A stretch of DNA of 63,950 nt, counting the filler, from Hyphochytrium catenoides (lineage: Eukaryota > Protista > Hyphochytriomycota): assembly GCA_900088475.1 (NCBI GenBank). It is 5 parts of 5 records of this genome, joined end to end, with 100 filler letters (N's around TTAATTAATTAA, not from the genome) between each part and the next. Parts side by side here need not be neighbours in the genome. Positions count along the whole stretch, not along the records: positions 12,664 to 37,375 come from FLMG01004343.1; 4 more parts are not named here. One strand, given 5' to 3'. Positions 1 through 63,950 of this stretch are shown here, one piece after another; the stretch's first letter is position 1, and each line of letters begins with the position of its first letter. Under the pieces are notes generated by a model. It was given only the letters and a program-made list of their open reading frames with translations, did not search any database and was not told where the DNA came from. The translations under genes and the position numbers were made by a program.

Positions 1-396
1 GAGAGGGAGAGGGAGAGGGAGAGGGAGAGGGAGAGGGAGAGAGAGCAGAGAGAGAGCAGAGAGAGAGGAAGAGGGAGAGAGAGACAGAGAACAAAGTTGT
101 TGGTTACTTGGTCAGGAGCGAACATAATGTCATACAGTCACATTTGGAGAAGGAAGGGGCGAAGAGATACCACAGAGAGAGAAAAAAAGGACGGAAATAG
201 AGAGCAAAGAGAGAGAGAGAAGAGAGAGTGTGTGTGTGTGTGTGTTAAAGTACTATCGAGAGCCAGAAAGAGCTAGGAAGAGAGCCAAAAAGAACTAGGA
301 AGAGAGCCAGAAAGAGAGCCAGTTAAAGCGTAAATTTACAGTATGAACAAGGGTAAAGGCGGTGGTGGAGAGAGCAAGTGTCAAGGAAAAGCAAGA

Positions 397-432
<36 letters not shown>

Positions 433-3400
433 ACGATGTGTACCTGGAAGACAGTAAAGAAAGCCCAGTGGACAGTGTCAAAGTTCGCTCTGTGAAGCTG
501 GACAGCGGGGTCCGAGCTGTTGAAAGAGACAGGCACGTTCCTCTCGTCGAACTTGAACTTCGTTGCAAACAGCTATGTAGAGAGAGAGAGTGAGAGAAGG
601 GGAGAGAAAGAGAGAGACAGAGAGAGAGAGAGAAAGTGAGCGCGGCAGGAGAAGAGAGCATATAACAAATAAGGCGATGAACCAAGTGAAAGATCAACAG
701 AATGATCGGAACGAGAGAGAGAGAGCAAAGAGGGAAGAAAAGAGAAAGAGGGAGGCAGACCAAGAGAGAGAGAGTGAGGGAGAGAGAGAGAGAAAGAGAC
801 CAGGCGTTACCTCCATGCCAATGAGGGCAAAAATGTACATGAAAAGCACAAGGAAGAAGAGAAAATTCAGAATCTCTCCCATCGCATTCATGATCGCCAA
901 AAGCAGTCGATGAAGGCTCCGCCAGCTGCGCGCCAACTTGAACACCCTGTTAGCAGTATCAGGAATAGTGGTCAGGCCGAAAAGTAACGCATATTGAGGA
1001 CTCTTTCCTTCTCTCTTCCCCTCTCTCTTCGTCTCTCTCTTCTCCCTTTTCTTTACGTAGCGCCTCTCCTTTCCTCTTCGCCTATCTCGTCCTTCTCTTC
1101 TTCCTCTTCGCGTTTCTCTTCCTTCTTTTTCTTCTCTTTCTCAAGAGCTTGTCGCTCTTCAATCTTCATCGCTTTCTCTCTCTCCGTGGCTGTCGTTACG
1201 GATGGCCCCCCTGCAGCCCCCTTTCTCGTGCCAAGCTGTGCTCTTGCACTTTCTCTCTCTGTCTCTCACTCTCTCTCTCTCTCTCTCGCGTGCCATTGCT
1301 CTCTCTCCTCTCCTGCCAACGTTCCTCTTGGACCAATAAGAACAGCTGACAAGCAATCAACCTTCCCGTCGACGCTTCACCCTCTTCTCTCTCTTTCTCT
1401 CGTCTCCTCTCTCCTCCTTTCTCTCTCCCCTTTCTCTGTTCTCTCACCTGACAGCTCTAAAAGCAGTAAAGATTCCGCTCCCTCCCTTGTTTCCATCCAA
1501 GAACGTTGGAGGATTGATCGCCACCTCCAACAGTCCCAAGACGATTGTTCCCGCGTCAAACTTATTAGAGCCGTCCCTGTCCGAAGAGAGAGAGAGAGAG
1601 AGAGCAGGAGACAGTGAGAGAAAGAGACAGGGATGGAGAGAGGGAAAGCATCGACATGCCCGAGTAAACGAAGGGACAGACATTGGAGAGAGAGAGAGGT
1701 GTTAGGTTAAATACTGAAGGGATCGAAAGAAAGGGCGAGGGACGTCGAAGGTGGAAAAGACAAAGAAATGAAAAAAGCGGAGCGAACCAGCAATTTGTGA
1801 AAGAGAGAGAGAGAGCGAGAGAGAGAGAGAGACTAGGACACAGTCTAAAGGTTTGAAAGTGGGAAAAAAAATAGAAGAGAGATAGGAAGAGAAAGAAAGA
1901 AAAAGGAGAGATGAGCGTACCGTAGATATCTTTTCCATCCGAGGCCAAAAATCTTGAGAACCATTTCCAATGTGAAGCAAAGAAGAAAGACGAAGTTTGC
2001 CAGCTCCATCCAGTACTGAAAAGCCATAGATAATGTTAAGAGACAAAATGTGGGCCCGGTGCTCCCAGTCCTCCCCTCTCTTTCCATCTCTCTCTCTCTC
2101 TTTCTATTTTTCTCCCCTGTCCTTCTTTTCTTTGTCATCCTTTCCCGCTTGCTCGCTCGCTCTTTCTCGGTCTCCGATTCTTCCCGTTGTCTCCCTTCGG
2201 CTTTGGCCCAAAAGTAGCCTCTCTCTTTGCTCTCTCTACCTCTATTCTCTGGCCCTTATGGTTGCTACAATTTTTCATCTTCCTGTCCTTCTTCTTCTTT
2301 CCTTCTCTTCTCTCTTCCCTTCTTATACACTTTCTTTTTCTCTACTGCTCCCCGTCTCTCTTTCTCTGGTGATGATAGGACATATACTATTCGAGCTCTA
2401 CTGAGCTTTCACTTTCTCTTTTTTCTTTCCTCTCTCTCTCTCTCTCGCTCTCTCTNNNNNNNNNNNNNNNNNNNNNNNNNNNNNNNNNNNNNNNNNNNNN
2501 NNNNNNNNNNNNNNNCGCAATATTTCCAACTGTAAGAATCAGCCCCACAGTGTTAAAGGACCGTGATTTCACTAGTTTTTTCGTTCTTTTCTTCCAGAAC
2601 GCAATTTTCACGGCCCACTTGGAGACCGCGGCCACGGGGATGGACGTTGAGGAGTGAGAGCGAGAGGAAGAAGAAGAGGGAGAGCTGCCGGCCTTCTCCT
2701 CTTCCCGTACACGAGTCCTAAAGTGGTGCAGGAGAGAGAGAAGGGGGAGAGGAGAGAGAGAGAGAGTTAGAAGGANNNNNNNNNNNNNNNNNNNNNNNNN
2801 NNNNNNNNNNNNNNNNNNNNNNNNNNNNNNNNNNNNNNNNNNNNNNNNNNNNNNNNNNNNNNNNNNNNNNNNNNNNNNNNNNNNNNNNNNNNNNNNNNNN
2901 NNNNNNNNNNNNNNNNNNNNNNNNNNNNNNNNNNNNNNNNNNNNNNNNNNNNNNNNNNNNNNNNNNNNNNNNNNNNNNNNNNNNNNNNNNNNNNNNNNNN
3001 NNNNNNNNNNNNNNNNNNNNNNNNNNNNNNNNNNNNNNNNNNNNNNNNNNNNNNNNNNNNNNNNNNNNNNNNNNNNNNNNNNNNNNNNNNNNNNNNNNNN
3101 NNNNNNNNNNNNNNNNNNNNNNNNNNNNNNNNNNNNNNNNNNAGAAGAAGAGGGAGAGCTGCCGGCCTTCTCCTCTTCCCGTACACGAGTCCTAAGTGGT
3201 GCAGGAGAGAGAGAAGGGAGCGAGGAGAGAGAGAGAGAGAGTTAGAAGGGAACAGAGAGAGAGAGAGAGAAGACGTCAGCAGGAAAGCAAGTGACGGACC
3301 AAACCATGAAATAGGAAAAGGAAACAGATATGAGGTTAAAGATGAGGAAAAGAGAGAAAAGAATATCCTCCTCTAGCTTCTCTTCTTTCATGGACCTCTC

Positions 3401-4522
3401 TCTCTCTCTCCCCTTTCTCTCTCTCCTTTTGTTGGATTCTCTTACAGTTCTGCTTCAAGCTCCTGCTGCTTTGCCTGTGTCTCTTTCGCCTTTTCAAACT
3501 CTGAGAAAATGACGGCCATATTGAGCTGCAACATAAAGCACATCCCCACGAAGAGGAGAAGGTTGAAATAGACGCCAGAGAGAAGCCAAGAGTAGGCGTC
3601 TTGGGCCTGTGACACAGAGAGAGAGAGAGACGGAGAGAGACAGAGCGAGAGAGGCAGAGAGAGAGAGAGAAAAGTGAGGGAACACCAAAGGTAAGCAGGA
3701 ACAAAGAAGTAAAAGAAAGAGATGTGAATAGATGGGAGGTGTGCTTAGGAGGCCGCATGTTTCTCTCATTTCTCTCCTTATCACTTTTTTCGCACTGCTC
3801 CTCTCTCTTCCTATATCCCTTCGACCTTTCTCTCTCTCTCTTTTCTCTTCTCTTCCTTTCTCTCGACCCCTCTGTAGTCTTTTTCTGCATTGAGCTCGCC
3901 TTGACCTCCTTCCTTCAAAAATTTCTTCTCCTTAATCCTTCTCTCCTTCGCTCCTCATTTTCTCTCTCTCTCTCTTTCATATCCTCTCTCTCTCTCTCTC
4001 TCTTTTCTCTCTTTACTTACATTCTGCGTCAGCTTCATCCATCCCGAGGCAGTGACAACCTGGAGGACAATCACCAGGGTGCTAGCAATATTATCAAAGC
4101 TGGTAAGCCCATAGTTTAACTGTGAGAGCAGCTCCGGCTCCGCCATCAAGGGAAACTGCAACGTTCCGTTGAAGTAAACGTCGTGAAACTTTTCATTCCC
4201 GGCCTCGTCCCAGTTTGAGCCACAATATCGGCCCGGACGACAGGACCGGCCACCGCTTCCGCAATATTGGAAATCTTCCGGGTCCAGCGGCCAGAAGCAG
4301 GAGAGAGGAGAAGGCCAAAGGCCCAATGTCTGTGTCTCTTCAAGTTCTGAACGGCAGCGGTAGGATTCTGGATCACTCGTGACGATATCGATCCAGGTTG
4401 AATTAGGGTAGGATCCAGGATGTGGTGCGTCCAAAGCGTTGATATTTAGGATAACGGGATAAGGAGTCAAGCGGCAACGGTAGTGGAAGGTTCCGCGCCA
4501 GATCTCCATACCTAGAGATGAA

Positions 4523-4553
<31 letters not shown>

Positions 4554-5728
4554 CAGAGAGACAGAGAGACAGAGAGACAGAGAATGAGAAAAGAGAGAGA
4601 GAGAAGAAGGGAACAGTGAAGAAGATGGAACAAGAGTGCAGGAGGGACACGGGGGGGACAGAAGCAATAGTTAATAACGTGATAAAGGCAAGAGGGGATT
4701 GAAGAAAGAGAGAGAGAGAGAGAGAGACGTGAAGGCCAACAAGTTGGAAAGAGAGAGGGAACCACCTAACACAGCGAAAGAGAGGTTAACAGGACAGAGA
4801 AAGGCGGAAACCGAGATAGGTTGACGCATATAGAGAGAGCAGTTAGCAAAGAGCCAGCGAGTCACAAGCAAAGAAAAGAGATATAGGAACCGTAGATAAG
4901 AAGGAAAAGAAGCAGTTGTTGTTAGAAGAAAGAGAAAGAAACGGAAGAGAGAGAAGAAGACAAGAGAGAGAAGAAAGAGGAGCGAGAGAGGGGAACCAAA
5001 GTACCTAATATCGCGAAGACAGAGTATCCAAACATCAGCAAGATGCCAACATTCAGAAGTGCAGGCAATGCCGAGATCAGAGAGTTCACCAGCACTTTCA
5101 GGCCTATTTGTCCACGAAGAGCGAGAGAGACAGAGAGAGAGAGAGGGCGGGGTGAGAATGCAAATGGAGAAAGTCAGAGCACAACTGCAAAAATAAAGAG
5201 AGACAGACAGAGGAGACAATCAAACAAAAAGGAAAAGAGAGCCAGGCAGAAGAAAGGGACAGAAATGAGAGATCGAGAGCAAGAGAGGAAGCGAGCAAGC
5301 CAGAATGGAACAAAGCAGGATCGAAGGGTACCAACAAGAGGAAGAGAGAGAGGAGAAGGAAAGAGGAGAGAAGATAGAGTCCGTTGTCGTGATGTTTACC
5401 TGGAAGTGCGTGAAGTGTTCTGAGAGGCCTAAGGACTCGAAGAATTCTGATCATAGAGATCTTGCCCGCGACATTGAACCAGGAGAGACAACTGGAAGAG
5501 GAAGAGCAAACGGGGGAGGAAAAGAGAGAGAGAGAGACAGGAGAGAGAGGGGAAGAAAAAAGAGAGAGACGGACGGAGAGAGAGAGAGGTACAGAGCAGA
5601 GAGAGGGGCACCGAGAGAGAGAGAGAAAGAGAGAGAAAGCGAAAGGGGAAAGTGAGAGACAAAGTTTACATTGGGAGAAGGCGACGAGGTTGAGACAAGA
5701 GACAAGACGATGAATTTGGTTTGCTTTG

Positions 5729-5762
<34 letters not shown>

Positions 5763-6172
5763 TACTCTTTCTCTCTCTCTCTCTCTCTCTCTCTAGCATC
5801 GCTCTCTCCTTCTCGCTCTTGCCCGAAACTTACCCAGTAATGACGACAATAAAGTCCATTCGGTTCCATCCGTCACTTAAATAAGTCCGCTCGCCCCAGA
5901 CGAACCCGAGGGCCACGATCTTCAATACCGTTTCCGCAACAAACACGACTAAACTGACATTATTCGCCATATCCACAATCTTATTTCGGATCTTGGTCGG
6001 ATTAGGCCCGGACTCCCATGGATCCGAATAATCAACAATTCCCAAAATCATGGAATTGCACAGGACAACGCCCAAAATTATTCGGTCGAACCATTTCCAG
6101 GCCACCACCGCGAGACAGAGGCGGCGGAGAGGGTTGTCGAAGGTGAGAAAGCCAAGGGAGCGCTCCACCAGC

Positions 6173-6225
<53 letters not shown>

Positions 6226-6762
6226 GGAGAGGGAGAGAGAGAGAGAGATAAAGACAGAGACAGGAGAGAGAGAGGAGGACAAGAGAGTAGAGAGGGAAGG
6301 AAGAAAGAGGGAAGGAGAGAGAACAGAGAAAAAAAGACGAAAACAGAGACAAAAGAGAGAGAGAGAACAAATGAGAGGCGGGAGAGGAAAATAGATAAAG
6401 ACAGAAACAGAGACAAAAGAAACGAGAGAGAGAAGGAAGAGGAAGGAGAAAGGAGAAAAAAGAAAGAAAGCAGTAGAGTGAGGGGAGGGAACAGGAAGAA
6501 AGAGAGAAGGAAAGAGTGATGAGGAGAGAGGGGAAGCAGAAGAAAGAAGACAAAGAGCAGAATGCAAAAAGGGCAAGAGAGAAAGTGAGAGAGAAAGAGA
6601 AAGAGAGAGAAGCGAGAGACCCAAAAAGAGGACAAGCAGAGGGTAAGAGAGAGAGGAGAGAGGAGATAAGAGAGAGCAGGGTAACGGATGAAGAGAGAGA
6701 AAGCGGGGTAAAGCGGGAAAGAGATAATCGAGCAGTCAAAGCAAAAGGCATGGGGCAGGGAC

Positions 6763-6813
<51 letters not shown>

Positions 6814-7132
6814 CAAAGAGAGAGACAAAGAGAGAGACAGAGAGGGAGTTAGTGTTAGGGATAGGTCTCAAGAGGCGACAGCAGCGCGATAGAGAAACAA
6901 CGAGGGAGTCGAATTGGGAAGAGAGAGAAAGTCACGAAGAAGAGAGAGAGAGGAAAGAACGAGGATGAAAGGAGAGAGGGATAACAGTTCGAGAGAGAGA
7001 AGAACAGAACTAAGGAAGGGGAGAGAGGAGGAAAGAGAGAGGGAGAGAAAAGGTAACGAACAAAATAGGGTCGAAAGGAAAGAAACAGGCAGGGGAGAGA
7101 ACATGGGACAAGGGGAGAAAAAGAGAGAGAGG

Positions 7133-7185
<53 letters not shown>

Positions 7186-8912
7186 ACAGCTACAAAGGAC
7201 AACGGATTGAGTGAGGGAGAGAAACAGTCAGGACGAGAGACAGGAAAGAGTAAACAGCAGCAAAAACAAGGAAAGAGAGAGAGAGAGAGAGGGAGGGAGA
7301 GAGAGGGAGGGATTCTCTTTCTTACCGTCTCTTCCGAAAATTTAGAGCTCACTGCTGTTCCGGGACGAGAGGGAAGAGTCCGCAGAGCGCGGAGCTGGAT
7401 GGGAGGAGGAGAGTGGCCTCCTCTCTCTTTCTCTCTCCCTGCAAACCTGCTCTGAGGGAGAGCAGGAGCCACTGCAGACTTACTCTTAGGCCTTTCCATT
7501 TCTCTCTCTCTCGTTTTCGTTTTTCTCTTCACTCTCTCTCTTTTTAGCTCTTAGGAAGAGAGAGAAGATCGCTCAGTTGCAGGTTCTTTCTTGGACATTC
7601 TGGGAGAGGACGCCTAAGCTAAAAAGGCGGGCTTGTTTCTTCCATGGAGAGAGAAAAGAGAGAGAAGAAAGAGAAAGAAGAGATATGGGGAAGGGGAAGG
7701 AGAAGGAGAGAAGCGAAATCTTCTCTTCTCTTGGCAAAACTCCTCCTTCCCTTTCTTCCCAGGAGCTTTGTGGTGACCGTGATGACCTTTCTTCCCTGCT
7801 GTCTCTCTCTCTCTTCTCTTCCCTCCTCGTAGTCTCTCCCTTCTTTCTCTCACTCCTCCGAGTTGTGTCCTATTGTTTCTCTCTCTCTCTCTCTCTCTGT
7901 GTGTCTCTCTCTCTCCGTGTGCTTGTCTCTCTCTCTTTGCTGTCGGTCTCTTATTTGGCGCGTGGGTCCGTCCGGAAGGACCGCCGACGAGGAAGGAGAG
8001 AGAGACGATGGGAAATCTGCATTATTGGAGCTTCATCAGCCCTCCTTCTTTCTCTCCCTCCTTCTCCGGACAGTTCCGTACACTTTTTCTCTCTTTTCTC
8101 TTTCTCTCTTCCTCTCTCTCTCTTTCCCTTTCTCTCTCTCCCCCGCTGTGCGCTGTCGTTGCGCTCGTAGAAACACTGACCAGCGCCGCATTGACCCCTC
8201 CCGCAGGGCCGTTACAATCTTTCTCTCTCTCTCTCCTCTCTCTCTCTTCGCTGCGGATTGCCTGCTGTTTCCCGGTCTCTTCCCTACCATTTGACTTCCA
8301 CACTCTCTCTCTCTCTCTCTCCCCCGTCACAATCGCTTCTCTCTGGCCCTTACACTCCGCCTAAGGAGACACAGATAGGTGGGGGGAAGAGAGGGAGAGA
8401 GGAAGGGGAGAGAGAGAGAGAGAGAGAAAGTGGGAGAGAGAGAGAGAGCGAGAGAGAGGGAAGAGAGAGAGAGAGAAGAGAGAGAGANNNNNNNNNNNNN
8501 NNNNNNNNNNNNNNNNNNNNNNNNNNNNNNNNNNNNNNNNNNNNNNNNNNNNNNNNNNNNNNNNNNNNNNNNNNNNNNNNNNCTAGAAGATGAAGTTCTA
8601 AAATCTAGGACGGTTATTCGGTGCCGAATATTTCAGAAACAGAAACATTGTTAGTTGCACCCTATGAAAGTAAATTGAATGTTTCTTGTTAACTTCGTTA
8701 CATTGTGTAACTTTACCCCCCTCTGAAACCTCCTGGGGTAGAACTGGAATACAGAACTGAGAAGGAACGAAAGCGAGCTAGAAAGTGTGTGAGGAAGAGG
8801 GAGAGAGAGAGGAGAGAAGAGAGAGGGAGAGACAGCGAGAAAGAGGGGAAGACAGAGAAAGAGAGAAAGAAAGAGAGCGAACGAGCCAAGAAAGGAGATA
8901 GATGAAAGATAG

Positions 8913-8955
<43 letters not shown>

Positions 8956-9541
8956 GAGAGAGAGAGAAGAGAGAGGCAAGAGAGAGAGAGACACAACACA
9001 CAAGGCACAGTGTTTGATATCGTTGAGTCATGTGAGAAGAGCAACCAAATGCAGTTGATAGAAATGAGTAACGACCCGCCACACACCACTTGGAGAGAGA
9101 GAGGAGAGAGAGCTTAGAAAAAGAGAGAGAAAAGGCAAGAGAGAGAAAAGGCAGGAGAGAGAGAGAAAGAGAGATAAGAGAGAAAGAGAGAGACAGAGCG
9201 CTAAGAAGAAGAGAGAGAAAAGCCAAGCGAGAGAGAGAGAACACAGAGATAAAAGACAAAGAGAGAGATCGTGCTAAGAAGAAGAGAGAGAAAAGGCAAG
9301 AGAGAGAAAGAGAGCGAGCGTAACAGAAGAGAGAGAGAGAAAGAGAGAAGAGAGAGACAGAAGTTGCGCAGGAGTGGGAGAGAGAGGGAATAAGAGAAGA
9401 GAGAAAGGGACAAACTGGACTGCGACCAAAAAGAGAGATCAAGTAAAATAAGGCCCTCATCATTATTTATATTTGAGAGAGACAGGAAGGTAACGACACC
9501 AAGTAAAAAATCACCAAAGCAAAGGAGAAGAGAAAGAGTAG

Positions 9542-9587
<46 letters not shown>

Positions 9588-10039
9588 CGCCTGCCTCGAT
9601 TGAATCGGCATCATCATCAATTCAAATATGAAGAAAAAGACGAGATCACGATGGGTGCTTGCAGCGAGAAGAGGAGAGAGCGACACTCTTTCTTCCCCTT
9701 TCCGTACTCACTAGAATGAGCACAGGACATCACCAGCACAACAGAATGGAGAGAGAGAGACGCACGGAGAGAGAGAGGAGAGAAAGAGAGAGAAAGAAGA
9801 GAGAGACAGACAGAAAAGATATGAGGAAGAGGAGATCCATTTCAAGAAAGGAGGTCGGAAAAAAAAGAAAAAGGTGAGGAGGAGAGAGAGAAAACAATCA
9901 GATGAAGAGAGAGAGTAAGAAAAAGACAGAGAGAAAGAGAAGAAAGAAGCAGCCAAGACAAGTGAATAAGAGGGAAGAAGAGAAAGAGGAGAAAAGAAAG
10001 GGGGGATGAAGAAGAGGACATGATGGTGCGAGACAACAG

Positions 10040-10095
<56 letters not shown>

Positions 10096-10398
10096 TCAAG
10101 AAGAACCAGACAGTGATAGCAAAATTAGGGAAAGAGAGAGAGAGAGAAGAAGAGAGAGAGAGACCCCAGCAGAAAAAGGAGCTTCGGGATGTTGATGGCA
10201 GGGAGCGGCCGAGAAAGAGAAGAGAGAGCGAGAGAGAGAGACGGCACTACATTTCTCCTCTTTCTTCTCTTCATCTCCTCAGGAACAAAGGACATTACCC
10301 TAACGATCTCTTCCTCCTTGCAACGGACCTTCAGGCCGCGCCTCAGTGACGATGATGATGATGGCGCCGCCGCCATAAAAAAGAGAAGAAAGCCGCTT

Positions 10399-10448
<50 letters not shown>

Positions 10449-11437
10449 GTCCATTCCGAGCTCCGTCGTCCCACGTCTGCCAACTGAACGCTGGCCGCCC
10501 TGCAGCCTCGAGCTCTAAAAAACAATTTTTGTCTGCTGCTGCGATGCTGACGATCTCTTTCTTATGCTCGATGGGAAGAGGATGCGAAGACTCTACATTG
10601 GCCCTGGGACGGTGTATCGAATGCGGCCTCTTCTCTCTCTCTCTCTCTCTCTTGCTTCTCTCTCCTGTTGGCTCTCTTTCTCTTCTGCATGTTCTTAGGA
10701 TAGCAGCCTGTTGGCCCATTCTCTCTTGCTGCAGGTGGTCACTGTCTCTCTCTTTGGCATTTCTCTCAAGGAGACTGACTCTCTCCGGAGAGAGACTCTT
10801 TCTTTCATCTCTCAATGGCAGTGGATAATTTTCTCTCTGAAATAGAAGAGACTTTTGTTACCTGCTGCGCGTGTTCCTGCGTAGTCTTCTCTCTCTCTCT
10901 CCTGCGTGGTGCTTGTCTGGACTACTGAGGCCTGGCCAGCCAAGGTAACAGACAGAGCACGTTCTCTCTCTCTCTCCCTCNNNNNNNNNNNNNNNNNNNN
11001 NNNNNNNNNNCGATGCATTTCTCGCTTGAAGCCGCTCTACAGTCTGCGGAAGCAGCAGCAGAACTGAGCAAAGTCTCCCAGACGACAGAGGAAGAGAGAA
11101 AGGCATTGACAAGATAAATGCTGCACTCTTTCACTTCTCTCGGAAGGTCTCTTTCTCAAGAGAACGGCGCATGTTCACAAGCCAACGACCGTGGCTGCTT
11201 AGGAAGAAAGAAAGAAGCGGCCCGCAAGTCGGTGGACACAATGCTGAGCCAGCTTTCCAAGCGGCTTTCGTGTGGAGAGAGAGGAGCATAATCTTCTCCA
11301 CTGATGTCTTGAAAGCAGCCGCGTCTTGGCACGTGCTGCTCTTTCATATTGCCTCAGGACCGTCTGGCGGCTGGCCAAGATCATGGACCAGCGCTTCCCA
11401 CTTTCTTTCTCTCTCTCTCTTTCTCGCTCTCGCTCTC

Positions 11438-11472
<35 letters not shown>

Positions 11473-11534
11473 GTCTCTCTGTCTCTCTCTGTCTCTCTCT
11501 GTCTCTCAATCTATCTATCTATCTATCTCTCTCT

Positions 11535-11605
<71 letters not shown>

Positions 11606-12200
11606 GATCGTTTCCTGTTCTGTCTCTCTCTCTCCTCTGTCTTTCTTAAAGGCGAGAATTAGGCCTGAGCGGCTATGGCTCCGTTGCTGCTCCGACCATC
11701 AGGGCGAAGAAGAGCACTGACTAGCAAGCTCCTCGCGTGCCTCCTCCTGTCTCAGCAGAGAGAACCGTCGTACGGGCGGTGCTAGGGGGCATTGTTGAGA
11801 CAGACTGATCCATGTTTCTCTCTGTCTCTCTCTCTCTCTCTCGCTGTCTATCTCTCTCTCTCTCTCTCTCTCTTCTTTGATTCCTTCTTCCTTCTCCATT
11901 CCAGCTCTCTCTCTCGCCTCTATCCGTACCTCTCCTGCTCTCTCAGTTCGACAATGACAATGACAATGGGGCAGGAGCAAGAGAGAGAGAGAGAGAGGAA
12001 GAGAGAGAGAGAATACTTAGTATGCAAAGGAAGCGATAGTGTTTAGATATTATCGCCCTAGGTAGAGACGTAAAGTGCTACAACTACGCTGAAGCGAGAA
12101 GAAGAGACAGAAAAGAGAAAGAGAGAAAGAGAGAGAGAGAGAAAACATCAGGACACACGTCGTGAATCTTTTTCCTCTATCTCCCTCCTAACACTTTGAT
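1..12200. repeat. Dense (GA)n/(CT)n microsatellites and purine/pyrimidine tracts filling introns and intergenic DNA
   Basis: Directly visible, e.g. 6174-6250, 7140-7181, 11401-11602; also abundant at 37.5-39.3 kb and 53.3-63.1 kb. Confidence 0.95.
444..7499 (-). CDS. Voltage-gated Ca2+/Na+ channel alpha subunit-like, multi-domain (N-terminus, domain I and most of domain II; continues off the window start)
   Basis: Hand-spliced GT-AG exons: 7499-7326, 6171-5834 (FDNPLRRLCLAVVAWKWFDRIIL...YLSDGWNRMDFIVV), 5491-5400 (S4 IRILRVLRPLR), 5103-5005, 4511-4021 (TSFDNIASTLVIVLQVVTASGW), 3606-3446 (S6 MLQLNMAVIFSEF), ~2717-2516 (runs into N gap), 2015-1921 (FTLEMVLKIFGLGWKRYLR), 1576-1448, 946-811 (RVFKLARSWRSLHRLL), 572-444 (RANFDTVHWAFFTVFQ). 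Phases agree at all junctions not hidden by the gap. First exon is the least certain. Confidence 0.93.
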
Positions 12201-12217
12201 TCTCTTTCTAGAACAAC

Positions 12218-12563
12218 CTAAGACTGGAAGGGAGAGAGACGGCCACGAAAGAGAGAACGAAGATTCCTGCTCCTCCTGTCTCTATCGTTGTCTTCTCCTT
12301 GGTCATCCTTTCCCTTTCCAGATTTGCCCTTTCCACTGCTCTCCGTAGTAGGAGAAGGCGTAGGGACAGGAGTCGGTGCAGGAGTGGGAGAGAGAGTTGG
12401 CCGAGGCGTGGGAGAGAGAGTGGGAGCAGGAGTAGGAGAGAAAGTAGGAGAGAGAGTTGGAGACGGAGTAGGAGAGGGAGTGGGGCGAGGAGTAGGAGAG
12501 AGAGTTGGAGAGGCAGTGGGAGAGAGAGTGGGAGCAGGAGTAGGAAAGACAGTGGGAGAGAGA
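12218..12563 (-). CDS. 3' end of a Pro/Thr-repeat (PTxx)n mucin-like protein with a GKGKSGKGK tail
   Basis: Open frame ...[26 protein letters not shown]...[44 protein letters not shown]; 12-bp periodicity; 5' part lost at the scaffold end. Confidence 0.7.
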
Positions 12564-12663
12564 NNNNNNNNNNNNNNNNNNNNNNNNNNNNNNNNNNNNN
12601 NNNNNNNTTAATTAATTAANNNNNNNNNNNNNNNNNNNNNNNNNNNNNNNNNNNNNNNNNNNN
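12564..12663. other. Artificial scaffold linker (N44-TTAATTAATTAA-N44)
   Basis: Six-frame stop linker at 12608-12619 flanked by Ns; composition changes abruptly across it. Confidence 0.97.
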
Positions 12664-25412
<12,749 letters not shown>

Positions 25413-25601
25413 AATTGTCTGCCACTGGTATTTTTTCTCTTAATTCTTTACAGGTGAGCAACTTGACTTTCAGCTTCTAGCGACTTTTAGATATAGAAGA
25501 TAGACGTCTTTCCGGGCAAAGCGTAAGTCGACCTATCCTCAACAACGAGGCCCTCATTAACACACTTGGCGATGGGTTGACGAAGTGACGGTATCCAAAT
25601 A

Positions 25602-28600
25602 CTAGCTAACATTGCTACCCGTTACGCTATGGGGAGCCTTGTACTCTTTCGGCAGTAACGCGCGCTGGAATTTGTTGAACGCAAAAGCCGGCTTCCCAGT
25701 GTTTCTCATGGCGTTGACGATTCTGACCCCGTTGGTCCTCATGACATTTGTAGTCGAGGCGATAGCTGTAGGAGGTAGACCGTGATACTTTGCCAATATC
25801 CTCGCCTGCGAAGTAAGTAAGTCAGTTAGAGCGGTTCGCCGTCTGCGCGATTCATCAAGGAGCAGGGCATTGCCACCTTGGATTTAGAAGGTTGATTACA
25901 GCGGTCTTCCATTGCAAGAACATAAAAGTAGGACTTGGGGTCAAAGACGACCACCAACGGTAGGAAAGAAGGAGCACCAAGATGCAAGAGGTCCATGGCA
26001 CCTACCTGCTCAAAGGTGACGGACATAGAAGTCCTATCCTTAGCACTCTTACAGCAAGTACATCGGCCGGCTCTAATTGACCTGCAGAGGTCTGAGGAAA
26101 GAGTAAGAATCTCTGTTCTCTTCACGTGCACCGTTCGAAGGGCAGCTTCTTGCACAAGGAGAGAAAGAGCCGAGAGCTGCGCTCTAAGCTCTTCTCCTGA
26201 CATTCTAGAATCTTCGTCCTCTTCTCTCTCTCCGGATAGGTCCGCAAGCGACTGAGTGCAATACGAGGAGGAGTTGCGTCAGTTTCAGGGGTGACATCAT
26301 ATGACGACGAAAGGTGACAGAGCCTAAGGCAGATGTGCCTTACCCAAGTAATATACTCCTCAACGTATGAGCTCAACTTTTTAAGGTTAGCGACGTTGAT
26401 TTTGTCCTGGAGCTCGGTGTGCATACCCGAGGCATTCGCAATTGTCTGCATCTCGTTAATCCCTAGAGTCCAAGAAAGGCCGTTGGATCATGAATGCAGA
26501 GCAACATAGCACCAAGCCTCTCCTTGATCATCTCTCTCTACAACTCTAAGTTCTTAGCATATCCTCCTAGAGCATTGTTCCACTCTATTTCCCGCCTCTA
26601 GCTATCTCTACCTCTTTTTGTTACCTTGAGTAAAAATGACAGCCTTAACAGTGATAAGCTCGCCGTCGACCAAGCACTCGGGAAGCAGATGCTCACCGCC
26701 CTCAGTCACGTAGACCTAGAGATCATCTTTAGCTAAAGATAGGAGGGCTATGACAGAAAAAGAAAGCATCAAAATCTACAATGCAAGACTCTTTTACCTT
26801 GACAATATACCCCTTCCGTCCATCATCATTAAGAGTCACCTCAATCGCGGAGGTTCCAGGCCGTACTCCCGGAGGGGAGCGCTACGTGGGAAATAGAAAG
26901 AGTCAGACCTACCCGAACCATGAGCACAGTAGGAAGGTAAGGACCTTAGAGTAGTCAACCACAATCTGGAACTTGCACGCATGTAAGCGCGCCACCGCCG
27001 CCGTCATATCCTCCAGCATTCCGATTTCGTTGCCATGGGTTGAAAGCAAGCTTTCCACCTACGACGGTTGTGAGTATTGAGATGACAGAGGACGATAGAT
27101 GAATAGGGGTTACGCAGTTGTGAGTTTTTGAGGTGATACTTATGCGGACGTGAGGACAGCGATGGGGTTACTGTCGTCGTACGAAGCGGAAAGTAACGGA
27201 GGGAATGGGACAATGGGTGTGGGACTACCTGGAACAGGAATCCAATATCGGCGACTTGACGTGCAAATGGGCTTCGACTGGAACCACCATTGGCTGACTC
27301 TTTTAGGGCGGTATCCAGCTAAGGTAAGGCGTGACGGCGTCCGGCAGAGTAAAGGAGAGCAACAAGACAAAGTAGAGAGGTCAAGCAGAGAACCTACATG
27401 AGCGTTTCGACTTTCAATATCTCTATGGAGTTCAACCCGATGCTCGTACCTCGTTCACGAAGGAGGTTACTAGTGCTGTCAGAGCTTCACAGAAGGACAC
27501 GTCCAAGCGTTGCTAACCAAGGAGAGAGAAGTGATGAGGGATGGACCCCACAGGGGTTTGGCTATTGCAAGGCCATTGGATTTCAAAGATATAAAGGGTA
27601 GAACCCCCCGGAAGGAGGTGTGCAATGAAGGCATCCAGTAGTGAAAGTACATAAAGCTACCTGGATCTCCCTGGTTAGGTCGTCAATTTGCCTCCTCTCT
27701 GGCGTCCACAACCAGCTTTCGCCAATTCCGCTTTGTTCCACCTTCTCAATTAGCTTCTCCTGCGCATCTTGCAGACTCATAACCCCACCTTTGGTGAACT
27801 AGAGACAAAAAATCGTGAAGGTCTATCCAAGGCTATCAAAGCTGAGGAGAAGTGCACCGCAAGTAGAAGCATTTGATAGAATCTGCAGTTTACGTGCTGC
27901 GCAGATGAATATTAGGGATGATAGCGTTCCGAGGTACCTTATAGGCATGAGCACACATGGCTCCGACCGTGACAAAGTGATAGGTGCTCAGTCTTGGACT
28001 CGTTTGCGGCCCCTATGAACGTAACTCAATGTAAAAATGGAGGTTGGATGGTTCTAGATTAGAAAGAAACCATCATTCGCCACGCCGAAGGGTAAGAAGT
28101 CTCCTTCCTTGCCTAGAGTAGAACGTATGTAGAGCAAGAGAGCCACAAAAGTCTCAGAGAGGTCTTTGTCGTTTATACCAGCTTTCCTTTCTCATCCTTA
28201 GGCAGGCAAAAGCTTTGCTTGGTCCCCACCACCATGCTCTGAAGCTGAAGGTTGATAGGAAAGAAACGAAGGGCCCACTCCTTTTTCGCGGTGCTAGGTT
28301 TGAACAGGATACCGTCCTTTTGACGCTGCACGCAGGTCTGAAATCCGGATTTGCAAGTGAAAGGAGACATAAGTGGAGGGCGGCAGATGATGCAACGCAT
28401 TGCAAAATTCAGCGCCAAGTAAGCAAAAAATATGTCGAACTGTAAGATTATGAGATGCGCGGGTGTATACCTGTGAGAGCTCAAGAAGCTTAATTGACCT
28501 ACCTCTTCAACCTCTGACAGTTCTGTTAAGTATTGGTGAAGCTGTTCTACTCTCCTTTGGAGCCATTGTCGGATTGTTTCTATTTCCCTTTCGTCCTGAA

Positions 28601-31600
28601 TTGAGCTCAGGATCAGTTCGTACGGGTTTGGCGATACACTCTGGTAGGAAGAATAAGTGACACATATTGCGTGAGGCACCTCAGATTCCTGTCTCTAAGC
28701 ACTTAGCAAATAGCGTCCTTTCCCTCTCCCGCTGTCCCATTCTCTACTTCTGCGAACTCTTCGGATCCACTTTGTTTCTGTGACCTTGCTTGGACCTTTG
28801 CTGTTCCTCCCTTTTGTCGCTTACCGCCTTTTTCTCCCTTTTCTGTTGCAGAAGAGTGTCGATCTGCCTGTTGAACTCTTCAGCTTCTTTTTCAGCCCTG
28901 ACAAGCTGCTTGGCTCTTGAATATTTCAACAGGCCCACCATTTGCCAGCATACTGAATGGACATAAATACCCTCATTCAACTTCTCTACCACCACTAGAT
29001 CCACACTGGGTGTGGTAGACGGAAGTTGGTAGGCTCTGGAAATGGTGTGAGGGCCTTGAGAAAGTAGCATTGGATGGAGCTTGATCTTTATGGTGGAGTT
29101 GCCTTCAGGAGGAATAAAGCTACCCAGATCACCAGACCCTTCAGCGTGCTGAACATAACATCGCAGAGAGTAAGAGTTTGACTTTAGTTGGCAGAAATTA
29201 AGCATAAGAGTTGGACCTGGGAAAATCCAATCACAAAGTACGTTTAGAGGAGGAGAACGCTACATGAAACAGCTAGAGAACATGAAGCTTGAAAGGTTGA
29301 CTTTACGGAGTGGTTCACACCTCGTGGTTCTTTGATATGAACATTCCTGGTTCTGCTGTTATAATGAGCTCCCCAGCGACGTTGGCAGCCTGGAGAAGGG
29401 CTTGCATAGACACTGAAAACACACACAGCTGCGTCTCCCTGTCGAGTCAAAGAAGTACCCGTACGAGACTAATAAGCAGATGTACCGTAGAACGCTGAGA
29501 ATAAGACTATCAAAAGTGTGGTGACCTCGAGTTCCCACCTTTTAGGAGCAGCAGGAAGTGCTGCTGAGCCACTGGCCGCCTCTGCGGTTGCCTCTACCTC
29601 ATTCCCCAAGCCAGGGGTATCGTAGGGATTTTCCGAGAGGCGAGGGGCTTCGGAGGCCGAGGAGGGTGAAAGATGGGACTGTTCTTCATCTTTGTAAAGA
29701 AGTAACATACGGAGTTAAATGTCACAGATAAAACACTCGCATCAATGGCTTAACCCCATCTTTCCTCAGAAGAACTGCAGATGTAAAAAATTGTGCTGAT
29801 GGAGATAGAAGAGGGACGGATCCGTGCCTTACCAATTACGTATGCTGCTATTTTGACTTCGTACTCGGCATCTTCCGCCGAAACGCCTATCTTCATTACA
29901 GCATTGAATGCCGCGATTAGCTCATCACTCTCTAGGTTGACCATTCCTCTAACTCTCTCTGTGTATGATACGCCAGGAACGAGGTCAGTTTTCCCTTCAT
30001 CCGTGGTGGACTCCTTGCCTCTCTCGTCCACACCGAGTGGTTCGGACGTTCCGGCGATGGCGTCCACGACGCCCGACTTAGATTGAGAGCTGCGTGAAAG
30101 ACGGCTGAAAGAACAAGAATGAATAAGCATAGCTGCATGAGTCCTTTCCAGATACGTGGTTAGAGAAAGGTGTGGACGGATTGGAAAGGGAGACAAGTGT
30201 TACTTTTAAGAGACAGAGCGGTTCAGATATGGCAAGGGAGGTGACTTGGTCGGATTCTACCTTAATTTTGCACTGCCCTCGGTAAGTGGTGCACCGCTCT
30301 TTCTTTCGCTAGTGCGAGAATTAAGTGAAGCCAAGTATCTAATGCCCACTGCAGAGGCGGAAACTCCTCCCTCAGAAACAATTTCCTCATCCGGAAAGCT
30401 GGAGTTCGGAGAAACCGCGGTCAAATAAAGGAGAGCGCTCTCTCCTCCTCTCTCGAAGATACTGCGGTACTTGCTGAAGGGAAGAGAGATGGATGCCATG
30501 ACGTACAGCTCTTTCCTCTCCACTTCCCTCTTGTCAGGCGTCACCTCAAATACTTCCTTCGCCTCCTCAATGGACTCTCTACAACAAAGAACGGCAGGGT
30601 CGCTTATTTTTAGGCAAGCGAGAGATGTTCCACCAACTAATGAAAACCGCAATCCAGAATAGGACCCAAAATAGTGGTTATGGGAAGCCACAACAAGGCG
30701 TGACGGTGATAATGATTACGTAGAAAGAAACGCAGCGCATAATTTGCTAAGGACAACAACTGCTACGGACAACCGCTTTGGACGTTGCCAAAAGAGTGAG
30801 AGACCGGACTGGAGTCTGACGGAGATACTTCTCACCACGCAGCTACCTCTTACCTGCGGGCATAAACATATTTACTGAGCTCTCTCATGGTGTCCTGCAT
30901 CGATATAATATCTGAATTGTTGTCGTCTTCTTCTCCCGCTTTAGATTTAGCTTTCTCTAACGAAGGATGGGCCTCTGGACAGACCGTCAGATATTAGAGG
31001 GAGCGTGCTAGGGTTCTACATATCCGATTTCACGAGCAAGTGTTTACGCATAGGGACCATCCATGGTTCAAAAAAGTGAGCTTGAAAGCGTTGGGGTCAA
31101 GAAATTGGAAGTGAAAATAGTAGCGAATGCTTACCGATAGATTGGTGCATAAAGAGGAAGCATATCGGAGGGATGACATTGGGACTCCAGATAGCCAAAG
31201 TGTACCAGAGCGCCAGAGAGATGGATCCCGCCGGCAGAAGGTGGCAGAGGAAAGACAGGATGTAGACAATAGTAATGGTAGAGATCAGAACATAGTACAT
31301 CAACAGTGCTTGACGGTACTTCTTTCTCAGAGGACCGCATTTAACGGCTTCCAGAGAGGAGATTTTGGAGGTAAAGGCGTTACCCATCTATAGTCGTACA
31401 AGTGTACATGCGAGAGTAATATAGAAGGGCAAGGCGGACAGGAGAAGAGAAAGCGTCAAAAGACGAACGGAGGGTTTCTGTCATCAAGTATACACGTGGA
31501 AGGATAGAATAGGCAGCAGAAGCATGATCTAAAGATGCAAACTTAAGGGGATATGTAGCATGGAGGGAGGGTGGAAGCAGCATCGCCAAGAAAGGAGCAC

Positions 31601-34600
31601 ACATTTCATGTTCCGTTAGCACCTACCACGAACAAAGCGATGGCAGCGATTAGCATGCAAGACAAAGTAACAATGTAGTTCACTCTGTAGTACGGCAAAT
31701 GATGGGCTTCCTCACAGTCATCCCACATCGAGGGCAATTTGTCCAGAATCTCTTGTCCCTCCGCACAGGCGAGGTCGCACGGTAGGGAGGGATCGATGGC
31801 GTAGGTACAGGTAATCACAGAGGACGAGAGAGATGCGTTTAGCACGAGGAAGAGCAAAAGAAGACCCAAGATTCCGCAATAGACATGCTGAAGAGGGCGG
31901 AGGTGCTCTTGCTTGGCGTAGGCAAGGTTTCCCCTGCAAAGAGGTTAGGATGGTAAGATTGCAAGCGGGTAAGAGACCGAGGAGAGGTGCCTCTCAAGTA
32001 GAGACTGTGAGTCCAATACAGAAAGGGTTATGGGACGCACGAACGGGCTAATGGAAAGGTCACCATCAAACTTGATTCAATGAAGTTGGTAAACCATAAA
32101 TGGAAAGAAAATGGACATTGCAGCGCAAGGGCATGGCATGCCTTGCGTCCAGGAAGCTTCAACTGAAGATGACGCAAGCCGTGACACCTACCATTGGAAG
32201 CAGACAGCGTAGATAAGGCCTACGGAACAGAACTGCTGGACGAGGCTAATGTAGTAAGCAATGGTTGAGGGTGAAATAATCCTGGATATGAATGAGACCA
32301 TACGGAAAGGGTGACAAGTAAGTGACTATGACTGCTCCATCAGAGGGCTTGGCTCTCTTGGTAGTTCATCACCAGGGCTCTTTTGCTCATTTAACCAAAA
32401 GTCTCCTTTCCTCCCGTGAGGCCTCTCCCTTCCGTCTCATTCGAGCAGCAATACTGCAAAACAATCTTGTCGCTGTCCAACTAGCTTCCTCCAAAGACTA
32501 GAACTGAATCTCACATTCTTTTCTAATATTTTTTCGTACCACCAAAGGCTTGCTACCAGGCCAGCTCCGAATCCAAGCAATATGCACGCCGAGATGACAT
32601 TTACGAAGAGATTCACCCGTAAGAAGACCAGACGGCTCTGTCAAAAAAATACCAACAAAAGAGAGAAAGAAGCAGCAGATAAGTGAGCCTCAGCTGAAGC
32701 ACTCAGAGATAGGAAGAGAGGACTGGGTTGGTACCGCTGGGCGATACGTGAGATGAGGCAGCACTGCAGAAGAGACGGCGGGGGCATAAGATAGAAGTAT
32801 CACAAGGCAAAGCTGGAGCAAGGGAACCCGCTACACCTGGACGCTGGTAACATTCAACAATCGGGCAGACCAAGTGTTGCGGATCGTATCCCACGGATTC
32901 ATCCTCACTCCCTTTGATCGATTGACCTTACCGTAAGGAAAAGGACAAACGATGTTGCCAGTAGGCAAACAGCATATAAGGCGGCAGATATCCCGCTGAA
33001 GAACCGGGACGTGTATGAATTGGACATTGTCGCTAATAAATAATGAGTTCAGAAGGTAATCGTGATGCAAANAACAACAGGAAGCTCAAGAGTGAAAGGT
33101 GTTAAGAAGGTGACAGCTAGCTTGTAAAATTCTGGCCTTTGCACCTGAAACGAGCACAACATTTGAGCTAACATTCCCGGTCACCAGAAGTGCTCCTTGG
33201 TTAGAGAAGATGTCTACTCCCATTATGGATGGGAGAGAAGAAATAGGGGATGAGGATGGGGATGCCAGAAGGGAACTAGGTCTGGATGGTGTTATGACTT
33301 GGGGAAAGCGGACGGTTAGCCACTGATTTGCGCTCAGGTTGAAGGGCAGATTGAACGAAAGGGTAGTGCCTTCCATCAATCCGCCTTCACCTGCACCTGC
33401 ACCAGATTGGGAGGGTACAACCTTCACCTCCGCTGGGGCTTGTCGGTACGGTTGATCAAACCGTACAGAGGTTACACCTTCAACCTGCGACACGTTAAGC
33501 CACTTAGAGAAAGAGCAAGATATGGAAGAGATTGCACGAAGATACAGCCACTCTCACACGTATGAAACACAAGGAGACTGCGTTTGGTGCCCGAGAGGAG
33601 TATTCCGCAATATTGACAAAGCAGGTACAAGATTAGTGACCACACCGCCTGTGCTCCAGTTCAACCCAGAGTGTCAAGGTCGACGAGTTCAGCAGGATAC
33701 AACCACTATTGCACTTGCCTTCCAGAGGTCTGCGGCGGAAGACTCACGGAATTTGAGGGTAACCGTGCTGTTGACGTCGATGAAGACATCGGATAGCAGT
33801 ATGGAGAGTAAGCCCTCGCAGGTTGTTCCAATGACGTTACTGGTGGCACTCCAAGCCCCCGAACGGATATATGCTAAGGATAGAGGAAAGAGTCAATGCT
33901 GAGCAACACCCTGCGATTGCTGAATCAAGCAGAAAAGTTATCCTTCTGAATGATCAAGGTAACCCAGATTAGCAATCGACAAGGGGGTGACCTAAGGCGG
34001 AGGGAAGATGGTACTGTTCGTGGCAGAACCCCTTCTAGCAATTGGCAACGAAAGCGATACATCAATCGGTACCTGGTTCGACCCTAGCCGTTGAGACGGA
34101 CAGGAACAGCAGAAGGGGTTTACCGTCTATCGATGTGCCTTCCACTGCAGCCAAGCCCTGAAGATTATCACACGAATGAGCGGGGAGGACAGCACACCTT
34201 CGGAAGAATCGAGAGATAAGAGCCCCTGCAAGGAGGCAGTAGCCCGCGAAGGTTGAGCTTTCATAGCTGCTCGGTAAAGCATTGGAGGCAGAGGCGCCCA
34301 TGGTGGTGGAAAATTGGCAGAAAGATAGATAGTGGGACTGAACTCTATGGAAACCAATGACATTAGAAGACAGCGAATGAAGGAAGCTTATTAGCTCACT
34401 CGGCGACCCCCAGAGCCTGTACCTTCTTGGGCCCACCGGGGAGTCTCGGCGCAATGAGATTGTCCACTCTTACAGCAAAACTAGGAGGGTAGGCGCCAAC
34501 CGATCCGACTAACGCCATTGCAAGGGTGTCGTTTGTAAACGAACAGAGGATCTTCAGGCCGTTAACAGGCGGATCCAACGTGCAGCTCCGTTCAAAGTCA

Positions 34601-36536
34601 AACTCTACGCCGCAGCGGAGGATCGATGGGAAGCAACGAAAACAGACAGGCGAGGGTGAGGCCGGATGGTACACTGCCCCCACACGACCAGCATTATCAT
34701 GACTATTAGAGAACACAAGCAGCAATAAAGCTCAAACCCTAGGACCTTGGAAGAACCAATCTCTCCACCTGTTGTTCTATTCCAATTGGGGAGGCTGAAG
34801 ACCGCTTGTACGTCCTTGCTGACGGCCGGGAAGTTTCTTGAAAGAACTAGAAGAAGGAGTGAATTCGGTTAAGAGGAGAGTACCTAGTGTCCGATGAGCG
34901 GTAGAATGGAAGGCGAGGCCGACAAAGACAGCAAGATATAAAGCCTAGGAGGCACCTAACTAGGAGGGAAGTTTGCAATACAGAGATTAAGAGACGACAA
35001 CGAGAGTGAGAGGAAGAACAAGAGGATAATAAGAAATAAGCGAACCTTCTTGGAAGTAGAATTTAGCAGTAGTGCCGCTGCCTGGCACGAAAGTTTGGTG
35101 TCCCAGAGGCTCGATGGCGAATGCTGAGATGTTGGACGGCAACACGGGCTCATAGGTGTAGCTTGAGCATGGTCCGCCTGTTCAAGAGTTTTAGAAAGAA
35201 TTATCTTCCGTAAACATGAGAGAGCCCTCTTATTATACTGCTACTCAGTCTTATCCTTGCTACACTTGCTTTCTCTGTTACCATTAAACTACAAGGACGA
35301 ATGTTACTCCTTCTCTAAAGTAGGCTTCTGCTCCGTCTCTCTTATCTTTCGCCAATATCGTCTGTACTTAGCTACGCACCGTAGGCTGTTCGGCAGTCTT
35401 GTGAAGACATCCAAGTCAATGGCTGTTGCGCCTCGCAAAGTATGGGCCTACATTGGTCCACAGAGGCATAGGAGCTGAAGACAACCGCAGGCAACGTATG
35501 AGGCCTAGCACTGTGAGATTATAACTTGAGATAACAATATGACAAAACTGACATTGCGTTGGTTCCCTTATCTAGTAGAACCCAGTGAGGTGTCCCATCA
35601 CTGGCAGGGAGGCACTTGGCGGTATCAAAGGGTAGAGAAAAGGAATCTGCAAGCGTGGTTAAGATTAGGGCAAGCGTGGTTAAGATTAGAGCAAGCGATG
35701 TGCATTCCCTCAGGACAAAGAGATTCGCTGGAGGACAGCAGGGAGACAAAAGTAGGATGAAATGAAGAGGTTCACTAGACAGGACGGATCAGAGAACAAG
35801 AGGGTAGAGTAGTCGGATGATAGTGAAGAGGCCAACCTATTAACGTAAGCTCAAAGCCATCGGAAGAGCCAGAGGCCTGTCTGAAAAGAGGTGACAACGG
35901 ACCCACTTCGAGACGGACGCCTAAACCCAATGGAAGGGAAGGGCGTGACAGACAGAGATTGTGAGAGTGAAAGCGAGAGTAAGAGAGGAGAGAAAACACC
36001 GAGAAATCGGGACAAGGACTGAAGGGGTTACGTATGCATAAGGCTGAGAGGAAGGTGGGGCGCCAAAGGAGACGAGTCTGCAGCAGAAAGCCAAGCGAGA
36101 GGAAAGTCCAGCCGGGTTATCCTAGTAACTAGTGTTATGTCGGACCTGCTGTCTCAGAGCAGAGGGTGGGGTTTGCACTGAGAGGTCCTACTTCGTCTTG
36201 AAAGCTTGACAAAGAGGAAAGAGCACTATTGTCGCCTTCGGTTTGATCCTCTATTGCCGCCTGTACAAGCCAGTGAACCCCTCTTCTGGCTTTAGGCTTT
36301 GCTATTCCAGTCTCTTTGGTTCTTCTAGCATCGTCATCTAGGCTAAGGAACTGTCTCCTTTTCTCTCTACGGAGAGCTTCACTGTGAAGAGAATTGGGGC
36401 TAAGCGAACGGTCTGCTGTACTTTGCCAGGGAATCTGCCGTTCAGTATGCCGTTCATACCCGCCAGTCCGGGTAGCCGCCACGTTGGACTGGCAGACCAC
36501 CAGGCCGGTCAGCAGAAGGCTTATCAGTTGCTTCAT
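25602..36536 (-). CDS. Signal peptide + large ectodomain + 7TM + inositol polyphosphate 4-phosphatase (INPP4) fusion protein
   Basis: Start [17 protein letters not shown] at 36536. 7TM exons 33032-32932, 32637-32540, 32281-32192, 31933-31627, 31387-31135. Linker exons 30974-30854, 30578-30261 and onward join with matching phase. INPP4 motifs: [71 protein letters not shown], catalytic [16 protein letters not shown] (26053-26030), [41 protein letters not shown]4 identity is near certain; the single-gene model rests on manual splicing. Confidence 0.82.
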
Positions 36537-37375
36537 AATGTTTTCCTCTCAGTATTCGCACTCGGAAACAGTCCCATAGCAAACATGAGTTTTCTATAGG
36601 AGTAAGGGTCTTGGAGAGCTAAAGGGAAAGCTCGCACTATAGAATAACTGCGAGGGCCTAACTTGGCCAAGCTGGAGAAGATGCAGGACTCCCCGCCCGC
36701 ATAGAAACGTTCAGCATAGAGCTCCTTAGCTGCTGGTTGCTGTTGCTAGCGCATGTAAGGGTACCTTATACTCTATTGAGGCACAATCTCCATGCTCAGG
36801 CCGGCTGGCTGTTGACCTTCAGTTCACATCATCACCGAAGGGCAAATTGCCCACTCTCGCGTCGGTTCGCATCTCCATTTTTGAAGTGTCGGAGGGGATT
36901 TCTGAGGGTCTTTGGCAAACAGATCTCAATCTGTCCTTCACTCCTCTCTATCAGCCTGTGTTATGTATTTCTCATCTCTCTCTTCTCTCCTCTGTCAATC
37001 TACATAGTTCTCTTTTACTTTTACGCAGTATTTCTCTTACCTCTTTCGCCCACTCTGTCTCTCTACATACTCATCTCTCTCAACTCTTTCTTGCAGCACC
37101 ACAGATTGTATCGTACTTCTTGTTCTTTGGTGCGACCATCATCGTCAGTGTTCGCTCTCCCAGATTCTGATCCCTGAAGATCCTTGGCAATGATGAGGAG
37201 TTGAAGTCTGGTTTAGAGCTCCAGGGAAGTACGCGAAGGCCCGTCTGATTGTCTCATCAGTACCACTTAGAAGCAGTTGTTCTTGCTAGCCTCTTTGACA
37301 TTTCATCGACATTTGTTGCCAAAGGATACCCCTTCTCATTCCCTTGAGCGAAACGGTGTCCAGTAGCTGTAGCGG

Positions 37376-37475
37376 NNNNNNNNNNNNNNNNNNNNNNNNN
37401 NNNNNNNNNNNNNNNNNNNTTAATTAATTAANNNNNNNNNNNNNNNNNNNNNNNNNNNNNNNNNNNNNNNNNNNN
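37376..37475. other. Artificial scaffold linker
   Basis: TTAATTAATTAA at 37420-37431 between N runs. Confidence 0.97.
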
Positions 37476-37740
37476 TCTCTCTCTCTCTCTTGTCGTCTCT
37501 CTCTTCTCACACTCTCTCTCTGTAAATCTCTGAGCACCCACCTATCTTTGTCTCCCTACTCTTACCTCTCGTGCGCAGCTTCCCTCCTTTGTGAAGCTTC
37601 GTCCAGCTGTCATCACTACTTCCGTTGTCCTTTCGACTCCAAGCGCTATTCTGAAGGTTGAAAGCTCTCTCTCTCTCTACGAAAAGCAGCAGAAGTACAG
37701 CGATCAGGAAAGGAAACCCAGCCTAAGATATCAAAGCAAG

Positions 37741-39076
37741 ATGGCTCCCGGCCGTAACGCAGGGAAGCGACAGAGAAGTGGAGGGCAAAGCGAGGGACAG
37801 AGACCAAACAAGAGAGGAGGACGAGGCGGCGGTGGCGGTAGTGGTGGCAGCAGGGGCGGTTCCAAGTCAAACGGCGGCGGTGGAAGAGGAGGAGGTGGGC
37901 GAGGTGGCGGAAGGGGGAGAGGCCGCGGAGGGAGAGGGCGTGGCCGTGGAGGTAACAAGAAGCCCAGAACCGCCGAAGAGCTGGACGCAGACATGGACGC
38001 GTACTGGGGAAAGGTAATAACTAGCCACGCTATCGTGCTTTCATTCTCTTCGTTGTTTGCCTCTCTCCGCTTGTTTGTCTCTCTCCCTTTGATTATCCAT
38101 CGCGCGGTCCTCAGCCCGTCAGCTACGTCTTTTTTCCCCATGAAATGCCCTCTTCCGTCTCGCAGCGCTTCTTCTCTCTCTTGCTTATCTAGCTAGCTCT
38201 GTAGTTCTTTTTTTCCATCTACTCTCCTCCCCTCTCTTCTTCCATACTCCAGGACCTACTGCTTCCATCGGGAAACGCTTGAACTGAACCGTCTCGTCAC
38301 TCTCTTGATCTCGCTCTCCCGCTCTCTCTCGCTCTCACTACGCATTATGCTGTGTTATTGTGCTTATTTTCCTTGCGCTTAATTTTGCCCATTTGCTCAT
38401 ACTCTGTGTTCCAGAGTGAGGAGCACGCACAGAAGAAGCTCGACACTGATCTGGACGACTACTGGAAGGGCAAGGAAGGAGGTGCGTTTACCAGCAGCTG
38501 ATGCCCCAATCCCCCTGCTCTCTCGCTTTCTGGCTGGTCTCCACTAACATTTACATTGCCTCAGATCTTCCTTCACTCTCTCTCCTCACTCTCTCTGTCT
38601 CTTTCTCTCTCTCTTTCTTTCTTTCTTTCTCTCTCTCTCTCTTCCTCCCCCCAAAACTTCTTTTTTCTTGTCTCTCTGTCTGTTTCCTCTGACACCTACC
38701 CAAGCCATCCTATTACCGGTTTATCCCTCCCCTTCTGCGCTTGCGTCGGGTTACGTATTCCAGAGACGTCCATTCTCACGCTTCTCACTGGCAGCTGTTA
38801 CACCTAATCTCTACACATGCCTCCGTCTTCCTTAAGCTTCTCTTGCATGTTGCCGCTCTATGCACAACGCTTACCGAAGTGCCACTCCTCTCTGAATCTC
38901 TCTCTCTCTCTCTTTCTCTCTTGCTCCTCGGTCTTTCTCTCTCCTTCTTGCTCTCTCTCTCTCTTACTTTTGCTGCAGGGCCTTCCAAGGTTAGGAAGAC
39001 TAGCAAAGATGAGGCTGAGACGAGCAAGGACGGTGAAGTTGAGCCTGCAGCTGAGGGTCAGGAAGCTGCAGAGTAG
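37741..39076 (+). CDS. Chtop/FoP-like RGG-rich mRNA export adaptor (duplicated C-terminal UAP56-binding-type motif, no RRM)
   Basis: Exons 37741-38013, 38415-38481, 38979-39076 in phase; RGG tract followed by TAEELDADMDAYWGK-SEEHAQKKLDTDLDDYWKGK. Confidence 0.85.
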
Positions 39077-41496
39077 AAGTATGGCTCTCCAGGACAACGT
39101 AACGCCAAGGAATGGGAGACGAACAAACACACTTTCCACCGAACAGAGAGGACAAGTGATCAGAGTAGGATAGGAGTCTTGATTTGTATATCTAGCACTA
39201 TGGAGCTGCTGTGTGATATAATGGAAAATGGTCGGGTTCTCCGTAGGCGTTGTCTCTCTCTCTCTCTCACTTCTGTTTCTCTTTCGCCTTTGTATGTTTC
39301 CCTGGATCTTTCTTGACTTTGAGGATATCCCTGTTTTTCTACAGGTGTCCTCACCTGCTGCCTTGTCGATTGACCAATCTTAGGTCATTCATGTCGCAGC
39401 ACGTGCTCTTTAGTGTCAGTAGATCAATATTGCCACTTCTCTGTCTATTTACTATAGCAGATTCTACTGTTGCCCACACGGCACGGGTCTCCACTGATGA
39501 CGGCGCAGAAGCTGCGTCTATAGCTCTTCGTTCATTTCATCCCTTATTAACGGCTGCTATCTGCATCCTTTGACCCTCTGGCTCTGTTAATGACTGCTGC
39601 TTACGACGGTGAGCAGGAAAGGACTTGTCGAGCGGCAGCCGCTTTCAGTAACTTATAGTAGAAAGATCTTGACATCACCCCTCTTGGGGACCAAAGGATA
39701 GATGATATGGTGCTCCTCAGCAATCCCACCACCACCGCTTCCATCTACGTCTACGCTCTAGCAGCCCGCCCACATTTCTTCTCTTCTGCTGAGTTTTCTA
39801 AAGAGAAGACTTCTTCTTTCCCCTTTAGGACTATCGCGTTTCCTCTTGTCGGTACTTGATAAGCAAAGGTTGTACTTAGTGACTGCTTGGGCACAGCGCT
39901 AGAAGAGGACCCCGAGGAGGAGTGAAGGATAGAGTGGTGAGGGGCATCGTGTCGATTCCATCTTGACTCGCTGCTGTGTTAGCGCTTATCATGCCTTATT
40001 AGATCTCGGAGGGTAAAAAAAAACACACGTAGGTCTAGCTCCCATCTGTCTGGAATTCACACTTCTGCTGCCCTCCTGGCTCTCCTCCCTGGCAGCCGGC
40101 GATCCCATGCCATTCGGTTCTTTGGCCCTTTCTCCTCCTCTGGTTAACTACGGTCTCCTATAATATAACCGAGGAGGTGGTAAGGCCGGATAAAGCTTTG
40201 CTTGCACTACTATTGACAGTGGCCGGGAGTATATGGTTCTCGGTTCCTTCCGTTCAATGGGGAACAAGCAGCTAAGGTTGCCTAAAGATACCCAGGACGT
40301 GTTGCTGCTTGAGGGCTGGGGGTCGTACCAACAAAAAAGGTGGCTAGAAGTTGTGACAATAGACTTCTTTCACATCGTCACTGGAGGAAGGCTCACTCTT
40401 AAGGCATGGCATTTATTTGCTGGTCCACGTGGGCATCAAGAGCTGCTCCTCAGTCACTAAAAGTTTTTGTCGTGTCCTCCTATGATGTGTTCTCTGTGTT
40501 GGCTGTCAGCGTCTTTCTTCATTGATGATCAACAACAACGGCCATCATCATCATCGGTTGTAGAACACATAACAGCCGCACCGTCATCTTGTCTGTTGCA
40601 TCGAAGCGGTCGTTTATTTACAATAGCGAGGTTCGGCGACGACGAGAGGTAAGAGCTACATACATTATTACTGCTGCCATTATAATCTCCTTTCCTGCCA
40701 TTATTGCCACCTCCTGCCACATTAGCTGCCAAAGCAGCCTTCTTGTTGGTGACGAAGAAGGCGTGACACTCTTCCACGACACCGTAGTAGTCCAACATTA
40801 TTGCCTCAGTGACCGTCCGCCCTCCCAAGGGTCAGCTTCCACGGTGATTTGTGTCAAATTATTGGTGGATGCCCGCTGTTCTCCTGCCTCCTTTGGCGCT
40901 CTACAGAACCAGTAGTAGCACCCACCTCCATCACTTTTTTTGGTCAACAATGAGTTAAATCAGCCGACGATATGATCAAGCGTTGCAGTAGTAGTTCTAC
41001 CTACCTGCTTGTGTTTCCTAGAAGTCTGCTGGTTCTTGTAATAATGGTACTTGTAATCTGTAGGTCCTGTATAGATTCGTTTCCCTCCTGCTGTTGTCCG
41101 CCCTGGTTTATTTTATCCTCCTTCCTCCTGCCGTCGTCGCGTATCATCACCACTCCTCCATCCCTTCTTACACCTGGCCCCAACTCCTTCCCTTTCTTCA
41201 CTCATTCCATCTTCTCCCACACCAATCTTCTTCTGGCAAAGGTGCTAGTAGTAGTAGGAGGGACAGGCACCTCCTGCTGCCGACGACGAGCACGGCTACA
41301 CTTTGCTGTTGTTCACAGTCATTTTTTTGACTCTTTGCAGTAGTCATCAGCTCTACCTGGCGCTGCTGCCTTCAATCCTTTTACTGTATAATAGCAGAAT
41401 ACTGTTATTAGTCTTCCTGCTGGCAGCAACTTCCTACAAAAAGCATTAGTAACAAAGCAACGACAACAGGCAGGTTGGCCAAGGAGGAGGAGAAAG

Positions 41497-43947
41497 ATGA
41501 TTGAGGTGACCTCCTTCTCCCAACTTGCCATGGATATGCGGGATTGCTATCGGCAGTGCGGGCGTGGGACCAAGGAGGGGGAAAAAAGAAGCCAAGAAAC
41601 CATGCAGAACTTTCTGTTCTTCTTAAGAAACCTGGTCACAGGCTGGGGGAATGCTGATGATTTCTGTCGATGGATCAAGTCCACGCTTTGGGTTGAGAAG
41701 TCCACCACCCTTGCCACGGTCCCACAGCACCACCAGAGTGACATCGAAGTCAGTATCCCACTGGATACGGCAAAGAGGTGCAGGCTGGCGATCGAGGAGG
41801 CTCGCCGGACAGCCAGTAGCGAAAGAAAATTCTCGGAGGGCCGTTCTTTCCTTCAGGACTATTACTTATGCAATCTGGTTTTCAGACAAATCAGCGATGA
41901 GCTTTGGGAGGAAAAGGCCCTGTTACAACTACTATTGGTTCTGGTGGCAGACGAGGAGAACCGCCTGTCGATGGCGAACCGAGTGGATGCTGCTGTAGTG
42001 ATGAAAGGCGTCTTCAAGGACTTACTGGCAGATAATGGCAATCGCTTTGGACGCTATAGAAGGTCGCAAGATATGAATCTTTTCGCGTTCTTGTACGGCG
42101 AAGCATGGGAACTCTACTTCAGTGTCATACGAGTTGGCATCCATGATATGTTTATGCTTCAGAACAAGACGACTACTGAGCCTTCCGGAGACATCAATAG
42201 TAGCGCTTTTCTTGGGAAGCAAGCCTTTCTTATAGAAAACGCAACATGGGAGACAGTCCGCTCAATCTATAGGCAAAACGACGGAGATGTCATGCGACGT
42301 CGTGCCATGAAGCCTTCCTTTCCTCTTGCCTTAATAATGGAGATGATAGAACTAATTGACCAGGATCTTCGTGGGCAACATGTCAGTGACCAAGTCAGCG
42401 TGGAGCAGGTGACAAGGGTGGCTCGATGTTTTGCTTTTCTGGCGTTTGAGATTGATTGGCCCATGCGGCACTCTCCCTTTCTGCCGTCCTATTATCCCGT
42501 TTGTGAAGCGTCCGGTCGATGGATGTCATTGAAGGAGGCTGCGGTCGTCTCATCTTGCTCTGTAACTCTACATAAAAGCCTTTGCGAGATCCAAGCAAGT
42601 GTCGTCCGGTTCTGGTGTGCTGTCCTAGCCAAGAATGAGATAGACGAGCGGGTTGACGAAGCATTCGTCCGATCGAGCGCACTGAAGGCTGCAATCGAAG
42701 TTGGCCTTTATGGCGACTGTAATCCGGATGGCATAAGTGTACTTCGTATGTTTATCACACGGCCGCACTCTGCCCAACGAAACGTAGAAGTGTTACTTCA
42801 ACTCATCGACCTCAAGGAGCTTCTATCGCGACTCCTTAACATAACGAGGGACCGAGAGCAGTCCACTGCTATGCTATGGTCTCTCTGGACCATAAGACCG
42901 GATACTCGGCATTACTGTCGTCGGAGCGTGACATTGCTGAGAGACATGTTACGAATCTACCTGGAGCAGGACAAAGATTATTGTATGAACGTCATCGGGA
43001 GTTGGTTGTTTGTCCTCTGGAAGGAGGACTTCCCTTCTGGAGAGGAGTCTGTTACAGAAGATGCGACTACGTCATCAACAGTAGTTCAAGTCCTAGTTGA
43101 ACAGTTGCGGAAAGCGTCGGAGAACGTTGATGAGATCGGCCTCCCCGCCGCAAAGGTGAAAGAGTACCTTCTTCATCTCTTTCGCAAGGTGATTATGAGA
43201 ATCTATGCTTTGGACCCAGGAGACCCTAAGCTTGTGATGGCAACTCTGGTAAACTCCGAGCTGATATTTATTATCTTCACAATCGCCATCCAGGATTGGA
43301 TCTTCGAGGCAATTGACATTCTTCACCAGTCCCTCTCAGCTTATGGGACGAGTGTCCATCGCATCTGTGCCCGGTTAGGTGAGGAGCAGAGGCTACCACA
43401 CTTGTGGGACTGCCTTCTAAAAATTAGCTCGGTGGGCAAGGAAGGGCCTGTTGCGCGCTATCTTAGTCTCTTAACCTTGCTACTTGAAAAGGGAGGAGCC
43501 AAGAAAATGCTGTCAACAGAAGGGTGCCCCAGATGGCATGACGTAGTGACATGTTTGCTGAAGATGTTTGACGAGGAGGAGAGTTCAGAGGCAAAGTCCT
43601 CGGGTGTAAGGTTGTCGACACTACTGCTACTGCGCACGGCGGCGGAGGTGCGAGGCTCTGGACCGCATATCAGTGGGGCGATCTTCGTGCCAGGTGTTCT
43701 CGATCGGGTGGTTCGTTTCATCGCCGAGAGCAAGAGAGAAGCCGATGCGGCGAAGAACTCCAGCATACAACCTGTTGTCCAGCAACCCAAGAGAAGGCGC
43801 AAAAAGAAAAAAGGAGGTAGTATGCCGATCGCTCTAAGCGCTCTGCCTGCCTTAGAAGCATTCCAGAAAAGACTGGAAGAACACTTGTCGATCCCAAGAA
43901 CCCGTGGTGATTCTAGCGAATGGCTAATTGTCGACGGAGATTGCTGA
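41497..43947 (+). CDS. Intronless 816-aa hypothetical protein, probably alpha-helical, with a C-terminal basic NLS-like stretch (PKRRRKKKKGG)
   Basis: 2.45-kb uninterrupted ORF of normal complexity; no recognised motif. Confidence 0.75.
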   Translation: MIEVTSFSQLAMDMRDCYRQCGRGTKEGEKRSQETMQNFLFFLRNLVTGWGNADDFCRWIKSTLWVEKSTTLATVPQHHQSDIEVSIPLDTAKRCRLAIEEARRTASSERKFSEGRSFLQDYYLCNLVFRQISDELWEEKALLQLLLVLVADEENRLSMANRVDAAVVMKGVFKDLLADNGNRFGRYRRSQDMNLFAFLYGEAWELYFSVIRVGIHDMFMLQNKTTTEPSGDINSSAFLGKQAFLIENATWETVRSIYRQNDGDVMRRRAMKPSFPLALIMEMIELIDQDLRGQHVSDQVSVEQVTRVARCFAFLAFEIDWPMRHSPFLPSYYPVCEASGRWMSLKEAAVVSSCSVTLHKSLCEIQASVVRFWCAVLAKNEIDERVDEAFVRSSALKAAIEVGLYGDCNPDGISVLRMFITRPHSAQRNVEVLLQLIDLKELLSRLLNITRDREQSTAMLWSLWTIRPDTRHYCRRSVTLLRDMLRIYLEQDKDYCMNVIGSWLFVLWKEDFPSGEESVTEDATTSSTVVQVLVEQLRKASENVDEIGLPAAKVKEYLLHLFRKVIMRIYALDPGDPKLVMATLVNSELIFIIFTIAIQDWIFEAIDILHQSLSAYGTSVHRICARLGEEQRLPHLWDCLLKISSVGKEGPVARYLSLLTLLLEKGGAKKMLSTEGCPRWHDVVTCLLKMFDEEESSEAKSSGVRLSTLLLLRTAAEVRGSGPHISGAIFVPGVLDRVVRFIAESKREADAAKNSSIQPVVQQPKRRRKKKKGGSMPIALSALPALEAFQKRLEEHLSIPRTRGDSSEWLIVDGDC

Positions 43948-44252
43948 AGGAGAAAATGCCAAGAGGGCGTACGTCCTAGTAGACGACGAGCCGACTACAT
44001 CTAGAAGGCAGATCAACCCATCAGCTCTCCAAAAACAAGTAGTGCTTGAGGCGACCATTATGACTTTAAAAACTTTTAGACACTCCCCGCCCTTCATAAA
44101 GTGTAATTACTCAAACTGCTCGATGTACAGAGCACAACCGCAATGACCATGCAGCAAGCCTTACATTGCCCCGCCCCAATCCACACCAGTCCGAGCATGC
44201 GACCTCACCGCCCTCTCACTTGAGATGTCCTCATTGCTGGTTGGGCTTGGGC

Positions 44253-44399
44253 TCACTTTTTTTGAGGTGCTCTGTAACAGGACGCCTGAGCTGAAGCAGC
44301 TGCGAGACCTTGTGAAGCTTCCGAGACTGTCTCATGCTCTTCCAAGTTACAGCTAAACTTAGATTCATAGTCGCACCGTCTACAAGTTACCAACAACAT
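44253..44399 (-). pseudogene. Small C2H2-type zinc-finger relic
   Basis: MLLVTCRRCDYESKFSCNLEEHE..., with SRKLHK in an adjacent frame, fits CxxCxY-x5-NLxxH...H. Confidence 0.4.
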
Positions 44400-44989
44400 A
44401 CTGAGGTAATCAGCGAGGTAGTCGTTGTTACTGGTGGTGGGGGATTGACTGATAGGTGTCCCTGATTGTTGTAAGGAAGAAAGGGTAGGTCAGTCTCTAA
44501 TCAAATGCCATTCTAGCATGGATATATGTTCCATGGAAAGGGGTAGCACGCGACCTCCTGTCGCCTTCTCGTTGATAATATAATAAGGTGCCATTCTCCT
44601 GTTTACAAATGACTTTCCGACCAAGCCATGGCCAGTAGCCACTGCTAGATATACTAAGTGCTGCCCTACTACGTGTTAGCGGGATGATGACTGTTGTTCC
44701 CAAGAAGTGACGCTGTTTACGTAGGAGGGCCAATAGAAGAAGAGACTACTGAACTTATAGTTCCCGTGCCTCCTGAGGTCTTACTGATGAACAGCTTATA
44801 AAGTTAGAAGAAGTGTGTGGAGCTTGGGCCTTTCTTCAAACCCATCTCGTAAAGATGTCACTTTCGCAGATTACTAATTTTAGTGGAGGAACCTTCGTCG
44901 TGCGTGGGTCTACACCACTGCTGCGCTGCTCAGCTAGGTTGCTCTCTCGACGACTTGTCTCTACGTCTGTACCCCCTTACTGTAGGTAA

Positions 44990-45857
44990 GTTATTTTATT
45001 GGCACCGTCATCAGAGAGCTTACTTCATCATTCAAACACTCCGTAGAACAAATCATCATCAGGGTCCTCGCCTTCAGACTCATTGAAGATGGCTAAACTC
45101 ACCTGGAGCCAGTCCTCATATCCCTCAGCTCGAGCTTTATTGAGACGGTCCACAAGGTCAGTGAGCATTTGCAGCTTCAGGGGCACACCTACGGGTTCTT
45201 GTTTAGGCTTCTGTTGTTTATGTTTGGCCTTAAGAGGCTTTGGAGGCGTCGGATTTGGGATCCATATCTGAAGTAGTTCTTCCGGCATGGAAGGCAGCGA
45301 TCGAAGGTTATCTGGTACTCGGCCGCCGATCCACTGATAGGACTTCTCAAGTTCATCTACTTTGAATAGGGAGGTGCGATGACGCACTTCTTGTCAGAGA
45401 GAAGGTCGATTCCCAGGTTGTCGAAGCCCTCATAATTGGTCTTGATGCCGCCCTTCACTCTTCTCTCGTCATAGCGGAAGTAGAAATGAAACCTATCGGG
45501 TCCCGACTGAACACGTGGCGTTTCCATGGGAATAATATCCATTTCCAAGCCACGAAGGAGCAGCAGAACTTGAAAATCGACCATGTTGTCAATATCGAGG
45601 ACCATGAAGCCATTGACTTTTCCAGTGAGTAGAGCAAGCCCTTTTCATTCGCACTTTGTTGTCGCGAAACTTGGCACTACTGAGCTCTGGGGTTAGCTTT
45701 TGCCTTCCGTGACGAAAGAAATATTCTTCTTGATCTTGCCTAACTTCTCATCAAACTCCAACTACTTTAGATAGGTGGGAGTAAGTGCCAGACCTTGATC
45801 TAGGTAGTGATTGACAGTACACGCACTGAATACTGGGGTCTTGTTTACGCAGGGCAT
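44990..45857 (-). pseudogene. Bifunctional primase-polymerase (Prim-Pol, AEP superfamily) + PriCT-2 domain, frameshifted
   Basis: GLALLTGKVNGFMVLDIDN, TPRVQSGPDRFHFYFRYD, GIDLLSDKKCVIAPP, SLPSMPEELL, then YEDWLQVSLAIFNE...F..*SKLSD; several stops and frameshifts. Confidence 0.85.
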
Positions 45858-46399
45858 ATCTGGGCAGTGACTCTTGTGTATCAGTTATGCTTACGGCGGT
45901 TTGAAGGGTGATGTGTTGGTATACGTATTATGATTTATCCCTTTAAATGCTATTTCTCGCTTGATGAAAGCTTCACTAGCTAGTACTACTAGCCCTAATA
46001 ACATGTAACACTGATCGGAAACAACGATGTTGGTCGATAAAAGTGGGTAAAGCTGCCGGCTTTGTTTTGCTGGCTCCCTGATTACTCTTTGCAACCACTA
46101 CCGTTTTACCAAGATTGCCCTATTTATACTTACCCACTTGAGATTCTAGGCTTGGTAAATATTTACCTGTTTGTCTCTTCTCCCGTTATTCCCCTTGTCA
46201 TACATCGTGGGTATGGAAGTCATAGATATTATCTGGTGTGTTTTGGAACATGGCAGAGGCTGGAGTTCCGATTTACCCCGACTTACTTGTAGTCTATGAC
46301 CACTACCCGAAGTGTAGCACTAGAGGGGTCTGCCCTCGTTAATTCCTATTTAAAAATAAAAAAAGCCAGCTTTAGCATATACAAGCAGCTCAGATCTTC

Positions 46400-49300
46400 A
46401 CGACGAAGCGCTTTACCTGCAATTACTCGTGACACTATCTGCGCTTCAGAAGCTCATTGAACTTGCAGGCCGGCTTGGACTGGAAGCGAATATCATCGAA
46501 GCGTTGGACACACTCTGGCATCTGCAATAAATGAAGACAAGGCTTTTATGATCAACAGAATCAGCTCTGCCGATACCATCACCCCAGATGACAAGGACAA
46601 GGCCATCAGGTTGATCCGTGCTCTCACTAGAAAAGCTGCCAGGGCTGTAGGCTTCAACGACACCTATCGCCAACGTGACACTATCGATCGTGAGGCTTTC
46701 TTCCTTCCACATTGTCAGCAGTTCGATTTCCAGACCACCACCGGAATGAAAGCGACTGAGACGAAGCTCATTCCAGCGGTCATGACTACCGCTTAGGCAA
46801 GGGCCAAAGAACCAGACTGACTTGGGCCAACTTCACGGTAAAGAAAACCCTTACTGCGAGCGTTGGAGGTGTACTACAAAGTCTGGCGGACAATAGATCG
46901 CAGCCATATCGCTTGACTATCATGTCCCAAACACTCCTGCTAACCAGCACTGCTCTCGATCGGGCGATAGCTGTCGACAAGGTAGTGGAGGTCTTCAAGA
47001 ACAAAGAGCCAATGATAGCATTAGTCTTCAAGCCAACCACTGAGCAAACCAGAGAACGCTCAACGGAAGCCGAGGAGATTCAGTTAATGAAAGAAGCGAT
47101 GACGAATGAAGCAAAGCGTGTTGCAAAGAGAGACAACACCACATTGGAAGACGCTCTTCAGGCCAAGAGACAGCTCCTAGCGAAGGAAGCCCTTGTGTGC
47201 ACAACATCAGGGGCCAGTCAGAGTCCCGCAGAAGCAGATGTCATCGAAGCAGCTACAGAGAAAGGTGTAATGACACCATCAGGAGCTATGGTCAATCTCC
47301 TATCGACTTTGACAACCACGCCAGTATGTGCCCAAATAGAAGGTCAACGGAGGTTGTCTCTACCTTCACAGCTGACAAAGTCCAATATTACCCCAAGCAT
47401 CCAGTGTACGAAATAGTCACCAAGAAGCAGCTTCAGTTTGAAACCTTTATAAGCTATGACACCGAGGCTATCATCGGCGAGAACGGAGTCCACCATCCTC
47501 ACACCATAGAGGCCATTGAGGACCGATTCAATTTCGAGTTCTGCTACACAAACACCTCCCCGTCAGATCCACTCCAACCTACAGGGAACGATGTGAGCAA
47601 TAGGTTTCTAAGTTGGCTCGTCTTCATAGCTGAGCCTTTGGCCAAGAAGATTACTACAAAGTCACGTAAACCCATTCTTACCCGGTATCACCACCTCTGT
47701 AAATGCAAAAAGGCAGACGCTTCAAGTGACTGTGAGAAGACGTGCAACTATCTTAATCTCAGCAATGAACTCTCCGTAATAAAGATACCTGTATGTGGGT
47801 ACAACAGTTCGAGATTGTTACGAGAGTGAGCGTTACGACTATATGGCAGTGGTAGGAGTTTGTGNNNNNNNNNNNNNNNNNNNNNNNNNNNNNNNNNNNN
47901 NNNNNNNNCACATGGAGACGATAAAGGAACTGGCTTTCTGCTGCTTGGCTGATGTGGAGGATAGGAGATAGGTTGCCTTGGTTTTCTATCTTGTACTCCT
48001 CCTCCCTCCTTGTCTCTCTCTAGCTATGGAAGGGCTTCTTAGAGACTCAGGGGAGCTCAGCTGTGTGAGCTGAGATAGGCTTATTGGTGATGTAGAAGAT
48101 GGCACTTGTTGGTGAAGCGTCGAGATATAGCTAGAGTTATCAGTTAAGAGCACTAGCTCACAAACTAGTCATTCATCAAGTTCCAGAAGAAAAGCACTCA
48201 GCTAAAGAGATACGATATCAGCTTCCTCCTGAACGCGATAGAGAAGAAAGTTGATAGAGTGCTTGTTCAGTCATCTGGGATCCTAGACCTGTGCTGGTCA
48301 GTCTACGTAACTGAGCTGAAGAAGAGCATCACGTATATTATTTCCCTAGACGCCTATCGCCATTCCACCAACACGAATCTCGAAACCTTCGCTAACAGGA
48401 ATGGCGTCACAGGTAAGAAGCTACCCTATAACTATGAATACATAAAAAGCCCAGCTCAGTACCTTGAAACTACCTTCCCGACAGGCATATGGGGTGATCA
48501 GCAGACTGAAAAAGAAGCGCGGAAGATCTGGGACCGGATGGTCTCAAGAATCCCAGTATGAAAGCATATACAGAACACTACTGTCGACAAGACGTAGAAC
48601 TCCTCCGCCATGCGATCAAGGCCTATAGATAGAGCGACAGTGTACAAAGATACAAGAATGGAAGCGTTGTCGTATGTAACGACCTCTCAACTAGCAGACA
48701 ATATATTTAAACGTTCATACCTCGAGACAACTCTGCACACTATCCCAGGTAAGACAGCCTATGACCTCTTCAACCGCTCAATCTTCGGAGGCTTGTGTCA
48801 AACTTTCCGACATCAGGCTGAGGCCACACCTTCTACAAAGATCCTGGGCATGGACGCGAACTCACTCTACCCATTTGCCATGTCCAGGCCCCTATTGACC
48901 CTAGATAGCAATAAAGACGGTAAGTGCAAGTTTGAGATCGTAGATGACCCTGCTGAGTGTCATACCTTCCATAGTCGGCTAACCTCAGTCAGTAAACAGG
49001 AAAAGACCAAAGTGCTAATCCAAGCTATGCTGTATGGTGGCACCGAGACCATCATCGACAATCTCAACGCCTACGAGGATGGGATTCTTAGATGTCTTCT
49101 TGAGTGTGTTCTCTACTACACTGACGAGCAGAAGGAAGCCCTCAAGCACCTACCCATCCTACCAACCAGAGAAGTCCCTCCAGATAATCTGGGCGGCGCC
49201 TTCGGGAATAGAGTCAAGAAAGCGGCAAACAAAGGAAACAGCTCCTCCGAGATGCTTCTTCTCACCTTGGAACCTAAAACAGACTACGTATTGCCGGCAT

Positions 49301-50300
49301 ACGCATTGTTATACCTGCTCATTAAGAACATGGTCACAATAGCAAAGGTCAAGAAGGTCATCATTATGAGATTTGCCTTGGTTTATAACAATTATGTCAA
49401 TAACTATGCAGGTAAGCGACAGGAAGCGGAATCCAACATCCACAGGGCCATAAACGACGAAGCGCTCCTAACTGCCAGCGAGACAAAGAGTTATTTTAAG
49501 TCAATGCTGAACAATCCATACGGTAAGACCCTTCAGGACGAGTCCAAGTATACCACCAAGAAGTTCATAGTCAACAATCCTAACGATGATTCGATTACCT
49601 GAAAAAAAGTCAGCGGTAAACAGCTGGTTGTTGACGCAAAACAGCTCTCAAAGAACAGCATCCTTGTAAGCTGCAGAGCCGCCACCAAGGTGAAAATTCC
49701 AAGATACCTTGGCATGGGGATCCTCAGGACTTCAAAGCTTCTGATGTATGACTTCATCTACAACTTTATCCTTATTACTCTCCTGAACAGCTCCAGCTCC
49801 TCTACATAGATACAGATGGCATAAACTTCCAACTAGATAGCCCCACTTATGAAGCATTCCTCCAAAAGTTCCCTCATCAGGAGCTAGGAGACCGCTTCAT
49901 CGCTGCCAAAGGTGATGTCACACCGGGCAAGTTTAAACTAGACGCGGATTTGATTTGCAAGAGGAGATGATCTGTTTAGCTCCAAAGTAAAGATTTATGC
50001 TCTCCGTTGATGACGACACCACAGCAGTTTGTTATCAAAGCCAAGGGAGTTCAAAAGGCAATTCTCAAGCTCAACCACGAGAAGTTCAGACAAACCTTGA
50101 AGGAGCTCAGTCAGCTATCTACCAGTTGAGAACATGATCATCATCTTCATCAAGTAGTAGTTCTAGCACTTAAGGATGGCTGCACAGGTGGTGTCTACAT
50201 GCAGACGATTATAATAATAGCTCCAAACTCTACTTCACCTGCAGGATAGACAGGACAACACACTCTTGATCGCAGGGAAAGATTGCAATCTCATAAATAA
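46400..50300 (+). pseudogene. Protein-primed family B DNA polymerase (pPolB), degraded
   Basis: ExoI ISYDTEA, ExoII GYNSSR/YDISFL (split by an insert), ExoIII HYCRQDVELL, RSIFGGLCQTFRH, motif A GMDANSLYPFAM, motif B KSMLNNPYGKTLQ, PRYLGMGILRTSKLLMYDFIY, motif C LLYIDTDG (49803), GKFKLD, KAKGVQK; start approximate. Confidence 0.92.
47816..48206. mobile_element. Solo-LTR-like insertion with 5-bp target-site duplication GAGAT
   Basis: GAGAT at 47811-47815 and 48207-48211; starts TGTTACGAGAGTG, ends CACTCAGCTAAA (degenerate inverted terminus); excision restores in-frame N-S-S-R-Y-D-I-S-F-L; contains an N gap. Confidence 0.8.
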
Positions 50301-50690
50301 AATAAGTCTTTTTTCAGTTATCGGAATACAGTCACCACCCATGACAGCATCTAATAACTCCCATCATACCGCGACATGCTCAACCACACAACCACACCAA
50401 CCCAAATCCCCACAGCAACCTGTAAGCACCTAAAGGATCAGCAAACAAAGCCTTTAGAGACCACTGCGGCGACCGCGGCAAAATGTGCACATATGGTGCT
50501 CCCAAATTTCCAGCTACGACCATGCCCACGCTGGCACATTTTGTCACCGTGGACATGGTTCACCCACACTTGCCCAGCCCCATTTCACCTTGTTAGCACC
50601 TAGAACAGCAAACAAAGGCTTTGCAAACCCTTTGGCCTACCGTGGCAAACTGTGTGTGATGTTGTCACCTTTAGGCTACAAGTAGCCTGC

Positions 50691-50889
50691 TGTGGTGAAC
50701 TACGTTCCCCTACCCAGCCAACAACCCCTTCACCCATCCATCCCAAGTCTCTGGGAGCCTCAGGACCATTCAGGCTCTCCAATACCAAGTACTGTATCGT
50801 ATAAGCTTGTTAATATCACTTCGTAATTTCCCCGTCACCAGACAAGTCTCAGACATCTGACCCATATAATACTACATGGTAGCTTGAGC
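50691..50889 (+). repeat. Putative 5' LTR (TGTGGT...ACTACA, 50691-50876) and primer-binding site TGGTAGCTTGAGC
   Basis: CA-TGG junction upstream of gag; near-inverted 6-bp termini; second LTR not in window, so the left edge is tentative. Confidence 0.45.
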
Positions 50890-51269
50890 TTTACCTCTCG
50901 TTTTTTCGCAACTGGAAGCCTGGCTAGCGGCCCTAGCAAGGAGCGGACGAGCGAGAGGAGGAGGAGACGAGAAGTGGAAAAGATAGCAGGAGAAGGATGG
51001 TGCAAACCAGAAGAGGCAGCAGACGACGGCGGTAGCAGCTCGGGGCCGCGGAGTAGCTGCTGCTGGCGGTGGGGAGAACCCACAAGCAGGAACGGCGTCA
51101 GCGGCGCCCAGGCGAAGGGCCGCCAGACGCGGGACGCAAGCTGAGGTCTCGCAGCCTGACCTAACCAGGCCAGAGGAACCCGGAGCGCTAACGCAGCGAG
51201 AGCCCAGGCTTGTATCGGCCGTCGCTGCGGAGCCTCTGCGGCTCGCAGACGAGCGGCGCGGAGGCATGG

Positions 51270-51775
51270 AGCAAGGGAGCTCAAATCGGCCAGCAGGAAC
51301 TGAGCCGCGGGAGCGAATGAGCGCCGAGTGGGAAGGGGAGCGAGCGAGCTCCGACGGGCCAGCAGGAACTGTGCCACGGGCGCGAACGAGTGCCAACGGA
51401 GAAAGGGAGCGAACGAGCTCCAATGGGCCAGCAGGAACTGTGCCACGGGCGCGAACGAGTGCCACCGGCGAAAGGGAGCGAACGAGCTCCAATTGGCCAG
51501 CAGGAACTGAGTGCCGAGTGGGAAGGGGAGAGAGCGAGCTCCGACGGGCCAGCAGGAACTGTGCCACGGGCGCGAATGAGTGCCAACGGAGAAAGGGAGC
51601 GAACGAGCTCCAATTGGCCAGCAGGGACTGAGCCGCGGGCGCGAATGAGTGCCGAGTGGGAAGGGGAGCGAGCGAGCTCCGACGGGCCAGCAGGAACTGT
51701 GCCGCGGGCGCGAATGAGTGCCAACAGGGACAGGGAGCGAACGAGCTCCAACCGGCCAGCGGAAACTGTGCCCAG
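51270..51775 (+). repeat. 69-bp tandem repeat array (~7 units, two subtypes, one unit with a 17-bp deletion)
   Basis: AGCAGGAACT-like anchor recurs at 51292, 51361, 51430, 51499, 51551, 51620, 51689, 51758. Confidence 0.92.
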
Positions 51776-52737
51776 GGGAACGATCACGCGGTGTAAATGG
51801 ACCATGGCGCCGTGGGAACAGGACCCCACGCAGTGCGCCGCGTGGCACTGAAAGACAAGTGCCACGTCGACTTCTGGACCAGTTGGTGTCGTCGGAAAGT
51901 GAACGTGAGGAGTTCGAGGGTGGAATGGACCCACTAGAAGAAGGAAGGAGTGCAGGCTCCGCGGGCGAGAGTGATGATGGAGGAGAAGACCTCTCCCGGC
52001 GAGATTCAGGGTTAGGGACAATCTCCGCGCGGGACCGCGAGCGATTACCGGTCTTTGAGGGGAATCAATCGTTCCGGCACCATCTCCGGGACTTGGAGGT
52101 GGTTACACGGCGCTGGACAGACTCACAGCGTGTCATGGCACTTGAAGAGTCCATCGGAAAGCAGTACCGCCATGTGCTAACGCTGTTGACCCCTTCAGAC
52201 CGCAGAACAAATGATGGCCTCCAGCGGGCCCTGCGGAGACGATTAGATGGAGATGCCATTGCCCACGGGGCGGTGGATCCTATGGAGCAGCTAAGAGAAG
52301 AGCTGCGGTCCCGGAAGGCCCCAAGCAGAGGTCGGGAGACAGACTGGTTTGATTACGTCAACAGACGAGAAGGACTACTGAATGACCTGCGACGGCAAAC
52401 ACGCCTTTACTATGGTCACGAAGGGGCGCTGACCTTTTCGAGGATGGCACGCATGCTCGTGGACGGGGTGACGGGACACCCGAGGGAGCGGGCATTGAGG
52501 ATATTGCTGGATAGTTGTCTGGACAATGCTTTAAGTAGGCCAGCGTTTGAGGATTTGGCAGTAAAGATGCGGTCGTTGTGGCGGGAGGCGTTCAGCGGTG
52601 AAGCCGAAGGTTTAAAGCAGCGGTCGAGTCAAGAGAAGCAGTTCTCTTGCAGGACCTGTCGGTCGAATGGCCACAGATGGGCGAAGTGCGCTAAGAACCC
52701 TCGCAACCAAAGACCGGATAGGCCCACCGGGAAGAAG
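51718..52737 (+). mobile_element. Retrotransposon gag-like ORF with CCHC zinc knuckle (truncated by scaffold end)
   Basis: LPVFEGNQSFRHHLRDLEVV capsid-like start; CRTCRSNGHRWAKC = CX2CX4HX4C. Confidence 0.82.
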
Positions 52738-52837
52738 NNNNNNNNNNNNNNNNNNNNNNNNNNNNNNNNNNNNNNNNNNNNTTAATTAATTAANNNNNNN
52801 NNNNNNNNNNNNNNNNNNNNNNNNNNNNNNNNNNNNN
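52738..52837. other. Artificial scaffold linker
   Basis: TTAATTAATTAA at 52782-52793 between N runs. Confidence 0.97.
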
Positions 52838-53470
52838 CAATCAATGGCTCAAGCAAGGGATCCCTTAGACGCTGGGCTTCTAGCAAAAGCGCCACCCGTG
52901 CATCTTCGACCATGACTTCAGCCTCGCTGGGACTGCTGCTGCTTCCGTTAGAACCTCCCTCTCCGCCAGCAAAACTCTCGTTCAAGATGCGGACAGTGAG
53001 TTGAACCAAGCTATTTGGCAATACTAAGAGCTTCTCTCACGCGGAAGCCGATGGTGCACCCACTTCGTAAGCGAAGGTGCTCTCTGTCTTCTCCTTGACC
53101 GTCTCGCGCACATCAGCGGTCACTCCTAAATCACTCTATGGTCAGTCCTCTGCCGCCCCTGGCTCCTACGAGGTCCAGAGACCGACGGCGGCAGCGGTGA
53201 CGCTGGTGGCAGGAGGAGATAGGAGCTCTCTGTGGCGGCGCTTAGTTCTACGACCTCTGTGAAGCTTTGATTGCTCGCTTTTCTCTCTCTTTTCTATCCT
53301 CTCTCTCTCCTTCTCTCTCCCTCTCTCTCCTTTCTGTCTCTCTGCTTCTGAACTCTCACTCGCTCCCTCAGTTCTCCTTTAATTGATAATCCTTTACTGA
53401 TAATCATGAGAGGACAGACGACCAATAGTAACGGCCAACTGAGAGCGGTGGGGGGTTCTGTGCACTCTCC

Positions 53471-53501
<31 letters not shown>

Positions 53502-56023
53502 NNNNNNNNNNNNNNNNNNNNNNNNNNNNNNCTCTCTCTCTCTCCCTTTCTCTCTCTCTCTCTCACACACACACTTTCTCTCTACTTTCTTTCCCTACCT
53601 ACGCACTCTCCACCGCTCTCCCCTTGCAGCAAGAACTAATCCTCCGATCTCTTCTCCTCTCCTCTCCTCTCCTCTCCTATCCGTTGATCGGCAACCTCCC
53701 CCTCCTTTCAACGTGCCAGTCGCTCTCTCTTTCCACCTGATTTATCTTTCCCTTTCTGCTCTCCTCCAACTGGCTCTCTCTTTTTCTGGCTCTCTTTCTC
53801 TCTCTCTCTTCTCTCTTTCCTTTTTCCTTTGTCTCTCGTGTACCGTCACTGGCAGTTATTATCGTTGCTGGCCAATGTTATATATCAATGGGCTGCATGG
53901 ACGAACAGGAGAGGCGAAGAGGAGGATAAAGAAAGTAGTCATCCCCAGACACTGAGCTTGTTCTGAGAGGGAGAGGAGGCTGGGAAGTGAAGAAGAAGAG
54001 AGAAGGATCTGCTGCTACTCTTTCGCCCTTCTGTCCGGTGTCTCTCTCCACTAATGGAGCGAAGAGGAGGTTGTTGATCGGGAAAAGAGGAGGAGCCCCA
54101 AGTTCCATTCTTGCTTATAGGCATGATGATGCTCGCTTCTTCTCTCCAGCTCCTTCTCTATCGCCACAGTCTACCAGCAGACTAGTAAGAGAGAGAGAGA
54201 GAATAGACGAGAGAGAGAGAGAAGGAGAGAAAGGAACAGAAGAGAGAGCTGAGCCAGAACCCCGCTATGAACAGAGTAGACAAAGAGGAGAAGGTCACAC
54301 TAGCAAAGGAGGAGACAGAGTGCGGCTCTCTTGCCTGTACAAACGAGAAGGAGAGAGAAGAGTCTGGACCCTTGAGTGAAAGAGAAGAGACTGGGTAGAG
54401 AAAGACTCTCTTCTCCTCTTCCGACACCGCCTCCCTCTCCCTGGCGGCGTCAAAAAATAGCCCACAACGGTCTGGAGAGAGGGACATAAGCTGAGGAGAT
54501 AACGACATAATCTTTTTAACTCAATAACTTCTCTCTTGGCCAGCCTGCTGCTCTGTCCTTCTGCCCGTTCTGCTTCCATCATTGATAAAATAAACTCTCT
54601 TTCTCCTTCTCTTCTCTCTCTTTTCTCTCACTCTCTTTGTCGTCTGTCTTACTCTCTTTCTCTCTCTCCATCTCCTATCTCTCGCTCCCTGATCTCCATC
54701 TCTCTTGGGCATCGGTGTGACTTCATAAAAGATTATCTTCTCTACCTCGTCGGCGGTCGCGGCCACAGCGTCTCGGTCTATCATCTTCTCTCGGTAGGCC
54801 GTCAGTCTCGTCATAACTTGCAAGAGAGAGAGACGTAAAGAGAGCTAAAGATAGAGCGAGAAGCCAGCTAAGGGCTTTGGAGCAAGGAAAGAGAGAGAAA
54901 GAGAGAGAGAGAGAGACAACCCCTTGCAGCGGAGGCAGACTATCCGGGAGACAAAAGGATGTCTCTTCTCTTTTCGTCCTCTTCCACGGCAGCAGATGTG
55001 GGGGAGAACAAGGGAAAAGGAGAGAAGAAAGGAGATGTCTCTTCTTCCACGGCAAGAAGACGAAGCAGCACTGTTCTCTATCATCCACACCGCGGAGAGG
55101 AGGAGCAGAGCACAGGAACCCCATACCAATCTTTAGGAGACAGGGAAGAGTCTTCAAAGGAAAAGGAAGAGACAGAGAAGGGAAGAAGAGAGGAAGAGAG
55201 AGAAGAAGAAGAAGGTGGGTTGGAACCATCAGGAGAAGGAGTAGTTCTCTTTGATAGGCGCAGCATCCGAGCCAAAAGCTCTTCCCCGTCCTCGTCTCTC
55301 TCTTTCACTGGCGCCAATCTCTCCTCTCCCGCTGGTTCCCAGGCCACTGTCAACACAGCGGCATCGCCTGCAGGAGTGAGACTCTGGCTCCCAACAATCT
55401 CGTCTCTTGCTCCCCCAGGCTCCCAGCAGCAAGAAGGAAAGACAGAAAGAGAGGAGAAGGGGAAGGGGAAGCTAGTAGAGGAGAGACTGCCACTCTCTTT
55501 CTCTTCTGCTCCTTCTCCTCCTCTTATTCTCTCTTCTACGTCCGAAAGAATGTCAGTAGGGCACGGAGGAGGAGGTGGAGGGTGGCCTGAGAGAGTCTCT
55601 TTGACGGTTTGTTCATCTCCGCGTCCTTCCACTCATCTCTTCGGGCCCGGCTTGATTGACTTCTCTTCCCCTTCTTCCTCCTCTTCTTCTTTTCCGGGCT
55701 TCTCTCCCATGTTTAACGGGGAAGGATGGAGAGAAGAAGAGGGAGCGTTCTCTTCTTTCTCTTCTTACCTGGGACGGAGAAAGGGAGGAGAGAAGGCAAG
55801 ACGGGGAGAAGACAAAAGAGAGAGGAAAGAAGAGGAGGCGGACAGAAGTTTGTCCGGTCTCTTTCTTCCTTCAATTGGGAGCTGGAGAGAGAGAGTGAGC
55901 GTCTTCCTTCTCTTCTTTCTTGGAGGCATTGTCCTTGTGAAGGCGCTGACGAACCCATTCTTAGGCTGGTTAGATGGGGAGAAAGCCTTCGTGGTAGAGA
56001 ATGCCAAGGAGAAGGGCAGGATC

Positions 56024-56123
56024 NNNNNNNNNNNNNNNNNNNNNNNNNNNNNNNNNNNNNNNNNNNNTTAATTAATTAANNNNNNNNNNNNNNNNNNNNN
56101 NNNNNNNNNNNNNNNNNNNNNNN
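56024..56123. other. Artificial scaffold linker
   Basis: TTAATTAATTAA at 56068-56079 between N runs. Confidence 0.97.
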
Positions 56124-56404
56124 AAGGAGAGAGGAGAGAGTCGGATGGCAGGTATGATGAGAAGAGAACGGAGAGAGGAGAGAGATGGTTGTTGGACGAA
56201 GAGGAAAGTGAAAGGGCAAGCAACATCATCTCCCACCCCAACTCGATCTCGCTCGTCCCATCAATCATCCCAAGCCAGAGGTCCAAAACTGAGAAGAGAT
56301 CGAGACAGAGAGAGACAGAGAGACGGAGAGAGAGAGAAGGAAGGAGAGAGAGAGAAGGAAGGAGAGAGAGAGACAAGGAAGGAGAGAGAGAGAGAGAGAA
56401 AGAA

Positions 56405-56459
<55 letters not shown>

Positions 56460-57356
56460 AAGAAAGAACGAAAGAAAGAAAGAAAGAAAGAGAGANAGAG
56501 AGAGAGAGAGAGAGAGAAAAAAAAGAGAACGAAAGCGGCACCCTTAGGGATGACTATATCATGCCCACCGAGACAGAGTAACGAGAGCTACGGTCTCATT
56601 GGTATATCACTACTCTCAAACCACATAGTCTAGTAAAATGACAAGACAGAGTGAGCAAGAAAGACCTATTGCATGACGGGTTTGCGTCTAAAATCCCTAG
56701 ATCCCCTTGTAAATCTTAGGCTTTAAACGCTCTGTCTCCTCGTCATGGTGGAAGAGAGCCAGAGACTAAGCTGCAGATAGTAATACTGCGACTACCTAAT
56801 ATTTTTACTAGTAAAGACCTTGTTCTCATCATCCGTAGTAATACGCATCAGAAAGTACAGGAACTGGGTGACTTCTGGTGCGGAAAGATTCAACTGCATC
56901 TAGTTGAAAGCTTCCTGAGAAACATATTTCCTTTTGCATAGGCTTTGTCGGTTGAATTTTAAGAGAAAACTTTTTCTGGAAGCTTTACTCACTGTTTAGA
57001 ACTGAGAAAGTCAACCCCTAAGTTCTATCCTAAATTCTAGGTGATCAGCATTCTTGTCAATGGCTCTCCTATTCGTAATAATACCAAATGTTGTCTCAAA
57101 GGGTTTGAAATGTTTATGATATAATTCGGAATTCGAGGCGAACCGTTATGGCTGGCTCTTGATGGTTCAGCAGGCTTTTGAAAGGGATCCGAAGAGTTCC
57201 ATCTCTCAATCTCTCTCTCTCTGTCTCTGTGTCTCTCTCTCGCTGTCTCTGTCTCTCTCTCTCTCGCTCTCTCCCTCTTTCTTTCTCTCTCTGTCTCTCT
57301 CGCTCTCTCTGTGTCTCTCTCTCCTTCCCTCTGTCCTCTCTCCCTCTCCCCCTTTG

Positions 57357-57404
<48 letters not shown>

Positions 57405-58837
57405 CATGTCTCTCGTTTCCTCTCTACGCCTTTCGCAAACCAGCTCGTCTACACTCTTTGTCCGCTACTGTCTCTCTCGTGAACACAGCTTCTTCTTCAG
57501 CCTTCATCCCCCATCCTCTAGCCTGTAGCTGTTCTCTTGATGACAACGACGTCTCTCAACGTCCTGTCTCCCTCTCACTTTGGCCCTTTCCCGTACCAAC
57601 AGAGCTCGTCATCGGATCTCGGACGTCTCTCCTCCTGGTAATCTCTGATCTCCGGGTCGGGAGACGAGGTAGAACAGCCAGGACCGGAGCGTTGTGAGCG
57701 ACAGACAATAGAATGGCCCACCAAGAGAGGAAAGTGATCATGAGATAGGCAGTAGTGCCAACGAGCGAGCAACCGAGGGAGAGCGAGAGAGAAAAAGAGA
57801 GAGAGAGAGCAGGGGAAAGAGAGGTTAGAGTATTGTCTTCTGTTTGGTGTANNNNNNNNNNNNNNNNNNNNNNNNNNNNNNNNAGAGAGAACACGAAGAA
57901 GAGAGGGAAGGAGAGGGACAGAAAAAGAGAGAGAGGATTGGAGAGAGCGAGAGAGAAGAAAGATACGCAGATATAGAGGAGGTAGAAAGAGCCAGAGAGA
58001 GAGAGACAGTAGAGAACGACAGACTGCATCGTCGTGAATTCTTCTTCGTGTTGTTGAAGCTCTAGTGACCGCGTCCACGAGGTCTCCTTTTGCTGTCACA
58101 TTCTCTTGAGAAGGGCTAGAGGCTATGGCTGCAGCAGGATCGATTGCTGATCTAGCGCATGTCTCCGACGTCTCTCTCTTTCCTCTTTCCCGAGGAGGTG
58201 TCCTCTGTTCTCTCTCTCTCTTGACCCTTTCTTGCTTCACTTTGAAGACTCTCTCCCGTGTCCTCTCTCATTCTTTCTCTCTCTCTCTAGCCTTTTTTAG
58301 AAAGATTTGCTTTATCTCTTTCCTCAATAAGCCTCGTCATCTCCCTTTCGCACCAAGAGCTTCGACCTTCAAAGTGGTGCTATCCTCTGTCCTTCACAGC
58401 CAAGGAACCTTCTCTTCTCTCTTCGTCTCGCCTGGGTGCTGCACCTCGTGAGACATAAAACCCTGGCCGAGCTTCAACTTCCTGCTGCCTTCCCTTCACT
58501 GATCGTCAGCGCTAACAATGGGCTGCGAGCCATAGTGATCCAGACAAGACGGACGGCACGAAGAGAGAGTAGACCCATAGTCTTGACTCTGCTTCTTATA
58601 CGTTACGACGTCTGCTCGGATGGAGCGCTTTCTATAGAGTTGCTGATAGGACAGAAGCGTACCTCTTTTCTCCTCTCTCTCTCTCTCCTCTCTTTTTCTG
58701 TTTCTTTCTTAGTGTCTCTCTCTTTGTGCTTCGTTTTCTTTGAGCGATAGTGCTATATTTCTCTAGCTAATGGCGGTAATCATAGCATTCATGCTTGCCT
58801 TTGATCATAAGTAATGAACGCAAGACTGAAACAAAAC

Positions 58838-58868
<31 letters not shown>

Positions 58869-59592
58869 CGGAAAGAAGGGGAGAAAGGTTTTGATCTAGC
58901 AGTCGTTTCAACAGTCCCTTCCTTTCATGGACTTACCTTTGCTCCTCTCCTTACTACTCGATAGTAAACAAAAAAAAAGAGAGCTCCGCCGGAAGACGTC
59001 TCTCAGTTGTGTCCTTCGTCCTGTTGCTCTGGTCCTAGAAGTCTTCCCTCTCTTAACTAACCTTTCTTGTTCTGCCTCGCCTACTTTTCTTTCTCTCTCT
59101 CTCTTTTGTTTCCTTCCTCGTGTTTCTCCGGATCCCTCTTCCTCAATGACAGACGCCTTAAGACCATTGGAGGTGGAGGACCGACTATCGTGTGAGGGAA
59201 AGCCATAACGGGAGAGGAGCTCAAGAGAAGATGCTGAGAGGAGGACCGAGATCTGGGCTGTAGTGGCAGACAAATGGAAAGGAGTAGGGGTGGCAAAGAG
59301 ATCTGGGAAGACTCTCTATCTCTCTATCTCTCTCTCTTGCTCTCTCTCTCCCAGCTGACTCTTTCTGACTCTTTACACGGTGTTGAAGATGAGTCTTTCT
59401 GTTTGGGTTGATATTAGCATTATGAGAGCCTATCGAATAACTACTATGAACATCAGCACGTGGCCTACCCGTCGAGAGAAAGAGAGAGAGAGAGAAGAGG
59501 ACAAATATCATCCTGAGAGAGAAGAGGACAAATATGTCATCCTCTCCTTTCTTTGCTCTCAAGTTGCCTCTTCCTGTTCCAATCTTTAAACC

Positions 59593-62008
59593 TTAGAAAA
59601 AGTAGCGCTTCTTTCTCTTCTCAGGCTGGCCAGGCTGGCTAAAGTCTCCTCCTCTGTGGCCGACATCTTCATCATGAAGAAGACCAGAGTCGCTAATGAA
59701 TCCGGTCGAAGCGTCTGTGTGCATGTCTATAGAGGATTGAGCAGAGGGAGAAAGAGAAAGTGTGAGATAGGCTAACACTCAGTAGATAAAGGGCAGAGAA
59801 AGAGCAGTCACTAGAGGTTCAAAGGCAAAGCACGAGACAAAAGCTTGTCATGAAATCTGCAAATGCAGACGCAGAGCAAGTCGTCTCTAGTCTAAAGATG
59901 GGCGGCCGTCAAGATGAGCAGGAGAGCCTAGATCCAGTTTCCCTTTTCCGACGAAGAAAGATCCCGGAAAGCTGCTTCCATATGAAGAGGAAGCGAGTCA
60001 AAGACCTACCTTGGCCTGGATGTGAAGAGTTATCGTCCAAGATGGCAGCGTGATCGCCCTGCATGAGCCCTCCTCCAGCTGCCACAGGAGGTGCCAACGT
60101 ATCCATTGGAGGGGCGAGAAGGTCGCTCTCCGCTGTAGCGAGAGGGACGAGATGAGAGACACATACCGCGTGAACGCACCGAAAGCAGGAATAGAGGGAA
60201 GAGGAAGAGACAGCCATGCCCACAAAAGTTCAAGAGAGAGAGAGCCATGCACAAGAACGAAGCTCCAAAGGCGCAAACGAGAGAGAGAGAGAAAAGGAGA
60301 GACCCAGCCGACTTTGGCATTGCAGAAGGAGAAAGAGGATATAAAGATACCTCCAGGAATGGCGGACGGGGCAGTCATCCTTGTGATCATGATGCCCAAG
60401 CCCTCAATCAAAGCTGTTCAGCAAGCAAAGTGCGGTCAATCTTCGTCAAACTGCTGCCTGTCCACTAAACAACAGCGTTTCTTCTCTCCGCTTGGCAATG
60501 GTGTCCCTCGCTATCATTTAGTGATTCCTTTCTTTTCCTTTACAGCTCTAAGTCTCTATCCTCCTCAGTCACACAGCTGCCTCAGCCATCCGCGCAGCCT
60601 TCCCGTTCCCCGAAGCCACTTCCCTATAAGTTTGCTTGTCTTCTTTGCGCTTATTAAACGATCCCCTTACCTAGTAAAACTCCGCCGACGAGAGCATTCT
60701 TGCCTGCAGCCTTTACGCCAGCTATAGAGAGGAAGAAAGAGGCTCAGGCAATGAAGAGCTCCTCTGTCTCTAGGATGCTGGACTCCAAAGAGTTAATTCC
60801 CGAGGGTCTCATGCCTCGCCTGACCTTTTTGTTTCTCTTCCTCGTCCTCGGATCGCTCTAACCTCTACCCTGCCCTTCCCTTTCTAACGGCTCAGTGCAT
60901 ACCTCGCGCTGCAAGAACTCCGCCGGTCATGGCGCCTGACATGATAGCATTCCAAGGATCTTCCTTCCTTCGGATCGCTGGGCAGAGAAATGGACGTAAG
61001 GCGATCAGAACACTGAGTAGCTGACAAGAATAGCGGACAGAAAATTGAAGGGAACAAGACACGAAGAGTGGACAGGCAGAAAGATACACAGAGAGAGAGA
61101 GAGAGAGAAAGACAGCAAAGGAGAGGTAGCATCAAGACCCTTTCTCTCCGCTGGACCTCACAAAGAGGTAAGACCCCGCGGGAGCCGAAGAAGGAGATGG
61201 ATCAGAAGATTGTGCCCTTCTTACCTGTGAGAGTGCAGTCAAACGAGGAGAAGAGGCCGCCCCAAACAGCAAAGTTGCCGCCGAGCACAGGCCCACGAGC
61301 CTTCACCGCAGCTAACGAGCCAAGTAACCGCTCGCCCTTTGGAGAGTTGCGCGCTCCCTAACAAACAGTTAGCATTAGTAAGACATGACGCATCGGACAG
61401 CCAAAAGCATGACCTATGGCAGAAAGCAGAGAGAGAGAGAGAGAGAGAGAGAAAGAGCAGAGAGACGGAGAGACAGACAGACAGACGTGGAAGCGCTTTG
61501 CTGCCTATGGAACAGACGCAAAAGGCTACATCAATCGCTCAAGCATCCTGCTTGTCAGTGTGCAAGCTTTATGCCCAGGGAGAGATGCAATGGAGGTGAT
61601 GGCCAGGGAGGAAGATGCGCCAGCACCCTCGGCAGAAGGAGAGAACCTTACCCTGACACTGTGGAATATAGAGCCGCCAATGGCGCCTGTCAGAGGAAGA
61701 GAGAAAATAGATTGAAGGAGCCTTTAGAGAGATGGGTCATCTTAACTCAAGAGCGACTAGAGACGAAGGAAGCACAAAGAGAGAGAATGCCTGTGGGAGA
61801 GAGACAGAACAAGAGAGAGAGAGACAAAGAGAAAGAGAGAGAGAGAGCAAAGAAGAGAAATGAGGGAGAGAACGCGGAGAGAGAAAGAGAGAGAGGGGAG
61901 AGAGGAGACTGGCTTTTAACTTCATCCTCTCGACTTACCCATGGCAAAAGCGCTTCCTACATCATCTAAGATCCTATAAGGGCATGGTTCTCTTCCGTAC
62001 TCTCCCAT
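59593..62008 (-). CDS. TIM17: Mitochondrial inner membrane translocase subunit Tim17
   Basis: Eight in-phase exons (62008-61939, 61686-61652, 61357-61225, 60977-60903, 60721-60671, 60413-60351, 60132-60010, 59726-59593): [24 protein letters not shown]...[19 protein letters not shown]...[23 protein letters not shown]...[13 protein letters not shown]. Confidence 0.96.
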
Positions 62009-62109
62009 TGTGTGCTCCTGTCAGCTCAGGGAAGGGCAGCAACCAGACTTACAAGGTACCTGATCGAGAGAAGAAAGACGAGTCAGAGTAGAGAAGCTTG
62101 AAGAGAGTA

Positions 62110-62176
<67 letters not shown>

Positions 62177-63032
62177 AGGCTATAAGCATAGGATAGCACC
62201 AGAGAAGCAGAGAATATTTCCCAGGCCGGTCGAGAGCTCTTGCCTTTAGACGCTTCTTCTTGGTCTGACCATAGAAAGGCCCCAGCAGACGCTGCAGAGA
62301 GTCTGGGTAGGTTGTCAAGCTATTAGAAACAGCGCTTGCTCTCTCTCTCTCTCTCTCCAAGTCGTCTTCTGAAGCTCGGCCTGCGAATCTATTTCTTGCT
62401 GCTGCTGTCTCTTCCGCTGATCGACACTTCATCTTTTTTTCTGCTTTTCTCTCTCGCTCTCGCTCTCTNNNNNNNNNTCTGTTCGCCCGACCTCTAGAGA
62501 GAGACAGAGAGAGCAGTGGAGAACCAAGCATCACCCAGGGTTACCCAGGTTACGTTGGGTAAAGCAGGTCCTCTCTGCAAAAATAATATGCGACCCCATC
62601 CATCAAACACTACCAAGTCAGCTTGGTTCATTAGCCATAATGCATATTACTCTATCTGAGTTAGTAATATAGGTAACCGGGGTAATGCGGTGATGGAGTG
62701 ATTGTGCAACACAGAGGTAACAGAGGGGAAGTGGTTAGCCTCACCCAAGAGTCAAAGACAGAGTGACAACAGAGCCACTCTATACTAAGAGACAGAGCTG
62801 CCTTATTAGCAAGACAGAGGCAATCCAAAACAGTTCTTATACTGTACATACTGTATGTAGAGACAATAAGAATTTTATCAAGAGACATGGAGGGAGCAGA
62901 AGCCAGAGAGCGGAAGAGATAGGAAGATGAGACAGACGCAAGTGCTGTGCAGATCGCAGCGGAAGAGCCATCAGAACTCAACTGCTGAACGCGGGCACCG
63001 TGTCCGTTATAGACCCAAGGCCAGCAGCGCAG

Positions 63033-63068
<36 letters not shown>

Positions 63069-63351
63069 CAGGGCCCAGCTACGAGGTACAGTTGGAGCAG
63101 AGGGAGAGAGAGGAGAAAGAGAGAAAGGGAGAAAGCGGAAAAGAGAGGGAGGACAGGGCCGAGTGAGGAGGAAGACATGGTGAGTGGAGAGCCGAGGAAG
63201 AGGAGAGACTTGCGCGCAGGATAGACTGAAGGAAGAGGAGATAGTCAGAAGGAAGAGGAGAAGAGGAAGAAGGAAGTGACTCCCACTTATCCATTCTCGT
63301 CTTGGCTGTTACGAAGTTCGCGGCCCGGGCGGCCCTAAAAGGCAAGACATT

Positions 63352-63950
63352 ATGGCGCAGTCCGCTTCTTTTCCTCTCTCCTCCGACGCAGAGCCAACTT
63401 CTCCAGTTGCCGCGGCTGCAGCTGGGTCTGGGTCTTCGGCCTTCCCTCTTCGCCCTAGGGATCCGCGACCTGCCAAGTCTCATGTGGCAAAGTCTACTTC
63501 TTTCTCCCTCCTCTCTTCCACCGCTTCGCCGCCTTTTCCCAACCCAGGCGCCTCTACACTCTTCCTTCCTTCGGCCGCCGCGCGCTCATTCACTGGTCCG
63601 TCATCTGTCAAGAAAGGACTACGTTCCTCCTCCCTTTCTATTGCTCTCTCTGCCGCTGTTGCTAGCGTGCCATCTCACTCACCATCACGTGCTGCTCCTT
63701 CTCGGCCTTTTGCTAGTGAAAGTAGGGCAGACGCGGGTTACCCAGTCTTTTCTCGCTGTGCTAATCCCTTTGATCCCAGCCCACCGTGGACCACTTATGA
63801 GGGCTTCAAGCTCTGTCTCTCTCTCTTGACACTCCTTCCTCTTCGTCTGCTCATCCTTCTCTTCTCCCTGGTGCTAGTCCTCTTGTTCCTTTGTCTTGCT
63901 TCTCTACAGCCATTCCCAGCGTACAGGAGAGCGCTGGTGCAGCCCACAAG
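63352..63950 (+). CDS. 5' end of LPCAT/LPEAT-like lysophospholipid acyltransferase (runs off window; absent from ORF track)
   Basis: Stop-free frame from ATG 63352: Ser/Pro/Ala-rich leader, then NPFDPSPPWTTYEGFKLCLSLLTLLPLRLLILLFSL, resembling the NPF...K...TLxPxR pre-TM segment of LPCAT1/LPEAT2; catalytic HxxxxD not in window. Confidence 0.6.
   Translation, partial: MAQSASFPLSSDAEPTSPVAAAAAGSGSSAFPLRPRDPRPAKSHVAKSTSFSLLSSTASPPFPNPGASTLFLPSAAARSFTGPSSVKKGLRSSSLSIALSAAVASVPSHSPSRAAPSRPFASESRADAGYPVFSRCANPFDPSPPWTTYEGFKLCLSLLTLLPLRLLILLFSLVLVLLFLCLASLQPFPAYRRALVQPT

Follow-up and report, generated by a model that had tools for sequence, protein, structure and literature searches.

The window analysed here, a stretch of 63,950 nucleotides of Hyphochytrium catenoides DNA, contains a minus-strand gene that probably runs from about position 36536 down to 25602 and has at least 28 exons in the full model. 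Ab initio gene finding, whether guided by codon usage alone or supplemented with homology bonuses, returned unstable exons for the ectodomain and over-extended exons for INPP4, and the exon model was therefore curated by hand. The curated part consists of 22 exons joined into a 1160-residue frame with no internal stop. All of its junctions are GT–AG, and 19 of the 21 curated donors read GTA. A preliminary description of this DNA had spliced seven exons (33032–32932, 32637–32540, 32281–32192, 31933–31627, 31387–31135, 30974–30854 and 30578–30261) into one frame, and this assembly holds: on the minus strand each exon is preceded by AG and followed by GT, the phases match, the joined frame is free of stops, and its translation contains all seven of the hydrophobic segments quoted at the time. 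Position 25602 carries the stop and position 36536 the ATG, which opens a signal-peptide-like start, both as described. Moreover, a profile of nine oomycete-type 7TM–INPP4 proteins falls collinearly on exactly these exons, starting with helix 1 and reaching the C-terminus, which places the exon set beyond chance.

The seven helices are distributed over five minus-strand exons. The helix 1 exon (32932–33032; profile positions 6–32; acceptor score 2.8) also includes an alternative start, ATG 33027, and is followed by the helix 2 exon (32540–32637; profile positions 43–70) and by the helix 3 exon (32192–32281; profile i-E 0.0018), which ends in CFQW, the family motif being CFHW. Helices 4 and 5, together with the Cys-rich, acidic extracellular loop 2 between them, are encoded by the exon at 31627–31933 (profile i-E 0.029). 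The exon at 31135–31387, which covers helices 6 and 7 (with a 19-residue segment singled out) and intracellular loop 3, a basic one, matches the profile with an i-E of 3.4e-14 and reaches 7e-11 in tblastn; the corresponding family motif is WY..VWLP...PP...LFLQWN. Three charged linker exons follow on the same strand within 29833–30974 (30974–30854, 30578–30261 and 30089–29833). The INPP4 core exons, 12 in number, occupy 26344–29412 on the minus strand: 29412–29321, 29148–28825, 28640–28503, 28337–28179, 28012–27938, 27798–27661, 27512–27450, 27318–27229, 27058–26945, 26881–26798, 26715–26625 and 26462–26344, of which the boundaries 29412–29321 and 26945/26881 have the lowest certainty. The catalytic exon with the P-loop CKSAKDRT (26006–26251, minus strand; profile i-E 2e-27) and the last exon with the stop codon 25604–25602 (25602–25805, minus strand; profile i-E 4.7e-31) complete the frame.

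The INPP4 core spans about 560 residues with an intact P-loop, and CKSAKDR is the sole C-x5-R motif in the 1160-residue product. About 470–560 residues align to the INPP4 proteins of Thecamonas and Mastigamoeba, with E values from 5e-46 to 7e-58. The phosphatase had been called an intact INPP4, and this holds for the core and its P-loop but not for the stretch of roughly 300 residues that follows helix 7, for which homology to any protein was not detected; a Pfam scan of the single linker exons, limited in sensitivity, found no C2 domain in them. Pfam searches with ten frames of this DNA gave no match, and those with seven homologues returned a single family, THH1/TOM1/TOM3, in one unrelated fusion, while a PDB sequence search with the catalytic exon matched no INPP4 structure. 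Animal INPP4A and INPP4B share the homologous phosphatase core and the identical P-loop CKSAKDRT. However, the animal enzymes are soluble proteins whose N-terminal C2 domain recruits them, whereas the H. catenoides protein has seven helices in its place.

Oomycetes and Nannochloropsis are the organisms in which the GPCR–INPP "bigram" class was described in 2018 (van den Hoogen et al., PMC5784254; PMC6033456). The H. catenoides protein matches oomycete proteins with a whole-protein E value of about 1e-126. The 7TM part alone (300 residues) retrieves 28 family proteins from our local set with phmmer, at E values down to 5e-20. Pythium, Aphanomyces and Albugo proteins, as well as metagenome proteins, match in both domains, and a Thraustotheca protein matches in the INPP4 part only. 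In these relatives, named inositol-3,4-bisphosphate 4-phosphatase in UniRef, 250–560 N-terminal residues, seven helices and INPP4 all lie in one chain. The order of parts is the same as in such oomycete bigrams as Pythium oligandrum TMW66408.1, Aphanomyces astaci XP_009823688.1, Albugo candida CCI42800.1 and Thraustotheca clavata OQS04987.1: an extracellular N-terminal region, seven helices, a linker and an INPP4 core with CKSAKDR. Three sequence features are also common to both, namely CFHW/CFQW, Cys in outer loop 2 and the motif WY..W.P...PP...LF.

In a tree of INPP4 domains, the H. catenoides protein and 11 family representatives form a clade (SH-aLRT 99), in which the H. catenoides protein is sister to the rest (support 88) and branches outside both oomycete paralogue groups. 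The proposed kinship with the oomycete bigrams is thus upheld by homology in both domains and by a well-supported shared clade. Identity to any database protein does not exceed about 45% over 260–300 residues and about 40% over the INPP4 core. Furthermore, at least 21 introns interrupt the H. catenoides gene, whereas the two metagenome relatives looked up, P0002 and P0006, each lie on their contig as one ORF with no interruption. Judged by sequence kinship, the gene is a divergent new member of the known GPCR–INPP class, and the sister position, the introns and the low identity together suggest that the host is likely non-oomycete or deep-branching. A search with exons of a BEACH gene, an Rfam search and a search for a small conserved gene upstream each returned nothing.

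The preliminary description had assigned the 7TM region and INPP4 to one gene, and the collinear family profile, the homology of both domains and the in-frame junctions support this. That they are instead separate neighbours, with fortuitous in-frame GT–AG joins between 31135 and 30261, is extremely improbable: the linker resembles no other protein and its exon 30974–30854 holds methionines that could start a protein, but the single-ORF proteins of relatives carry both homologous domains in the same order, the frame is kept at all three linker junctions, and no AATAAA or ATTAAA hexamer was found in the intron after helix 7 (31134–30975).

We next consider the topology and fold of the helix bundle. 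The inner loops hold 10 Lys and Arg residues, the outer loops 2. Outer loop 2 also combines four Cys with nine acidic residues. Such loop charges indicate an N-out/C-in arrangement and so predict a cytosolic phosphatase, as had been claimed. An AF2 model of the helix bundle of the closest homologue, computed from an alignment that included the H. catenoides exons, has a pLDDT of 84.5 and a pTM of 0.83. When it was used as a Foldseek query, the top 50 PDB matches were all GPCRs, mostly with TM scores of 0.45–0.57 and scattered across several GPCR classes. The model therefore suggests a generic GPCR fold. The class A coupling motifs DRY and NPxxY are absent from the family, which has CFQW and W.P...PP...LF instead, and neither the frames of this gene nor the homologues match GPCR Pfam families.

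Evidence that the helix exons are maintained comes from a soil relative, compared at the level of DNA contigs. It differs at 3 of 334 exon bases versus 15 of 374 intron bases (Fisher p 0.008), and its helix 6–7 exon has two loop substitutions and no frameshift. The helix exons are under purifying selection in this relative. A scan of metagenome loci with the helix 6–7 exon gave no match.

Upstream of helix 1, the signal peptide and ectodomain of the H. catenoides protein are best described as putative, though probable. The putative first exon (36460–36536, minus strand) begins at ATG 36536 with a signal-peptide-like start of 21 residues and ends at the donor CGG|GTATGA (score 4.2). Leu-rich starts, we note, arise easily on this CT-rich strand. 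The putative ectodomain region (33145–36381, minus strand) is supported by spliced-path score, coding peaks and Atlas look-alikes. With any ATG permitted, the best spliced path begins at 36536; it scores 21.1, above all of 150 shuffles (mean −0.9, maximum 13.8). Local peaks of coding score coincide with the open frames, and the candidate exons 36381–36192, 34585–34423, 34157–34073 and 33390/33502–33145 are stable under most parameter settings. The last of these is membrane-proximal and contains three N-x-S/T sequons. For 33146–33553, Atlas look-alikes reach a score of 0.94 and are Ig-like or β-sandwich models; a second candidate ectodomain frame scored 0.70. The donor joining the ectodomain to the helix 1 exon has a moderate score of 3.0, at the 90th percentile of all GT sites.

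AF2 run on the single-sequence membrane-proximal frame of the ectodomain was uninformative (pLDDT 41.6), and strain SNPs were too sparse here to establish reading frames. The length of the ectodomain ORFs is not significant, being equalled in 18% of dinucleotide shuffles of the pyrimidine-rich strand, and we rejected it as evidence. HMM, phmmer and hhalign comparisons with oomycete ectodomains found no significant similarity; the membrane-proximal part of P0006 gave a weak hhalign match (E 0.006, probability 6%). As for the idea that a large ectodomain constitutes an undescribed version of the receptor, it is not supported: 250 residues or more precede helix 1 in each of the ten nearest clade representatives whose N-terminus is complete (the eleventh being an incomplete gene model), and some clade relatives have clear signal peptides.

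Could the upstream region belong to a different gene? The 7TM–INPP4 protein would then start at ATG 33027 with an extracellular N-terminus of only 10 residues, and 36536–33086 would be a secreted-protein gene or non-coding. Several observations are compatible with this. ATG 33027, nine codons upstream of helix 1, lies in a good context with A at −3 and, if unspliced, is preceded eight codons earlier by an in-frame stop; position 33145 has a GTG donor, as opposed to the GTA prevailing among the curated donors; and, besides the insignificant length and dissimilarity of the upstream frames, the THH1/TOM1-type INPP4 fusions manage without an ectodomain. However, the upstream open frame ends only about 60 nt before ATG 33027, leaving no space for a 3′ end and a promoter, whereas other neighbouring genes on this piece lie 0.2–1.2 kb apart. 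The residues preceding helix 1 in the complete clade representatives, the superiority of the spliced path from 36536 over every shuffle and the high Atlas score of the membrane-proximal frame also speak against two genes, which we regard as unlikely.

Taken together, these data make it likely that a single minus-strand gene encodes a member of the GPCR–INPP bigram family with an ectodomain, seven helices, a linker and an INPP4 core. Its extracellular N-terminus would comprise a probably cleaved signal peptide and an ectodomain, β-rich and glycosylated, a few hundred residues long, followed by the seven-helix bundle, a charged cytosolic linker of about 300 residues and the INPP4-type core of about 560 residues. 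The bundle may take over the membrane targeting that the C2 domain provides in animal INPP4. What the ectodomain and helix bundle sense, a ligand or a contact cue, could alter the activity or the access of the phosphatase, which would remove the 4-phosphate from PI(3,4)P2, or from a related 4-phosphoinositide, on the inner leaflet. Sensing would thereby be tied to phosphoinositide turnover with no G protein strictly required. A precedent is Ci-VSP, in which a transmembrane sensor exerts direct control over the cytosolic CX5R phosphoinositide phosphatase fused to it, although its four-helix voltage sensor and PTEN-like phosphatase are unrelated in sequence to the H. catenoides fusion.

The helix bundle might also be no switch at all, either anchoring a constitutive phosphatase or signalling through G proteins in the usual way next to an independent phosphatase. 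In animal INPP4A/B, recruitment to the membrane via the C2 domain suffices. The linker is also long and unconserved, and has no coupling element like the LRxGI of GPCR–PIPKs (PMC5784254). Yet helices 6–7 and the loops are the most strongly conserved parts of the receptor across the family, and ectodomains are kept in 10 of the 10 clade representatives with a complete N-terminus, a degree of conservation that exceeds what mere anchoring would require. We give the reading without a switch, be it as an anchor or with ordinary G-protein signalling, a lower but appreciable probability.

Similar architectures are found elsewhere. GPCR–PIPKs (Dictyostelium RpkA, Phytophthora GK4/GK5) likewise join a seven-helix receptor to a cytosolic phosphoinositide enzyme, and the same direct-coupling logic has been proposed for them (PMC5784254, PMC3206951). 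Their enzyme, however, is a kinase rather than a phosphatase, and genetic phenotypes are known for GPCR–PIPKs, whereas none have been reported for GPCR–INPPs. A second oomycete type, with a THH1/TOM1/TOM3-like bundle, is represented by Pythium TMW67121.1 and Phytophthora cactorum KAG2765657.1 and occurs also in Cantina marsupialis. Like the H. catenoides protein, it has seven helices and a C-terminal INPP4 with CKSAKDR, but its bundle is unrelated (no match from the 7TM part), it has no ectodomain and its INPP4 falls into a separate clade. Platysulcus and Mastigamoeba have separate membrane–INPP4 proteins.

Previous reports of GPCR–INPPs concern oomycetes and Nannochloropsis only, and no member has been studied experimentally or has any reported assay (PMC5784254, PMC6033456). 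Direct coupling of receptor to enzyme has already been proposed for the class (PMC5784254), and the G-protein-independent, one-component sensor suggested in the preliminary description would amount to this published proposal. The H. catenoides member leaves the GPCR–INPP concept unchanged. A broader evolutionary reading, to which we give slightly less than an even chance, places the host in a lineage of stramenopiles or other protists outside the oomycetes that protein databases do not cover. The ectodomain–7TM–INPP4 receptor would then be older than the oomycete radiation. Taken with the unrelated THH1/TOM1-type fusion, found in Cantina too, and with the Platysulcus and Mastigamoeba proteins, this would mean that INPP4 was repeatedly and independently fused to multi-pass membrane domains, and would argue that direct coupling of a receptor to a 4-phosphatase has been selected as a way of signalling and is no peculiarity of oomycetes. 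With its branch beside the oomycete clade as a whole, this divergent member gives a clue to the age of the 7TM–INPP4 fusion, and it marks the conserved receptor residues: the end of helix 3, a Cys in outer loop 2 and the helix 6–7 motifs. It also widens the list of organisms with receptors that may act directly on PI(3,4)P2.

The preliminary description had read seven minus-strand exons between 33032 and 30261 as one spliced frame, and this observation was borne out for exons, frame, helices and the CKSAKDR motif alike. Each exon is preceded by AG and followed by GT, and joining them gives 1288 bases with a single open frame, the translation of which contains all seven proposed hydrophobic segments. 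Using three-frame displays and homology, we curated 15 further exons down to a stop codon at 25602. The resulting model comprises 22 exons, all GT-AG and in one frame, and encodes 1160 residues from just upstream of helix 1 to the C-terminus. Within this product CKSAKDR, the P-loop of INPP4-type phosphatases, is the sole C-x5-R. Introns measure 63–420 nt, and the 7.4-kb helix-to-stop part of the gene contains at least 21 of them. Base composition is strongly strand-asymmetric in the region 30600–36600 (GC skew of the plus strand up to +0.17, AT skew about +0.2). The transcribed minus strand there is pyrimidine-rich in exons and introns equally, and therefore open-frame lengths are inflated in all three frames.

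The evidence for fusion of the seven-helix (7TM) bundle with INPP4 is comparative; the sequences mapped onto the window are DNA contigs. Searched exhaustively with HMMER, the 82-residue catalytic exon matched 217 proteins. Many of the top matches are 1300–1960 residues long, with about seven hydrophobic helices clustered behind an N-terminal region of 250–560 residues, and with CKSAKDR lying about 80 residues before the C-terminus; the named relatives are from oomycetes (Pythium oligandrum, Aphanomyces astaci, Albugo candida and Thraustotheca clavata). In tblastn searches of the window, oomycete-type proteins matched the exon for helices 6–7 (E down to 7e-11) and, in collinear order, the INPP4 exons. 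A family profile built from nine 7TM-INPP4 relatives, helix 1 to C-terminus, mapped in order onto the five helix exons of the preliminary description and then onto the INPP4 exons, with i-E values of 3.4e-14 for helices 6–7, 0.0018 for helix 3 and 0.029 for helices 4–5; helices 1 and 2 matched weakly, at the correct position. The spliced product aligned with its relatives over residues 10–300 (helix bundle) and 580–1159 (INPP4), with a whole-protein E of about 1e-126. In the local protein set, the 300-residue helix part alone retrieved 28 family proteins (E down to 5e-20) and no others.

Two metagenome relatives that were looked up are each encoded by an uninterrupted, intron-free ORF on their own contig, indicating that in kin the fusion is one polypeptide. 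A further comparison is provided by a relative on a 10-kb contig from a soil metagenome (run X4, 2024), which is about 2.5% diverged over 31000–31707. The differences affect 3 of 334 exon bases versus 15 of 374 intron bases (Fisher p 0.008), and those in exons result in two loop substitutions and zero frameshifts. The contig extends on through the INPP4 portion. Neither AATAAA nor ATTAAA occurs in the intron that follows helix 7. Judged by sequence comparison, 7TM and INPP4 are very probably fused in one gene.

Predicted cytosolic loops of the bundle hold 10 Lys and Arg residues versus 2 in the outer loops, and outer loop 2 has four Cys and nine acidic residues. The loop charge pattern places the N-terminus outside and the C-terminus inside, and the phosphatase is thus predicted to lie on the cytosolic side, with or without an ectodomain. 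The closest homologue's bundle was modelled confidently by AlphaFold2 (pLDDT 84.5, pTM 0.83) from an alignment that included the window exons. Its best Foldseek matches were all GPCRs (TM-score about 0.5–0.58, E about 1e-3), namely beta-1 adrenergic, CB1, mu-opioid, S1P1, LGR4/5, a Dictyostelium mGluR-like receptor and PTH1R; they favour no single GPCR class. In contrast to class A GPCRs, the family has CFHW (CFQW in the window) in place of DRY, and WY..VWLP...PP...LFLQWN in helix 7 in place of NPxxY. Pfam scans of the window and homologues recognised no family in the bundle.

Over roughly its last 470–560 residues, the product aligns to the INPP4 proteins of Thecamonas and Mastigamoeba, with E values from 5e-46 to 7e-58, and the UniRef name for the oomycete relatives is inositol-3,4-bisphosphate 4-phosphatase. 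The proposal of an intact INPP4 holds for the catalytic core but not beyond it: the charged linker of about 300 residues between helix 7 and the core gave zero homology matches, and no C2 domain was detected.

Does the gene also encode an ectodomain? An alternative is a protein starting close to helix 1, where an ATG with favourable context sits nine codons upstream of the helix, with an in-frame stop further upstream if the exon is unspliced. Because the minus strand at 33.1–36.5 kb is pyrimidine-rich, stop codons are scarce in every frame and Leu-rich, signal-peptide-like starts arise cheaply; the longest open frame per dinucleotide-shuffled sequence averaged 131 codons, and 18% of shuffles reached the observed 155. 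The donor into the helix-1 exon (CAG/GTGCAA) has a score of 3.0, which ranks at the 90th percentile among GT sites as a whole and towards the bottom of the true-donor range. Oomycete ectodomain profiles had no significant match in the window; the best hhalign match (E 0.006, probability 6%) sits at the equivalent membrane-proximal position. A single-frame AF2 model of the ectodomain was uninformative.

On the other hand, the frame 33553–33089 ends only about 60 nt before ATG 33027, too short for a gene boundary; spacers elsewhere in the same piece are 0.2–1.2 kb. Of the closest clade representatives, all ten whose N-terminus is complete carry a long N-terminal region, and signal peptides are clear in the Thraustotheca protein and one metagenomic relative. 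In a protein-language-model search, the first hits for the frame 33553–33089 score 0.94, a level reached by 4–10% of shuffled proteins, and the look-alikes have Ig-like/beta-sandwich models; a second candidate frame scores only 0.70. In leave-one-out validation on the curated exons, a coding model ranked the true frame first for 18 of 22 and scored 3 of 21 introns as positive; with this model, local peaks fall in open frames at about 36.5, 36.3, 34.55, 34.15, 33.85 and 33.45 kb. We also searched for exons by dynamic programming, taking splice-site thresholds from the 21 curated introns and permitting any ATG. The top path leading into the helix-1 exon begins at 36536 and comprises seven exons; its score is 21.1, compared with a mean of -0.9 (sd 3.2, maximum 13.8) in 150 shuffles. 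Since a shuffle would equally break up the exons of a separate upstream gene, if there is one, this test demonstrates coding, spliceable sequence on the minus strand rather than the last junction. Putative minus-strand exons stable in most settings are 36536–36460, 36381–36192, 34585–34423, 34157–34073 and 33390/33502–33145. On balance, the ectodomain probably belongs to the 7TM-INPP4 gene. If coding, 36381–36192 would give a very basic/acidic stretch after the signal peptide; its dibasic clusters (RREKRR, KPKARR) resemble a pro-peptide processing site, which is pure speculation. A GA/CT-rich low-complexity tract and a 21-base tandem repeat (2.3 copies), at 35930–35986 and 35649–35697, sit probably within a long first or second intron. 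The GA/CT-rich tract is a break point of contigs in both strains, and a single base at 35802 is deleted in one strain.

DNA runs from 2011 and 2017 contain the stretch, and two soil metagenomes contain the same or a near relative. Among the 15 billion sequences that the searched library represents, the closest protein is at most about 45% identical over 260–300 residues and about 40% over the INPP4 core; the lineage is therefore absent from protein databases. A maximum-likelihood tree built on the INPP4 part groups the window protein with 11 ectodomain-type representatives (SH-aLRT 99), as sister to all 11 (support 88) and outside the split of two oomycete paralogue groups. Its introns also distinguish the gene from the two intron-free metagenome relatives. 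The host is likely non-oomycete or very deep-branching; at the level of a guess, it may be a lineage sister to the oomycetes, for example a hyphochytrid. A neighbouring minus-strand BEACH-domain gene (12664–c.24400; motifs [42 protein letters not shown] and [21 protein letters not shown]) has many short exons and continues past the lower edge of the piece.

GPCR-INPPs are described in passages of van den Hoogen et al. (PMC5784254) as numbering one to nine per oomycete and occurring elsewhere only in Nannochloropsis gaditana; the authors speculate that they bypass G proteins and cycle with GPCR-PIPKs. Passages of a 2018 review (PMC6033456) restate both points. The parts of the later literature searched add no functional data, and the published passages searched make no mention of a large extracellular N-terminus, which the closest oomycete GPCR-INPPs regularly have. 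The window gene is therefore a member of a described class, and the earlier interpretation is partly supported: the 7TM-INPP4 fusion and the predicted cytosolic position of the phosphatase are supported, and the suggestion that a large ectodomain may make it an undescribed version is not.

A second oomycete fusion type joins a THH1/TOM1/TOM3-like bundle (Pfam PF06454) to INPP4 in Pythium, Albugo and Phytophthora (P0067, P0075, P0035 and P0183), and also occurs in Cantina marsupialis (P0058). It differs from the window protein in its unrelated bundle, lack of an ectodomain and separate INPP4 clade. About six N-terminal hydrophobic helices precede INPP4 in the amoebozoan Mastigamoeba balamuthi (P0088) and the basal stramenopile Platysulcus tardus (P0098). 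These helices have no similarity to either oomycete bundle, and the two proteins are possibly further independent membrane-INPP4 fusions. The Cantina, Platysulcus and Mastigamoeba cases make the distribution of membrane-INPP4 proteins wider than published. The window gene is a divergent addition to the known GPCR-INPP class and, rather than a new principle, provides a data point on the age and spread of these proteins.
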